From contig CALGNK010000017.1 in assembly GCA_937958695.1 (NCBI GenBank), forward strand, positions 8,225 through 72,224: DNA of 64,000 nt. Direction: 5' to 3'. Shown here one piece after another: positions 1 through 64,000 of this stretch; position 1 is the first letter of the stretch; every line of letters starts with the position of its first letter. The notes under the pieces were generated by a model. The model was not told the origin of the DNA. It did not search any database and saw only the letters and a list, made by a program, of their open reading frames with translations. This stretch comes from an uncultured bacterium (lineage in GTDB: Bacteria > DUMJ01). A program made the position numbers and the translations under genes.

Positions 1-1128
1 TTCCATCAACATCTCAAAGTTTACATCCCAAAGCCAAGAGACATCAGTTCCATCCTGTATATTATCGTTTATAATAAGTAAGACCGAGATGTCTCTTTTA
101 TTAGATAGAAGACGTATTATCTCGTTGAAACCAGCTGGATTCTTGGCTAAGAGGATATATACAGTCTTTCCTTTGAAGTTGAACCTTTCCCCCCTACCGA
201 ATACAGTCCTAACATTACTAATATTCTCTAAGCTTTTCTCTATAGATATCCCTATAGAGTAGCAGGATAAGAGGGCAGAGATGGTATTGTATATATTATA
301 AATACCTGGTAATTTTGTATCTATGTGAAAACTTCTCTCTTTAAAAGATATATCGAAGGAAGAATTATCTAAGTCAGAGTTGATGTTATATGCAACTATA
401 TCAGGCTTTCTCCTCTTAAACCCGCAAGCTGGACATTCAAATATGCCCTGATGCCCCATATATCTTTTATAATAGAGTAATGTCTCATCACAGAATGGAC
501 AGGACTTTATATCAGCAATACCTGAGTATAAATCTTCACTCTCATACTCTAAGCCAAAGTATAATGTATTAACAGGTATATTGTATGTAACACTAGAAAC
601 CAAAGGATCATCAGCATTTATAACAAATGTGATATCAGGATTAGCTTCTGCTATGCTTCTAAATGTCTTTGCTAACTTATCGACCTCACCATACCTATCT
701 AATTGATCACGAAAGAGATTAGTAATGACAATTGTATCTGGCTTTACCTCTTTAACCAATAGATTTAGATTTGCCTCGTCAATCTCAAAGACACCAACAG
801 CATCTGAAAATTTATTGTTAAAAGAGTATCTCTCTATGAGACTAGTACAGACTCCTCTAACAAGGTTTGCCCCTGCCCTATTATGAACACAATCAATCCC
901 TAATCCATCCAATATGGTAGCTATAACCCTAGCAGTTGTAGTCTTACCATTTGTCCCTGTTACAAATATCTTGAATCTTAACTTTTCCCCTAGCTCTTTC
1001 AGTATAGGAGGATATATAGATAACGCTAATTTACCAGGATAGCTTGTCCCACCAAATCTGAATATACGAGATGAAACTATGGCTAATTTTCCAATTAGAA
1101 CACTAGTATAAAACCTCGTTGATTTCAT
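1..1128 (-). CDS. murT: MurT-type Mur ligase family protein (lipid II isoglutaminyl synthase subunit), 3' end runs off window
   Basis: Not in ORF track; manual translation from ATG 1128 (ATGA overlap with ilvC stop): MKSTRFY...GTSYPGKLA...VTGTNGKTTT...HNRAGANL...FEIDEA...TNLFRDQLDRYGE...CPFC...CPACG. Confidence 0.85.
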   Translation of the reverse strand, partial: MKSTRFYTSVLIGKLAIVSSRIFRFGGTSYPGKLALSIYPPILKELGEKLRFKIFVTGTNGKTTTARVIATILDGLGIDCVHNRAGANLVRGVCTSLIERYSFNNKFSDAVGVFEIDEANLNLLVKEVKPDTIVITNLFRDQLDRYGEVDKLAKTFRSIAEANPDITFVINADDPLVSSVTYNIPVNTLYFGLEYESEDLYSGIADIKSCPFCDETLLYYKRYMGHQGIFECPACGFKRRKPDIVAYNINSDLDNSSFDISFKERSFHIDTKLPGIYNIYNTISALLSCYSIGISIEKSLENISNVRTVFGRGERFNFKGKTVYILLAKNPAGFNEIIRLLSNKRDISVLLIINDNIQDGTDVSWLWDVNFEMLME

Positions 1129-2117
1129 CTCCTTCCTAAGACTTTATAGAGTTTATCCTCCTCCTTGCAGATAGGATGAGATAGAGCTATCTTCCAAAGT
1201 CTACTGAAAGAGGGGAGCCCTAATAACTGTTCTAAACCCCACTCTCTAGCAAAACGTCCATCCTTAATCTCCTCAATTGCAGATTTCATAAGTTCTTTCA
1301 TGTCTTCTGTGATATAACGCTTACCCCAAGTCATATGTCCATACTGACTTGTGTGCGAGTGTAGACTCAATTGGTTCCAAAGTCCAAACTGAGCTATTGC
1401 ATGACCTATCTCTCCTAGCTCTCCAGAAGCATATAATTCTAAGATGGCAACTTCTGGGCTGACCCCTTCTTCTACAAGAACCTCATAGCAAGCCTGAAGA
1501 AGGTATAGCATCGCCCCTGCCCAAGAGTGTTCGCTAAAGAGGTCAACAAGAGTCTCTTCATAGAAGCTCGATTCGACTGCACAGCCACCTGGTAAAAATG
1601 CACCTATACCCTTTGATATAGCTAGTGCATAATCCCAAGCCTTACCTGAGGCATCTTGTTCTACTCCAACTAGAACAGGAAAACCTTTACCTTGCAAGAA
1701 GAGATCTCTAACTCCCTTTCCTATCATCCTAGGAGCTACTAAGACTACATCTACATCTTTTGGTAGCGTTATAAAACCATAGGTGATATTATAGCCACTG
1801 GCAAAATCTAGCACCTTACCCTTGGATAAATGTGGGAGGACGTCATTTTCCATTACCCTTGGAGCAACCTCATCTGGAATGAGAAGTAGAATAATCTCTG
1901 ATTCTTCTGCAGTCTCACTAATACTCTTTACAGTAAAACCATCAGAAATAGCCAAGTCCCAGGCTTTGTCTTTTATATTTCCGATAATAACATTTAAACC
2001 ATTGTCTCTTAAGTTTAGAGCCTGAGACCTTCCCTGGTTTCCATAACCTATAATACCTATAGTCTTATCCTTCAGTATATCTAGACTTGCATCCTTATCC
2101 ATAAATATCCTTGCCAT
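1125..2117 (-). CDS. ilvC: Ketol-acid reductoisomerase, divergent class I (Sulfolobales ilvC-2-like)
   Basis: GYGNQG Rossmann motif, LLIPDE, VAPRMIG, ETLVDLFSEH; start moved to ATG 2117 behind AGAGGTGA SD. Confidence 0.85.
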   Translation of the reverse strand: MARIFMDKDASLDILKDKTIGIIGYGNQGRSQALNLRDNGLNVIIGNIKDKAWDLAISDGFTVKSISETAEESEIILLLIPDEVAPRVMENDVLPHLSKGKVLDFASGYNITYGFITLPKDVDVVLVAPRMIGKGVRDLFLQGKGFPVLVGVEQDASGKAWDYALAISKGIGAFLPGGCAVESSFYEETLVDLFSEHSWAGAMLYLLQACYEVLVEEGVSPEVAILELYASGELGEIGHAIAQFGLWNQLSLHSHTSQYGHMTWGKRYITEDMKELMKSAIEEIKDGRFAREWGLEQLLGLPSFSRLWKIALSHPICKEEDKLYKVLGRR

Positions 2118-2122
2118 AGTCT

Positions 2123-3412
2123 TCACCTCTTAAATATTTTATAAACTCTTTCGGCTAATTCGGATATCTTAAATCTTTCGAACCCTATTACAATACTCTC
2201 TACAGTATCATTCAAAGGTCTTATCCATTTCTCGGGAAGGTTCTTACCACCAAGTAAGACTCCCATTATAGAACCAGCAGTAGCGCCATTACAATCAGTA
2301 TCGAATCCACACATAACACTTGTAGTTATTGCCTTCTCAAAGTCCCCCTCTGATAGCATAAGTCCAAGAACAACAAAACAGGCATTATTTATAGTATGAA
2401 CGGGATGATAATCTCCATACTGATCCATAATTTTAGACCAAACATTCTTCCAATCCTTTTCCTTTCTGCACCAATCCATAACATTATTGATTGCTTCATA
2501 AAGTCTAGAGGTCTTTGGTATCTCTGTAAGTCCTATCTCTATTGCAGACTCAACATTATCTACAACAAATGCAGAAGAGATTGTAGAAGAAATAAACATC
2601 TCGCCATAGATGCCATTTTTAGTGTGGGATAGAACGGCATCCCTATATGCAAATTCCCCTGCCCTCTCAGGATGACCAGGATTTACATAGCCGAAGATGT
2701 CAGCCCTTATCTGCGCTCCTATCCACTCTCTATAAGGATTCATAAACATAGCGGTCTCAGGGGGCTTTATTCCATTAACCAGATTCCTATAGGCAATCCT
2801 CTCCGCAGTATAGACAAGTAGGTATGGAAGATGTGTAAGCCACTCATTTGCTATATCATTGGTAGTAAATGAATCACCATAAGTCTCTAAGATATGTAGA
2901 CCAAGGATCGTATAATCTATATCATCATCTCTAACCATCCTATCTATGTTTCCGGCTGTCCAACTCTTTACCTGTTTTATCCTTTTAAATGGTTCTTCAT
3001 TAGATTCTAGATATGGGAAATAGTAATCTAGCTTCTCTATACCAGCGATATCTAAATACTCTTCTATATCTTTTCTCTTCCAGCCTTCGACTGGTTTTCC
3101 TAAGAGACAACCAGCACATCTACCAAGAATACCACCTAGAATCTTATCTTTTATAGTATCTTCAGATATATGGATATCTAATCTTCTTGGTCCATCTGGT
3201 CTATATCTTTTTATCCCCTCTAGATCTGAAGGTTCTGTATAGAGAAAATTCTCAGATGGCTTTAGGCTTAAAAGTTCCTTGTAGAGGTTCAAAATAATGT
3301 CTTCTGTAAGGAGATTGGGGTCAAAATTCTTGAAAAAAGAAACATCACAGCCTTCTTCTTCTTTTTCTTTCATTTCATCTACAAAAAGCCTTCTCATTTC
3401 ATTTATATCCAT
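2123..3412 (-). CDS. ADP-ribosylglycohydrolase family protein
   Basis: GCLLGKPVEG, RDDDIDYT, NPYREWIGAQIRAD, GFDTDCNGATAGS metal motifs. Confidence 0.85.
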   Translation of the reverse strand: MDINEMRRLFVDEMKEKEEEGCDVSFFKNFDPNLLTEDIILNLYKELLSLKPSENFLYTEPSDLEGIKRYRPDGPRRLDIHISEDTIKDKILGGILGRCAGCLLGKPVEGWKRKDIEEYLDIAGIEKLDYYFPYLESNEEPFKRIKQVKSWTAGNIDRMVRDDDIDYTILGLHILETYGDSFTTNDIANEWLTHLPYLLVYTAERIAYRNLVNGIKPPETAMFMNPYREWIGAQIRADIFGYVNPGHPERAGEFAYRDAVLSHTKNGIYGEMFISSTISSAFVVDNVESAIEIGLTEIPKTSRLYEAINNVMDWCRKEKDWKNVWSKIMDQYGDYHPVHTINNACFVVLGLMLSEGDFEKAITTSVMCGFDTDCNGATAGSIMGVLLGGKNLPEKWIRPLNDTVESIVIGFERFKISELAERVYKIFKR

Positions 3413-3422
3413 AATTAACCCC

Positions 3423-4208
3423 TTACATCAAGGATTTTAAAAACTTAGCTGTCTTTGGAAGCAGTTCATCTGGGTCACCCGGAATCCCACATTCTAATGT
3501 CATATAACCAGAGTATCCTTTCTCTTTTAAAACCTTAAAGGAGCTTGCAAAATCTGTATGTCCCATACCTGGAAGGAGCCTATTACTATCAGCTAGATGA
3601 ATATGGGCTATAAGATCAATATTATTAGAGAGAGATTGAGGGATATTAGCCTCTTCTATATTCATGTGGAAAAAGTCCGCCATTATCTTTAATCCTTTTC
3701 TATGAGTAGCATTTAATATCTCCTTAGCATCGTTTAGAGTTTTTACAAAATGGGTTTCATATCTATTTAAAGGCTCTAATAAAATATATGTACCTTGAGA
3801 ATATGCATATTCACCTAGTTCATTTAAGAGCTCAACGAGTAGTTTCTTTTCTAGCTCTAATACGTTCATAATAGGGGTAAGATCAGGCAGTTTAGGTGGA
3901 CCAAAGATGGGAACTACAACTAGTCCTACAGCTTGTAAGTCAGCACATAAGGAGAGTAACTCTTTTATATCTCTAATAGCCTTACCTCTTTCATCTTTAT
4001 CGGGGTCAAGTAAACATCCACCATAACCAGAACAGATTGTGCTTACCTTTAAATCTCTACCCTTAAGTGCTATTTTCACCTCATCAATTCGCTCTTTCAA
4101 ATTATTTCCCCAAAGCTCTATACCTTCAAATCCGAAGGATTCTAACTTTTCTACCTTTTCTTTAAGGTTAGAACCTTTAACCAGGTTCTCTTGACAGGAA
4201 AGCTTCAT
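3423..4208 (-). CDS. Sugar phosphate isomerase/epimerase (xylose isomerase-like TIM barrel, AP_endonuc_2)
   Basis: LEPLNRYE, ADFFHMNIEE, HIHLADSNR.PG.GH, TLE (ketose 3-epimerase-like metal set). Confidence 0.85.
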   Translation of the reverse strand: MKLSCQENLVKGSNLKEKVEKLESFGFEGIELWGNNLKERIDEVKIALKGRDLKVSTICSGYGGCLLDPDKDERGKAIRDIKELLSLCADLQAVGLVVVPIFGPPKLPDLTPIMNVLELEKKLLVELLNELGEYAYSQGTYILLEPLNRYETHFVKTLNDAKEILNATHRKGLKIMADFFHMNIEEANIPQSLSNNIDLIAHIHLADSNRLLPGMGHTDFASSFKVLKEKGYSGYMTLECGIPGDPDELLPKTAKFLKSLM

Positions 4209-4233
4209 TTATACACCTCCCCAATATAGTTTT

Positions 4234-5592
4234 TTAGTTTCTATAACTAGTAAGAGGAGGAGGTATCCTTCCTCCACGTTTAAAGATATCTATACATGGT
4301 GTACTATTAACACTTATAATAGGTGCCCTACCTAAAAGACCTCCAAGTTCTACCCATTCCCCAGGTTTTCCTCCAGGGACAGGGAGTATTCTTACCGCTG
4401 TGGTCTTATTATGCATAACACCTATAGCCATCTCGTCAAGTATAATTCCCATAAGTGTATATGGAGAGATATCTCCAGGTATTGGAATCATATCAAGCCC
4501 AACAGAACACACATTTGTAAGTGACTCTAATTTCTCTAAAGTAAGGACACCCTTGCCAACCGCTTCAGCTATCCCCTTATCTTCGCTTACAGGAACAAAT
4601 GTTCCACTCAAGCCTCCAACAGATGAAGAAGCCATTAAGCATCCCTTCTTTAGCGCATCGTTTAGAAGAAATAAAAGCCCGGTAGTACCTGGAGCCCCAA
4701 AGGTTTCGACGCCTATCCTTTCTATAATCCTGGCTACACTGTCTCCTTCTTCAGGAGTCGGAGCAAGCGAGATATCTACACTTACAGAATTTATTCCTAG
4801 TCTACTTGCAATCTCCTTACCTATAAATTCACCAGATCTTGTTATCTTAAACGAAACCCTCTTTATCTCTTCTACAATAGATAGGATATCAGCGTCTTTT
4901 GGAAGTCTCTCTATAGCAGACCTTATAGTTCCAGGACCACTTATGCCAACATTTATAACCCTTTCTCCTCTCTTTATACCATGGAAGGCTCCTGCCATAA
5001 AAGGATTATCACCTGGAGGATTACAAAGGACGATCAATTTGGCACATACGATAGGTCTAGCCTTTATTCTAGCAGTTTCTAGTATTACATAACTAGACTC
5101 TCTTATGGCATCTAGATTTATACCCGCCTTCGTTGTAGCAGTAACGATAGATGCGCAGAGCCTTTCTGTCTCATTTAGGATTATAGGAATCGATTTTAAA
5201 AAGACTTTATCCGTAGAGGAAACTTCATATTCCAAAAAGCAGGTGTACCCCCCAATAAAATCTAACCCCACATCTAAGGCAAGTTTATCTAGCTCTTTAG
5301 CAAGGTGTATATAATCTTCTACATCTAGACTAGATATGAGTAGAGAAGCAGGTGTTATAGCAATTCTCTTATTCACTATAGGTATTCCATACTCTAGTTC
5401 TACTCTTTTTATAGTATCCAAAAAGCCTTCTGTAGCATTTAGTAGCTTCTCTCGTAGGCGCTTAATAGTTTCATCTACGCTGTCTCTTCTACAGTCTAAC
5501 AGGTCAACGCCAAGTGTAACAGTTCTTATATCTAGATGCTCTATCTGTATCATCCTAATTGTTTCTAGTATCTCTTCGGTAGTAAATATCAT
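4234..5592 (-). CDS. UPF0210/DUF711 (PFL-like fold) protein
   Basis: LDIRTVTLG, GIPIVNKRIAITP, DNPFMAGAFHG, GGLSGTFVPVSED, CSVGLDM. Confidence 0.85.
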   Translation of the reverse strand: MIFTTEEILETIRMIQIEHLDIRTVTLGVDLLDCRRDSVDETIKRLREKLLNATEGFLDTIKRVELEYGIPIVNKRIAITPASLLISSLDVEDYIHLAKELDKLALDVGLDFIGGYTCFLEYEVSSTDKVFLKSIPIILNETERLCASIVTATTKAGINLDAIRESSYVILETARIKARPIVCAKLIVLCNPPGDNPFMAGAFHGIKRGERVINVGISGPGTIRSAIERLPKDADILSIVEEIKRVSFKITRSGEFIGKEIASRLGINSVSVDISLAPTPEEGDSVARIIERIGVETFGAPGTTGLLFLLNDALKKGCLMASSSVGGLSGTFVPVSEDKGIAEAVGKGVLTLEKLESLTNVCSVGLDMIPIPGDISPYTLMGIILDEMAIGVMHNKTTAVRILPVPGGKPGEWVELGGLLGRAPIISVNSTPCIDIFKRGGRIPPPLTSYRN

Positions 5593-5595
5593 ACC

Positions 5596-5865
5596 CTATA
5601 TCCTATGCATGACCCTAAAGATCTCTTCTCTTTCAAAAGAGACCTTTACTTTGAGTCTTTCTCCTTCCTCTAAGAGCTTCTCTACCAGGGGAGTAATATC
5701 TTCTAGTTTAGTTATATCTACTAATAGAGCCATTACAAAAATGTCACCCATAATAGTTTGTGTTATGTCTAATATGTTAACTCCAAAATTAGCCAATACA
5801 GAGCTTATACCTGCCACTATACCTGTATGGTCTATCCCTGTTACCGTAATTATTGCCCTCTTCAA
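5596..5865 (-). CDS. ACT-domain protein (UPF0237)
   Basis: ITVTGIDHTGIVA...NILDITQT...EEIFRVMHRI; usual partner of DUF711. Confidence 0.85.
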   Translation of the reverse strand: MKRAIITVTGIDHTGIVAGISSVLANFGVNILDITQTIMGDIFVMALLVDITKLEDITPLVEKLLEEGERLKVKVSFEREEIFRVMHRI

Positions 5866-6348
5866 TTATTCCTCTCCAAGACCAAATCCGTCGTGTAGAA
5901 CAATTACAGCCCTTTCTACGTCATCCTCGTTTATTATACATCCAATCTTTATCTCTGATGTGGATATCATATCTATATTTATACCTGCTTCACCTAAAAG
6001 CCCAAACATCTTTGCTGCTATCCCAGGGGTGCTTTGTATCCCAACACCAACAATGGATACCTTACCAACTTTCTTATTGCAAGATACTTCTCTTATGCCT
6101 AGCTCTCTCTTTACATTTTCTAATATCTCTAATGCCCTATCCACATCGTCTATGGGGATTGTAAATGATATATCTGTATAACCAGACTCACTGGCATTTT
6201 GAATAATGTCATCCACATTTATACCAACGTCTCCTAACGGCTTAAATATCTTGTGGGCTATCCCTGGTTTATCTAGGACATGTTTCAATGTTATCTTTGC
6301 TATATCTTTCCTATGAGCAATACCTCTAACTCTGCTTACTGGTTCCAT
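5866..6348 (-). CDS. lysC: Putative aspartate kinase beta subunit from an in-frame internal start (Met245)
   Basis: AGGAGG at 6362-6357, 8 nt before in-frame ATG 6348, at the kinase/ACT boundary (QEVNE-M-EPV). Confidence 0.65.
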   Translation of the reverse strand: MEPVSRVRGIAHRKDIAKITLKHVLDKPGIAHKIFKPLGDVGINVDDIIQNASESGYTDISFTIPIDDVDRALEILENVKRELGIREVSCNKKVGKVSIVGVGIQSTPGIAAKMFGLLGEAGINIDMISTSEIKIGCIINEDDVERAVIVLHDGFGLGEE

Positions 6349-7080
6349 CTCATTTACCTCCTGTATAATAGTTCCTGGCTCATCCTCAAAGGAAGATTTT
6401 ACCTCTATCTTCATATTGTAGATCCACCCTAATTCTACTGCTCTATTATGCATAACTCTAGCTCCTTGGCTGGCAAGTTCTAACATTTCTTCATAAGAAA
6501 TTACATCGAGTTTTTTTGCATTTTTCACTATCCTAGGGTCTGCGGTATATATGCCTTTTACATCGGTAAATATCTCTGTTTTTTCTACCTCTAAAGCTAT
6601 TCCAAGGGCAACAGCGGTTGTATCAGAACCTCCTCTTCCTAAGGTTGTTATATCGTTCTGATCACATATCCCTTGAAAACCAGCCACAACTACAATTTTA
6701 CCTTTCTTCAATTCTTCTTTTATCCTTGTTGGGTCAACGGACTTTATCCTAGCCCTACCAGCGTTTTCATCTGTATATATACCTGCCTGCCATCCAGTTA
6801 GAGAAATAGCAGGTATACCTATGTCCTCCAAAGCCATAGCCATAAGTGCTCCTGAAATCTGTTCTCCGGTTGACATAAGGGCATCCAATTCTCTAGGAGA
6901 AGGTCTTTTAGAAATCTTTTTAGCTAGATCTATCAATTCATCTGTTGTATCACCCATAGCGGAGACTACTACAACAAGATCATTCCCCGCTTCTTTTAAT
7001 CTTGCCAACTTCTTAGCGATATTCTTTATCCTGTCTATCGTTCCTACAGAGCTTCCTCCATACTTATGAACTAGAAGCAT
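5866..7080 (-). CDS. lysC: Aspartate kinase (alpha subunit)
   Basis: KYGGSSV, VVSAMGDTTD, TTLGRGGSD, TADPR, two C-terminal ACT domains. Confidence 0.95.
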   Translation of the reverse strand: MLLVHKYGGSSVGTIDRIKNIAKKLARLKEAGNDLVVVVSAMGDTTDELIDLAKKISKRPSPRELDALMSTGEQISGALMAMALEDIGIPAISLTGWQAGIYTDENAGRARIKSVDPTRIKEELKKGKIVVVAGFQGICDQNDITTLGRGGSDTTAVALGIALEVEKTEIFTDVKGIYTADPRIVKNAKKLDVISYEEMLELASQGARVMHNRAVELGWIYNMKIEVKSSFEDEPGTIIQEVNEMEPVSRVRGIAHRKDIAKITLKHVLDKPGIAHKIFKPLGDVGINVDDIIQNASESGYTDISFTIPIDDVDRALEILENVKRELGIREVSCNKKVGKVSIVGVGIQSTPGIAAKMFGLLGEAGINIDMISTSEIKIGCIINEDDVERAVIVLHDGFGLGEE

Positions 7081-7089
7081 ATCTTCCTC

Positions 7090-8097
7090 CTAAATTAGGC
7101 CTAATTTAATAAGAGATTCTGCTATCTGGACAGCATTTAACGCTGCTCCTTTTCTAATATTATCAGCAACTATCCACATAGCTATACCATTCTCTACCGA
7201 CTCATCTTTTCTTATCCTCCCTACAAATACTTCATCCTTACCCTCTGCCATTATAGGCATAGGATAAACAGCATCCTCCGGCTTATCTACAACGACTACA
7301 CCTGGAGCATTACTTAAGATCTCTCTTACCTCTTCTGGAGTTATAGGTAACTCTGTCTCTATATTTACACTCTCAGAGTGAGCCTTAAATACTGGAACCC
7401 TGACTGTGGTAGCACAGACCTTTATAGAGTGGTCATCTAGGATCTTTCTTGTCTCATTTACCATCTTCATCTCTTCTTTGGAGAAGCCATTAGGGTAGAA
7501 GATATCTATGTGTGGCAGTAGATTAAACGCTATCTGATGAGGATAGATTTTTGGAGATATAGGCTTTCCCTCAAGGATATTCTTTGTCTCTTCCCAAAGT
7601 TCTTCTACAGCTTCTCTTCCTGTGCCGGAGACAGACTGATATGTGGATACAACAATTCTCTTTATCTTAAATCTCTTATGCAGTGGAGCTAATGCTACTA
7701 CCATCTGAATAGTGGAACAGTTAGGATTAGCTATAATGCCTTTATGCTCTCTTAACTTCTCTTCGTTTACCTCTGGGACAACAAGAGGCACATCTGGTTC
7801 CATCCTAAAGGCATTACTGTTATCTATAACTACCGCTCCAGCTTTCACCGCTGATGGAGCAAGTTCTTTACTCCCCTTTTCTCCGGCAGAGAAAAGAGCA
7901 ATCTGAACCCCCTCAAAGCTGTTAGGTGTGGCTTCTTCTACTACTATATCTTGCCCCTTAAATCTAACTACAGTCCCTTGAGACCTGCTTGTAGCTAAAA
8001 GCCTTAGAGACTTAACTGGGAAATTTCTGGTTTCAAGTATAGAGACCATCTCTCTACCTACTAAACCGGTAGCTCCTACTACCGCTACATTATACAT
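7090..8097 (-). CDS. asd: Aspartate-semialdehyde dehydrogenase
   Basis: VGATGLVG, IANPNCST, STYQSVSG, RVPV..HSE, DNIRKGAALN. Confidence 0.96.
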   Translation of the reverse strand: MYNVAVVGATGLVGREMVSILETRNFPVKSLRLLATSRSQGTVVRFKGQDIVVEEATPNSFEGVQIALFSAGEKGSKELAPSAVKAGAVVIDNSNAFRMEPDVPLVVPEVNEEKLREHKGIIANPNCSTIQMVVALAPLHKRFKIKRIVVSTYQSVSGTGREAVEELWEETKNILEGKPISPKIYPHQIAFNLLPHIDIFYPNGFSKEEMKMVNETRKILDDHSIKVCATTVRVPVFKAHSESVNIETELPITPEEVREILSNAPGVVVVDKPEDAVYPMPIMAEGKDEVFVGRIRKDESVENGIAMWIVADNIRKGAALNAVQIAESLIKLGLI

Positions 8098-9008
8098 TCT
8101 TTCACCTCCAATAAAGCACCTTCGTTATCTATCTCTAGGTCAAAGATCTTAGATTCAATATTGTTTTTAAGGAGAATTAACTCTATATCTTCCTTTAACT
8201 GCTTTACTTTATCTATCTTACTAAGAACGGCCATAGATGGTCCAGATCCACTTATCACAACACCTAAGGCACCTCTAGATATAACCTCTTCCTTTATCTT
8301 CTTATAGTTTGGTATATACTTTGCCCTATATGGTTCATGAAGTTCATCTTCTAGTATTAATGGTAAGTCATTTAAGTCTTTAGTCAATAGAGAATTTATA
8401 AATATTCCCATCTTAGCTAGTCCTCTAATTGTTACATCAAGAGGGACACAATCTGGTATTAATTTTCTTGATGGCTCTGTCTTAACATTAAACTGAGGCA
8501 CTGCTACTATAACAGCTATCTCCTCTGGGAAAGGTATTTTCTTAACAAGAATCTCCCCATTATTTACAAGAGAGATTGTGCAACCTCCAAACATTGCAGG
8601 GGTTACATTATCAGGATGTCCTTCAAGTTCTACAGCATATCTTAGTAGAGTTTCTTTAGAGAGATTCTTGCCAGTAAGTGTATTTCCTACCATCAACCCT
8701 GCTACTATCGCAGAGGCACTGCTACCTAATCCTCTACATAATGGGATATTGCTAAAAATCTTTATGGCTAGATGAGGGATGGGTAGATTATACAATCTAT
8801 AAAAGTATTCTATAGCCTTTATAAAACTATTATTCTCTCTCTTAATAAGCTCTTCTCTACCTTCTCCTACTATTTCTATAGTATCTGGAGTATCTGGTTC
8901 TGTTACTCTTACTTCAAATATATTGTATAGCTTTAAAGCTAATCCCAAAGTATCAAATCCAACCCCTAGATTTGCAGTAGTAGCAGGAACTTTAGAAACT
9001 AACATCAT
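8085..9008 (-). CDS. thrB: Homoserine kinase
   Basis: [33 protein letters not shown]. Confidence 0.95.
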
Positions 9009-10048
9009 AGATAATCTGCCAACTCCTCTAAGTTAGGAGATATTACTATGGGTGGAGATGCAGTCTTTACTGCAGTATCCGGATCCTTTAATCCATGCCC
9101 AGTAAGTACACAGGTAACTATGCTTCCCTTCTCTATCTTTTCTTCTCTCACATACTTAATCAATCCAGCTATTGAAGCAGAAGATGCCGGCTCAACAAAG
9201 ATTCCTTCCATGCTGGCAACAAATTTATAGGCGTTTAGAATCTCTTCGTCAGAAACCATGTCTATAATACCACCTGAATCTCTAGCTGCGGATACTGCAG
9301 AATTCCAACTGGCAGGATTCCCTATCCTTATGGCAGTGGCTATTGTCTTTGGGTTCTCTATAGGATGACCTCTTACTATTGGAGCGGAGCCTTCAGCCTG
9401 AAATCCCATCATCTTTGGCAGTTTCTGAACCTTACCATTCTCTTTATACTCTTTAAATCCCTTCCAGTATGCTGTAATATTCCCAGCATTCCCTACTGGT
9501 ATGAAAAGATAATCTGGAGCTTCATTCAACACATCGCATATCTCAAATGCAGCGGTCTTCTGTCCTTCTATCCGGTATGGATTTATTGAGTTAACAATTG
9601 TAACTGGAAATCTTTTCCCTGCCTCTCTAACTAGATTTAAGGCAGAGTCGAAATTCCCCCTAACTGCTATCACCTGTGCACCATACATTAATGCTTGGGC
9701 AAGTTTACCAAGGGCTATAGCTCCTTCGGGGATAAGGACTATCGATTTTAATCCAGCTACGGCAGAATAGGCAGAAGCAGAAGCACTGGTATTTCCAGTA
9801 GAGGCACATATGACAGCTCTAGCTCCTTCTTCAACAGCCTTAGCAATAGCTACAACCATCCCTCTATCTTTAAAGGAACCTGTAGGATTCATTCCTTCAT
9901 ACTTTAGATATACCTTAACTCCTAATTCGTTAGATATATGACTTGCATAGATAAGTGGAGTGTTCCCTTCATAGAGTGTGATCTGAGGAGTTTTTTCATT
10001 TATGGGGAGAAATTCCCTATATTCTTTTAATACTCCACCCCATCTCAC
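9005..10048 (-). CDS. thrC: Threonine synthase
   Basis: [33 protein letters not shown]. Confidence 0.96.
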
Positions 10049-11346
10049 TCTTCAACAACTCCTTCTATCCTTAGCGTAGATTCAACCTTGTTTACCACAT
10101 CTAATCTCTCCATCTGAGACATAGCCTGTCTGAAAGGACCCTCTTGAGCAGTATGTGTGATAATAACTAATTCTGCCTGTCCTCTTGTATCAGGAACTTC
10201 CTTCTGGACAACACTAGCTATACTTATTCCTAGATCGCCAAAGACCTTAGCTATACCAGCTAATACACCTGCCCTATCAGGGACATTGAGTCTTATATAG
10301 TACCTTGTTTCAAGTTTTTCTATAGGTCTTATGGGTAGTTCTACTAGATTCGGTATATCAAACTGTCCACTAGATCCATCCCTTAGGGACCTTACAAGGT
10401 CACAAAGGTCAGATACTACAGCACTTGCGGTAGGTAAACTGCCAGCTCCCCTGCCATAGAGCATCATAGGTCCAACAGCATCACCAACTAGATAGATGCC
10501 GTTATATACACCTCTTACCGCAGCTAGCATAGAAGTTCTTGGAATCATTGTAGGATGAACTCTTAATTCTAATCCATCAGGGTGTTTTCTAGCTATAGCC
10601 AGGGATTTTATCTCATAACCAAGTTCGTGAGCATATTGAATATCTCTAATACTAATAATATCTATCCCTTCTGTATATATGTCTTCCGGTTTAACAAAAG
10701 CGTTAAATGCTATAGAGGAGAGTATGGTTATCTTGTAAGCGGAGTCTATCCCTTTAACATCATTAGCAGGATTTGGTTCGGCATAGCCTAGCCTCTGAGC
10801 CATAGCTAGAGCAGTTTCAAAGTCTTCTCCAACCTCTGACATTCTAGTTAAGATATAATTACTTGTTCCATTAAGAATTGCCCTAATCTCTTGGATACTA
10901 TTGGCAACTAAGTCTTCTCTTAGAACCCTTATAATAGGTATCCCAGCTCCGACACTTGCTTCAAAGTATATCTTTACACCCTTAGACCTTGCCATCTGAA
11001 AGAGTTTAAGACCATAAGAGGCGATAACATCCTTGTTAGCTGTTACAACATGTTTTCCTGCTTCTATAGCCTTACTGATAATTTTAAAGCCCTCTTCTTT
11101 ACCACCAGCAACTTCTATAATTACATCGATATCTGGAGAGTTGATAATATCTTCGACATCCTGAGTAAGTAATTCAGGCGGAACCTTAACCTGTCTCTCC
11201 TTTTTTATATCTCTTACACCTATCCTCTTTATATCTAGGATATTCCATGGGAAAGCCCTAACTTCTGCTTTCTTCTTTTCTAATACTCTCCAGACACCAC
11301 TACCTACATTACCAAGACCAATCATCCCTATATTTATATTTTTCAT
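10045..11346 (-). CDS. hom: Homoserine dehydrogenase with C-terminal ACT
   Basis: [43 protein letters not shown]. Confidence 0.95.
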
Positions 11347-12650
11347 CTTTGCAACCTCACTAAATCTATATATTTTTCTCTTTCTACCCAGACCTCTTCT
11401 TTCCCATTATTTACACCTATCACAATAGGCCTGGGACACATATTATAATTGCTAGACATAGAATAGTTATAAGCTCCTGTAGCGGAGATAACAAGAATAT
11501 CTCCATTTTCTACCTTGGGAAGAGAAGCCTTATCTATTAGTATATCTCCAGATTCACAGAACCTTCCAGCTATAGTGACTGTTTCTGCCTTAGGCTTATT
11601 CATCTTGTTAGCCAAAAATGCAGTGTATTCTGCCTGATATAGCATTGGTCTAGGATTATCTGCCATTCCACCATCAACACTTACATATTTTCTAATCCCA
11701 GGTATCTCTTTTATCGTTCCAACTGTATATAGAGTAATTCCAGCATTACCAACTATATACCTTCCAGGCTCAAGAATAATGGTGGGATGCTTAATACCTT
11801 CTCTACTGCAGACTTCTCCTATAGGGTCTGCAACAGAGACCGCCATTTCCTTTGGGGTAGGAGGATCATCGTCTGGTTTATAGGCTATACCTAAACCACC
11901 ACCTAGGTCTAGTTCTTCTACAGAAAGATCCCACTCCTTAGTAAAGATAACAATCTGTTCAGCCATTATTTCAGCAGCCATTCTAAAGAACTTTGTATCG
12001 AATATCTGAGAGCCTATGTGACAGTGTAGCCCTTTAAAGTTTAAAAAGGCATCTGTCTTAATAAGTTCAATTGCAGTTTTTAGATCTTTACTGTTAAGTT
12101 GAAAACCAAACTTAGAGTCCACCTTACCTGTACTTATGTAGCTATGTGTATGAGGATCAACTCCAGGGGTAAGCCTAAGTAGGATATTTACAGGCCTTCT
12201 CTTAACTAGAGATGTTAAAAGTCTTAACTCATCAAGGTTATCAACTACTATATTCCCTACTCCAACTTCTAAGGCGAACTTTAGTTCTTCTATAGTCTTA
12301 TTATTTCCGTGAAAATATACATTCTCCATGGGGAAATTAGACTCTTTGGCTATAAATATCTCTCCACCCGAAACAACATCTAATCCTAAACCCTCTTCGG
12401 CAAGAATTCTTGTTATCTTTTTTATCAAGAATGCCTTTCCTGCATATAAGACTTTAGACTTAGGATATGCTTCCTTAAGACTAGAGAGAAACTCCCTCAT
12501 CCTATTTCTAAGCGTCATCTCATCGTAGAGATATATGGGGGTTCCATATTTTTTCACTAATTCTACAGTATCTACCCCACCTATCTCTAGATGGCCTAGA
12601 CTATTTATCTCTGCTGTATCTGGTAATAATCTATTCTTAGGAATCTCCAT
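11343..12650 (-). CDS. lysA: Diaminopimelate decarboxylase
   Basis: YAGKA, HCHIGSQI, EPGRY, CESGD, GAYNYSMSSNYN. Confidence 0.95.
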   Translation of the reverse strand: MEIPKNRLLPDTAEINSLGHLEIGGVDTVELVKKYGTPIYLYDEMTLRNRMREFLSSLKEAYPKSKVLYAGKAFLIKKITRILAEEGLGLDVVSGGEIFIAKESNFPMENVYFHGNNKTIEELKFALEVGVGNIVVDNLDELRLLTSLVKRRPVNILLRLTPGVDPHTHSYISTGKVDSKFGFQLNSKDLKTAIELIKTDAFLNFKGLHCHIGSQIFDTKFFRMAAEIMAEQIVIFTKEWDLSVEELDLGGGLGIAYKPDDDPPTPKEMAVSVADPIGEVCSREGIKHPTIILEPGRYIVGNAGITLYTVGTIKEIPGIRKYVSVDGGMADNPRPMLYQAEYTAFLANKMNKPKAETVTIAGRFCESGDILIDKASLPKVENGDILVISATGAYNYSMSSNYNMCPRPIVIGVNNGKEEVWVEREKYIDLVRLQR

Positions 12651-12651
12651 A

Positions 12652-13527
12652 TCAGTATACCGGATATCCAGAATTTTGAGTGAGTTCTCTATAGGCTGTC
12701 ATAATCTCTTTGGTAACCTTTCCAGGACTTCCACTACCTATAATTCTTCCGTCAACTCTTACTAATGGAATAACCTCTGCTGCTGTTCCTGTAAGAAATG
12801 ATTCAACTGCATTATACAGATCATGCCTAGTAAAGGGTTCTTCTTTTACTGGAATTCCTTTTGCCTTAGCTATTTCTATGACTGTATCTCTAGTTATACC
12901 CCTTAGCGCTCCTAGATACGTTGGAGGTGTTATTAGTTCACCATACTTTGTGTATATGAAGATATTATCTACAGCAGCTTCTACTACATACCCTTGAGGA
13001 TTTAAGAATATTGCTTCATCTGCACCTGCTAGATAAGCCTCATACTTTGCCATTGCACTGTTGAGATAGTTCAGAGACTTTATCTGAGGATTACATGCAT
13101 TAGGGTTATTTCTTATGGTTGATGCACAGACTGCAGAGATGCCTTCTTCATACATCTTTGAAGAGTACAGTGTAATCTTATCTGCTATAATAATCACAGT
13201 AGGAGACATTGCATCCCAGGGGTTTATACCTAGCCCTTTAACTCCTCTAGTAACAATTGGGCGAACATACGCATCTCTTAAATTATTTCTTCTTATCGTC
13301 TCTGCCAAAGTCTCTTTAAACTCTTCTTTAGACATAGGGATATTAATCAGAATACTATGGGCAGACTCATACAGTCTATCAATGTGTTCGTCAAGCTTAA
13401 AAACTCTTCCATTATAAGCCCTTATCCCCTCAAATACTCCATCGCCATATAGGAGTCCTCTATCATAAACAGATACTTTGGCTGACTCTGTAGGAACAAA
13501 TTCTCCATTTATATATACTATACCCAT
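12652..13527 (-). CDS. ilvE: Branched-chain amino acid aminotransferase (class IV)
   Basis: GLLYGDGVFEGIRAY, IKSLNYLN, LRGITR, TGTAAEV; start moved to ATG 13527 after AGGAGG. Confidence 0.9.
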   Translation of the reverse strand: MGIVYINGEFVPTESAKVSVYDRGLLYGDGVFEGIRAYNGRVFKLDEHIDRLYESAHSILINIPMSKEEFKETLAETIRRNNLRDAYVRPIVTRGVKGLGINPWDAMSPTVIIIADKITLYSSKMYEEGISAVCASTIRNNPNACNPQIKSLNYLNSAMAKYEAYLAGADEAIFLNPQGYVVEAAVDNIFIYTKYGELITPPTYLGALRGITRDTVIEIAKAKGIPVKEEPFTRHDLYNAVESFLTGTAAEVIPLVRVDGRIIGSGSPGKVTKEIMTAYRELTQNSGYPVY

Positions 13528-13561
13528 TACTATAGCCCTCCTAATAGTTAAATTTCCACTA

Positions 13562-13590
13562 ATTATACATAATAGGTAGTTTCCAAGCAA
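13562..13590 (-). promoter_or_regulatory. Sigma70-type promoter for the ilvE-lysA...murT operon
   Basis: TTGCTT-N17-TATAAT on minus strand; leader too short for a T-box or lysine riboswitch. Confidence 0.55.
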
Positions 13591-13601
13591 GAGAATTTTA
13601 G

Positions 13602-15197
13602 TTAATATAATATTATATCAGAATCTAATCTCACTTTTTTATTCCACCTAGATAAAAACCAGTCAGGAGATTCTGTATGGATAGGAATAATGATGCTTGG
13701 ATTGATTGTATCTATGAGCTCCTCTAACCCTTTTGGAGATATATGACCTGAAGCATGATATATTCTGTCAAATACTAGTTTGCCAAATTCCTCTCTTATC
13801 CCTTTAGACTCTATATTGAAGTACTTTAACCAGTTTAGCAGTCTAGTAAAATCTATATTTTGCTCCTCAGTATAAGCCTCACTGTTGGAATGGATATAGA
13901 TTGCGCCATTAAGTGTATCATAAGAAAAATCTAAAAGGTTCGGCAGTTCATAATAACCTATATTTAGTATGTAAGAACCTGGAAATTTCTCTATCTCAAA
14001 AGGTCTTATAAGAATATCCTCAACAGGAGGATCGTTAAATATCTCACCCTTTAAAAATTTACCCTCCCAACCCCTCCACTCTCCCTTTCCCTGATGATAG
14101 ACTCTGATATGGTCTATATATCTGTTAAAGTTCCAGTCAGAATTTATCATTGCTAAGGCATTCAAAAGTAGATAGTCTTTTGGAAGGACAACAAATTGTC
14201 TATCTGTTTCTTTTGCCACTTTAAGAAATGTATGAAATCTCTCTAGATGTCTAAGAGGGAAATCTGCAATTACAAGTTTATCCTTGTTTTTCTTTACTTC
14301 TTCATATACATTAGTATAAAGGGTAGCTTCAGTTATTACACTATGAGACTCTTTTGTTCTAGTGCCCTCTACTATAAGAACATCTACCTTACCTTTTAGA
14401 TATTCAATCATCCTTCTAGTAGAATTTGCTAACTTTAACCTATTCTCTCCAATATCTGATAGAAGCCTTTCTTCTTCAGGAAGAGGAGAATCTCTTAGGT
14501 CTCCAGTATAGAGAAATCTCATTCCATCAAGTCTAAAATATATACCTGCAGAACCAATAACAGAGTGATAAACAGGTAGAACCTTTGCATCTACAAATCT
14601 TACAGGGAAGGAGTCCTCTATACTTAATTCTTCGAAATATCCTTCTATATTACTCATCGATAGCGGAAGAGATGAAATACCATTGTCTCCAGAGTATATA
14701 AGTGTTCTCTTAATTGGCTCCTTATTATTTTTAAGCTTTATCAAAACATCTTCTCTTATAGGATAACTACCAGGTGTTCTCTTCTCTACTATTAATCTGC
14801 TCTTCTCTTCAGCATGTACTTCATTGATGGCTATAATTAGTGCCAACGTCTCTCCAGTAGAGAGTATTGGAATGTCTTCGTTTAAAAGACCTATAAAACC
14901 CATATGATCCATATGTGCATGGGATAGAAATACAAAGATTATCTCTTTTGATGGTTTCGGCAGTTTTAAATTAGCAGTAAGGTCTGATCTATAAAGATCT
15001 ATCTTAGGGAGAAGCCCTAGTTTTAATAAATCCTTGATGATTAGTCCTGTCCTAGGATTAACAAACTCTTCAAAGTATTTTCCCCAGGAGGAAAAGTTCA
15101 TACCGAAGTCTAATAAGACACTCCCCTCTTCACTTTCTACTAAAATTTTATTCCCTCCTATTACTCTATAGCCATCGAGAATTTTTACCCTTATCAT
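13602..15197 (-). CDS. MBL-fold beta-CASP nuclease (RNase J-like)
   Basis: IGGNKI, LLDFG, SHAHMDH, HS, YTGDLR, VEGT, HASGH, PIHTE. Confidence 0.75.
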   Translation of the reverse strand: MIRVKILDGYRVIGGNKILVESEEGSVLLDFGMNFSSWGKYFEEFVNPRTGLIIKDLLKLGLLPKIDLYRSDLTANLKLPKPSKEIIFVFLSHAHMDHMGFIGLLNEDIPILSTGETLALIIAINEVHAEEKSRLIVEKRTPGSYPIREDVLIKLKNNKEPIKRTLIYSGDNGISSLPLSMSNIEGYFEELSIEDSFPVRFVDAKVLPVYHSVIGSAGIYFRLDGMRFLYTGDLRDSPLPEEERLLSDIGENRLKLANSTRRMIEYLKGKVDVLIVEGTRTKESHSVITEATLYTNVYEEVKKNKDKLVIADFPLRHLERFHTFLKVAKETDRQFVVLPKDYLLLNALAMINSDWNFNRYIDHIRVYHQGKGEWRGWEGKFLKGEIFNDPPVEDILIRPFEIEKFPGSYILNIGYYELPNLLDFSYDTLNGAIYIHSNSEAYTEEQNIDFTRLLNWLKYFNIESKGIREEFGKLVFDRIYHASGHISPKGLEELIDTINPSIIIPIHTESPDWFLSRWNKKVRLDSDIILY

Positions 15198-16612
15198 ATA
15201 TAGCCCTTTTCAGAGAGAATTCCTATGAATTTCCTGTATCTATCTTCATATATAGAAACAAGCCCTTTATCAGGTTCAACCTCGGTATCTATCTTGACCA
15301 TATAAGAAACTGCAGAATCTAAAGAACTATAAAGGGTCTTACTGGCACCTAAAATCGCTACACCCATACCTGAAGTTGCATTCCTAGGCCTCTTTAAAAT
15401 CTTATTCATAATATTAGCCCTAATCTTTAACCAGATGGGACTCCTAGATCCTCCTCCAACTGTATATATAGTATCGCTAGACTCTACGCCAATCTTAGAA
15501 AGCATCTCATAACAAAGTCTTTCTACATAGGCTACTCCCTCTAGATAACCAAGGTATAATTCTTCTTTGGAGGATGGATATCCTATGACAAAACCAACCG
15601 CTTTAGGATTTACAAATGGAAATCTTTCCCCTTCTCTAACTAATGGGTAAACAATGAGAGGGCTTGGAATTAGATTTTCTATCCTTTTATCAAACTCTTT
15701 ATAGCTTTCTCCAGGAAAGACCTTTTCTAAAGCTTCTCCACCCACATTACTAGAACCGCCAGGAAACCAGCTTTTCTTTTCCGGATGAAGATGACTGTAA
15801 AATCTTCCCAAAGGATCCTTTATAAGGGAAGATGAAACACATTTTATTACTAGTGTAGTTCCAAGGGTAGTAGAAGATTCTCCTATCTTTACTGCCCCTG
15901 ATGCTATCTGTCCACTAGTCCCATCGGTGAGACCAGTAAATACAGGTATATCATAGTTTATTCCAAATTCCTCTAGAAGTTCTCTTTTGACATTTCCAAT
16001 AAATTCTCCTGGAGTTGTAACCTTTGGGAGCTTATTGATTTCGATTCCTAACTCTTCTATCTTAGACGGCCATCTATAATCTATTAGGTCAAACCCAAAC
16101 TTTAGTGCGTTTGTATGGTCTGTTATCCCTAAGATTCCAGTAAGCTTGAGATTTATAAAGTCTGTTGGGGATAAGAAGTATCTCGTCTTTTCATAAATTT
16201 CTGGAAGATTATTCTTTAGCCATAAGATTTTGGATAAGGCATAAGAGGCATTAAACTTATAGCCAAGCTTTTCTGTTAAATCTTTAAGGCATTCATTTAG
16301 AATTTTAGATTCTTCGAAACCTCTAGGGTCGTTGTACATCAATGCGGGTATCAAAGGCTCTCCATCATCGTCTATACAGACCACTGTCCCAGAGGTAGAA
16401 GTAACAATAAGAGATAAAATTTTGTCTTTTCTTTTCAACCTAGATATAGCAGAACCTAGGGAATCTTTAGCTATTTCCCACCAGTGAGAAGGATCGGTAG
16501 GGCTCTCCTTAAATATATCTTCAGCAGAGGATGCAATATTTCCTCCTCCATCTACTATAACTATCCTAACCCCTTGAGTTCCCAGATCTAATCCAAGAAA
16601 TAATTCACTCAT
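15194..16612 (-). CDS. FGGY carbohydrate kinase (xylulose/ribulose kinase-like)
   Basis: GLDLGTQGVR, STSGT, TDG, GERFPF, GGGSRS; start moved to ATG 16612 (ATGA overlap). Confidence 0.85.
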   Translation of the reverse strand: MSELFLGLDLGTQGVRIVIVDGGGNIASSAEDIFKESPTDPSHWWEIAKDSLGSAISRLKRKDKILSLIVTSTSGTVVCIDDDGEPLIPALMYNDPRGFEESKILNECLKDLTEKLGYKFNASYALSKILWLKNNLPEIYEKTRYFLSPTDFINLKLTGILGITDHTNALKFGFDLIDYRWPSKIEELGIEINKLPKVTTPGEFIGNVKRELLEEFGINYDIPVFTGLTDGTSGQIASGAVKIGESSTTLGTTLVIKCVSSSLIKDPLGRFYSHLHPEKKSWFPGGSSNVGGEALEKVFPGESYKEFDKRIENLIPSPLIVYPLVREGERFPFVNPKAVGFVIGYPSSKEELYLGYLEGVAYVERLCYEMLSKIGVESSDTIYTVGGGSRSPIWLKIRANIMNKILKRPRNATSGMGVAILGASKTLYSSLDSAVSYMVKIDTEVEPDKGLVSIYEDRYRKFIGILSEKGYI

Positions 16613-17997
16613 TTTAGCTTTTCTCTCACCTCTTTTATACGTCCTTTCATAATAGATATCCATTCTTTTTGCGGTGTAATTCTCTTATATCTCGATGTTA
16701 CAAATATCTCAGTAATCTTCCAATACGGAGCACTAATCTCGGGCATTAAGGATTCAATCCTTTTAGCATACTCATAAGGGGTCTCCCACTTCTCCTTTCC
16801 AAGGTTCTTATTTGCCATAATTTTAAGAGAAAGTCTGTAATAGTATACTATCCAGCCCAAAATAGTGGATGGCCTTTCTATAGAGATGAACTTAGGTAAA
16901 CGAATACTAGACGTATTAATATTTTTCAGAAAGCCAAATTCTTTAGATAGCTCTATTATAGAATAGAACAATCTAGTAAAACCTTCTTTTAATATAGATA
17001 AAACTTTAGAGAAGAAACCCACCTTTATGAGTAGAATTAGAAGATAACTCATACCTATACCTAGGACTGTCCAGAAGATATAGTTTGGTATATAGAGTCT
17101 CTCTGGGTTATTAGGAGTAGAGATCCTAGGTCTTAGATATAAGATCCTGAGTCTCCAAAATAGGGGGTTAATAAGCGGAGTCCCATAATCTACAGGCTTA
17201 GGTTGAAAGAGTCTAGCCAAAAAATCTCCAAGTTTAGAGAGTGACAGGGGAGAATATCCCCATGGTAATATTAGACTAAAGATAAATACAGAAGACAAGA
17301 TTAATACAGGTAGAAATAGATCTCCACTAAAGTTTTTATTAGATATAATATGACCATCTAATACCTTTTCTGTAATTCTTATTCTTAGAGTTCCATACCA
17401 AATAAATATAAGATATAGAAGGAAGTATAGAGTAGCTATATACCATAGATATTGTGGAATTTCCCTCTTCCACTCCCATACAACAGCTAATACGATTATC
17501 ACTAGAAAAAGAATCGATATCCAATGGACCCCTATTCTTCTAAGATAAGGGACTCTATCTATCCTATGTGTAGGACTAGTTACCCACTCATAGTATCTTT
17601 TAGAATCTAATGGTGGTGGATACTCTTCCTTTTGAGGGAAAAGGAGAGCCCAGGATTCTGCGGTAGAGCCGGAGAGAGAATAAAAGATCAGAGAGATTAA
17701 TAGATTGATTGGAAAGTAAAAATCTCCTATCTGAAAGAAGCCTAAATCTAGACCAAGGTCCTTTCTTATTCCAAGGATAAAGATGAATCTAGCTAGAGGC
17801 AAGTAGGGTATAAGGCCTACCAAGCTAGAACCGGATAATTGAAAGAAATATGCAAATATAACCGCTAGAAGGATATTAAGGGTAGCAAAAGAGGATACAT
17901 ATAAGGATGGGAAAAGGATATTAATAATGCCATCTATCAATCTAAATCCTAAAAGAGAAAGGATAATAACAAAAGATAGACCACCGCATTCCTTCAA
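16609..17997 (-). CDS. Polytopic membrane protein with C-terminal DUF4129-like domain
   Basis: Many hydrophobic helices; C-terminal WETPYEYA...ITEIFVTSRY; follows DUF58; start uncertain (TTG 17997 or 18036). Confidence 0.65.
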   Translation of the reverse strand: MKECGGLSFVIILSLLGFRLIDGIINILFPSLYVSSFATLNILLAVIFAYFFQLSGSSLVGLIPYLPLARFIFILGIRKDLGLDLGFFQIGDFYFPINLLISLIFYSLSGSTAESWALLFPQKEEYPPPLDSKRYYEWVTSPTHRIDRVPYLRRIGVHWISILFLVIIVLAVVWEWKREIPQYLWYIATLYFLLYLIFIWYGTLRIRITEKVLDGHIISNKNFSGDLFLPVLILSSVFIFSLILPWGYSPLSLSKLGDFLARLFQPKPVDYGTPLINPLFWRLRILYLRPRISTPNNPERLYIPNYIFWTVLGIGMSYLLILLIKVGFFSKVLSILKEGFTRLFYSIIELSKEFGFLKNINTSSIRLPKFISIERPSTILGWIVYYYRLSLKIMANKNLGKEKWETPYEYAKRIESLMPEISAPYWKITEIFVTSRYKRITPQKEWISIMKGRIKEVREKLK

Positions 17998-17998
17998 G

Positions 17999-19168
17999 CT
18001 ATAATGCTTTGATCTTATCCTCATTAGGGACCTCATATACGAAGATCCCCTCCTCTCGCCTGTCCCCCCTATAATCCGTTAGAGTAAAGAGAGAAACATT
18101 TGTTCCTCTTCTATTTATACCTATTAGTGTCTTCATAAGATGATCGTTTTCTTTTGGGGTAATCACAAGCAGATTTACCCATCTAGGAAAAGATAGACTT
18201 TCAGAGTAAATTATAGGTGCAAATTCTTCTGTCCTTCTAGAGACTACTCTGGCAAGCAACTCTAAGATTCTTATCAGATGCTCCTCTCCTCTTCTGGGAG
18301 GAATTTTCTGGACCTTAAGTTCTGTGTCTCCTATCAACATATCCCCACCGTTTGTTACTAAGCCAACCTCCTGTTTCTTTCTAACAAGAAATGTCGCTAA
18401 GGAGGCGGTTAGGGTTATTGCCAGCTCTACCTTATAATCCCTGTCAAAAGGCATATAGTCTTGATACCTAAGATTCAGGAATATAACGCTTTGAGCTCCA
18501 ATCGTGGGTTCATACGTCTTTACCTGGAGAGTTCCAGTTCTAGCCGATAACTTCCAGTGGATCCTTTTTATAGGGTCATTATAACTATACTCTCTCGTGC
18601 CCCTAAAGAGTGAAGGATCCTCAAAGGCAACTTCATCTGAACGCAATTCTCCTATAGGTTGATATGAATGTATTCTTCCAAAGAGTATCGGAACAATCTT
18701 AGGATAAACGGTTAATCTTTCATTAAGACTAGAGATATTTTTAAACTCTTCTCCAGAGATAATATCTGATGTCTGCAAGATCACTGGTCCTAGCTCGTAT
18801 ATCCCCCTTTTTAGTCCTTTTATCTCATAATTCAAAGAGACTTTACTCTTAGGAGGAACTCTAACAAGTTCACCAATCTTATTTGGAAAGACAAGCCTTT
18901 CCGGAAGATAAGAAATCACCTCTAACCAGTATAGAGGAAGAGAAGCTCTGTTTTTTATATTTATATTGAATCTCGATACCTCTCTATGAAATATGTTCTT
19001 TGGTTCTAGAGAGGTATCTAACTCTATACGATTAAAGACAAACTTCAAGAGATATTTGCTTAATAAGGGGAGAATAATAGATAGGTAAAAGAGAGTATAA
19101 AGGAAGTGGACCTTAAAAAATATAGATAAAACTCCAAAAAACACAATGAGGGAAAACCATCTTATCAT
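17999..19168 (-). CDS. DUF58 domain protein
   Basis: LTVYP, FRGTREYSYNDPIKRIHWKLSAR; next to MoxR. Confidence 0.85.
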   Translation of the reverse strand: MIRWFSLIVFFGVLSIFFKVHFLYTLFYLSIILPLLSKYLLKFVFNRIELDTSLEPKNIFHREVSRFNINIKNRASLPLYWLEVISYLPERLVFPNKIGELVRVPPKSKVSLNYEIKGLKRGIYELGPVILQTSDIISGEEFKNISSLNERLTVYPKIVPILFGRIHSYQPIGELRSDEVAFEDPSLFRGTREYSYNDPIKRIHWKLSARTGTLQVKTYEPTIGAQSVIFLNLRYQDYMPFDRDYKVELAITLTASLATFLVRKKQEVGLVTNGGDMLIGDTELKVQKIPPRRGEEHLIRILELLARVVSRRTEEFAPIIYSESLSFPRWVNLLVITPKENDHLMKTLIGINRRGTNVSLFTLTDYRGDRREEGIFVYEVPNEDKIKAL

Positions 19169-20094
19169 TCTGCCCTTCCTACAGGTACCTCAGCAGAAGT
19201 TAATATGCTAGAAATTATACCTCTTGGTGTATAGCCTCTAAGGTGACTCTCAGACTTTAGAATTATACGGTGGCTCAAGACTAATGGAGCCAGCTCTTTT
19301 ATATCATCGGGAAGAACATAATCCCTACCTCTTATATAGGCTAAAGCCTGAGACGTTCTATAAAGGGCAAGACTCCCTCTAGGACTTGAGCCTACAGCTA
19401 TATCACTATGTTTTCGGGTTAGATTAACAATATCCAATATATATTGGATTATTGTTTCATCAACATACACTTCTTTTATCTTCTCTTGCAAGAATAATAC
19501 ATCTTCAAGGGTAGCTACAGGTTTTAACTCTTCTATTGGATGCCTAAACTTCTGCATCTTTATAATCTCTTTCTCATCCTCATACGATGGATACCCGATA
19601 GAAAGTTTCATTAAGAAACGGTCAAGTTGAGCTTCAGGAAGAGGGAATACACCTTCATATTCGATTGGATTCTGAGTAGCCATAACAATGAAGGGTCTAG
19701 GTAACTTTATCGATATCCCTTCAACTGTAACCTGCCTTTCTTCCATACACTCTAGTAGACTTGATTGTGTCCTTGGTGTGGCTCTATTTATTTCATCAGC
19801 CAAAACAAGATTTGCAAAGACTGGTCCTGGCTTAAACTCAAATTCTTGCGTCTTCTGGTTAAAGACAGATACGCCAGTAATATCTGAAGGAAGTAAATCT
19901 GGAGTACACTGAATTCTCTTAAAACTCATACCTAAAGAGATAGCTATAGCCCTTGATAACATAGTCTTACCTACACCTGGAATATCTTCAAGAAGAATAT
20001 GCCCATTGGATAGTATTGCTGTAAGAAAATATTCTATTACCTGTCTCTTACCAATTATTACCTTCTCTATATTTTCTATAATCTGCTGAATCAT
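19165..20094 (-). CDS. MoxR family AAA+ ATPase
   Basis: EDIPGVGKT, RIQCTPDLLPSD, DEINR, ATQNP, LPEAQLDRF. Confidence 0.93.
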   Translation of the reverse strand: MIQQIIENIEKVIIGKRQVIEYFLTAILSNGHILLEDIPGVGKTMLSRAIAISLGMSFKRIQCTPDLLPSDITGVSVFNQKTQEFEFKPGPVFANLVLADEINRATPRTQSSLLECMEERQVTVEGISIKLPRPFIVMATQNPIEYEGVFPLPEAQLDRFLMKLSIGYPSYEDEKEIIKMQKFRHPIEELKPVATLEDVLFLQEKIKEVYVDETIIQYILDIVNLTRKHSDIAVGSSPRGSLALYRTSQALAYIRGRDYVLPDDIKELAPLVLSHRIILKSESHLRGYTPRGIISSILTSAEVPVGRAE

Positions 20095-20199
20095 AATAAA
20101 TTATCCACTCTTAATATCAAATACAACTAGATTATAACACGAAAAGTCTAAGACAACATTAAGATATCCTTTCAATAAATATACTATTACCTGCCATTT

Positions 20200-20235
20200 A
20201 TATAAAATCTAGGGGATAGATTTTTCTATCCCCTA
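20200..20235 (-). terminator. Intrinsic terminator after guaB3
   Basis: 11-bp stem TAGGGGATAGA(20210-20)/TCTATCCCCTA(20225-35), 4-nt loop, GATTTTAT tail on minus strand. Confidence 0.75.
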
Positions 20236-20239
20236 ATAT

Positions 20240-21400
20240 TTATTTACCCATTCCTACCCTTTGAGCCTGTTGTAAGACTTTACCTTCAGTCTTTATTGAT
20301 GGAGCAATAACAAGCTCCACCTGATGGAATTCTCTTATATTCATAGAACCACAGACACCAAGAGAGTTTTTCAATGCACCAACTAGATTTTGAGTCCCAT
20401 CGTCCGTTTTGGCAGGACCGAAAAGTATCTCCTTCAGGGTCCCAGTAGTTCCTGTATAAACCCTTGTTCCTCTTGGTAAAGCAGAATGGCTCATTGCCAT
20501 ACCCCAGTGATATCCCCTACCAAATGCCTCTTGGGCACGAGCCAAAGCTTGACCAAGCATTACTCCATCTGCTCCGCAGGCAATAGCCTTTGCTATATCT
20601 CCACCAGTATTCATACCTCCGTCTCCTATTACAGGTATATATCTTCCAGTTTTATGATAGAAAACATCTCTCGCATAAGCAACGTCTGCTATTGCGGTTA
20701 CCTGAGGAACACCTATACCTAAGACCTGTCTAGTGGTACAAGCACCACCTGGTCCAACCCCAACTAAAATACCACTTATTCCCGTTTCAAATAACTCCAT
20801 AGCGGTACTAAAACTTACTACATTTCCTACCACTACTGGTACAGGGACCTTTTTAGTAAACTTCTCTAGACTTAATGGGGTATAGTTTTTAGCCTTGTGT
20901 CTTTCAGTAATTACTGTAGACTGAACAACAAAGATGTCAACCCCTGCTTCTATTGCTATTTGAGCCATTCTTTCAGCCTCTTGAGGAATTGAAGAACAAG
21001 CGGTAATAACTCCAGCTTCCTTAATCTCTTTTATTCTCTTATATACAAGATCATCCTTTACAGGTTCTCTATAGATTCTCTGCATTACCTCAGTAGCCTT
21101 ATCTGGAGTAGCAGAGATTATCTCTTCTAATACTTCCTGTGGATTTTCATACCTTGTCTGTATTCCTTGAAGGTTTAATACTGCCAAACCTCCAAGTTTT
21201 CCCATCACTTTAGCAAACTCTGGGCCAACAACACCATCCATGGCAGCAGCAAGTATAGGTATCTCTAACTTAAATCCTCCTATCTCTAAAGAGACATCAA
21301 CCAGTTCTGGATCAACAGTAACATCCCCTGGCACTATAGATATCTCTTCAAATCCATATGCCCTTCTTGCCCATCTTCCTTTACCAATAGGCACTTCCAT
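20240..21400 (-). CDS. guaB3: GuaB3-family IMP dehydrogenase (no CBS domains)
   Basis: AAMDGVV, GVGPGGACTTR with catalytic Cys, DGG..TGGDIAKA, HWGMA..LPRG. Confidence 0.85.
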   Translation of the reverse strand: MEVPIGKGRWARRAYGFEEISIVPGDVTVDPELVDVSLEIGGFKLEIPILAAAMDGVVGPEFAKVMGKLGGLAVLNLQGIQTRYENPQEVLEEIISATPDKATEVMQRIYREPVKDDLVYKRIKEIKEAGVITACSSIPQEAERMAQIAIEAGVDIFVVQSTVITERHKAKNYTPLSLEKFTKKVPVPVVVGNVVSFSTAMELFETGISGILVGVGPGGACTTRQVLGIGVPQVTAIADVAYARDVFYHKTGRYIPVIGDGGMNTGGDIAKAIACGADGVMLGQALARAQEAFGRGYHWGMAMSHSALPRGTRVYTGTTGTLKEILFGPAKTDDGTQNLVGALKNSLGVCGSMNIREFHQVELVIAPSIKTEGKVLQQAQRVGMGK

Positions 21401-21533
21401 TTAAAATCTACACCTCCAGATTTGTTATAATTTTTAGCATTCTAAATATTTTACAAGTAAAAAAAGATATATCAAGCTAAATCTGAGCTAATAAAAATAC
21501 CTGATAATGATTACTATATTGGAAATTTATGGT

Positions 21534-22538
21534 TTATTCCTCTTCTACTAATGCCTTTAAAAGTCTTACTGCGTTTTCTGCATCATCTAGGTCTATCATC
21601 TCATGGGGAGAATGGACATACCTACAAGGTATAGAGAGTGTTCCGCTTGGAATACCTGCAGAAGTCCTCTGAATGGCAGCTGCATCTGTTCCACCAAAGA
21701 TTAGTATCTCTATCTGGTAAGGTATATTATTCTTTTCTGCGATATTTCTTAACTTCTCGACCACATTTCTGTCACTTATAGAGGCGTTGTCTTTAATCTT
21801 TATGGCAGGCCCCTTACCCAGTTCTATGGACATCCTCTTATATCCCTTGGGGGTATCTGACCAAGCAGTAACATCTAAAGCTATTGCAAAGTCGGGATTT
21901 ATATTAAAAGCTACTACACTAGCACCAACTAGTCCCATCTCCTCTTGAACTGAGAAAGCTCCATAAAGTCTACATTTCGGTTTAGCCCTCTTTATAGTCT
22001 CTATTAAAACTGCACATCCGATTCTATCATCCATAGCCTTAGAGACAACTCTCTTGCCCATATCTATAAATTCAGTAGAATAGACTCCGAACATTCCTAT
22101 AGGAACTAGCTCTTCAGCTTCTTCTCGACTTTTGGCTCCTATATCAACAAAGATCTTATCAAAATTGAGCTCTTTTAAATTCTTTTGAACATCCTGGGTA
22201 GTTTCTCCTTCTATCCCTACAACTCCTTCTACCCCAGAATCTGGGAAAATGATTCTACTCCCTATAAGGTTATAGGCAGAGATTCCACCAATAGCTTCTA
22301 TTCTGATAAAGCCCTTTTCATCTATAAAAGAGGAAACAACTCCTATTTCATCCATATGTGCATCTAGAAGGAGCTTCTTCTCTGTTTGCCCATTCTTCCA
22401 AACTATAAGATTTCCTAATTTATCAACCTCATAGCCATCTATAGAGTCTTTCAACTCATTCAAGATAAATTCTCTAATTCTAGATTCTCTCCCGCTAGGA
22501 GAATTTATCTCTGTAAGTTTTCTTATAAGATCTTTCAT
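21534..22538 (-). CDS. M42 (TET) aminopeptidase
   Basis: AHMDEIG, KAMDDR, VQEEMG, GGTD, RYVHSP. Confidence 0.9.
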   Translation of the reverse strand: MKDLIRKLTEINSPSGRESRIREFILNELKDSIDGYEVDKLGNLIVWKNGQTEKKLLLDAHMDEIGVVSSFIDEKGFIRIEAIGGISAYNLIGSRIIFPDSGVEGVVGIEGETTQDVQKNLKELNFDKIFVDIGAKSREEAEELVPIGMFGVYSTEFIDMGKRVVSKAMDDRIGCAVLIETIKRAKPKCRLYGAFSVQEEMGLVGASVVAFNINPDFAIALDVTAWSDTPKGYKRMSIELGKGPAIKIKDNASISDRNVVEKLRNIAEKNNIPYQIEILIFGGTDAAAIQRTSAGIPSGTLSIPCRYVHSPHEMIDLDDAENAVRLLKALVEEE

Positions 22539-23545
22539 AGTTTTGCCTCCTTAGTTAGTAGTATAGAGACAAGTCTTAAAGTATTAGCATAATCATCAAG
22601 ACTTATAATAGACATCGGAGAATGTATATACCTTGCAGGAATAGAAATAACTGCTGATGGTATACCTGCTAAGGTAGTAGCTATTCTCCTGGCATCTGTT
22701 CCTCCCACAGTCCTTCTTTTAATCTGATAAGGTATATTATTCTCTCTTGCGGTATCTATTATCCACCTAAAGAGTCTTTCATCTACCACATATCCGCTAT
22801 GGGCAAAGGTTATTGCAGGACCTTTTCCTAATTCAGTTGACCTTCTATCGGCTGGAAATTCAGGATTATCACCAGATGTAGTAGTTTCAATTACTATTGC
22901 TAGCTCAGGATTTACCCTTTCAGCAGATACTCCTGCCCCTCTTAATCCAAGTTCTTCTTGGACAGAAAATACAAAATATGTCTCGTAATATAGGTCTATA
23001 TCGCTGTCAATTATATCCATTAGAATAGAACATCCACCTCTATCGTCTAAAGCCTTGCCAGAAAAATATCCTTTGTGTTCCATAGAGGCTACGGAAAAGG
23101 CAATAAAATCTCCTATCTTTATCTTACTTTCTGCCTCTGATTTTTTCGTTGCACCTATATCTACTTTTATGTTCTCAATCTTAGGAGGACTGTATACTTC
23201 GTCTCTCTGTAGATGTATCGCCTTAAAACCAATAACTCCTGGTATCTCTTTCTCCCCAACTACGACCTTTTTCCCTATGATAGACCTTGTATCTATACCT
23301 CCAAGTGGCATAATACTTAACTTTCCATCATCCTCTATATTTGAAACTATAAAACCAACCTCATCCATATGCGCACAGAGAAGTAGTTTCTTATCTGTTT
23401 TACCTTTTTTCTTAGCTATAAGATTTCCTAAAGGGTCTTCTTCAATAATGTCTACCTTATTAGCTATTTTGTCTTTTATAAATTCTCTCACTCTTTTTTC
23501 ATAGCCTGAGACGCCTAAGAGCTCTGTCAATTCTTTTAAATACAA
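22535..23545 (-). CDS. M42 (TET) aminopeptidase
   Basis: AHMDEVG, KALDDR, VQEELG, GGTD, RYIHSP. Confidence 0.9.
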   Translation of the reverse strand: MYLKELTELLGVSGYEKRVREFIKDKIANKVDIIEEDPLGNLIAKKKGKTDKKLLLCAHMDEVGFIVSNIEDDGKLSIMPLGGIDTRSIIGKKVVVGEKEIPGVIGFKAIHLQRDEVYSPPKIENIKVDIGATKKSEAESKIKIGDFIAFSVASMEHKGYFSGKALDDRGGCSILMDIIDSDIDLYYETYFVFSVQEELGLRGAGVSAERVNPELAIVIETTTSGDNPEFPADRRSTELGKGPAITFAHSGYVVDERLFRWIIDTARENNIPYQIKRRTVGGTDARRIATTLAGIPSAVISIPARYIHSPMSIISLDDYANTLRLVSILLTKEAKL

Positions 23546-23547
23546 TG

Positions 23548-24558
23548 TTATTCGCCTCCTCTAGCTATAAAATAACTGAGAAGTCTAGCAGATTCTTCTA
23601 TGTCTCTTGTATTAACTACCTCATATGGAGTATGCATATAACGTAGTGGGATAGAAACTAAAAGTGTAGGGATACCTCCTCTAGTGATCTGTATTAGGTC
23701 AGTATCTGTTCCACTCCTTCCACCTAGAGGCTCTATCTGATAGCTGACAGAGATGTTCTCCGCTAGACTCTTTATCTTTTCAAAATAGTTATAGTCAATC
23801 ACAGGACCTATTCCTAAAGCAGGACCCTTACCTAATTCTATCTTGGGCATAGAAGGGATAGATATATCTCCATGTGTCACATCTAAAACTATAGCTAGGT
23901 CAGGTTTCAGCCTATGGGCTACGGTCTTTGCACCTGGGCTTCCATCCTCCTCCCTTATATTAAAGACAAAGTAGGATTCTGCCTTTGGGGAAAAGTTATT
24001 TAAAAGTTCCATTATATATAAAAGTGTGACACAGCTTACTCTATTATCTAAAGCCTTACCTGTAAAATATTTATCTGATAATAAGAATGGTTCCACTGAA
24101 AATACCCCGATATCTCCAACACTAACTTTGTCCTGTCCTTCAACTATATCTAGGAAAAGATCATCTAATGAGGGGACTTTCTTTCTGGTCTCTTCTGTCT
24201 GTAAATGCGGTTCAAGCATCCCAACAATTCCCCAAGCTATATTTCCATCCCTAGTATAAATCTTTATTCTTTGGGCGATTACCGACTTAGGATCTACTCC
24301 GCCAATAGTTGTGAACCTCCAGTAGTTATCAGATTCTCTCTTAGTTAGAAGGAAACCAATTTCATCTGTATGAGCAAAAAGAGCTATTCTTTTCCCCTTT
24401 CCTTCCCTTTTTGCAATAAGATTTCCTAGATGATCAACTTCGAAAGATGTATTGGGAATCTTTTTGACCTCTTCTTCTATAAGCTTTATAGCCCTATACT
24501 CATAACCAGAGGGACCATCGGCAGAAGAGAGATTTTTTAAAACATCAGTTATTATCAC
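23548..24558 (-). CDS. M42 (TET) aminopeptidase
   Basis: AHTDEIG, KALDNR, IREEDG, SGTD, RYMHTP; start likely GTG 24558 after AGGAGG. Confidence 0.88.
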   Translation of the reverse strand: MIITDVLKNLSSADGPSGYEYRAIKLIEEEVKKIPNTSFEVDHLGNLIAKREGKGKRIALFAHTDEIGFLLTKRESDNYWRFTTIGGVDPKSVIAQRIKIYTRDGNIAWGIVGMLEPHLQTEETRKKVPSLDDLFLDIVEGQDKVSVGDIGVFSVEPFLLSDKYFTGKALDNRVSCVTLLYIMELLNNFSPKAESYFVFNIREEDGSPGAKTVAHRLKPDLAIVLDVTHGDISIPSMPKIELGKGPALGIGPVIDYNYFEKIKSLAENISVSYQIEPLGGRSGTDTDLIQITRGGIPTLLVSIPLRYMHTPYEVVNTRDIEESARLLSYFIARGGE

Positions 24559-24656
24559 CACTAACCTCCTAAACTTAAATATTTCCATCTAATTATAGCA
24601 GAGTAGTTTTTATAAGTTCAATAGTCGAATTATACATGTTGTGATAAAATTTACTT

Positions 24657-25292
24657 ATGAAAAGATTAGACGAATTTATTCTAAAATTAAAGTCTATAGA
24701 AGACAAGGCAAAACCTTTTGTAGAAGAAAGGATATATCAATTTAAAGCTTTAGGTCTATATGGTTCTGAAGATGAATTGTTCTCGGAATTAAGTTTCTGT
24801 GTCATTACTGCTAACTGGAGCGCAAATGGTGGAATAAAAGCCCAAGATAGGATAGGGATCCTAGGTTTTGTTAACTACTCGCAAGAAGAGTTAGCAGAGG
24901 CCCTTTCTAATCTAGGCCATAGATTTCCTTATAAAAGGGCAGAATTTATAGTAGAGAATAGACGTCTTATAGGAAGGCTTAGAAGAATAACATCATTGCC
25001 ATTAATAGAGGCAAGAAAGGAATTAGTAAAAGAGGCTAAAGGAATTGGGTGGAAAGAGGCAAGTCATTTTTTAAGAAACGTAGGCATATTAGAGACAGCT
25101 ATTTTAGATAGACATATCCTTAGAGTACTTAAGGATGTAGATTTGATAGATAAAATACCAGACAGCTGGACAGAAAAGAGATACCTTTATATAGAGGAAA
25201 GATTTAAGGAGCTCTCTTTTGCCTTTAATAAGTTGCCTGGCGAAACTGACTTGTATATATGGTATCTTATAAAGGGTAAAGTGGAAAAGTAA
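24657..25292 (+). CDS. ogg: 8-oxoguanine DNA glycosylase/AP lyase (Ogg2 type)
   Basis: ELSFCVITAN, GHRF, KGIGWKEASHFLRNVG, ILDRH, DLYIWY, C-terminal Lys. Confidence 0.9.
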   Translation: MKRLDEFILKLKSIEDKAKPFVEERIYQFKALGLYGSEDELFSELSFCVITANWSANGGIKAQDRIGILGFVNYSQEELAEALSNLGHRFPYKRAEFIVENRRLIGRLRRITSLPLIEARKELVKEAKGIGWKEASHFLRNVGILETAILDRHILRVLKDVDLIDKIPDSWTEKRYLYIEERFKELSFAFNKLPGETDLYIWYLIKGKVEK

Positions 25293-25396
25293 TATTGACA
25301 TAGAGTTAACTCCTAAGAGTAATTCACTTGACTTATTAATATTTTTTGATAATATTAAGTAAGTGATAAAAATTCTAAAAAAGGAGGTTGATTGAT

Positions 25397-25903
25397 ATGA
25401 GAAAAATGACGGAAGAAAGCTTAAAATCTGCCTTTGCTGGTGAAAGCCAAGCCCATATGAGGTATACTATCTTTGCAGAGATCGCTGAACAGGAGGGTAG
25501 ACCAAATCTGGCAAGACTTTTCAGGGCTATAGCAGATGCAGAAAAGGTCCATGCTACAAATCATCTTAAGGCTCTATCTGGAGTTAAAGAATCTTCTGGT
25601 AATATACAGGTCTGTATAGATGGCGAAAACTTTGAGATTCAAGAGATGTATCCAGCTTATAATGCCATAGCAGAATTACAGAATGAGCCAGAGGCTAAAA
25701 GGAGTATAAACTTTGCCCTTGAGGCAGAGAAGATACACTCTGCTATGTATCAAAAGGCAAAGCAAGCTGTAGATAGCGGAAAAGGGGATATAGAGATAGG
25801 AGATATATTTATATGTCAGGTATGTGGTCATACGGTAGAAGGAAATGTTCCTGACAGATGTCCTATATGTGGAGCACCAAAAGAAAAATTCAAAAAATTC
25901 TAA
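25397..25903 (+). CDS. rbr: Rubrerythrin
   Basis: AFAGESQA, E..H diiron motifs, C-terminal CQVCG...CPICG; start ATG 25397 after AAGGAGG. Confidence 0.9.
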   Translation: MRKMTEESLKSAFAGESQAHMRYTIFAEIAEQEGRPNLARLFRAIADAEKVHATNHLKALSGVKESSGNIQVCIDGENFEIQEMYPAYNAIAELQNEPEAKRSINFALEAEKIHSAMYQKAKQAVDSGKGDIEIGDIFICQVCGHTVEGNVPDRCPICGAPKEKFKKF

Positions 25904-25918
25904 GTGAGGTGATTTAAT

Positions 25919-26254
25919 ATGAAAAAGTGGAGATGTGGTGTTTGTGGTATAGTTTTGGATGTAGAAAATCCACCTGAGGTATGCCCAAAGTGTGGAGCTC
26001 CTAGAGAAAAATTCTCTCAAATTCCAGAAGATCAAGCCAATCTTATAGATAGGGCTAGGTTCACTAATAGCCTACATATAGAATTATACACCCTTATGGT
26101 AAAGGTTGCTGAATTGGCTCAGAAAGGGATAGAGGATAATCTGGACCCACCATGTTTTAAAATCTTTACTGAAGCAAAGGAACAAGCTACTCTATTCCAG
26201 CAGAAGGTGAAGGCAGAGATTCAGGGCCATATAAGCAAAGGCAAGTGGGGCTAA
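25919..26254 (+). CDS. Rubredoxin-like domain protein
   Basis: WRCGVCG...CPKCGAP followed by helical domain ending HISKGKWG. Confidence 0.8.
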   Translation: MKKWRCGVCGIVLDVENPPEVCPKCGAPREKFSQIPEDQANLIDRARFTNSLHIELYTLMVKVAELAQKGIEDNLDPPCFKIFTEAKEQATLFQQKVKAEIQGHISKGKWG

Positions 26255-26289
26255 ATAATACTTAGATATTGTGATATTATCTAAAATTT

Positions 26290-26325
26290 ATTAGGGGGCT
26301 CAGATTTCTGAGCCCCCTAATTTTT
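26290..26325 (+). terminator. Intrinsic terminator
   Basis: ATTAGGGGGCTCAG/CTGAGCCCCCTAAT perfect stem followed by TTTT. Confidence 0.85.
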
Positions 26326-26379
26326 AAGAAGGACATTACTTCTATTTTTTGATATACTATTTAGTGGAGGTGATATCCT

Positions 26380-27561
26380 TTGTATAGGATAGGGGAAGAA
26401 GAATTAGAGGAGATAAGAAGGGTTTTTGAAAGTAAACAGCTATCTAGGTACGGCGATCCTAAAGAAGGTCATCTACAAGAGGTTGTCCAATTTGAAAGAG
26501 AGTGGGCGGAGAAGATTGGAACTAAGTACGCTTTACTTATGTCTGGAGGGGGGACATCCGCTCTAGCAAGTGGCTTAATAGGTCTTGGTATAGGTCCAGG
26601 AGACGAAGTTATTGTCCCAGGTTATACCTTTATTGCTACAGCATCTGCAGTATTAAATGCTGGAGCTATTCCTGTTATTGCAGAGGTTGATGAAACACTA
26701 ACACTAGACCCTTTAGATTTTGAAAGAAAGATTACCCCGAATACTAAAGCGGTTATACCTGTTCATATGCAAGGGCTACCAGCCAATATGGATAGAATAA
26801 TAGAGATAGCTCAAAAACATAATATAAAGGTTGTTGAAGATGCCTGTCAGGCTGTAGGAGGAAGCTACAAAGGAAAAAGATTAGGTAGTTTGGGAAACGT
26901 TGGTGTATTTAGCTTTAACTATTACAAAATAATAAGCTGTGGTGAGGGAGGCTGTATAGTTACAAACGATAGGTTAGTTTATGAAAGGGTTTTGGTTTAT
27001 CACGATAGTGGATTTGTCTTTCTTAGCCCTTCTCCTAAAGAGGTTAATATCCCAATATTTATAGGGTTACAGCTAAGAGCCAATGAGATTATGGGAGCAA
27101 TATTAAGGGTACAACTTAGAAGGCTTGATGTTATACTTTCAGACTTACGACGTATCAAAAAGCTTTTTATAGAAGAGCTAAAATCTACAGGAGTAAAGTT
27201 TGTTCCAATTAATGACCCCGAAGGAGACTGTGGAGTAGTGGTAGGGTTTCAGTTTGAATCGGAGAAGGAAGCTAGGGAGTTTGCACAGAAAGAAGGAGTC
27301 AAAGGATGGCTACCTATAGATACAGGAAAACATGTATATTCTAATTGGGAACCTATCTTAGAACATAGGGTTGGGCATCATCCTAAGATGAATCCATTTG
27401 AATTCCCTGAGAATAAGTTTCTCAGGATAAACTATTCGAAAGATATGTGCCCTAAGACTTTAGAAATACTAAGTAAGACCGTCTTTATAACTATAAATCC
27501 TGATTGGAAAGATGAGGAGATAGAGATAAGGATAAAAGCTTGTAGAGAAGCGATGAGATAG
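26380..27561 (+). CDS. DegT/DnrJ/EryC1/StrS PLP aminotransferase
   Basis: GPGDEVIVP.YTFIAT, EDACQA, FSFNYYKIISCGEGG. Confidence 0.9.
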   Translation: MYRIGEEELEEIRRVFESKQLSRYGDPKEGHLQEVVQFEREWAEKIGTKYALLMSGGGTSALASGLIGLGIGPGDEVIVPGYTFIATASAVLNAGAIPVIAEVDETLTLDPLDFERKITPNTKAVIPVHMQGLPANMDRIIEIAQKHNIKVVEDACQAVGGSYKGKRLGSLGNVGVFSFNYYKIISCGEGGCIVTNDRLVYERVLVYHDSGFVFLSPSPKEVNIPIFIGLQLRANEIMGAILRVQLRRLDVILSDLRRIKKLFIEELKSTGVKFVPINDPEGDCGVVVGFQFESEKEAREFAQKEGVKGWLPIDTGKHVYSNWEPILEHRVGHHPKMNPFEFPENKFLRINYSKDMCPKTLEILSKTVFITINPDWKDEEIEIRIKACREAMR

Positions 27562-27572
27562 GAGGAGGAATT

Positions 27573-28016
27573 GTGAGAAATTACAGAGGTTTTTTTAATG
27601 TGCTAAAGGTAATATTAGTTCTTTTTATGTTTATTGTTACAGGTATTGAAGGTTGTAGCTGTAGTAAACCGTTTATAGAGAAGATAGAGATATGGATAGA
27701 TAGGGATACTTCAGATAATGAACCTTTTGAAGAGCAAGTTATCCCTATAGGATTGACTTATAAGATTCCTAAAAACACAAGCTTCAGGATAAAGGTAAAG
27801 ACTCAAGAGCCTTTATCTGATAACGATTTAGCTAACAGTATAGTTCAGATTAATTCAAATATAACCATTAACCTACAACGTCTAGAAGATAATGTGTATA
27901 AGGCAGACTATGATAATCTTACTGGGACTTTAGATACTAGAATATATAATGTTAATATACTTATAACTCATAGTGGAAAGATAATATCTCAAAGTATTGT
28001 AATAGAGATTTCTTAG
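27573..28016 (+). CDS. Hypothetical exported or lipoprotein-like protein
   Basis: SD AGGAGGAGG, hydrophobic N-terminus then EGCSC; beta-strand-rich remainder. Confidence 0.6.
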   Translation: MRNYRGFFNVLKVILVLFMFIVTGIEGCSCSKPFIEKIEIWIDRDTSDNEPFEEQVIPIGLTYKIPKNTSFRIKVKTQEPLSDNDLANSIVQINSNITINLQRLEDNVYKADYDNLTGTLDTRIYNVNILITHSGKIISQSIVIEIS

Positions 28017-28030
28017 AGAGTAACGCTTGG

Positions 28031-28059
28031 TTGACAGAATTTGCCTAAGATGATATATT
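28031..28059 (+). promoter_or_regulatory. Sigma70-type promoter
   Basis: TTGACA-N17-TATATT with extended TG. Confidence 0.65.
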
Positions 28060-28096
28060 TAGCTTAGAAAATATTTAAGTAGGAGGAGGTATTATT

Positions 28097-28375
28097 ATGG
28101 CAGAGATATTAAATTTAGATGTAAATCCTACTTCTGGAAAGCAAGGGGATATGGTGACAGTTGTTGTCAAAGCTTCTCCGGACACCAAAGCTGTTTATGG
28201 TAGGATTCCCGAGTATGGATATATAGTTCAGTTCCAGAAAGAAGGAGATCTATTTAAACTCTCTATGCAGGTTCCTTACGGAGCACCTCCTGGAGTTTAT
28301 ATGGTTTCAGTATACCCAGTAGACAACGAAGGGAATAGAGGCGAAGAAAAGAGGTTTAATTTCCAAGTTCTGTAA
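28097..28375 (+). CDS. Small hypothetical protein, Ig-like beta-sandwich pattern
   Basis: Strong SD AGGAGGAGG; PGVYMVSVYPVD.EGN motif. Confidence 0.65.
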   Translation: MAEILNLDVNPTSGKQGDMVTVVVKASPDTKAVYGRIPEYGYIVQFQKEGDLFKLSMQVPYGAPPGVYMVSVYPVDNEGNRGEEKRFNFQVL

Positions 28376-29099
28376 AATCTTCTAACAGAATACCAAGAGC
28401 CTTAAGGGCTTGAAAGATTTCTCGATGTTTTTCTTCTTTTTTACATAAATCGATCTCTTTCTTGATTCTAGCTATTCCAACGGTCCTTAAGGCTCCATTC
28501 TTTATTGCTGATTCAATAAGACCATATGTATGAGGCTCTATAGTAAAGCCAAGTCTTATACTAAATCTTATTGCTCTAAAGATGCGAGTAGGATCATCTA
28601 TGAAACTTTTATCGTGAAGAACTCTTATCTTCTTTTCATTTAAATCTTTTATCCCGTCTAAAGGATCTATTATATCTCCTATTTTCTTATCCGAATATAT
28701 TGGTATAGCCAAGGCATTTATAGTAAAGTCTCTTCTATATAGGTCCTCCACAATCGTCCCTGGTTCTACCAGTGGCAATGCCCCAGGTTTAGGATAAACC
28801 TCTTTTCTTGCAATAGCTATATCCACGTGCTCTATTTCACTATAATCTATAGTAAACTTAAACGTATAGAATCTTTTTAGTAATCTTCCTCTTTTGCTAA
28901 GACTCTCGATATATTTTAGAAAATTCTCTACAGAAGTCTCTACCACTAAGTCTAAATCCTTTACTCTAAAGCCAAGCAGGATATCTCTGAGAGTTCCACC
29001 TACAACATAGATCGGGATTTCTCTTTTATAAGCATGCTCCAAACACAAATCTATATCAGGAATAGACAGAATAGATAAGAGGACGTCTTTTAACTTCAT
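28356..29099 (-). CDS. Short class II tRNA nucleotidyltransferase (CCA/A-adding-like)
   Basis: VVGGTLRD, DLD, ARKE, DLYRRDFTINALA, FIDDPTRIFRAIRF; only 247 aa. Confidence 0.8.
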   Translation of the reverse strand: MKLKDVLLSILSIPDIDLCLEHAYKREIPIYVVGGTLRDILLGFRVKDLDLVVETSVENFLKYIESLSKRGRLLKRFYTFKFTIDYSEIEHVDIAIARKEVYPKPGALPLVEPGTIVEDLYRRDFTINALAIPIYSDKKIGDIIDPLDGIKDLNEKKIRVLHDKSFIDDPTRIFRAIRFSIRLGFTIEPHTYGLIESAIKNGALRTVGIARIKKEIDLCKKEEKHREIFQALKALGILLEDFTELGN

Positions 29100-30300
29100 T
29101 TTTATTTAGGGATATTGCCTTTTTTATAAGCTCTATACTATCTTTTAGCTTATTTTCACTATTATAGTATATCTCTAAGATAATTTCTCCCGTCTCTACA
29201 AAGTCTCCAATCTTTTTCTTAAGCACTATACCGACATTTGGGTCTATAGTATCTTCTTTTTTATATCTTCCAGCTCCTAAGACTCTAACTGCTTCTCCTA
29301 TAAGATAAGCATCAAGACGTTCTATGTATCCCGATTCTTGTATAGAAAATTTATATACACTAGCTAGGGGGGTTAATTCAGTAATATTACCACCCTGTGC
29401 GTCTACCATCTCTGTGAATTTTTTAAAGGCATCGCCATTTTTTAAAGATTCTCCTGCTAAATCCTTTGAGGTTAGAGTTCCTACTACCTCTATAGCTAAT
29501 TCCTCAAGGTCTCTAGGACCTTTTCCTTTCAGAGTCTCTATAGCCTCAATAACCTCTAAGAGATTACCAACTGCAAAACCAAGGGGTTGCTCCATATCTG
29601 ATATAACAGCTTTTACCTCTTTTCCAAAGGAGTTTCCTATTTCTATTAGCCAAGAAGTAAGCTCTTTAGCGTCTTTAATATCCTTCATAAAGGCACCAGA
29701 ACCAACCTTAACATCAAAAATTATTGTTTTTGCCCCGCCTGCTATCTTCTTACTGAGAATACTGCTAGCTATAAGAGGTATACTATCCACCGTTCCTGTA
29801 ACATCTCTTAAAGAATATATATCCTTCTCAACTGGAACAAGCTCTTCTGTCTGACTTATTATACTGCAACCTATCCTTTCTACTATTTTTTTAAATTTTT
29901 TTAGGCTAATGTTAGTCTTAAATCCAGGGATAGCCTCTAATTTGTCTATTGTTCCGCCTGTATGCCCAAGGCCTCTACCGGAAAGTTTAGCCACTTTAAA
30001 ACCAAGAGAAGCTAAAAGAGGAACTACTATTAGACTAAGCTTATCTCCTACCCCACCTGTTGAATGCTTATCTATAACTTGAAAATCCCATTCTAATATC
30101 TTTCCTGTTCTTAATATAGCAGAAATGAAGTGCTTTACTTCTTCTTTTGATAGACCTCTTATAAATGATGCCATAAGCCATGCGCTCATCTGATAATCTC
30201 TTATTTCCTTTTTATAGAATCTGTCTATAAAGAACTCTATTTCCTCTTTTGATAGGACATTTCCATCCCTTTTTTTGATAATAATATCTATTGGATTCAT
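29056..30300 (-). CDS. pdp: Pyrimidine-nucleoside phosphorylase
   Basis: KKRDG, DKHSTGGVGDK, SGRGLGHTGGT.DKLE, DVKVGSGAFM; start ATG 30300. Confidence 0.93.
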   Translation of the reverse strand: MNPIDIIIKKRDGNVLSKEEIEFFIDRFYKKEIRDYQMSAWLMASFIRGLSKEEVKHFISAILRTGKILEWDFQVIDKHSTGGVGDKLSLIVVPLLASLGFKVAKLSGRGLGHTGGTIDKLEAIPGFKTNISLKKFKKIVERIGCSIISQTEELVPVEKDIYSLRDVTGTVDSIPLIASSILSKKIAGGAKTIIFDVKVGSGAFMKDIKDAKELTSWLIEIGNSFGKEVKAVISDMEQPLGFAVGNLLEVIEAIETLKGKGPRDLEELAIEVVGTLTSKDLAGESLKNGDAFKKFTEMVDAQGGNITELTPLASVYKFSIQESGYIERLDAYLIGEAVRVLGAGRYKKEDTIDPNVGIVLKKKIGDFVETGEIILEIYYNSENKLKDSIELIKKAISLNKNEVKRRPLIYSVYS

Positions 30301-30302
30301 CT

Positions 30303-31088
30303 CTATATACCTCTTTTTATCCATTCTCTTAATAAAATCTCTAAGTTTCTACTTATTCTCTTTCCCATCTCTAAGACTTCTTCGTGTGTTACAGAAGAGA
30401 ATTCATCTTTATGAACATTAGTTATACTAGATATTCCAACAACTTCTATCCCTAAGCTTCTAGCTTTTATAACCTCTAATACTGTAGACATTCCAACCGC
30501 ATCCCCACCGATAGTTCTAAAGAATCTTATCTCTGCTGGTGTCTCATAGGTTGGTCCCTTTACTCCGACATAAATTCCTTCTTTTAGCTCTATACCAATA
30601 TTCTTTCCAATCTCCTTAAATTGTTGCCTTAATCTATAGGAATAGGCGTTCTTCATATCTACAAAGTTTGGTCCTCCAATAAGAGGATTCTCCCCTGTAA
30701 GATTTATGTGGTCCTTTATAAGCATTATATCTCCTGGAACATAAGTTTCATTTATTCCTCCGCTGGCATTTGTTATAACTAATATATCTACCCCTAGCCC
30801 TTTAAGAACCTCTATGGGAAAGACAACATCCTTTGATGAGTATCCTTCATAGAGATGGTATCTTCCCCGCATAATGATAACACTATTACTTTCAACTTTA
30901 ACTACATCAAGCCTCCCTTTATGCCCAGGAACTGTCGATAGAGGCATATTAGGTATTTCTTTATAGTCTATGGAAAACAGGATAAAATCATTAAAAATAT
31001 CAAGTCCAGAACCCAGTATCATACCTATCTTTTGCTCAAAATTATATTTATTGATGAGAAACCCAATAGTTTCATCTATCTTATTCAT
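30303..31088 (-). CDS. punA: Purine-nucleoside phosphorylase (trimeric type)
   Basis: ILGSG, STVPGH.G, GRYH.YEG, TNASGG, GPTYETPAE, VGMST. Confidence 0.9.
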   Translation of the reverse strand: MNKIDETIGFLINKYNFEQKIGMILGSGLDIFNDFILFSIDYKEIPNMPLSTVPGHKGRLDVVKVESNSVIIMRGRYHLYEGYSSKDVVFPIEVLKGLGVDILVITNASGGINETYVPGDIMLIKDHINLTGENPLIGGPNFVDMKNAYSYRLRQQFKEIGKNIGIELKEGIYVGVKGPTYETPAEIRFFRTIGGDAVGMSTVLEVIKARSLGIEVVGISSITNVHKDEFSSVTHEEVLEMGKRISRNLEILLREWIKRGI

Positions 31089-31195
31089 ATCGTCCTCCTT
31101 CTCTAATTATAACAAGTAAACAAAGTGTTTATATTTAATTACACCTTTGGGAATTGATTAGCCTTGTATAATCCTATATTGGAATGCCCTAAAAT

Positions 31196-31270
31196 TTTTT
31201 AAGTGGAAGAATTTTTTAAAGTTTTCCACAAGCTTTTTAAGTGGAAGAAAATAGTAAAGTTATCCACAGG
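31196..31270. repeat. Two 38-bp-period tandem units, each holding a back-to-back DnaA-box-like pair
   Basis: AGTGGAAGA 31202-10 / TTTTCCACA 31222-30; AGTGGAAGA 31240-48 / TTATCCACA 31260-68. Confidence 0.7.
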
Positions 31271-31343
31271 ATAAGCATTAATTCATTTTTAATACTTACT
31301 TTATAATAAACCACTTATATTATGAGATAAAATTAAGAAGGTA

Positions 31344-31352
31344 TGGTATAAT
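31344..31352 (+). promoter_or_regulatory. Extended -10 promoter of tdk operon (probably leaderless)
   Basis: TGgTATAAT ending 6 nt before ATG 31359. Confidence 0.55.
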
Positions 31353-31358
31353 AAATCT

Positions 31359-31928
31359 ATGAGTACAGGATGGATAGAAGTAATATGCGGAAGTATGTTT
31401 AGCGGAAAGAGTGAGGAGTTAATAAGAAGGGTCAGGAGGGCTGAGATAGCTCGCCAAAAAGTGCAAGTATTTAAGCCGGCCTTAGATACAAGATATACAG
31501 ACAAGGCTGTAGTTTCCCATGATGGCAATAGAGTTTCTGCCTATAGTGTAAAAGAATCACGTGAAATACTTGAACTCTTGCTACCAGATGTCCAGGTAGT
31601 AGCTATAGATGAAGCTCAATTTTTCGATGATAAGATAGTTGATATATGTCAGATGTTAGCGGATAACGGTAAGAGAGTGATTGTAGCTGGTCTAGACCAA
31701 GACTTTAGAGGAGAGCCTTTTGGTCCTATGCCTAAACTATTGGCTGTTGCAGAAAAGGTAGACAAACTCCAAGCTATATGTATGGTTTGTGGCAAGCCTG
31801 CCAGTAGAACCCAAAGATTGATAAATGGAGAGCCAGCATATTATGATGATCCGACTATACTTATAGGGGCAGAAGACGTATATGAGGCTAGATGTAGAGA
31901 GCATCATATAGTAAGAAGGAGGGAGTAA
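31359..31928 (+). CDS. tdk: Thymidine kinase
   Basis: [35 protein letters not shown]. Confidence 0.96.
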
Positions 31929-31929
31929 G

Positions 31930-32796
31930 ATGCAGATAGGTGGGCAAGCAGTAATAGAAGGTGTCATGATGAGAGGCCCTAATAGTTTTAGTGTAGCTTT
32001 AAGAACCCAATCTAATGGGTTAAAGGTTCATAAATTTACCAGTAGAAGTATAACAAATAGTAAGATTGGTAAGATTCCAATCTTAAGAGGATTTATGGCT
32101 TTAATAGATAGCCTTGTATTAGGTATAAAAGCTCTTAATATCTCGGCTGAGGAGTACGGTGGTGAAGAGGTGAAACTTTCTAATAGGGATATCTTCTTTG
32201 CTATGGCTATGGGAATAGGATTGGGCATCTTACTATTTATTGTTTTCCCAGCTTCTATAGCCAGGATACTGCAGAATAGTATACAATCTGCATTTCTAGT
32301 TAATATATTAGAGGGCTTAGTAAGGATTGGAGTATTTCTTATATATCTATACTCCTTTTCTTTTATAAAGGATATTAGAAGAGTCTTTGAGTATCATGGT
32401 GCTGAGCACAAGGTAATATTTACATACGAGAAGGGAGAACCTCTCACTATAGATAATGCCATAAAAAATAGCAGACTACATCCCAGATGCGGAACTAATT
32501 TCTTATTAATAGTTATGGTTGTCAGTATCTTAGTTTTTTCTATATTGGGGAAACAGACATTATTATTAAGAATAGTATCTAGGATAGCGCTAGTCCCTTT
32601 AGTGGCTGGGATATCATATGAGCTTATAAGACTAACATCAAAGTATAGAGACTCAAAACTGGCGAAATTTATAACCTCTCCTGGATTAGCACTACAGTAT
32701 CTTACTACTAGAGAACCAACCCCTGATCAGATTGAGGTAGCTATAGAAGCAGTGAAATCTGTATTGTCATTAGAGGGTGTTTCAGATGTGGGATAA
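31930..32796 (+). CDS. DUF1385 membrane protein (YqhQ-like)
   Basis: [34 protein letters not shown]. Confidence 0.88.
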
Positions 32797-33853
32797 ATTA
32801 GAAGAGATAGAAAAAAGATATATAGAGTTAGAGGTATCTTTAGCTAAGCCAGAGATTATATCAAATCAAGAGTTATTTCAAGAACTAGCTAAGACATATA
32901 GCGAACTTGGAGAGATTGTCAGCGTCTATAGAGAATACAAACAGATAGAAAAAGAGATAAGTGACCTAAAGTCCCTCTTAGACGATCCTGAACTTGGATC
33001 TATGGCAGAAGAGGAGTTAGAGAAGTTGGAGGAAAAGAGAGAAAAATTAGAAGAGGAGCTTAAGATTAAGCTTTTACCGAAAGATTATAGAGATGAGAGA
33101 AACGTCATTATGGAGATAAGGGCAGGAACAGGTGGAGAGGAAGCAGCACTTTTTGCTGGAGACCTTCTAAGAATGTACTTAAGATATGTAGAACGTAAGG
33201 GCTGGAAGGCAGAGATAATGAGCAGTAATCCTACTGACTTAGGTGGGTATAAAGAGGTTATAGTTTCTATCCAGGGGAAAGGTGCTTATAGTAGGTTAAA
33301 GTTTGAAAGTGGGGTCCATAGAGTTCAAAGAGTCCCTATAACAGAATCTGGAGGAAGAATACATACATCTACCGCTACTGTAGCTATACTACCTGAGGCA
33401 ACTGAGATAGAAATAGAAATAAATCCTGATGATTTAAAGATAGATACATTCAGAGCTGGTGGACATGGGGGACAAAACGTCAATAAAGTAGAAACTGCTG
33501 TGAGAATTACCCATATTCCAACAGGTATAGTAGTTACCTGTCAGGATGAAAGGTCTCAGTATCAAAACAGAGAGAAGGCGCTGAAGATATTAAGAGCTCA
33601 TCTTCTAGAGATTAAGGAAAGAGAAAGAGAGAAAGAAGAGATTGAGCTTAGAAGGAGTCAGGTTGGTTCTGGAGAAAGAAGTGAAAAGATAAGGACTTAT
33701 AATTTCCCTCAGAATAGAGTTACAGACCATAGGATAGGACTAACACTTTATAACCTACAAGATGTATTAGATGGAGACTTAGATGAGATTATAGATGCTC
33801 TTATAAGGGAGTATCAGGTAGAACAGTTAAAGAATCTTTCACTTACTAGATGA
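32786..33853 (+). CDS. prfA: Peptide chain release factor 1
   Basis: [16 protein letters not shown] (PxT), GGQ, RTYNFPQ; start ATG 32786. Confidence 0.97.
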
Positions 33854-34680
33854 CATTAGGTGATGTTTATAAAGAGGTTCTTAGACTATTCAAAGATAAG
33901 CTTCCCAATAGTCATCTTGAAGCTATTCTTATTATCTCCTTAGGTTTAGAGAGACCTAAAGAGTATATCTTAGCACACCAGGAGATAGAACTATCTAAAG
34001 ATGAATTAGAAAGGATAAGAGAGCTAGCCAATAAAAGACTTGCCGGTATTCCATATGCATACCTTAAGAAAGAAAAAGAATTCTTTGGTATTAATTTTTT
34101 CATAGAGGAAGGAGTCTTAATTCCCAGACCAGAAACAGAAACTATAGTAGAAATAGTCCTGAGTGAAGGTATCTTTGTGAGTGGGCTGGATCTATTCTGC
34201 GGTAGCGGTATTATAGGATTAACTATCTTATACAAAGGATTTTGCCAGAGATTTCTAGGGATAGATATATCAAATAAAAGTATAGAAGTATCAACTATAA
34301 ATGCAGAAAGATTAGGGGTCTCAGAAAAATGTAGTTTTTTAAAAGTAGATATTAGAGGTCTTTCACTTGAAGAGAACTTCGACCTTATAGTTGCAAACCC
34401 TCCTTACCTACCTACATCTATGTGGAATTCTCTAGCACAAGAGGTAAGACAAGAGCCAAAGGAAGCACTACTCGGTGGAGATGATGGATTAGAATTTTAT
34501 CCAGATATAGCTAGAATCATTTCTAAAAATCTTCTAAAAGGTGGACTATTTGCTGTGGAAATAGGGGGAGAGGAACATATAGATAAAGTAAAGGAAATCT
34601 TTTTAAGCTATAATATAAAAGATATAAGGGTAAAGGAAGACCTAGCGGGTTTACCTAGAGTAATATGGGGGAGAAAGTAA
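33850..34680 (+). CDS. prmC: Release factor glutamine methyltransferase
   Basis: [20 protein letters not shown]; adjacent to prfA. Confidence 0.93.
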
Positions 34681-34684
34681 TATT

Positions 34685-35323
34685 ATGGTAATAATAAAAA
34701 ATGAAGATAAGATAGGACTCCTTGCCGAATTCCTAAGAGAGGGAAAGCTCGTAGTATTTCCAACTGAAACTGTATATGGGCTTGGAACTAATGCATTTAT
34801 GAAAGAGAGCGTATATAGAATTTATGAGGTAAAGGGGAGAAAAGAGGAAAAACCGTTAAGCCTACATATAGGAACCCTTGAAAGTCTAGAAGACATAGTT
34901 GAGATCGATCCTCTTACTAAAAGGCTGATACTTCAATTTTTCCCAGGACCAATAAATATAATAGCTAAAAAGAAAACTAATATCCCAGAATGGATAGGAA
35001 AGGATGATACATTAGGTATAAGATTCCCTTCCCTACCTATATGTCAAAAACTTCTAAGACTAGCTAAGGTTCCGATAGTTGCTACTAGTGCAAACTTGTC
35101 AGGAAGTAAAGAGCCTAAAACAGCAGAAGATGTAATAGAGATGTTGGGAGATAAGGTTGATGCAATACTAGATTGGGGTACAGTTACTCTTGGTAGGCCT
35201 TCTACAGTAGTGAATATTTCAGGTGGTAATATAGAGATTATAAGAGAAGGACCTGTAGATAGAAAACTTTTAGAGGGTATAATAAACGAGTTAAATCTTA
35301 AAAGAAATATGGAGGGATTATGA
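34685..35323 (+). CDS. tsaC: L-threonylcarbamoyladenylate synthase (YrdC domain only)
   Basis: FPTETVYGLG, KGR, TSANLSG, PSTVV, REG. Confidence 0.9.
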   Translation: MVIIKNEDKIGLLAEFLREGKLVVFPTETVYGLGTNAFMKESVYRIYEVKGRKEEKPLSLHIGTLESLEDIVEIDPLTKRLILQFFPGPINIIAKKKTNIPEWIGKDDTLGIRFPSLPICQKLLRLAKVPIVATSANLSGSKEPKTAEDVIEMLGDKVDAILDWGTVTLGRPSTVVNISGGNIEIIREGPVDRKLLEGIINELNLKRNMEGL

Positions 35324-35769
35324 AGGTAGCTATAGGTAGTGACCATGCAGGCTTTAGATTAAAGGAAGAACTGAAAAGTTACCTAATTTCTTTAAACATA
35401 GAGGTAGAAGATTTTGGATGTTATTCAGAAGAATCTGTAGATTATCCGGATATAGCAAAAGAGGTTGCTCTAAGTGTGGTAAAGGGAGAAACAGATAGAG
35501 GTATTCTTATATGTGGTACTGGCATAGGTATGAGTATATCCGCTAATAAGATTAAAGGGATAAGGGCAGCTGTTGGTAACGAGCTACTTTCTGTAAGGCT
35601 CTCTAGAGAGCATAATAATGCCAATATTCTTACTCTAGGGGCAAGGATTATTGGTATTGAGGTCGCTAAGGAGGCAGTAAAAATCTTCTTAGAAACTCCA
35701 TTTTTAGGAGGAAGGCATCAAAGAAGAGTGGAAAAAATAAGAGAGATGGAGGGATTAAAATGTATCTAG
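35320..35769 (+). CDS. rpiB: Ribose 5-phosphate isomerase B
   Basis: GSDHAG, DYPD, CGTGIG, HNNAN, GGRH.RR. Confidence 0.94.
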
Positions 35770-37001
35770 AAGTAGTAGACCCTGAGATATTCAACGCTAT
35801 AAAGGGAGAGAGGATAAGAGAGGAGACAACTTTAGAGTTAATCGCCAGCGAAAACTTTACTAGTCTTGCTGTATTAGAGGCGCAAGGTTCTCTACTTACA
35901 AATAAGTATGCTGAAGGTTATCCTAAAAGGAGATACTATGGAGGGTGTCAATGGGTTGATATAGTAGAGCAACTGGCAATAGACAGGGCTAAGGCTCTTT
36001 TCAAGGCTGATCATGCTAACGTTCAGCCACACTCAGGTTCACAAGCGAATATGGCTGTATACTTTGCAACTTTAAATCCTGGCGATACAGTCTTAGGTAT
36101 GAATTTATCCCATGGTGGACATCTAACCCATGGCAGTCCGGTTAATATATCTGGGAAGTATTTTAAATTTGTTTCTTATGGGGTAAATCCTGAAACAGAA
36201 ACGATAGACTATGAGCAAGTTAGAGATATCGCAAAAGAAACCAAACCAAGGCTTATAGTAGCAGGAGCAAGTGCTTATCCTAGGATCATAGATTTTGAAA
36301 AGTTTTCACAGATAGCCAAAGAAGTAGGTGCTTTATTAATGGTTGATATGGCGCACATAGCTGGTTTAGTAGCTGCCGAGATACATCCAAGTCCTGTTCC
36401 TTGGGCAGAATTTGTAACTACCACTACCCATAAAACCTTAAGAGGTCCAAGAAGTGGTCTTATACTTTGCAAGGCTGACTATGCCAAGGACATAGATAGA
36501 GCGATATTCCCTGGAACACAGGGAGGTCCACTTATGCATATTATAGCTGCAAAAGCAGTAGCACTGAAAGAGACGATGACTCCTGAATTCAAGGAGTACC
36601 AAAATCAGATAGTAAAAAACGCTAAAACCCTAGCAGAAACTCTATTAGAAAATGGATTTAGATTGGTCTCCGGAGGAACAGACAATCACCTTATGCTGGT
36701 AGATGTAAGACCATTTGGCTTGACTGGAAAAGAAGCTGAGAAACTTTTAGAAGAGATAGGAATTACTGTAAATAAAAATGCCATACCTTTTGACCCTCAA
36801 CCACCTACAATTACTAGTGGTATTAGGATTGGAACACCTGCAGTGACAACTAGAGGGATGAAAGAGGTAGAGATGAAAGAAATTGGGAATATAATAGCTA
36901 AGTGTCTAAAGAAAGAAGAAGATAAAGAGGTCTTAAAGAATAGAGTCAAAGCTTTATGTGAGGCTTATCCTTTATTCTATAAAGATATAGGAATAGTCTA
37001 A
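35760..37001 (+). CDS. glyA: Serine hydroxymethyltransferase
   Basis: [31 protein letters not shown]. Confidence 0.97.
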
Positions 37002-37008
37002 TAGGGTA

Positions 37009-38904
37009 ATGAGAATTCCCAAGGTAGGAATATTAACAGTTCTTTTAATATTATTTTTATCATCTAGTCTTTACGCTCAGATCATTTTTGACCAAGTTCT
37101 TATAGCTCCAGGGATAAATTACTCATTAACTATGATAGATATCCCTCCTTTAACTATTCATACCGTAGAATTAGACTTATCAAGCCCGTTTATACAGGTA
37201 GAAACTATCCTAGCTAGTGACTCTCTTATGCGGAGGGAGACATTAACCTCTATGGCTAGAAGAAGTGGAGCTACTGTAGCAATAAATGGAGATTTCTTCG
37301 ACCCAACCACAGGGATGATAGTAAATCTTATGGTAAGCAATGGAGAACTCGTCAAACTACCAATATCAAGAGGCATATTCGCTATAACAAAGGATAGAAA
37401 GCCTATTATATCTATGCTTAGTGTTAACATTAATATAGAAACACAGTATGGAATAATACCCATAAACAATCTCAATACACCAAGAGGGGCAAACGAACCA
37501 GTATTATTTACATCCAGATTCGGTAGTAATACCTTAATATCTGCCAATGCCTTGGCAGGGGTAGATATAGAACTATTAGACTTTTCTCAAGCCCTACCTT
37601 GCCCAGGGATAATCACCGCTAAGATAGGAAACATATATTATGGGGTTAGCAGTTCTCCGATTCCTAAATCTGGTGGAATTTTGTCTCTAGGAGGAAGAGC
37701 ACTCTCTTATCTACCCTATTTAAAACCGGGAGAAGAATTAAGGATAATAACAAGAGTAATCCCACCTATTGATATATCCCAAGCCATAGGTGGGGGAGCT
37801 ATATTATTAAAAGATGGAAGTATAGTCTTTAATACTACAGGAGAATTACCTCTACCCAAAGAGGTAACAGACAAAAAGAATCCACTTACAGCAATAGGCA
37901 TAGATAGTAGCGGTAAAGTCTATCTTATATTAGTCGACGGTAGAAATCCAAAAAGCGAAGGTATGAATTATTTGGAGCTAGCTAACTATCTAAAGAGTAT
38001 TGGTATTAAAGATGCGTTGACATTAGATGGAGGGGGCTCTAGCCAATTAGTAATAGGGGAGAAGGTAATAAATAATCCGTCAGATGGACGTGAAAGACCA
38101 CTACCTAATGCTATCATTGTAAAAACCGTAAGACCCCAAGGAGAGCCTAAAATACTTTCTCTACATCCAAGAAGATTAACTGTAAAAGAAGGAGAAACTT
38201 ACAACTTTTCTTTACTCTTACAAGACATTTATGGAAACATATTCCCCATCAGCCAAGAAAAAATTGTATGGAAATTAGAAGGGTTAGCCGGTTATATCTC
38301 AAAAGATGGAATCTTCTATGCCCAAACTAGTGGCAGCGGAAAGATAATAGCTGTTTTTAATGGACTAACAGCAGAGTCTGAAATTACTGTTGTCCCATTA
38401 CAAAAGATCTCTAAAGTGTTAGAAGATTTTGAAAATAATATTTTACTTTCCATCTCTGGAAGCGGGTTTGATTTAAACCTAACAAAAGTTTCTATCTCAG
38501 ACTCTAAATTTATAAGTGGGAAAAAATCGCTAAAATTGGATTATTCTCTAATCAGGAATGGTCCTAGTTTTATATACATAAATCTTAATATCCCAATACC
38601 TAAGGATAGCAGGAAAATTGGACTTTATGTATATGGTGATAATAGTGGACATTGGTTGAGAGGTCTTTTCAGAGATAATAATGGAAGATTATGGGTTGGA
38701 AACTTTACCTCTGCCTCTAGAGGAATAGATTGGGAAGGATGGAGATATTTAGAATTAGAACTTTCTAATTTAGAAGTATTTGTTGGAGATAGAAGTGTCA
38801 AGCCAGAATACCCTTTGGAATTGCTTCAGGTATATCTAGTACAATTAAAAGACGAAAAAAAGAATCAGGGAGTGATATATATAGACTTGATACAGAGTTT
38901 GTGA
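37009..38904 (+). CDS. Secreted phosphodiester glycosidase (NAGPA) family protein with Ig-like and carbohydrate-binding-like C-terminal domains
   Basis: Signal peptide, AINGDFF, VDGR, LDGGGS, NPSDGRER; C-terminal GLYVYGD.SGHWLR...IDWEGWRY. Confidence 0.75.
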   Translation: MRIPKVGILTVLLILFLSSSLYAQIIFDQVLIAPGINYSLTMIDIPPLTIHTVELDLSSPFIQVETILASDSLMRRETLTSMARRSGATVAINGDFFDPTTGMIVNLMVSNGELVKLPISRGIFAITKDRKPIISMLSVNINIETQYGIIPINNLNTPRGANEPVLFTSRFGSNTLISANALAGVDIELLDFSQALPCPGIITAKIGNIYYGVSSSPIPKSGGILSLGGRALSYLPYLKPGEELRIITRVIPPIDISQAIGGGAILLKDGSIVFNTTGELPLPKEVTDKKNPLTAIGIDSSGKVYLILVDGRNPKSEGMNYLELANYLKSIGIKDALTLDGGGSSQLVIGEKVINNPSDGRERPLPNAIIVKTVRPQGEPKILSLHPRRLTVKEGETYNFSLLLQDIYGNIFPISQEKIVWKLEGLAGYISKDGIFYAQTSGSGKIIAVFNGLTAESEITVVPLQKISKVLEDFENNILLSISGSGFDLNLTKVSISDSKFISGKKSLKLDYSLIRNGPSFIYINLNIPIPKDSRKIGLYVYGDNSGHWLRGLFRDNNGRLWVGNFTSASRGIDWEGWRYLELELSNLEVFVGDRSVKPEYPLELLQVYLVQLKDEKKNQGVIYIDLIQSL

Positions 38905-38942
38905 TATATTATTTAGAAACTCTTTAGAGAGGGGGTGAGGAG

Positions 38943-39527
38943 ATGAGAAAAAGTAAGGTACAATATTATAATACACTATACCAAGTAACTAGAACTATTA
39001 CCTCTACACTAGATCTTAATGAGGTCCTAAGATTAATAGCAGAAAATACCGCTAAGACTATGGATATGAAGGCTTGTTCTATAAGACTTATAGATGAGGA
39101 TAAGAAGACGTTAAGGATAGTATCAGCTTATGGATTAAGTGAAGATTATATAAAGAAAGGCCCAGTAGAGATAGACAAGAGTCCTCTCGATGCAGAAGTT
39201 ATTAAGGGGAATATTGTTAAGATTAAAGATGCTACAAGTGATCCAAGATTCCAATATCCAGAAGAGGCAAAAAAAGAAGGTATAAAATCTGTTCTCTGTG
39301 TTCCACTACAACTTAAGGATAGGATAATAGGAGTTATGAGGGTATACACGGAAAAACCTCATAATTTTACTAAGGGCGAGATAGAATTTCTTAACGCTCT
39401 AGCGAGTTCTGCTGCTATAGCTATAGAAAATGCAAGACTTTATGATCTCCTACGTAGAGATTATAGCAAGCTCTATAATGACTTTATGCAGTGGTATGAT
39501 TCTTGGAGTATAACAGTAAAGAGATAG
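38943..39527 (+). CDS. Stand-alone GAF domain protein
   Basis: AYGLSEDY, DPRFQY, SVLCVPL, IGVMRVY, AIAIENARLY. Confidence 0.85.
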   Translation: MRKSKVQYYNTLYQVTRTITSTLDLNEVLRLIAENTAKTMDMKACSIRLIDEDKKTLRIVSAYGLSEDYIKKGPVEIDKSPLDAEVIKGNIVKIKDATSDPRFQYPEEAKKEGIKSVLCVPLQLKDRIIGVMRVYTEKPHNFTKGEIEFLNALASSAAIAIENARLYDLLRRDYSKLYNDFMQWYDSWSITVKR

Positions 39528-39552
39528 TAAATTAAAAACTATGGAGGCTTTT

Positions 39553-40869
39553 ATGAAACGTCTATTAATTTTCACACTAGTAGTTTTACTTTTTATGCCA
39601 GTTACTTTTAGTTATACAGAAGAGGTCAGTATAGAGGATATTGCTAAAGACTTTATAGACTTATTAGCTCATGAGAAATTTGCTGAGGCCGTTAAGTTAT
39701 TTACGGGAAAGTTAACTAAAGATCTTCCTGAAAACGCATTAGCATCTATATGGAAAAGCCTAACAGCTACTCTAGGCAAATTTAATAATATCATAGATAT
39801 TAAAACTCCTGAAATACAGTTCTATAAGATAGTTATATTAACATGTGACTTCGAACTAGGAACTTTGAAATTACAAATATCATTTGATGGATCAAAGATG
39901 GCAGGATTATATTTCTCAAAACCGCAGTTAAAAGCTGTTTATATGTTACCTTCATATATAGTCCCTGATAGTTATACAGAAGTAGAACTTACTATCCAGT
40001 CTAATGGGTGGAGCTTGCCAGCAACCTTAACCCTACCTAGAGCAGATAGACCCTGTCCTGTGGTGGTTCTGGTTCATGGCTCTGGTCCTCAAGATAGAGA
40101 CGAAACAATAGGCCCTAATAAGCCATTCAAAGACATAGCTTTAGGTTTAGCCTCTAGAGGAATAGCTGTCTTAAGATATGAAAAGAGGACTAGAAAGTAT
40201 GGAGATAAGGCTCTTGTAAAAGGCTTTACCGTAAACGAGGAAACAATAGAAGATACTCTTAGCGCAATAAATTTACTCTACCAAAGAGATGATATAGATA
40301 AAGATAAGATATTTCTTCTAGGACACAGTTTAGGAGGTATGTTAGCTCCTAGAATAGCAGAGAAAACAGATAAATTAAGAGGTATAGTTATAATGGCAGG
40401 AACATTTAATGACCTTTTGGAACTTATATTAAAACAGATAATTTACTCTGCATCTTTGGATAATGATATTACCGAAGAGGAAAAGGGTCAGATAGAAGAC
40501 ATAAAAAGGCAGATAGACTTAATAAGATCTAGAAAAGTAGGAGAAGATGAATGTATCTTAGGAGCTCCAGGTTCTTACTGGATGGATTTAATAGAATATA
40601 AGCCTTTGGTAATTCTTAAGAAGATAGATGTACCGGTTCTAATTCTTTATGGAGATAGAGATTTTCAGGTCCCAATCGATGATTTTTCTCTATGGAAAGA
40701 AGAACTGAAGGATAAAGATCAGATATCATTTAAGCTTTACAAAGGGTTAAATCATCTCTTTATATTTGGTGAAGGTAAATCAACTATAGCAGAATATAAC
40801 AAATCTGGAAATGTATCTAAAGAGGTAATTGAAGATATAGCTAACTGGATTTTGTCTATTCAGTCTTAA
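39553..40869 (+). CDS. Secreted alpha/beta hydrolase with N-terminal DUF3887-like domain
   Basis: Signal peptide, VHGSGPQDRDE, GHSLGG, GDRDFQV, LNH; start likely ATG 39553 after GGAGG. Confidence 0.8.
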   Translation: MKRLLIFTLVVLLFMPVTFSYTEEVSIEDIAKDFIDLLAHEKFAEAVKLFTGKLTKDLPENALASIWKSLTATLGKFNNIIDIKTPEIQFYKIVILTCDFELGTLKLQISFDGSKMAGLYFSKPQLKAVYMLPSYIVPDSYTEVELTIQSNGWSLPATLTLPRADRPCPVVVLVHGSGPQDRDETIGPNKPFKDIALGLASRGIAVLRYEKRTRKYGDKALVKGFTVNEETIEDTLSAINLLYQRDDIDKDKIFLLGHSLGGMLAPRIAEKTDKLRGIVIMAGTFNDLLELILKQIIYSASLDNDITEEEKGQIEDIKRQIDLIRSRKVGEDECILGAPGSYWMDLIEYKPLVILKKIDVPVLILYGDRDFQVPIDDFSLWKEELKDKDQISFKLYKGLNHLFIFGEGKSTIAEYNKSGNVSKEVIEDIANWILSIQS

Positions 40870-41917
40870 ATATTCTACTTCCAAATATAAAAACAAGCGT
40901 AAGGAAGGCAAAAACCATTGCTAGGGATACATTTAAGACAGAAGATATAGCCCCACTTTCCACACTAGTTGATATTCTTATACTTTTAGCAACATAACCA
41001 AGGGGAAGGAAACCACCAATCGTTCTTAGATATTTGGGCAGAAAATCCAGGGGGAAATAAACCCCAGAAAAGAAAATCATAATTGTCATAAGTAAAGACC
41101 CTATATTTGATGCTACTTCTGGTTCAGTAAATAAAATGCTTATTAAGATTCCAAAAGCCATCATCCCTAAGATGCTACTACTAGCGGTGATAAGGTACAG
41201 AGACCAGTTTATATCAAATCGAATATTAAATATCATTTGGGAAAATATTAGAACCGCGGTAGCAGAAAAGAGTGTAACAATAAATCTCCCTGATATCATC
41301 CCAATGATAAATTGGTATTCTCTTATAGGTGTAACATTAAATCTTTTTATCATGCCTCTTTTTTTATAGTATGAGAAGATTGAGAGCATAGAAAATAGAG
41401 CCCCATTAAAAATGGAAATAGCAACTACTCCAGGTATCATATAACCTAATCCGGTAGTAGATACCTCTCCAGGGTCGATAGTATTTAGATTCAGATCTAT
41501 CACTTTATCAATCTTTACACTACTCTTTGCAAGACGATCTGCTATGGTTTCTCCCAATGTTCTGCTAAAAGGATTCCTTTGCATAACAGCAAGGTTTAAA
41601 ATAAGCTTTACTTTATTATCCTCGTAGAGTAAGCCCGCATCTAACTTACCACTAAGTATATTCTGCCTGATATCAACAGCATTATCAAATTTCCTAGCTT
41701 CTAGATTTTCTATACTACTTATAATTTTATGAGGTTCTTCATCAGAGGACAAAACTCCTATTAGTAGTTTATTATCTCCTCCTGATGACCCAGTGCCAAA
41801 GACAAAACCGAATATTATAACAAATATAAAAGGAAACATAAGAGTAAAGAAGAAGGTCATCTTATCTCTATAGAAGATCTTGATTGTGGCAAGAAAGAGC
41901 TTCCATATTATCTTCAT
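40856..41917 (-). CDS. ABC-2 type permease
   Basis: N-terminal TM, soluble domain, YMIPG, FSGVYFP. Confidence 0.85.
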   Translation of the reverse strand: MKIIWKLFLATIKIFYRDKMTFFFTLMFPFIFVIIFGFVFGTGSSGGDNKLLIGVLSSDEEPHKIISSIENLEARKFDNAVDIRQNILSGKLDAGLLYEDNKVKLILNLAVMQRNPFSRTLGETIADRLAKSSVKIDKVIDLNLNTIDPGEVSTTGLGYMIPGVVAISIFNGALFSMLSIFSYYKKRGMIKRFNVTPIREYQFIIGMISGRFIVTLFSATAVLIFSQMIFNIRFDINWSLYLITASSSILGMMAFGILISILFTEPEVASNIGSLLMTIMIFFSGVYFPLDFLPKYLRTIGGFLPLGYVAKSIRISTSVESGAISSVLNVSLAMVFAFLTLVFIFGSRIFKTE

Positions 41918-43084
41918 TTAGACTTCCTCCAATTTAAATCTTTTAATGGTGAACAACAAACAGAATATAATCCAGGCCACAGGGACAATAATGGTAATAT
42001 ATAACGGATATGGAGATTTCATAATACCTAAGGCATCTCTTATACCAGAAGCCAAGTATGTAATAGGGTTGATAAGAACAAGCCATCTTATAGCCCAAGG
42101 AACCCCTGAGACAGGAAAGTAAATTCCTCCTAAGAATTGCAGGGGAAAATTCAATATCTGGCTTATAGCGTTGGCGCCAGAAGTAGTTTTAGACACAGCA
42201 GCTAAAAAGAAACCTAGAGAAGAGAGACAAATTATTGTGAGCAATGTATATACTATAAAAGGAAGAGACAATGGATTGACGGTAGTCTTGAATAAAAACT
42301 TTGCTACCAGAGAGATAAGAACTATCTGTAATACAATAAGATAAATTCTAGAGATTACATAGGAGATAATGAGTCTTGACTTAGGAAGAGAGGTTACCAT
42401 TATCCTCTTTAAGATTCCACTCTCTTTCAACCAGGTTAGATGCATTCCTATACCAAATAGTCCTGTCATAAATACAACAAAGATAACTATCCCTGGATAA
42501 ATAAAGTCTATATAGGAAAATGTACTTCTAGTACCAATGACCTCTGTTTCACTTTTAACCTCTTTTAGCTTATATCCAATTCTCTTAATAAATTCAAGCT
42601 CTAATTTCTGCAACACATTCTTTACAGTAAGATACGCAGACTCTGACGAAATGTTATGTTTTAGAGAGTATATATTAATACTAGGAGGAGATGCAGTCAT
42701 CCCTAAGTTCTTTAGCATAAACCAGTTTAACATCTGGGCATCAAATCCCTCTGGAATCTCTACAATAAGATCAGTCTTCTTTTCCTTAAGTCTTTCCATC
42801 TCTCTATCTAGATTTTCTTTAGTGTTCTTTACTATTGAAAGACGAAATATCCTATATCTACCCCCACTAAGATCTTTAAATACTTTCTCTATAATCTCAG
42901 AAAACATCCCCTCTTGGGAGAGAAAAACTAAGTTAAAAGTTACCTCCTTAGGCTCATAAAGTGAGGGAAAGATTAGCATTAATATTACTAGAAGAATAAT
43001 AGGAAATACTAGAAGCCAAAAGAAATCAGATCTATCCCTCGTGGTAGATTTAAAAAAGTAGTTAGCCAACTTTATTGTTCTCAT
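41918..43084 (-). CDS. ABC-2 type permease
   Basis: YIDFIYPG, GILKR, FLGGIYFP, INPITY. Confidence 0.85.
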   Translation of the reverse strand: MRTIKLANYFFKSTTRDRSDFFWLLVFPIILLVILMLIFPSLYEPKEVTFNLVFLSQEGMFSEIIEKVFKDLSGGRYRIFRLSIVKNTKENLDREMERLKEKKTDLIVEIPEGFDAQMLNWFMLKNLGMTASPPSINIYSLKHNISSESAYLTVKNVLQKLELEFIKRIGYKLKEVKSETEVIGTRSTFSYIDFIYPGIVIFVVFMTGLFGIGMHLTWLKESGILKRIMVTSLPKSRLIISYVISRIYLIVLQIVLISLVAKFLFKTTVNPLSLPFIVYTLLTIICLSSLGFFLAAVSKTTSGANAISQILNFPLQFLGGIYFPVSGVPWAIRWLVLINPITYLASGIRDALGIMKSPYPLYITIIVPVAWIIFCLLFTIKRFKLEEV

Positions 43085-44010
43085 TACTCTTCCCTTAAAG
43101 TTCTACCTGTAAGTGAAAGAAAAACATCTTCTAGGTTTGGCTGTCTTATTACTAAATCTTTTATCTGGAGGGAATTTTCTTTAGACAGTCTTAATAAGAG
43201 ATCTATGGTAGAGAGTATATCATCAGTCTTTAATATTAGCCTTTTATGTTTGGTATCGTAAACAAAATCTAAATTAGTAGATTTTAGTCTTTCTAATATA
43301 GATGAATTAGCATCAACTTCTGCCTCTATAAGGCTTTCCTTCGCTAGACTTTTGATTAGGCTTTTAGGATCTCCTTCTTTTATTATTTTCCCGTAGTCCA
43401 TTATACAAACCCAGTCTGAGAGGAATTCTGCCTCCTCCATATAGTGAGTTGTGAGGACTATAGTCTTACCCCTCTTCTTTAGCTCAAGAAGTATATCCCA
43501 AGTATTTCTACGAGCTTGTGGGTCAAGCCCTGTTGTTGGTTCATCTAGAAAGAGTATCAGAGGATCATTAATCATCGCTAATCCTATTACAAGTCTTTGT
43601 CTTTGACCACCAGAGAGATTTTTTATATAAGTATTAGCTTTATCATCTAGAGATATCATCTTTAAGACTTCATCAATATCGAGAGATTTTGAGAAGATGC
43701 TTTTAAACATATCTAACGTCTCTCTGACGGTAAGATAAGGGATAAGATTAGTCTCTTGAAGGGAAACCCCTATGTGCTCCTTCTCTTTATTACCTACCCT
43801 AGATATCTCTCTTCCCATAAAGATAACTTTTCCTTCATCAGGAACCCTTAACCCTTCTATAATTTCTATGGTAGTTGTCTTCCCTGCCCCATTAGGACCT
43901 AAAAGGGTAAATATAGATCCTTGTTTTATTTTAAAACTTACCCCATCGACCGCTTTAACAGGCCCATAGTATTTCTTTAGATTCTCTACTTCAAGAATAA
44001 AATCAGCCAC
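43084..44010 (-). CDS. ABC exporter ATP-binding protein
   Basis: GPNGAGKT, LSGGQ, LDEPT, TTH. Confidence 0.93.
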   Translation of the reverse strand: MADFILEVENLKKYYGPVKAVDGVSFKIKQGSIFTLLGPNGAGKTTTIEIIEGLRVPDEGKVIFMGREISRVGNKEKEHIGVSLQETNLIPYLTVRETLDMFKSIFSKSLDIDEVLKMISLDDKANTYIKNLSGGQRQRLVIGLAMINDPLILFLDEPTTGLDPQARRNTWDILLELKKRGKTIVLTTHYMEEAEFLSDWVCIMDYGKIIKEGDPKSLIKSLAKESLIEAEVDANSSILERLKSTNLDFVYDTKHKRLILKTDDILSTIDLLLRLSKENSLQIKDLVIRQPNLEDVFLSLTGRTLREE

Positions 44011-44473
44011 TTATTTCCTCTTTGCCCTTTAGGAGATTCTCAACTACTCTCCTTATGACTTCACCATCAGCCTTTCCCTTTAAATCCTTCATTACTTCTT
44101 TCATCACTTTACCAAAATCCTTCATACTGACCGCCCCAATATTTTCGATAATCTTCTCTATGATAGATTTAATTTCATCTTCAGAGAGTTGTTCTGGAAG
44201 ATATTCTTGAAGAATTTTTAACTCCAAAGATTCTTTCTCTACAAGTTCTTGTCTTTGTCCCTGCTTATATAGTTCTATAGACTCTTTTCTCTTCTTTATC
44301 TCTTGCTTTATCAAATCTATAATATCACTATCCTCTAAGGTTTTACCTTTACTTTTGGCTTCTATCTCTTTATATTTTATGTTTGACTTGAGTAGATTTA
44401 AGACACTCTCCCTTAAGATATAATGATTCTTTTTTGCTTCGATGTAATCTTTATTTATCTTTTCTAAAAGCAT
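44003..44473 (-). CDS. GatB/YqeY domain protein
   Basis: KKRKESIELY, YLPEQLS, KDFGKVM, GKADG. Confidence 0.9.
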   Translation of the reverse strand: MLLEKINKDYIEAKKNHYILRESVLNLLKSNIKYKEIEAKSKGKTLEDSDIIDLIKQEIKKRKESIELYKQGQRQELVEKESLELKILQEYLPEQLSEDEIKSIIEKIIENIGAVSMKDFGKVMKEVMKDLKGKADGEVIRRVVENLLKGKEEISG

Positions 44474-44510
44474 AAGAATCCTCCTATTATCTTTAAGTTC
44501 TACCTACATT

Positions 44511-44539
44511 ATTATAAAGAGTTTCAGTAAAAAATGCAA
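44511..44539 (-). promoter_or_regulatory. Sigma70-type promoter for yqeY-ABC operon
   Basis: TTGCAT-N17-TATAAT on minus strand. Confidence 0.6.
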
Positions 44540-44548
44540 CTTAATGTT

Positions 44549-45865
44549 CTACCTTACTCCTATACCCTCATATATAAAACCGTAACTTTTGAACCGTTTA
44601 GAGTCTAGGACATTTACTCCATCTAAGATTATGGGATTTTTCATTAAAGACCTTAATCTCTCTAAGTCGATCTCTTTAAATTCTTCCCAAGCGGTTAAAA
44701 TAATTAATGCATCAACGTTTTCTGTAGTCTCATATATATCATTATAGAGATTAATACCATCCAAATATTTTTTAGCCTCTTCAATTCCCTTAGGGTCATA
44801 AGCCTTTATATTCGCCCCGTTTTCTCTGAGTTTTCTAATGATTTCTATAGCCAAAGAATTTCTGACATCATTTGTATTTGGCTTAAACGTTAAACCTAAT
44901 ACCCCAATATCTCTATCTTTTATCGAGTCCCCTAGTAATCTTCTTAATTTATTTAAAACATATTCTGTCTGCTGTTTATTCTTTTCCAAAATAGATCTAA
45001 GATAGTTAGCCTTATATCCATATTTTTCTGCCATTTTTATAAAACCAATTAAGTCTTTAATAAGACAGGGCCCTCCAAATCCTATACCTGGAGAAAAATA
45101 ATCACCACCTATTCTCTTATCATACTTCATTCCTTCTATAACTTCTTTTACATTAGCACCTACATGGTCACATATATTAGCTATCTCATTTATAAAAGAA
45201 ATCCTAGCAGCCAAAAAGGCATTGGAGGCATATTTAATGAGTTGGGCGGTCACTGGACTAGTATGAACAATAGGAGCATTAAGAGGTAAAAAGATCTCTG
45301 CCAAAATTTTATCTACTTTCTCTTTATCAGCACCAATAACGATACGTGTGGGATTAAAGAAATCATACACCGCTCTACCCTCTCTTAAAAATTCTGGAAC
45401 CACAGCCAAGTCGTAATCTTCTCCCCTTATTCTCCCTTCCCTTTTTAAGATATCTTCCATAAGTTCCAAGGTCCCTATAGGGATAGTGCTCTTGATAGCT
45501 ATTATTTTATATCTATCCAGTGACTTTCCTATATCTTCCGTTGCTGACTCTACCTGTGAAAGGTCGACCTCTCCGTTTTCCTCTGATGGAGTACCAACAC
45601 ATAAAAAGATAATATCACTGGACTTTACCGCTAAAGCTATATCTATAGTAAAGTAAATCCTGCTAAGTCTCCTATTCTTATTTATAAGTTCGGATAGCCC
45701 ATCTTCGTATATTGGTACATACCCATTGTTTAAGCTATCTATCTTATCTCTGTCCACATCAGCACATATTACTTCATTACCCAATTCAGCTAGCCCAGCT
45801 CCGGTAGCCAAACCTACAAATCCTGTCCCTATAATAGATATTTTATATCTTTTCCCTGTCATCAC
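44549..45865 (-). CDS. ugd: UDP-glucose/GDP-mannose dehydrogenase family protein
   Basis: GTGFVG, CVGTP, KST, PEFLREG, KYASN, GFGGPCLIKD, FKPNTNDVR. Confidence 0.88.
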   Translation of the reverse strand: MMTGKRYKISIIGTGFVGLATGAGLAELGNEVICADVDRDKIDSLNNGYVPIYEDGLSELINKNRRLSRIYFTIDIALAVKSSDIIFLCVGTPSEENGEVDLSQVESATEDIGKSLDRYKIIAIKSTIPIGTLELMEDILKREGRIRGEDYDLAVVPEFLREGRAVYDFFNPTRIVIGADKEKVDKILAEIFLPLNAPIVHTSPVTAQLIKYASNAFLAARISFINEIANICDHVGANVKEVIEGMKYDKRIGGDYFSPGIGFGGPCLIKDLIGFIKMAEKYGYKANYLRSILEKNKQQTEYVLNKLRRLLGDSIKDRDIGVLGLTFKPNTNDVRNSLAIEIIRKLRENGANIKAYDPKGIEEAKKYLDGINLYNDIYETTENVDALIILTAWEEFKEIDLERLRSLMKNPIILDGVNVLDSKRFKSYGFIYEGIGVR

Positions 45866-45992
45866 TCAGTCTCCTTCTAAATTTATCATATAGCTCTCTA
45901 TAGTAGATCTATAGTTAATGACTGTATAATTATACAAAAAGTTCGACATTAGGGACAGTCCATAAAATGGAAAGTAACTAAAGCTTATATCT

Positions 45993-46616
45993 CTACCCCA
46001 AGAATTCTCTAACCATTCTTTTTAACTCTTCAGTGGCAGATTTTACATCCTCTTTAGAAACAACAGCTGATATAACTGCTATACCTTTTATTCCTGTTTT
46101 CATAACATCTCCAACATTATCTCTATTAATACCACCTATAGCAATTACAGGAAGAGAAGAGACTTTAACTATATCTTTTAACCCTTCTAAGCCTATAATT
46201 TTCACATCCTCTTTACTTGATGTCTCAAATATACTTTGAGCACTTATGTAATCTGCCCCTTCTTTCTCTGCCAACACAGCCTCTTCTGGAGAGGTAACAG
46301 AAGCTCCAATAATAAAATTATTGCCTGCTATCCTACGAGCTACAGATATAGGAAGGTCGTTCATCCCTAAATGTACCCCATCTGCTCCTACTGCTAGAGC
46401 TATGTCTAGTCTGTCATTTACTATAAAGAGAGCCTCATACTTCTTGGTAATCTCTCTCAGTTTTACTCCTATCCTATAGATCTCTCTTCCGCTTTTCTCT
46501 TTGTCTCTAAGCTGAATAACAGTAGCTCCACCTTTTAATGCCTCTTCTGCTAGAAAGAGATGACTTCTTCCCAGACCTATCTTTTCATCTGTAATAACAT
46601 AAAGACTTAAGTCCAT
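45993..46616 (-). CDS. thiE: Thiamine-phosphate synthase
   Basis: LYVITD, QLRDK, IVNDR, GVHLG.ND, T.SK, AIGGI. Confidence 0.94.
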   Translation of the reverse strand: MDLSLYVITDEKIGLGRSHLFLAEEALKGGATVIQLRDKEKSGREIYRIGVKLREITKKYEALFIVNDRLDIALAVGADGVHLGMNDLPISVARRIAGNNFIIGASVTSPEEAVLAEKEGADYISAQSIFETSSKEDVKIIGLEGLKDIVKVSSLPVIAIGGINRDNVGDVMKTGIKGIAVISAVVSKEDVKSATEELKRMVREFLG

Positions 46617-47431
46617 AATTTCACATTCCCTTCTTTCATTATATCTTCACCGCTTATTAAAGACAATTCATCAAATAAATGTAATCTAAAACTTCCTGGA
46701 CCTCTGGCATTTTCTTCTGCTCTTTTAGCAGAGAGTTTAAAAGCTATTAGACCAGATATAGATGCTATCAACGGATCTTCTTTTATACCTAATACAGCAG
46801 ATATTACAGAGCCAGCTATACAGCCGGAACCGGTGATATTTCTTAACATATTGCTACCTCCTCTTACTGAAAATACCTCTTCCCCGTTCGAAATAAAATC
46901 CTCCTCTCCTGTAGCTATAACTATAGTATTAAACCTATTTGCTAATGTCTTTACTATCTCTTTAAGATCCAAGCTAGTATTACCTACAGCATCTACCCCT
47001 CTAATCATTCCTGAATTTCCTGCTAAAGCCATTATTTCTCCACTATTACCCTTAATAACAGATACTTTATATTCTCTTAATAAGGTATCTACTACATAAT
47101 TCCTATAAGGAGTAGCCCCATATCCAACCGGGTCTAATAAAATTGGTATATTCTTCTTATTTGCCATTTCCATTGCTTTCTCCATAGCAGAGAAGATTTC
47201 AGACGATGGGATCCCTATATTTATAAGAAGGGCGTCTGCTATAGAACACATATCCCCAGATTCCTCAGGGTATAAAGCCATAACAGGACTTGCACCAATA
47301 GCTAAAGTAGCATGCGCCTGTTCAGGCATGGCAACAAAATTAGTAATATGATGGACTAAGGGCCTAGTCTCTTTCATCTTATCCCAAAATCTCTGTCCTT
47401 CCTTAAGTATAAATCTTATTCTCTCTTCCAT
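46607..47431 (-). CDS. thiM: Hydroxyethylthiazole kinase
   Basis: PLVHHITNFV, GASPVM, LDPVG, KGNSGE, ITGSGC. Confidence 0.93.
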   Translation of the reverse strand: MEERIRFILKEGQRFWDKMKETRPLVHHITNFVAMPEQAHATLAIGASPVMALYPEESGDMCSIADALLINIGIPSSEIFSAMEKAMEMANKKNIPILLDPVGYGATPYRNYVVDTLLREYKVSVIKGNSGEIMALAGNSGMIRGVDAVGNTSLDLKEIVKTLANRFNTIVIATGEEDFISNGEEVFSVRGGSNMLRNITGSGCIAGSVISAVLGIKEDPLIASISGLIAFKLSAKRAEENARGPGSFRLHLFDELSLISGEDIMKEGNVKLWT

Positions 47432-48171
47432 CTTTTCATCACCTCCAAAAATGAATAATCTGTTTCATCAACATTTAAAGGTGTTATAGCTATATAATTT
47501 TCTCTTAATACCGAATCTTCCGTTTCTTTTTCTTCTTCTCTTAATGGTACTCCGCCTATCCAGAAATATTTTTTACCGTAAGGGTCAAGGACAGTATGAA
47601 CCCTATCTTTATATCTTCTCCTGCCCAGTTTTACAAATTTTATTCCTTTTATCTCTTCTATAGGGACATTTGGGACATTAATATTTAAAAAGACCCCTGT
47701 AGGAAGAGGATTATTCCTAATATAATCTACAATTTTTCTTGTTACCTTGACCGCTCCTTCGTAGAAGTAACCTCTATCTCCATACTCTAAAGAGATTCCT
47801 ATAGAAGGAATTCCTGAAAATGTTGCCTCTCTACAAGCTCCAATTGTCCCAGAAAATCTTATATCATCTCCTACGTTAGGTTCATCGTTTATTCCAGAAA
47901 TAACTATGTCTAGATCCTTAACTAACATGTCTATTGCAAGGATAACACAGTCTGCTGGAGTTCCAAATACTGAAAAAGCCTTTTTTTCACCCAAAGAAAG
48001 GCTAACCTCTTCAACCCTTAAAGGCTTATCAAATGTTACCCCTCCACCTACCCCAACTAGTCTATAGTGTGGTGCTACAACATAAACCTCATCCGTCTTT
48101 GAGAATTCTACAATAAGCTCTCTAATTCCCCTTGCAGATATACCATCATCGTTTGTAATAAGGATTCTCAT
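47416..48171 (-). CDS. surE: SurE-family phosphatase, divergent
   Basis: ILITNDDG, VVAP, GTPADCV, SGIN, SGT, LNINVP, ITPL. Confidence 0.88.
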   Translation of the reverse strand: MRILITNDDGISARGIRELIVEFSKTDEVYVVAPHYRLVGVGGGVTFDKPLRVEEVSLSLGEKKAFSVFGTPADCVILAIDMLVKDLDIVISGINDEPNVGDDIRFSGTIGACREATFSGIPSIGISLEYGDRGYFYEGAVKVTRKIVDYIRNNPLPTGVFLNINVPNVPIEEIKGIKFVKLGRRRYKDRVHTVLDPYGKKYFWIGGVPLREEEKETEDSVLRENYIAITPLNVDETDYSFLEVMKRWKRE

Positions 48172-48968
48172 ACAATACCTCTTATATTATGATATAAGGG
48201 GCCAAAGCCCCTTCCTATGTTATTAGGAGCTTCCCTTATAGCTATAGTTATATACTGCTTAGCCTTTTTAACTGCGTTGTAAAGATCTTCTCCTATAGCT
48301 AAACATGCTGTTATAGAAGAGGAAAAGGTGCATCCTGTTCCATGAGTATTCTTTGAGGGTATTCTTTCCTCTTTAAAAAGATAGAACTCTACTCCATCGT
48401 ACAGGACATCGGTACTTACACCTTCTTCTAAATGTCCTCCTTTTATAAGCACATTTCTTGCCCCCATCTCCTTTATCTCTCTTGCAGAAATCTTCATATC
48501 CTCGACACTTTCTATCTTTACACCACTAATTACCTCTGCTTCCGGTATATTAGGAGTTATAAGAAAGGCAAGCGGGATAATTAACTCTATAAATCTTTTC
48601 TCTGCAGACTCCTTTAAAAGTCTAGCTTTACTCTTAGAAACCATAACTGGATCTACAACAATCTTTTCTACCTTATAAAAACTTAATCTATCTACAACTG
48701 TTTCTATTATTTCTTCATTGGATAGCATACCAGTCTTAACAGCATCTACTCCGATATCTTCAAAGATAGAGTCTATCTGTAGGGCTATTATCTCCTTTGG
48801 AAGGTCATAAATAGCTTTGACTTCTAGAGTATTCTGGGCTGTGATAGAAGTAATAACTGACATACCATAGACATCAAAAGCCTGAAATGTTTTTAAATCC
48901 GCCTGAATACCAGCTCCTCCGCTTGAGTCTGAACCGGCAATAGTTAAAGCCTTACCTTTATAATTCAT
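48168..48968 (-). CDS. thiD: Hydroxymethylpyrimidine/phosphomethylpyrimidine kinase
   Basis: IAGSDSSGGAGIQADLK, KTGML, DPVM, TPN, KGGH, THGTGC. Confidence 0.95.
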   Translation of the reverse strand: MNYKGKALTIAGSDSSGGAGIQADLKTFQAFDVYGMSVITSITAQNTLEVKAIYDLPKEIIALQIDSIFEDIGVDAVKTGMLSNEEIIETVVDRLSFYKVEKIVVDPVMVSKSKARLLKESAEKRFIELIIPLAFLITPNIPEAEVISGVKIESVEDMKISAREIKEMGARNVLIKGGHLEEGVSTDVLYDGVEFYLFKEERIPSKNTHGTGCTFSSSITACLAIGEDLYNAVKKAKQYITIAIREAPNNIGRGFGPLYHNIRGIV

Positions 48969-48971
48969 AAC

Positions 48972-49075
48972 ATCACTCCCTTCGCTAGTATTACCTAGAT
49001 CAGGTTCAACGGGTTGGAATCCTAAGATTCCTCTCAGCCTAATCGCAAAAAACTTGCTTTCAGCACCCCGGTGAT
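48972..49075 (-). ncRNA. TPP riboswitch
   Basis: Minus strand: ATCAC-CGGGGTGC...GCTGAGA-GGAATC/GATTCC-AACCC...ACCTGATCTAGGTAATACTAGCGAAGGGA-GTGAT, directly upstream of thiD. Confidence 0.95.
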
Positions 49076-49090
49076 CCTTATCTTAAGAAT

Positions 49091-49119
49091 ATTATAAGAC
49101 TTAGGATATACTAAGTCAA
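49091..49119 (-). promoter_or_regulatory. Promoter of thi operon
   Basis: TTGACT-N17-TATAAT about 15 nt upstream of the riboswitch. Confidence 0.75.
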
Positions 49120-49209
49120 GCGATTTGCAAGCAAATTGTTTAATATATTGATATCTGTAGTAGAATAAAAGAGGCATATTAGACATTAAGAATTAGGAGG
49201 ATATAGTTT

Positions 49210-49497
49210 ATGAGTATAACGAGAGAAGTACTTGCATATGGTGGAAATCTTATGCTTACCAGAAACACTTTTACTACAAAGGGAACAAAGGCAGATACTC
49301 ATACTCATTATCATGAGCAGATAAGCTATATATTATCTGGTAGTTTTAAGTTTATATTAGATAAAGAGGAAAGAATATTAAACTTTGGTGATAGTCTTTA
49401 TATACCAGCCAATATGCCTCATAGTGCGGAGGCGCTAGAGGATAATTCTATTGTTTTAGACGTCTTTACACCGCAGAGAGAAGATTTCTTAAGATAA
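49210..49497 (+). CDS. Cupin domain protein (KdgF-like)
   Basis: HTHYHEQISYILSG, GDSLYIPAN.PH, LDVFTPQREDFL. Confidence 0.8.
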   Translation: MSITREVLAYGGNLMLTRNTFTTKGTKADTHTHYHEQISYILSGSFKFILDKEERILNFGDSLYIPANMPHSAEALEDNSIVLDVFTPQREDFLR

Positions 49498-49504
49498 GGA
49501 GGGT

Positions 49505-50671
49505 TTGATGAAGAGAAATATCAAAACCAATATAGAACATTACGGAGAGGATTACCAGAGATTTTTAGGTGCTATTGCTCCACCAATATTTGAGGCATCA
49601 AACTTTGCCTTCTCTTCTTATGAAGAACTAGAAGAGCATCATAAAGGGAAAATAGACAAGTTTGTATATACTAGGGGTGGAAATCCTACTATTAAGCTCC
49701 TAGAAGATAAGATTGCCATGTTGGAAAAAGGGGAAGAATGTAGAGCTTTCTCTTCAGGGATGGGGGCTATAACTTCTAGTATACTATCTTTAGTAAAATC
49801 AGGAGACCATATAATATGTCTAAGAGGAATATATGGCCCTACTTATAACTTTATCTATAATTACCTAAAGAGATTCGATATCTCTTCAACATTTGTAGAT
49901 GGAAGAAATCCGATGGATATAAAATCTGCCATAAAACCTAACACTAAACTTATATATCTAGAAAGTCCAAATACCTTTCTGTTTGAAGTTTTTGATCTAA
50001 GGGCTATAGCCAATATAGCAAAAGAAAATGGTATATATACAGTAATAGACAACACATGGGCTACTCCATATTTTCAAAATCCTATAGATTTTGGGATAGA
50101 TATAGTAGTTCATTCTGCTAGTAAATATCTTGGTGGACATAGTGATGTTGTTGCAGGGGTGGTTGTAACAAATAAAAGATTAATAGAAAGTATAAATAAA
50201 AATCTTCATCTACTTGGAGGAATAATAGGACCTTTTGAAGCATGGTTGATTCTAAGAGGTTTAAGGTCCTTACCGGCTAGGATGGAATTGCATCAAAGTA
50301 ATGCTATAAAGATAGCTGAATTTTTGAGTGAACATCCAAGAGTAATAAAAGTAAACTATCCTGGACTTAAGACAAATCCATATTATCAATTGGCCATTTC
50401 ACAGATGAGAGGTTTTAGCGGTTTGATGAGTTTTGAGATAGAGGGAGGAGAAAGGGAACTGAAAAGGTTTATAAATAGTTTAAAGATCTTTACTATAGCA
50501 GTAAGCTGGGGAGGGTATGAAAGTTTGGTGATACCTGGGAAACATGTATTTAAAGATAGAGTCGATGTGATAGATCCGTCTACTAATTTGATAAGAATCT
50601 CAGTAGGATTAGAAGATGCAGATGACTTAATAACAGACTTAGATAATGCATTAAAGATTGCGTTTAGCTAA
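49505..50671 (+). CDS. PLP trans-sulfuration enzyme family (cystathionine gamma-synthase / C-S lyase-like)
   Basis: YTRGGNPT, SSGMGAI, LESP, DNTWATP, HSASKYLGGHSD, SWGG.ESL, RISVGLE. Confidence 0.88.
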   Translation: MMKRNIKTNIEHYGEDYQRFLGAIAPPIFEASNFAFSSYEELEEHHKGKIDKFVYTRGGNPTIKLLEDKIAMLEKGEECRAFSSGMGAITSSILSLVKSGDHIICLRGIYGPTYNFIYNYLKRFDISSTFVDGRNPMDIKSAIKPNTKLIYLESPNTFLFEVFDLRAIANIAKENGIYTVIDNTWATPYFQNPIDFGIDIVVHSASKYLGGHSDVVAGVVVTNKRLIESINKNLHLLGGIIGPFEAWLILRGLRSLPARMELHQSNAIKIAEFLSEHPRVIKVNYPGLKTNPYYQLAISQMRGFSGLMSFEIEGGERELKRFINSLKIFTIAVSWGGYESLVIPGKHVFKDRVDVIDPSTNLIRISVGLEDADDLITDLDNALKIAFS

Positions 50672-50798
50672 TTAGAGTTTTAGTTTCTATAGGAAATAGA
50701 TTCCAGATCCATTTTTGTAGTAGAGTTATTTTGATATAATGAATATCAAAGTAGTTTTTTGATGGATTATAAATTTTAATTAAGGAGGTTAGAGAAAG

Positions 50799-52715
50799 AT
50801 GAAAAGATTGCTAGTATTTTTGCTTGTCTTTAGTTTACTGTCAAGTGTAATGTTTAGTTTCAATTCTATTTCTTTTGCTCAGAAAAAGTACAGTGAAGCT
50901 CCAATGCTGGCAGAATTGGTAAGGCAGGGTAAGCTTCCACCTGTAGAAAAAAGAATTCCTGAGAATCCTTTTATAGTTGGTCCAGGCGTATTAATAACTA
51001 GGACAGATCTTCCCGATTGGAAAGTGGGTAGATATGGAGGAACAATAAGAACTGCTCATTCTGTGGCGGATTGGGCTCCAGATATATTTGTTATGAACAA
51101 TGAGCATCTACTTAGTACACCTGGAATTGGTCTTGGAAAGCTTTGGGATCCTCCAACTATTCGTGGCGGTATTAGGGGAAATATCGTAGAAAGTTTTGAT
51201 GTTAAAGAGAGTAGAATCTTTACATTCAAGTTAAGAAAGGGGCTAAAATGGTCTGATGGACAACCAGTAACCACTGAAGACATTAGGTTCACTTATGAAG
51301 ATGTATTGATGAATGATAAGCTTACCCCTGTTTTCCCCGCCAGGTTTAGAGTTGGTAACAGTTTAAAAGGGGAGCCAATGAAATTAAACATAGTAGATGA
51401 GTATACCTTCCAGCTTATATTTCCTAAACCTTATGGAGCCTTCCTAGAGATTCTTACTGGTATAATAGGTTGGATGGGATATACTGATCTATTAAAGCCA
51501 GCTCATTATCTAAAGCAGTTCCATATAAAGTATACTCCTCTTGAAAAGCTAAAGCCATTATTAGAAAAAGAAGGCTTCAAAGACGAATGGTGGCAGTTAT
51601 TTAATCTTAAAGACTTTACCAACTGGGAACAAACTCAGGCAAAAAGCATCGGTTTTCCTGTACTTACCCCTTGGATGTTGGTGAAAGCCTCTGGCGGAGT
51701 GTATGAGTATGAGAGAAATCCATACTACTTTAAAGTAGATACAGCTGGAAATCAACTACCATATATAGATAGGATTGTTTCTACCCAAGTCCAAGACGTA
51801 GAAATGGTCAATATGAGAGTATTAACTGGAGATATAGATTTCCTAAGGGAAAGTGCTTCTCTAGTAAAGATTCCTCTCTATAAACAGAATGAAGAAAAGG
51901 GCGGATTTAGAACTGTTATATTAGACTTACATAATGATCCAAGTGCTGTATTTATAAATCTTACCTATAAAGATCAAATATGGCGTAAGATAGTGCAAGA
52001 TGTAAGATTTAGAAAGGCTATAAGTATGGCTATAAATCGTAAAGAGATTATAGACAGCGTTTACTATGGATTTGCCTCCTTCTCTGAAACTGTCCCCAGC
52101 TCTTATAATGTGAGTGAAGCTAACAAAATCTTAGATCAAGTTGGATTAGATAAAAAGGATTCCGAAGGATTTAGACTTAGACCAGATGGAAAAAGATTTG
52201 AAATGCTTATTGAATGTGGAGCCCAAGCTCCTGACCTCTTACCTGTAGGGGAACTTATTGTTGAACATCTTAAGGCTGTTGGTATAAAAGCGACATTGAA
52301 GAGAATAGACCCACAGTTATATGGCCAAAGATGGAGTGCTAACGAAATACAGGTTGGTCTTCTCTGGTGTCATGGTCCTGGAGAGGTCAATAGATACACA
52401 ACGGGTGCTATACGTGCTCCGGAGTGGACCAGATGGATTAATACTGATGGTAAAGAAGGCGAAGAACCACCCTTATGGATAAAAAAGGCGATTGAGATAG
52501 ATGCAAAGAGATGGCAAAGTATTACCGGTTCTGACGAATATGTAAAACTTTGGAGAGAAGGTATTGCTTGGCATAAACAATATTTGCCCCTTATTACCAT
52601 AGTAGAAAGGGCAAAACAACCCCTTATAGTTTCAGCTAAGATGAGGAATATTCCACGTTCTGGATTTGCTATTGCAGCTAACTTCTCTGCTGAACAGTTT
52701 TTCTATGAAAAGTAA
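50799..52715 (+). CDS. ABC transporter family-5 substrate-binding protein (oligosaccharide-type)
   Basis: Signal peptide, EAPMLAELV..GKLPPVE.R.P, LRKGLKWSDGQP, RNPYYFKVD..GNQLPYID. Confidence 0.9.
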   Translation: MKRLLVFLLVFSLLSSVMFSFNSISFAQKKYSEAPMLAELVRQGKLPPVEKRIPENPFIVGPGVLITRTDLPDWKVGRYGGTIRTAHSVADWAPDIFVMNNEHLLSTPGIGLGKLWDPPTIRGGIRGNIVESFDVKESRIFTFKLRKGLKWSDGQPVTTEDIRFTYEDVLMNDKLTPVFPARFRVGNSLKGEPMKLNIVDEYTFQLIFPKPYGAFLEILTGIIGWMGYTDLLKPAHYLKQFHIKYTPLEKLKPLLEKEGFKDEWWQLFNLKDFTNWEQTQAKSIGFPVLTPWMLVKASGGVYEYERNPYYFKVDTAGNQLPYIDRIVSTQVQDVEMVNMRVLTGDIDFLRESASLVKIPLYKQNEEKGGFRTVILDLHNDPSAVFINLTYKDQIWRKIVQDVRFRKAISMAINRKEIIDSVYYGFASFSETVPSSYNVSEANKILDQVGLDKKDSEGFRLRPDGKRFEMLIECGAQAPDLLPVGELIVEHLKAVGIKATLKRIDPQLYGQRWSANEIQVGLLWCHGPGEVNRYTTGAIRAPEWTRWINTDGKEGEEPPLWIKKAIEIDAKRWQSITGSDEYVKLWREGIAWHKQYLPLITIVERAKQPLIVSAKMRNIPRSGFAIAANFSAEQFFYEK

Positions 52716-52726
52716 GGAGGACTATA

Positions 52727-54076
52727 TTGAAGGTACTATTTATTGTAATAGATACACTAAGGGCAGACCATCTTAGTTGTTATGGCTATAAGTTTGAAAC
52801 TAGCCCTAATATAGATAGATTAGCTAATGGGGGAATTATATTTGATAATGCTATTGCTAATGGGATTCCTACATCACCTGGATTTACAACTATATTCACC
52901 GGACTGCATAGCATTACTCATAGAATAGTTTCACACGGTAGTCTAGATTTTATAGATGCTTCTACACCTCTTTTACCAGAGATCCTTAGAGATAATGGTT
53001 TTAGGACTTGTGCGGTAGATAATTTGTTTAATATAAAGCCTTACTTTGCAAGAGGATACGAGTATTATATAAATCCAAGGAGTAAGAACATACATCACAT
53101 AAGTGCAGAACAGATAAATGCTGAGGCAATAAGATGGCTTAAAGAGCATTATAGAGAGGATTTCTTTTTATTCATACACTATTGGGACTGTCACACCCCT
53201 TATCTACCACCAGAAGAGTATAGGACTATGTTTTATAAAGGTAGAGATCCATTTGATCCAGATAATCATAGTATGGACCAAGCAAAAGAACAGATTCCAT
53301 ATCCGTTTTTTAAAAAGTGGCACTATGACTTATTAGGTAACCCTACAGATGCTAAATACATAATATCCCATTATGATGGAGCTATAAGATATGTAGATCT
53401 TGCAGTTGGGGAAATACTAGAGACCTTCAAAAAACTTGATATATATGATGATACACTTATTGTGCTAACTGCAGACCATGGAGAAAATATGACTGAACAT
53501 AACTTCTTCTTTGACCATCAAGGGTTATATGAACCAACCATCCATATACCACTTGTCGTTAAGTTCGCAAAAGAGTCTTATTCAAATAGAATCAATCCTA
53601 TAGTTCAACATATGGACATAACACCTACTGTGTTAGATATCCTTGGCATAAGAACTAATAAACAGTTTGATGGAAAGTCTCTATTGCCTCTTATTAAGGG
53701 TGAGGTAGATAAAATCTATGATGAGGTAATATCTACCGAATGTACTTGGAGAGCTGGTGTATCTATAAGGACTGAAGATTGGAAATTAATAAAGACTATA
53801 GACCAAGGACTATACTCTACCCCTCCCATTGAGCTATTTAATCTAAAGGAAGACCCCGAGGAAAAGATAAATCTATATGAAAGAGAGAAAGATATTAGAG
53901 ATGGGCTTGAATTAAGATTATCTAGATGGCTTGATGACAAGTTAAAGAATAGACCTGATCCAATTAGAGTTCAAGCAGAAAAAGGTCTTCCGGCTAAGAG
54001 ATGGGTTGAAAATGTATTAAAAGATATGCATATAGATTGGGAGGATTGGATTTCAAATAGACAGAGATTCATATAG
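52727..54076 (+). CDS. Sulfatase-like alkaline phosphatase superfamily hydrolase (Thr at nucleophile position)
   Basis: IDTLRADH, PTSPGFTTIFTG, HYWDCHTPY, TADHGE, DHQGLY; TTG start after AAGGAGG. Confidence 0.85.
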   Translation: MKVLFIVIDTLRADHLSCYGYKFETSPNIDRLANGGIIFDNAIANGIPTSPGFTTIFTGLHSITHRIVSHGSLDFIDASTPLLPEILRDNGFRTCAVDNLFNIKPYFARGYEYYINPRSKNIHHISAEQINAEAIRWLKEHYREDFFLFIHYWDCHTPYLPPEEYRTMFYKGRDPFDPDNHSMDQAKEQIPYPFFKKWHYDLLGNPTDAKYIISHYDGAIRYVDLAVGEILETFKKLDIYDDTLIVLTADHGENMTEHNFFFDHQGLYEPTIHIPLVVKFAKESYSNRINPIVQHMDITPTVLDILGIRTNKQFDGKSLLPLIKGEVDKIYDEVISTECTWRAGVSIRTEDWKLIKTIDQGLYSTPPIELFNLKEDPEEKINLYEREKDIRDGLELRLSRWLDDKLKNRPDPIRVQAEKGLPAKRWVENVLKDMHIDWEDWISNRQRFI

Positions 54077-54102
54077 AGGGCAGGATCCCCTGCCCTCTAT
54101 AT
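54071..54102. terminator. Perfect 14-bp hairpin between convergent genes
   Basis: ATATAGAGGGCAGG-ATCC-CCTGCCCTCTATAT; no U-tract. Confidence 0.65.
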
Positions 54103-55104
54103 GTCATCTACACTTACTACTCTACCTGTATCTAAAGATCTAATTGCTGCCTCTATAACTATCTGTGCAGAAAGCCCTTCTTCCCCAGAACCATCAATTT
54201 CTTCCGGCTTAACCCCATCTAGTATCTCTCTGAGGAATGTATTGATCCTATCTCTAAATGTATCATTAAAATCTCGAAAACCTCCAAAGACAGGATTAGT
54301 ATAAACTCTTTTTTCTAAGTCTCCTGCCGGATATAAGACCGCTTCTCTCCACATATCTTCTATAACTAATCTTCCCTTAGTTCCAGCCACCTCACAACGT
54401 TCCATAGGATGGCCACGTTCTATATCATAACTACTAGTCAAATGTCCTACTGCTCCATTCTTGAATTTTACATTGATAGAAGCTGTGGACCAGATTGTTC
54501 TTCCAGGTGCTTTCATAGCAAAACATTGAACCTTTTCGATAGGTCCTCCCCAATACTGCATTATATTTACTGAATGTGGATTCAGCGCCTTAAGATGATA
54601 ATAGGGAGATTCAAAATCTTGGAACTTACCAATCCACAAAGACATATTTATAAAGAGAAGGTCTCCTATTCTACCTTCATCAAACCATCTCTTAGCTATT
54701 CTAAATGCGGGTGTAAACCTATGATTAAGATTTATTCCAAAACAGAGACTTTTCTCTTTTGCAAAAGCCACCATCTCTCTAGCCTTTGCTATATCGTTAC
54801 ATATAGGTTTTTCGCATAAAACATGGCATCCATAAGATAGAGCTAATATTGTAGGTTCATAATGGTCACTGCTATACTCATATCCACCAGTAGTAACGCT
54901 ACATACATCTGGAGATAGCTTCTCTAACATTTCTTTAGCATCTAAGAAATATGGAACTCCTAACCTCTTCCCTGCCCTTTCAGCCCTTTCTGGAATAATA
55001 TCACAAACCCCAACAAGTTCTGCATAGTCACTGGATTTATATACATCAGCATGAATATTACCAATAGGACCCATCCCTATGATGGCAACTCTTAACTTCC
55101 CCAT
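54097..55104 (-). CDS. Gfo/Idh/MocA oxidoreductase
   Basis: IGMGPIG, CEKP, NHRF, EVAGTKG. Confidence 0.88.
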   Translation of the reverse strand: MGKLRVAIIGMGPIGNIHADVYKSSDYAELVGVCDIIPERAERAGKRLGVPYFLDAKEMLEKLSPDVCSVTTGGYEYSSDHYEPTILALSYGCHVLCEKPICNDIAKAREMVAFAKEKSLCFGINLNHRFTPAFRIAKRWFDEGRIGDLLFINMSLWIGKFQDFESPYYHLKALNPHSVNIMQYWGGPIEKVQCFAMKAPGRTIWSTASINVKFKNGAVGHLTSSYDIERGHPMERCEVAGTKGRLVIEDMWREAVLYPAGDLEKRVYTNPVFGGFRDFNDTFRDRINTFLREILDGVKPEEIDGSGEEGLSAQIVIEAAIRSLDTGRVVSVDDI

Positions 55105-55114
55105 ATTTCCACCT

Positions 55115-56521
55115 TTACTGTCCTTTCTTTGCCTTTTCCTCCAATAGTGCCTGTATCCTTTTGGCTGCCTCTGGTGAACCTATATGTAATGTATCATAAG
55201 CTTCTTGAGAAGACTTAAATGGCCCTTTACCTTCGATTCCGTGCCAATCTAAGTTAGTGTATATAGGATTTGGTCTTCCTGTTTCATCTTCTCTTTTCTT
55301 TATATGATCCTGCATCCTAGCTTCTAAAAACTTTACTACCTCAGGTTCTTCCTCTGCAAGGTTATGATTCTCTTCTGGATCTTTTATAAGATTGTAGAGT
55401 TCTATCTCTGGTTTAAAGTGGAAGTCGGGTTCAAGGGCATGAATTAACTTCCATTCTGGGGTCCGCCACCCATGTTTACGCATCCAGGTACACTCTGTTA
55501 TATAGAATTCTGGTTCCTGTTTTATCTTTTTCCCTTCCATAAGAGGAACTAGGTCTCTGCCGTCAAATTTTATATCAGCGTCTATCCCTAAAAGATCTAG
55601 AATTGTGGGCATTATATCTTTTAACTGTGTATAATCAGTAAAAATCTTACCTTTAGGGACCTTCTTTGAAAATTTAAATATGAGAGGAACCCTTAAGGTA
55701 CATTCATAGAGTCCATGATGGTCAAAGTAGCAATCATGGTCATAGAGTGTTTCTCCATGGTCAGAGGTAACAATAACTAATGTATTGTCCTCTATTCCTA
55801 GATATTCAATAGTGGTGAATATATTTTTAATACAGGCATCCATATAAGCTATAGCTCCATCATACTGAGCTATAATGTAGTCCTTATCTGTACAGCCAGG
55901 AGGAAACCATGTTAAGAAGTAATCTCGGAAAGGTTTGAATTCATATACAGGTTTTAAAGATTCATTATTAGGATCGAATTCGTCACCATCATAGAACATC
56001 CTTTCAAAAGGACTTGGTGGTAGATAAGGAGAATGTGGGTCCATATGTCTTAAAAATAGAAAGAAAGGTTGTGCTTCTTTGGCTAATCTTTTTAATTCTG
56101 GGATAGCTACTGCATTTAGATTTTCCGCTTTATGGCTTCTTCCCTCAGCCCAAGAACCCCAACCTTCGTATTGTAAGTAATTGTGAAAACCTCTAGATGC
56201 GGGATTTCCTTTAAATCCTACACAGGTTGTAGTATATCCATACCGTGCTAATATTTCTGGTAGTGTGACAACTCCTTCAGCTAAGTCTCCTTTGTGTCTA
56301 AGAGCAACAACATTAGTGCCGAAAACATCTAACCCTGTTAACATATTGGCATATCCAGAAGTTGTAGGAATATGAGGGCTGAATGTATATAGAAAAGTTG
56401 TCCCTTCTTTGGCAAATTTGTCGATATGAGGAGTAGTTAATTTGTGGTAGCCATAGAGACTCATATGGTCCGCTCTTAGACTATCTATCCCTATAAGTAT
56501 AAGATTAGGTCTATCTGACAT
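55115..56521 (-). CDS. Sulfatase-like alkaline phosphatase superfamily hydrolase (Thr at nucleophile position)
   Basis: IDSLRADH, PTTSGYANMLTG, HMDPHSPY, TSDHGE, DHHGLY. Confidence 0.85.
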   Translation of the reverse strand: MSDRPNLILIGIDSLRADHMSLYGYHKLTTPHIDKFAKEGTTFLYTFSPHIPTTSGYANMLTGLDVFGTNVVALRHKGDLAEGVVTLPEILARYGYTTTCVGFKGNPASRGFHNYLQYEGWGSWAEGRSHKAENLNAVAIPELKRLAKEAQPFFLFLRHMDPHSPYLPPSPFERMFYDGDEFDPNNESLKPVYEFKPFRDYFLTWFPPGCTDKDYIIAQYDGAIAYMDACIKNIFTTIEYLGIEDNTLVIVTSDHGETLYDHDCYFDHHGLYECTLRVPLIFKFSKKVPKGKIFTDYTQLKDIMPTILDLLGIDADIKFDGRDLVPLMEGKKIKQEPEFYITECTWMRKHGWRTPEWKLIHALEPDFHFKPEIELYNLIKDPEENHNLAEEEPEVVKFLEARMQDHIKKREDETGRPNPIYTNLDWHGIEGKGPFKSSQEAYDTLHIGSPEAAKRIQALLEEKAKKGQ

Positions 56522-56530
56522 ATTAACCTC

Positions 56531-57331
56531 CTATCTCACTCCTATATATTTGAATATTGCATTTAGGTATCCATAACTTTCAGAGGCTATAGCTACTACT
56601 TCAGGTAGAGGTAATTGTAAAGCTCCTATTACTTCTAGACATATAGGTCCAGAATAGCCTCCATCGACTAGATTTTTACAAAAAGCCATAAGATTTATAT
56701 CTCCTCTACCACAAACCTGCATGAAGGGAGATCCAGGTCCTGAAGTCCTACCTTTACAATCCCTTATATGTATGTGTCTTACCCTTGGAAGTACTTTTAG
56801 AACCGCATCCTCTGGATTTTCCCCAGACCTATATATATGACTTGGGTCCATATCTATACCAAAGGATTTAGAGTCTATCTTGCTCATCGCATAGAGTGTG
56901 GTTGGAGTATTATATATGGCACTGCCAACATGAGCCTTCACACAGAGAATTACTCCATAATCTTTTGCCTTTTCTGACATCTTCTTAAGCTTTGTTATAG
57001 AATTTTCTAAATCTTCAGGGACATCAGATTTCCCGCCAGGACCGACATTTACAATAGGAATTCCTAACTCAGCACTAGCCTCAAAGGCTTTAATAAGTCT
57101 ATCCTCATCTAAAGATGCTACTTCCATAGAAAGTATCTTTAGTCCATTCTCTTCTACTATGCGTTTTATCTCGTCTTTTTGTTCTCTCCAGCTATCTAGC
57201 ACAAGGTGTTCACACATCCCCTTTATAGCGGATATCTCTACCCCATCATAACCGGCTAACTTTATATATCTACATGCGGTAGCAAAATCAAAACCACCAA
57301 AGAGTACTGAATTTACACCTAATTCTATCAT
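56531..57331 (-). CDS. Xylose isomerase-like TIM barrel protein (AP_endonuc_2)
   Basis: GYDGVEI, KAH, DPSH, HIHIRD, G.GDI, LE; start ATG 57331 or TTG 57343. Confidence 0.82.
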   Translation of the reverse strand: MIELGVNSVLFGGFDFATACRYIKLAGYDGVEISAIKGMCEHLVLDSWREQKDEIKRIVEENGLKILSMEVASLDEDRLIKAFEASAELGIPIVNVGPGGKSDVPEDLENSITKLKKMSEKAKDYGVILCVKAHVGSAIYNTPTTLYAMSKIDSKSFGIDMDPSHIYRSGENPEDAVLKVLPRVRHIHIRDCKGRTSGPGSPFMQVCGRGDINLMAFCKNLVDGGYSGPICLEVIGALQLPLPEVVAIASESYGYLNAIFKYIGVR

Positions 57332-57332
57332 A

Positions 57333-58337
57333 TTAAAATTCAACCTCCTCTACTTCAACTATGCTCCCGGTCTCCCAGGATTTTATAGCTGCTTCTATTA
57401 TGAGTTGGGCTTTTAATCCATCAAGACCAGAGCCATCTATCTCTTCATAGCTCGCCCCACTAGAAAGTTGATCTATCCAAACACCAATCCTATCTTTAAA
57501 TGTCTCACTAAAAGACCTCATACCACCAAGGTAGTTATAGGTCTCAGACTCTATGCTAAACCTATTATAGAAGTGTAGATGTTCACATGCCTCTTCTAAG
57601 ACAAATCTCCCCTTTGAACCTACCACTTCACAACGTTCAAGCCCAAAAGCACCACCAGCATCATAACTACCTGTAAGTGTCCCTATTACTCCATTTTTAA
57701 ATTCGAGTAATACCTGTGTATTTGACCATATAGTCCTGCCTTCTCCTTTTTTCATAAAAGCTACAACTCTTTTAACATCTCCACAGAAATATCTCATCAC
57801 ATCAAAAGAATGTGGATGAAGAGCCCTCAAATGAAACCAGGGAGAAGACTCATTAGGATTATTAATCCACATACGCATATTAATCATATTTATAGAACCA
57901 AGTCTTCCTTCTTCGACCCATTGCTTTGCCCTTCTAGCAGCAGGAGTAAATCTATGATTTAGGTTTATAGCATAAGGAATCTTCTTTTTTCTAGCCAATG
58001 CTACCATCTGTTTTGCCTCTTCTATATTGTTTGATATTGGTTTCTCTCCCAATACTGCTATGCCAGCCTCAAGCAATTCCATCGTAGGGATAAAGTGATC
58101 TCCACCGTTCTCTTTCCCAGCAGTAGTTACACTACATGCATCTAAATGAATTCCACTGGCTAGCATCTCTTTTACACTATAAAATGCCTTAGCCCCATAC
58201 CTTTCTGCTGCCCTATCTGCTCTCTCCTTAATGATGTCGCATACAGCTACAAGCTCAACCTTTGGATTTTCCTTGTAGACCTGAGCATGGATATTACCTA
58301 TATTTCCCATCCCAACTATACCAATTTTTAATGTCAT
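57333..58337 (-). CDS. Gfo/Idh/MocA oxidoreductase
   Basis: VGMGNIG, GEKP, NHRF, EVVGSKG. Confidence 0.88.
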   Translation of the reverse strand: MTLKIGIVGMGNIGNIHAQVYKENPKVELVAVCDIIKERADRAAERYGAKAFYSVKEMLASGIHLDACSVTTAGKENGGDHFIPTMELLEAGIAVLGEKPISNNIEEAKQMVALARKKKIPYAINLNHRFTPAARRAKQWVEEGRLGSINMINMRMWINNPNESSPWFHLRALHPHSFDVMRYFCGDVKRVVAFMKKGEGRTIWSNTQVLLEFKNGVIGTLTGSYDAGGAFGLERCEVVGSKGRFVLEEACEHLHFYNRFSIESETYNYLGGMRSFSETFKDRIGVWIDQLSSGASYEEIDGSGLDGLKAQLIIEAAIKSWETGSIVEVEEVEF

Positions 58338-58371
58338 AAACTTTCCCTCCTTTTATGTAAGGTTTAAAAAT

Positions 58372-58417
58372 TAAAAACCCCCTTACAGGTTATGTCTTCT
58401 TTCTACCTGCAAGGGAG
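58372..58417 (-). terminator. Intercistronic terminator or stabilising hairpin after the SBP gene
   Basis: Minus: CTCCCTTGCAGGT...ACCTGTAAGGGGG-TTTTT. Confidence 0.65.
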
Positions 58418-58438
58418 CTATGAAACATAAATCTACTC

Positions 58439-60337
58439 TTACTTCTCAAAGAATGATTGTTCTACGTACATATTAGCAGCTATCGCTTGACCTGAACGTG
58501 GAACATTTTTTAGATTTGCGGGAGTTATTAAAACATATTTTGCCCTCTCTACTATAGGGAAGTAATAGACGTTATCATAGTATAGCTTATACATCTCATT
58601 GGTAAGCCTTACATCTTGAGTAGAATAAGGTATAGCGGAAAGTCTACCTTCGTGAATCTTGTAGAGACGTTTTATATCTGCAGGAGGCTCTTCTCCCTCT
58701 TTTCCGTTTGTAGAATACCACCTTGCCCACTGGGGAGCCCACTGCGAAGTGGGTAGGTAATCTGTCCATGTTCCATCTTTCCACATGGGTTGGACACTCC
58801 ATATCACACATGCCTGAGCCTCATTTGCTGCTAGTCTCTGGCCCCATAAAGATGGATCTATTCTCTTAAGGGAAACCTTAAGTCCTATCGACTTTAGATG
58901 CTCCGTAACTAGCTCGGCTGCTGGCATTAAATCGGGAGCGTGTGCTCCAGATTCAATAAGAATTTCAAAGACTTTTCCATCTGGTCCTAATCTCCATCCA
59001 TCAGGACCTCTCTTTAAGCCTATTTCATCTAAGAGCTGTTCTGCTTTAGTAGGGTTATACTCACTAGGAACAGTCTTAGGCAATGAAGCAAAACCATAGT
59101 AAACACTGTCTATAATCTCTTTACGATTTATAGCCATATTTATCGCTCTTCTGAATCTTACGTCTTGGACTACTTTTCTCCATACAGGGTCTTTATAAGT
59201 TAGATTTAGGTATACAGCACTAGGATCAACATGCATTTCTAAAAGAGAAACCTTATAACCAGCTTTCTTTTCATTCTGCTTATATAGCGGAAGCTTAATT
59301 AAGGCGGTGCTCTCTCTAAGGAAGTTTACCTCTCCTGTTAAAACCCTCATATTTGCCATCTCTGCATCTTGGACTTGTGTGGATATAATCTTATCTACAT
59401 ACGGCAGTTGATTTCCGGCAGTATCCACTTTAAAGTAATATGGATTTCTCTCCCATTCGTAAACTCCACCAGAGGCTTTTACTAATATCCAAGGAGTAAG
59501 TACAGGAAAACCGATACTTTTTGCCTGGGTTTGTTCCCAATTAGTAAAATCTTTAAGATGAAATAACTGCCACCATTCGTCTTTGAAGCCCTCTTTTTCC
59601 AATAAAGGCTTTAGTTTTTCAAGAGGAGTATACTTTATATGGAACTGCTTTAGATAATGTGAAGGTTTTATCAAGTCTGTATATCCACTCCAACCCTTTA
59701 CTGTTATTTCTCTGAGAAAGCCTCCATAAGGTTCCCTAAAGGATATTCTGAAAGAGTATTTATCTAAAATCTCTAATTTCATTGGTTCTCCGTCAGGTCT
59801 ACCACCACTTTTAAATTTAGATGGAAAAACTGGAGCTAACTTGTCATTTAAAAATATGTCCTCATAAGTAAATCTAATATCTTCAGTGGTTACTGGTTGA
59901 CCATCAGACCACTTTAACCCTTCCCTCAATCTAAAGGTAAAAACCTTATTATCTTTACTTATTTCAAACTTCTCTACTATATTGGGTTTCATATCCTTTA
60001 CTCCTATACCCGGAGCAACAAGTAGATTTTCAGTGCAATTAGCAATAAAGACGTCGGGTGACCAATCTGCAGTCACATGAACTGCCTTTAAAACCCCGCC
60101 GTATTTACCCACTTGCCAATCTGGAAGGTCTTTCTTAGAGATTAATACACCTGGTCCTACTACAAATGGATTTTTGGGAAGCCTCTCTTCTACCGGTGGT
60201 AATTTCCCCTGTTTGACAAGCTCTGCTAATTGAGGTGCCTCATTATACTTTTTTTGAGCAAAAGAAAGATTAGAAAAACCTAAGAATAAACTAGCCACTA
60301 AAGTAGTTATCACTATCAATCCTAAAAATCTTCTCAT
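58439..60337 (-). CDS. ABC transporter family-5 substrate-binding protein, paralog of 50799..52715
   Basis: Signal peptide, EAPQLAELV..GKLPPVEERLP, KWSDGQP, RNPYYFKVD. Confidence 0.9.
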   Translation of the reverse strand: MRRFLGLIVITTLVASLFLGFSNLSFAQKKYNEAPQLAELVKQGKLPPVEERLPKNPFVVGPGVLISKKDLPDWQVGKYGGVLKAVHVTADWSPDVFIANCTENLLVAPGIGVKDMKPNIVEKFEISKDNKVFTFRLREGLKWSDGQPVTTEDIRFTYEDIFLNDKLAPVFPSKFKSGGRPDGEPMKLEILDKYSFRISFREPYGGFLREITVKGWSGYTDLIKPSHYLKQFHIKYTPLEKLKPLLEKEGFKDEWWQLFHLKDFTNWEQTQAKSIGFPVLTPWILVKASGGVYEWERNPYYFKVDTAGNQLPYVDKIISTQVQDAEMANMRVLTGEVNFLRESTALIKLPLYKQNEKKAGYKVSLLEMHVDPSAVYLNLTYKDPVWRKVVQDVRFRRAINMAINRKEIIDSVYYGFASLPKTVPSEYNPTKAEQLLDEIGLKRGPDGWRLGPDGKVFEILIESGAHAPDLMPAAELVTEHLKSIGLKVSLKRIDPSLWGQRLAANEAQACVIWSVQPMWKDGTWTDYLPTSQWAPQWARWYSTNGKEGEEPPADIKRLYKIHEGRLSAIPYSTQDVRLTNEMYKLYYDNVYYFPIVERAKYVLITPANLKNVPRSGQAIAANMYVEQSFFEK

Positions 60338-60482
60338 TCTAAATCCCTCCTCTAAGTTCTATGAAAATTATACTTTAACCACTCTCCTCTTAATGAGGCT
60401 ACTAAACTGTAGTATTTATAATCAGAAATATTAAATCTCTTCTATAAAATCACTTCCTCCTTTATAGCCTATACTAGTCTTA

Positions 60483-60510
60483 ATTATAGAATACTATGTA
60501 TAATTGTCAA
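60483..60510 (-). promoter_or_regulatory. Sigma70-type promoter for the SBP-Gfo-TIM-sulfatase-Gfo operon
   Basis: TTGACA-N16-TATAAT on minus strand. Confidence 0.65.
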
Positions 60511-60540
60511 ATGCTGAAAAATTTTTCAGGGCTAAGACTT

Positions 60541-61719
60541 TTAGAAACCATCTATTATCTCTCTTGAACCATCATCTGTCTCCATTACATAGAAATCAGG
60601 AATTAAACCTGTCTTTTCTGTATAATTCTTACCAACTAGAACTTTAAAATCTTCTACTACTGACTTATGAACAATACTTACAGTGCATCCTCCAAATCCT
60701 GCCCCAGTCATCCTACTACCCAAGACTCCCTCAACCTTTAGAGCTTCTTCAAAAAGTGTATCTAGTTCTTTCCCTGTTACTTCATATAGGTCTCTAAGAG
60801 ATTCGTGGGATGCTATCATCAACTTTCCAAATTCAACCAAGTCGTTTTTATTTAACACATCTATAGCTTTCAGTACCCTATCATCTTCATATATTACATG
60901 CCTTACTCTTTTTTCTATAATCGAGTCTTTTATCACATGCTTAGCAGACTCGAACATCTCTACTGTTACATCTCCAAGGCAGGTTATACCTGGCAGTTCT
61001 TTTTTTAATGCCTCTAAGCCCTTCTCACATTCTTTTCTTCGCTCATTATATTTAGAGTCTGCTAGACTTCTTTTCTTATTAGTATTGGTGATTACTAAGA
61101 CATAATCACCCAAATTTAATGGGACATACTTATACTCAAGTGTCTTACAGTTCAAAAAGATAGCATTATCCCTCTTACCCATAACTGAGGCAAATTGGTC
61201 CATTATACCGCAGTTTACTCCAACAAACTGATTCTCTGCTCTCTGAGCTAGAAGGGCTAACTCTACCCTATTAATCTCCTCATCCGGATTAAATACCTTT
61301 ATAAGTGCTATGCCCGTTGCACACTCTATTGCAGCTGAAGACGATAGACCTGCTCCATGAGGGACAGTATCATCAAAAAGCATATTGCATCCACTAACCT
61401 TATATCCTGCCTTTAGCAACTCATATGCAACTCCTAACTGATAATTTCCCCATTCTATCTTTCTATAGGCATCTAGATTTTCTATATCTGCACATACTAG
61501 TTCACTTAGATCTGTTGCAGATAGACATATCTTGTTATCTTCCCTTTTACCTATACATACTGTAGTACCAACGTTTAAAGCTACAGGCAAAACATACCCA
61601 CCATTATAGTCAGTATGCTCACCTAGAAGGTTGACCCTTCCTGGAGAATAAAAAAACCTTACCTGTTCATCTCTGAATATTTCTAAAAATTTTCTTTTTA
61701 GCTCATATATATTTGTCAT
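60541..61719 (-). CDS. galK: Galactokinase
   Basis: PGRVNLLGEHTDYN, GAGLSSSAA, CGIMDQ, RMTGAGFGGC. Confidence 0.96.
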   Translation of the reverse strand: MTNIYELKRKFLEIFRDEQVRFFYSPGRVNLLGEHTDYNGGYVLPVALNVGTTVCIGKREDNKICLSATDLSELVCADIENLDAYRKIEWGNYQLGVAYELLKAGYKVSGCNMLFDDTVPHGAGLSSSAAIECATGIALIKVFNPDEEINRVELALLAQRAENQFVGVNCGIMDQFASVMGKRDNAIFLNCKTLEYKYVPLNLGDYVLVITNTNKKRSLADSKYNERRKECEKGLEALKKELPGITCLGDVTVEMFESAKHVIKDSIIEKRVRHVIYEDDRVLKAIDVLNKNDLVEFGKLMIASHESLRDLYEVTGKELDTLFEEALKVEGVLGSRMTGAGFGGCTVSIVHKSVVEDFKVLVGKNYTEKTGLIPDFYVMETDDGSREIIDGF

Positions 61720-62684
61720 AAGCCTTTGAACCTCCTGTATGCCAACTTTAATTCCTCTGCCTTTTCCTCTGGAGCAGTAGTATTACAGGGAGCCCAAGCT
61801 CCGGTTTCACTAGATGCATTAAACTTTTGTTTGTCTTTAGACCTCATAGGTGGATAGAATTCTATATGGAAGTGGTAAAATTCATCACAGGATTCACTAT
61901 TTACAGGACTCTGATGCATACAAAGCATATAGGGAAACTCGTAATCAAAAAGACTATCTAGCATTCCAACAGTGTCTCGCAAGATTTCTGCTAAGGCAGT
62001 TTTTTCTTCATCTGAAAAATCTATAATCTTACTCTTATGATCTTTGCTTACTATAAATACGCCATAGGGATACTCTGTAAAAAATGGAAGATACGTAAAA
62101 AAGTGTTCATTTTCTATAATTAGTCGCTTTTTAAATGAAACCTCCTCTTTATTCATTCTACATATAAGACATTCATTCTTTTCTTCATAGTACCTTTTAC
62201 AGCTTTCTAATTCTCTTTGGATTTTTAAAGGTATATAAGAATATCCATATATCTGACCATGGGGATGGGGAATAGTCACTCCTACAACTTCTCCTCTATT
62301 TTCAAAGATAAATATATACTTTATCTTTTCATATTTACTCAATTCTACAAATCTATTACACCAAAGGTCAACGAGTTTTCGTATATGTGTAAGAGGAAGC
62401 TTGGGTAAAGAAGTATAATGGTCAGAAGAGTAAAGGATTACTTCACATTTACCATACGCTGGAGCTACTCTATAAAACTCGGTAGCTACATCGTCAGGTT
62501 CTGGCGGATTCAACATAAGGGCTGGGAAATCATTATCATAAGCTAGTACATCATAGTTATCTGGCACTTTACCTGAACCAGGACAAAAAGGGCACCAATC
62601 CTTAGGCATTTGGGGTCTCTCTTGCCTATGAGATGCTATCATAACCCAATCATTAAGGAGAGGATTCCATCTTAGCTCAGCCAT
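61716..62684 (-). CDS. galT: Galactose-1-phosphate uridylyltransferase
   Basis: RWNPL..W, CPFCPG, NDFPAL, FENRG, PHPHGQ. Confidence 0.93.
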   Translation of the reverse strand: MAELRWNPLLNDWVMIASHRQERPQMPKDWCPFCPGSGKVPDNYDVLAYDNDFPALMLNPPEPDDVATEFYRVAPAYGKCEVILYSSDHYTSLPKLPLTHIRKLVDLWCNRFVELSKYEKIKYIFIFENRGEVVGVTIPHPHGQIYGYSYIPLKIQRELESCKRYYEEKNECLICRMNKEEVSFKKRLIIENEHFFTYLPFFTEYPYGVFIVSKDHKSKIIDFSDEEKTALAEILRDTVGMLDSLFDYEFPYMLCMHQSPVNSESCDEFYHFHIEFYPPMRSKDKQKFNASSETGAWAPCNTTAPEEKAEELKLAYRRFKGL

Positions 62685-62762
62685 CTAATCAACTCCTTTC
62701 CAACTGTAAATATCAATGTCTAATTATATCATAATTCCCATCTATAATATTATTGCAAGAAT

Positions 62763-62799
62763 AAAGAGAACAAAGAGGGATAGGTATTTAACCTATCCC
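62763..62799 (-). terminator. Intrinsic terminator after osmC-like gene
   Basis: GGGATAGGT/ACCTATCCC 9-bp stem, TCTTTGTT tail on minus strand. Confidence 0.65.
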
Positions 62800-62837
62800 A
62801 TTATTGAAATTTACAAAATTATTAAATCACACAATAT

Positions 62838-63272
62838 TTACTTAAGAGTTATATGAATCGGTGTAGGATTTCTAAGGTTATCCCCTACGGGGCATCTCTC
62901 CTCTATAGCCTTTACCCATTCTTCTAACTTCTCTCTAGAAGCATCGGATTTTACTTCTATTTCTAGATCAATACTCTTATACCCTGTCCTATCTGGACTT
63001 GCTTTACCCATAAACTTTAGAGGATTAAGGTCTCCTGAAAGCTTAATCTTGAAGCTTTCTATCTTTATTCCCATCTCATTAGCTACTACCTGTCCTACAA
63101 TTACAACACAACCACCTAAAGCCATAAGGACATACTCTACAGGATTGGGTCCCTTATCTTTTCCCCCTAAGTTTGGGGGTTCATCTATATATAAAGTAAA
63201 ATCCCTAGCCTTTGCCTCTACAGTAAAACCCTCCTTCCACTCTACTTGAGCCTCAAATCTTATATCGCTCAT
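62838..63272 (-). CDS. OsmC family protein
   Basis: DEP..LGG.D.GPNPVE, GGC, ERCPV; start ATG 63272 after AAGGAGG. Confidence 0.88.
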   Translation of the reverse strand: MSDIRFEAQVEWKEGFTVEAKARDFTLYIDEPPNLGGKDKGPNPVEYVLMALGGCVVIVGQVVANEMGIKIESFKIKLSGDLNPLKFMGKASPDRTGYKSIDLEIEVKSDASREKLEEWVKAIEERCPVGDNLRNPTPIHITLK

Positions 63273-63407
63273 AATGTTTTGACCTCCTTTTATAATAAAT
63301 TCTATCAACATTATAACATTAATTGAAAAATTTTCAAAATAGTTTGAATCTGTCTATATTGTGATTTATAATCTAAATCTAGTAATCTAAAAATTAGGGG
63401 TGAGCTT

Positions 63408-64000
63408 ATGGAGATATTAATAATAGGATTAGGAAGGATGGGAGCAAATATTGCAAGAAGACTAAATAAGGGAGGGCATAAGGTATTTGCCTATAATAGG
63501 ACTCAAGAGAAGACTAAAGAAATAGAGAAGGAAGGAATAATAGGGGTATATTCTCTAGAAGAGATACCGAATATACTATTACCTCCAAGGGTGGTCTGGG
63601 TAATGTTACCAGCTGGTGAACCTACTGAAGAAATGATAGAGACGCTAACCAAGATACTCTCTCCAAACGATATTATTATAGACGGAGCAAACTCAAATTA
63701 TAAAGATACAATAAGACGAGCTTCTATATTAAAAGAGAAGGGCTTCAGATTTATAGATGTAGGAACTAGCGGAGGTATTTGGGGATTAACAGAAGGTTAT
63801 AGTCTTATGATAGGTGGAGACAGAGAAACAGTAGAGTACCTTAGACCCATATTCGAGACCTTAGCCCCTTCTCCCAATACAGGATGGGGCCATGTAGGTC
63901 CAAATGGAGCAGGACATTTTGTAAAGATGGTACACAACGGAATAGAATACGGTATGATGGAATCTCTTGCAGAAGGTTTCGAAATCCTTAAGAATAAAGA
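63408..64000 (+). CDS. gnd: 6-phosphogluconate dehydrogenase (decarboxylating, short type), runs off window
   Basis: Not in ORF track; manual translation MEILIIGLGRMG...WVMLPAG...DVGTSGGIWG...GAGHFVKMVHNGIEYG. Confidence 0.92.
   Translation, partial: MEILIIGLGRMGANIARRLNKGGHKVFAYNRTQEKTKEIEKEGIIGVYSLEEIPNILLPPRVVWVMLPAGEPTEEMIETLTKILSPNDIIIDGANSNYKDTIRRASILKEKGFRFIDVGTSGGIWGLTEGYSLMIGGDRETVEYLRPIFETLAPSPNTGWGHVGPNGAGHFVKMVHNGIEYGMMESLAEGFEILKNK

Follow-up and report, generated by a model that had tools for sequence, protein, structure and literature searches.

A SurE paralogue in a TPP-riboswitch thiamine operon, predicted to act as a thiamine-monophosphate phosphatase

Bacteria that possess thiamine pyrophosphokinase (TPK) and lack ThiL must dephosphorylate thiamine monophosphate (ThMP). 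To our knowledge, no other step of ThDP synthesis in such organisms is as poorly assigned as the conversion of ThMP to thiamine. Phosphatases of the HAD family, which act through an aspartyl-phosphate intermediate, were reportedly described as the enzymes that dephosphorylate ThMP in plants and in bacteria without ThiL by Hasnain et al. in 2016, in Biochem J 473:157, where the HAD genes are said to have been found also through clustering or fusion with thi genes. We know of no SurE-type enzyme for this step. A role of HAD enzymes in ThMP dephosphorylation in some bacteria is also reported in the excerpted text of PMC5627462 (citing Hasnain 2016). For S. aureus, an excerpt of PMC2766623 describes a tenA-thiM-thiD-thiE cluster behind a THI box, the presence of TPK without ThiL, and a TMP-dephosphorylating GTPase that is encoded beside tpk in an operon with weak riboswitch binding. 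Within these two excerpts, the bacterial step is tied only to HAD enzymes and a promiscuous GTPase (PMC5627462, PMC2766623). The SurE proteins known so far, as summarized in an excerpt of PMC8475336, are thought to use a metal-activated water, with metal coordination and orientation of the water attributed to a conserved Asn.

The locus described here is located on the minus strand of a 64 kb stretch of DNA (the window, i.e. the whole sequence that was analyzed), where a TPP riboswitch leads thiD, a SurE homologue (SurE2), thiM and thiE, in that order:

49091..49119, minus strand: sigma-70-like promoter TTGACT-17-TATAAT, directly upstream of the aptamer; a pattern match only (consensus scan, 11/12), not a functional assignment
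48960..49080, minus strand: TPP riboswitch aptamer RF00059; 79.1 bits, gathering score 54.3, model positions 1-105 of 105
48168..48968, minus strand: thiD, HMP / HMP-P kinase; PF08543 1.4e-98, TIGR00097 350.9 bits, cut-off 204.95
47416..48171, minus strand: surE2, divergent SurE paralogue of the DEPN clade (see below); PF01975 7.4e-53, TIGR00087 207.2, cut-off 135.1
46607..47431, minus strand: thiM, hydroxyethylthiazole kinase; PF02110 7.2e-80, NF006830 297.9 bits, cut-off 180
45993..46616, minus strand: thiE, thiamine-phosphate synthase; PF02581 1.7e-63, TIGR00693 212.9 bits, cut-off 145.1

This order had been proposed in the first-pass annotation, together with overlaps of 4, 16 and 10 nt between thiD and surE2, surE2 and thiM, and thiM and thiE; all elements were found in place, and the overlaps were reproduced from the ORF coordinates. 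On the basis of these overlaps, surE2 is translationally coupled within the riboswitch operon. The aptamer is the sole Rfam match in the window, and its 3' end, which extends to 8 nt before the thiD ATG, overlaps a Shine-Dalgarno-like GGGAG, as read from the sequence.

SurE2 shares its Pfam family and fold with the canonical SurE nucleotidases (E. coli SurE/UmpG; T. maritima SurE, 1ILV/1J9J; Aquifex aeolicus, 2WQK), as well as their N-terminal Asp-Asp motif and conserved Asn, whereas it belongs to a separate clade and is encoded in a thiamine operon instead of the housekeeping context of the canonical enzymes. The protein passes the SurE family profile with 179.6 bits (PF01975, cut-off 22.1), and its best PDB sequence match is 2wqk_A (4.9e-50). 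An AlphaFold2 model (pLDDT 94.1, pTM 0.89) predicts the Rossmann-like N-domain and C-terminal extension of the SurE fold, and every top match obtained with Foldseek was a SurE structure, including 1ilv_A of T. maritima (TMq 0.90, rmsd 1.9). Identity to the canonical SurE of the same genome is 38%. A median dN/dS of 0.10, next to values of 0.086, 0.118 and 0.053 for the operon neighbours, indicates that SurE2 is under purifying selection, as are its neighbours. Fusions of SurE and thi domains were absent among 15 longer homologues (proteins of 441-2000 aa). A search of the ESM Atlas with SurE2 yielded generic SurE clusters only.

The sequence motifs around the active site are partly retained and partly remodelled, with the changes in SurE2 reading APHYRLVGVGGGVT and SGINDEPNVGDDIRFSGT. 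Counts were made over 72 rows of the clade to which SurE2 belongs and 71 rows of canonical SurE. The retention of the NDDG and SGIN motifs, already claimed in the first-pass annotation, was borne out: N7-D8-D9-G10 is kept in 72/72 clade rows, and in S92-G93-I94-N95 Asn95 is kept in 71/72, as is N99. Each of the residues D8, D9, N95, N99, S107 and T109 is retained in 70-72 of the 72 rows. The same annotation had described altered motifs on the substrate side, including a missing Ser; the changes are real, but the loss of Ser39 is not a property of the clade as a whole. Position 39 is Ser in 65 and Thr in 6 of the 71 canonical rows, while SurE2 has Val39 and Ser or Thr is still found in 48/72 clade rows, which makes Val39 a feature of SurE2 and its near kin. 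His43, present in 70/71 canonical rows, is replaced by Gly in SurE2 and occurs in 0/72 clade rows. Furthermore, the canonical Gly97 (68/71), Tyr106 (70/71) and Ala113 (71/71) are changed to Glu, Phe/Leu and Cys in the clade, and D96, D102 and R105 are new, near-invariant residues. SurE2 thus lacks the Ser/Thr39 and S-x-x-x-H His43, the SGINxGxN and the xYSGT of canonical nucleotidases. Changes extend through the clade at positions 40, 43, 47, 96, 97, 102, 105, 106, 111 and 113, and its hallmark is SGINDEPNxGDDxR with loss of the canonical His43, Gly97, Tyr106 and Ala113 (the DEPN clade). The acquired D96, E97, D102, R105, F47 and C113, together with the loss of H43 and Y106, are predicted to reshape the substrate pocket. 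Replacement of Ser39, which we take to be a metal ligand in the solved SurE structures of T. maritima and Salmonella, by Val might weaken metal binding.

The DEPN-type sequences fall on one side of a single branch, with SH-aLRT support of 99, and this grouping also holds when 37 motif columns are removed; FastTree gave the same clade with a support of 100. Linkage to thiamine genes is not restricted to the source genome. The same thi operon was found in 7/7 genomes of its phylum, and in 20/24 metagenome loci members of the clade adjoin thiM/thiE, in at least three gene orders. The first is TPP-thiD-surE2-thiM-thiE, in some cases with an added cytX-like permease or tenA. The second, TPP-thiW-thiD-thiE-thiM-surE2 (locus L118), has a TPP riboswitch of its own, and the third is thiW-thiE-thiM-surE2 (locus L115), where no TPP riboswitch was found upstream of thiW, either at the gathering threshold or at E values up to 1. 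In every thi-linked arrangement thiM is the immediate neighbour of surE2. Most thi-linked loci are mutually kin; what can be counted as independent is therefore about three arrangements in two subclades rather than 27 cases. As a negative control, 80 canonical SurE loci (median 12.7 kb) were recovered by patterns common to all SurE; the DEPN motif was present in 0/80, and ThiD, ThiM or ThiE also in 0/80.

The source genome, which is 98% complete, contains a second, canonical SurE elsewhere, in an HD-YmdB-SpoVS-SurE-LptA-like neighbourhood, and since the canonical copy has a neighbourhood of its own, SurE2 is an extra copy and not the only SurE of the organism. For the last step of ThDP synthesis, TPK (thiN in the first-pass annotation) was detected with 158.2 bits (cut-off 76.4), encoded together with thiT behind a second TPP riboswitch. 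No ThiL scored above the cut-off in this genome, where the matches to the ThiL model were HypE, PurM, PurL and a HypE-like AIRS orphan (G000 C17:821-1669). The orphan has a ThiL score of 92, lower than the 102 of the genuine HypE, and is unlikely to be a ThiL or a divergent ThMP kinase. A search of the ESM Atlas with the orphan yielded nothing beyond 'AIR synthase family protein'. The pattern is the same throughout the phylum: two SurE proteins and TPK are present in 7/7 genomes, and ThiL exceeds the cut-off in 0/7.

Because the riboswitch operon occurs in bacteria without the usual last kinase, SurE2 probably removes the phosphate from ThMP. We thus favour, with somewhat better than balanced confidence, the prediction that it is a SurE-fold ThMP phosphatase feeding TPK. 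A SurE-fold phosphatase for ThMP had also been put forward in the first-pass annotation, and all of the computational checks suggested there turned out in favour of it. In the proposed scheme, SurE2 would be a metal-dependent phosphomonoesterase recruited to thiamine metabolism. ThiC would form HMP-P, which ThiD would convert to HMP-PP, while ThiM would phosphorylate salvaged thiazole. ThiE would join HMP-PP and thiazole phosphate to ThMP, SurE2 would hydrolyse ThMP to free thiamine, and TPK, the only recognisable ThDP-forming enzyme of the genome, would pyrophosphorylate thiamine to ThDP. The latter would then turn the operon off via the riboswitch, which overlies the ribosome-binding site of thiD. 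The predicted role is the same as that of the HAD ThMP phosphatases, i.e. dephosphorylation of ThMP to supply TPK with thiamine for ThDP formation when ThiL is absent, but the fold and catalytic mechanism are unrelated. Thus, the role can be shared, whereas membership of the HAD family cannot, and SurE2 would be a non-orthologous replacement of these enzymes. The S. aureus system, as far as covered by the excerpt, resembles the present case in having TPK without ThiL and an operon-linked hydrolase that accepts TMP, but its hydrolase is from another family, has a broad substrate range and is encoded with tpk, not with thiM/thiE (PMC2766623).

The phosphatase could also be related to thiamine and have a substrate other than ThMP, such as HMP-P or HMP-PP, thiazole phosphate, ThDP or ThTP, or damaged compounds and analogues in phosphorylated form, with a house-cleaning or pool-balancing function. 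The operon and clade evidence for such a function is identical to that for ThMP hydrolysis, and action on thiazole phosphate would in addition fit the constant position of thiM as immediate neighbour. The S. aureus enzyme that dephosphorylates TMP hydrolyses TPP too, according to the excerpt (PMC2766623). However, it would be futile to hydrolyse the products of ThiD or ThiM with an enzyme from their own operon, and non-ThMP roles leave the gap caused by TPK without ThiL unfilled, whereas ThMP hydrolysis fills it. We consider such alternative substrates unlikely.

Somewhat more doubtful is the explanation that SurE2 is an ordinary paralogue with broad-range nucleotidase or short-chain polyphosphatase activity that rides in the thi operon, with an unlinked promiscuous phosphatase acting on ThMP. 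It agrees with the retained catalytic core, with the scores of SurE2 above the NCBIfam SurE equivalog cut-offs (NF001490, 237.1 vs 233; TIGR00087, 207.2 vs 135.1), with the existence of four clade members that are not linked to thi genes, and with the nucleotidase and exopolyphosphatase activities of characterized SurE enzymes as given in the excerpt of PMC8475336. On the other hand, the thi linkage is kept across rearranged operons in two subclades, against 0/80 for canonical loci, residues beside the catalytic motifs are replaced clade-wide, and in 7/7 genomes a canonical SurE coexists with SurE2. That SurE2, with Val in place of Ser39 and Gly in place of His43, has lost or changed its catalysis and acts on thiamine phosphates or neighbouring enzymes in a binding or regulatory capacity is very improbable, since the absence of Ser/Thr39 in this lineage and of His43 in all clade rows is outweighed by the near-complete retention of the six core residues from D8 to T109, by the confident, intact SurE fold of the model, and by the Ser or Thr that is still present at position 39 in two-thirds of the clade.

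If SurE2 is indeed a ThMP phosphatase, the proposal can be extended to the whole DEPN clade, which would then represent a dedicated SurE-fold ThMP phosphatase and a third independently evolved solution for converting ThMP to thiamine in ThiL-less organisms, after the HAD enzymes and promiscuous GTPase-type hydrolases. Its distribution would be limited to a small number of uncultured lineages, thermophilic or anaerobic (the 7-species phylum, Atribacterota and a few others), and recognition of the cationic thiamine moiety would fall to R105 and a remodelled acidic patch of D96/E97/D102; we regard the chances for and against this extended proposal as evenly balanced. Literature searches, some of them noisy because 'sure' is also an English word, revealed no description linking SurE to thiamine. 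A ThMP phosphatase activity would be the first function in a cofactor pathway for the SurE family, of which the members covered in the excerpt of PMC8475336 are nucleotidases and polyphosphatases. It would also correct the annotation '5'/3'-nucleotidase SurE', which pipelines will propagate because SurE2 passes the NCBIfam equivalog cut-offs, and it would close the reconstruction of the thiamine pathway in Atribacterota as well as in the poorly known phylum of the source genome. Moreover, the two SurE proteins would form a natural paralogue pair in one genome, suited to the study of how about ten positions set SurE specificity.

The DEPN clade is rare, as judged from DNA pattern scans: the DEPN motif was found in 0/144 genomes of other families, in 0/5 of another set and in 0/401 genomes in the phylum of a Romboutsia genome, so no extra complete genome with a clade member emerged from the genomes scanned. 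Use of the ATPase beta subunit of locus L115 to find an Atribacterota representative gave none that was recognisable, the best identity being 65% (72% over a partial match). The four clade members without thi linkage are those of loci L108, L122, L125 and L127. Since these make up 4 of the 24 loci, the clade can persist without adjacent thi genes, and in lineages without thi linkage the DEPN-type protein may be the only SurE. The thiW-thiE-thiM genes of L115 are replaced by a CRISPR array in the syntenic locus L127, and in L122, L108 and L125 surE2 is followed by a gene for a Ysc84-domain protein.

In the window, ORF, Pfam and Rfam searches bear out the operon described in the first-pass annotation, in which a riboswitch is followed by thiD, surE, thiM and thiE:

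48960-49080, minus strand: TPP riboswitch (RF00059, 79.1 bits; gathering score 54.3)
48168-48968, minus strand: ThiD ORF (PF08543, 1.4e-98; NCBIfam agrees)
47416-48171, minus strand: SurE ORF, here SurE2 (PF01975, 7.4e-53; NCBIfam agrees)
46607-47431, minus strand: ThiM ORF (PF02110, 7.2e-80; NCBIfam agrees)
45993-46616, minus strand: ThiE ORF (PF02581, 1.7e-63; NCBIfam agrees)

The riboswitch is the sole Rfam match in the 64 kb. Since successive ORFs overlap by 4, 16 and 10 nt, the four genes almost certainly form one translationally coupled transcript. Directly upstream of the aptamer a pattern scan found a promoter-like TTGACT-17-TATAAT, and the aptamer 3' end covers GGGAG, 8 nt upstream of the thiD start codon (ATG); this overlap would fit riboswitch control at the thiD ribosome-binding site. 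At 49210-50671 (plus strand), genes for a small cupin and for a PLP enzyme of Cys/Met metabolism diverge from the promoter region. After thiE, on the same strand, lies a UDP-glucose/GDP-mannose dehydrogenase gene (44549-45865; also present in metagenome locus L117:8028-9341), and no terminator-like site separates the two in a simple scan. Public DNA runs that contain positions 45900-49200 are labelled as marine and hot-spring metagenomes, with at least half of the words present in three runs of one study; no RNA run was among the public runs listed.

The only gene of this operon that lacks an assigned pathway role is surE2, a phosphatase-family member, and the rest of the thiamine pathway in the genome (G000; 2.09 Mb, 57 contigs, 98% complete) indicates which activity is needed. 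Contig C45 carries another TPP riboswitch, followed by genes for the ECF thiamine S component ThiT (PF09515; TIGR02357 140.2 bits, cut-off 108.45) and for TPK, thiamine pyrophosphokinase (TIGR01378 158 bits, cut-off 76.4); a YjeF-C-like ORF, read by eye, converges on this region (C45:30789-32096; locus L004:1501-2823). The first-pass annotation had asked for ThiN versus ThiL, and the answer is TPK: none of five ThiL-model matches exceeds the TIGR01379 cut-off of 184.15 bits. One of these is a genuine HypE (467 bits to hypE versus 102 to thiL), another is PurM, and two lie inside a single 732-aa frame that was assigned to PurL by reading. The fifth is a 362-aa AIRS/AIRS_C orphan with only sub-cut-off scores (hypE 117, thiL 92, selD 82), for which HypE-type proteins are the nearest solved structures (84 bits) and ThiL is more distant (54 bits). 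This HypE-like orphan, found in six of seven genomes of the phylum, lies about 7 kb before the window (C17:821-1669; L006:755-1843, minus strand), adjoins divergently an ECF riboflavin-type S component, and is unlikely, as judged from sequence, to be a ThiL. ThiC is present (659 bits; C37:20702-21970), with no RF00059 match before it, there being just two TPP riboswitches genome-wide. Because the ThiG (34 bits) and Thi4 (28 bits) matches are partial and superfamily-level, and the genome yielded no true representative of either family, the organism appears to make its own pyrimidine (HMP-P) and to salvage thiazole, as a thiazole auxotroph.

TPK, the sole recognisable enzyme in the genome that forms thiamine diphosphate (ThDP), acts on free thiamine, and a thiamine monophosphate (ThMP) phosphatase is therefore required. 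The likeliest mechanism, to which we give somewhat better than even chances, is that ThMP, which would be formed by ThiD, ThiM and ThiE, is hydrolysed in a remodelled SurE active site to thiamine, which TPK would then convert to ThDP. A SurE-fold ThMP phosphatase had been proposed from the sequence of the operon, and every computational test that was run supported this reading. That SurE2 acts instead on another thiamine-related phosphate ester is rather unlikely. For ThMP hydrolysis there are precedents: according to PMC2766623, Staphylococcus aureus has tenA-thiM-thiD-thiE and TPK without ThiL, and its TMP is dephosphorylated by a GTPase encoded beside tpk, and PMC5627462 (citing Hasnain 2016) describes a few bacteria that dephosphorylate ThMP before TPK by means of HAD enzymes. 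The role of the latter is like the one predicted for SurE2, which however belongs to the SurE family and not to HAD. A literature search covering few subscription journals turned up nothing that places a SurE-family enzyme in thiamine metabolism.

SurE2 is an extra SurE of this genome. The assembly holds two PF01975 matches, and the second, on contig C5, is the canonical SurE that had been suggested as a check, with motifs SPDRQRSAGGHAIT, SGINHGANVG and TYSGT, 38% identity to SurE2, and an HD-domain ORF, YmdB and SpoVS before it and an LptA-like gene after it. Both SurE types, the order thiD-surE2-thiM-thiE and TPK occur in 7/7 species genomes of the phylum, none of which has a ThiL above cut-off; these genomes, from two genera, are kin and amount to about one observation. 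Median pairwise dN/dS, rough since dS exceeds 1, is 0.10 for SurE2, 0.086 for ThiD, 0.118 for ThiM and 0.053 for ThiE.

Among the best 120 homologues, drawn from 7726 at E <= 0.001 among 8000 candidates, 49 have SGINDEPNxGDDxR and lack the canonical S-x-x-x-H. Whether thi-operon homologues form a clade had been posed as a test, and they do: with loci found later, all DEPN-type rows make one 72-row group (support 100; FastTree, 150 rows), and in an IQ-TREE quick search of 69 rows (37 clade, 7 sister and 25 canonical rows, the canonical ones mostly picked at random) SH-aLRT is 99, also without the 37 motif-holding alignment columns. Subclade B (Atribacterota-like rows, Clostridiisalibacter, Oceanotoga) has support 99; the remainder ('A'), with the window's protein, is not resolved as a clade in IQ-TREE. 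The DEPN clade has few members. Searched with a profile, a 5.8-billion-cluster collection gave, among the matches listed, 50 proteins at 336-428 bits and, below a gap, a sister group with canonical motifs (P0284 to P0286 checked) that scores no higher than 310 bits. Only two of the best 150 in a 1.84-billion representative library (P0044, P0048) are of DEPN type, and three pattern scans found the motif absent from 144, 5 and 401 other genomes. Source names in the clade are 'bacterium', 'Actinomycetota bacterium' (MAG), 'Atribacterota bacterium' (MAG), Clostridiisalibacter paucivorans and Oceanotoga.

By sequence and fold SurE2 is a SurE family member; its AlphaFold2 model (pLDDT 94.1) matches SurE structures (1ilv_A, TM 0.90). 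Every position that is changed between the groups lies in or beside the three motifs holding catalytic residues, and the changed residues probably line the substrate pocket.

Table. Residues in canonical (71 rows) and DEPN-clade (72 rows) SurE
Position 40: canonical A 56/71; clade G 72/72
Position 43: canonical H 70/71; clade G 63/72, His 0
Position 47: canonical L or M; clade F 72/72
Position 96: canonical variable; clade D 69/72
Position 97: canonical G 68/71; clade E 70/72
Position 102: canonical variable; clade D 71/72
Position 105: canonical variable; clade R 71/72
Position 106: canonical Y 70/71; clade F 48, L 22
Position 111: canonical S or A; clade G 72/72
Position 113: canonical A 71/71; clade C 70/72

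The usual serine is indeed missing from the window's protein, which has Val at position 39, where 71/71 canonical rows have S or T and the clade varies (T25, S23, H8, I5, A4, V3, others); Ser39 is a metal ligand in the T. maritima and Salmonella SurE structures. Since SurE2 fails the canonical motif features, its automatic name '5'/3'-nucleotidase' is not to be trusted. A generic nucleotidase hitch-hiking in the thi operon is quite improbable. Common to both groups are N7, D8, D9, G10, S92, G93, I94, N95, N99, S107, T109, E115, S127, N163 and N165, and in SurE the metal and water site consists of the DD motif and a conserved Asn (review PMC8475336); a non-catalytic role is very improbable.

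The linkage to thi genes is not unique to this genome; uniqueness had been named as part of what would refute the reading. To look beyond the phylum, metagenome contigs were scanned with the back-translated motif, which gave 24 loci. In 20 of these, many being near-copies of each other or of phylum genomes, one or more of ThiD, ThiM and ThiE adjoin SurE (tblastn with the window's proteins). A ThiD, ThiM or ThiE match (E <= 1e-5) was found in none of 80 canonical SurE control loci (median 12.7 kb; 50 with the full 6 kb on either side). Pfam and Rfam gave these arrangements:

TPP-thiD-surE2-thiM-thiE: the window's type
TPP-cytX-like permease-thiD-surE2-thiM-thiE: L109, L128, L116
TPP-thiD-tenA-surE2-thiM-thiE-permease: L114
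tenA-surE2-thiM-thiE: L111, L124
TPP-thiW-thiD-thiE-thiM-surE2: L118 (subclade B)
thiW-thiE-thiM-surE2: L115
thiM-surE2: L119, identical to Atribacterota protein P0050

The low identities of L115 and L118 to the window (ThiM 36-37%, ThiE 45%, SurE2 48%; tblastn) and their differing downstream genes imply that the thi-surE2 block was kept across rearrangements. Against ThMP hydrolysis count the lack of a detected TPP riboswitch in L115, the absence of SurE-thi fusions from the homologue search, and four clade loci without thi neighbours (L127, L122, L108, L125). In L127, a CRISPR array and Cas4 lie immediately upstream of surE2, the array occupying the place of thiW-thiE-thiM in the syntenic L115; as tRNA, GNAT, PspC and pyruvate kinase genes follow surE2 in both, thi genes were gained or lost beside a resident surE2. 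The array is long (Rfam CRISPR-DR7 repeats); it and the Cas4-like gene span 7143-10541 and 10709-11323. In L122, L108 and L125, the last two short, surE2 is followed by a Ysc84-domain gene; next to surE2 in L122, at 1826-2791, is an ORF with both an IS200-like Y1 transposase domain and a DnaA C-terminal helix-turn-helix. Downstream of pyruvate kinase in the Atribacterota-like L115 (6863-8962) and L127 (584-2683) lies a cluster of ATP synthase beta, epsilon and 'ATPase_gene1', with a beta subunit of at most 65% identity (72% over a partial match) to those of 150 diverse genomes.
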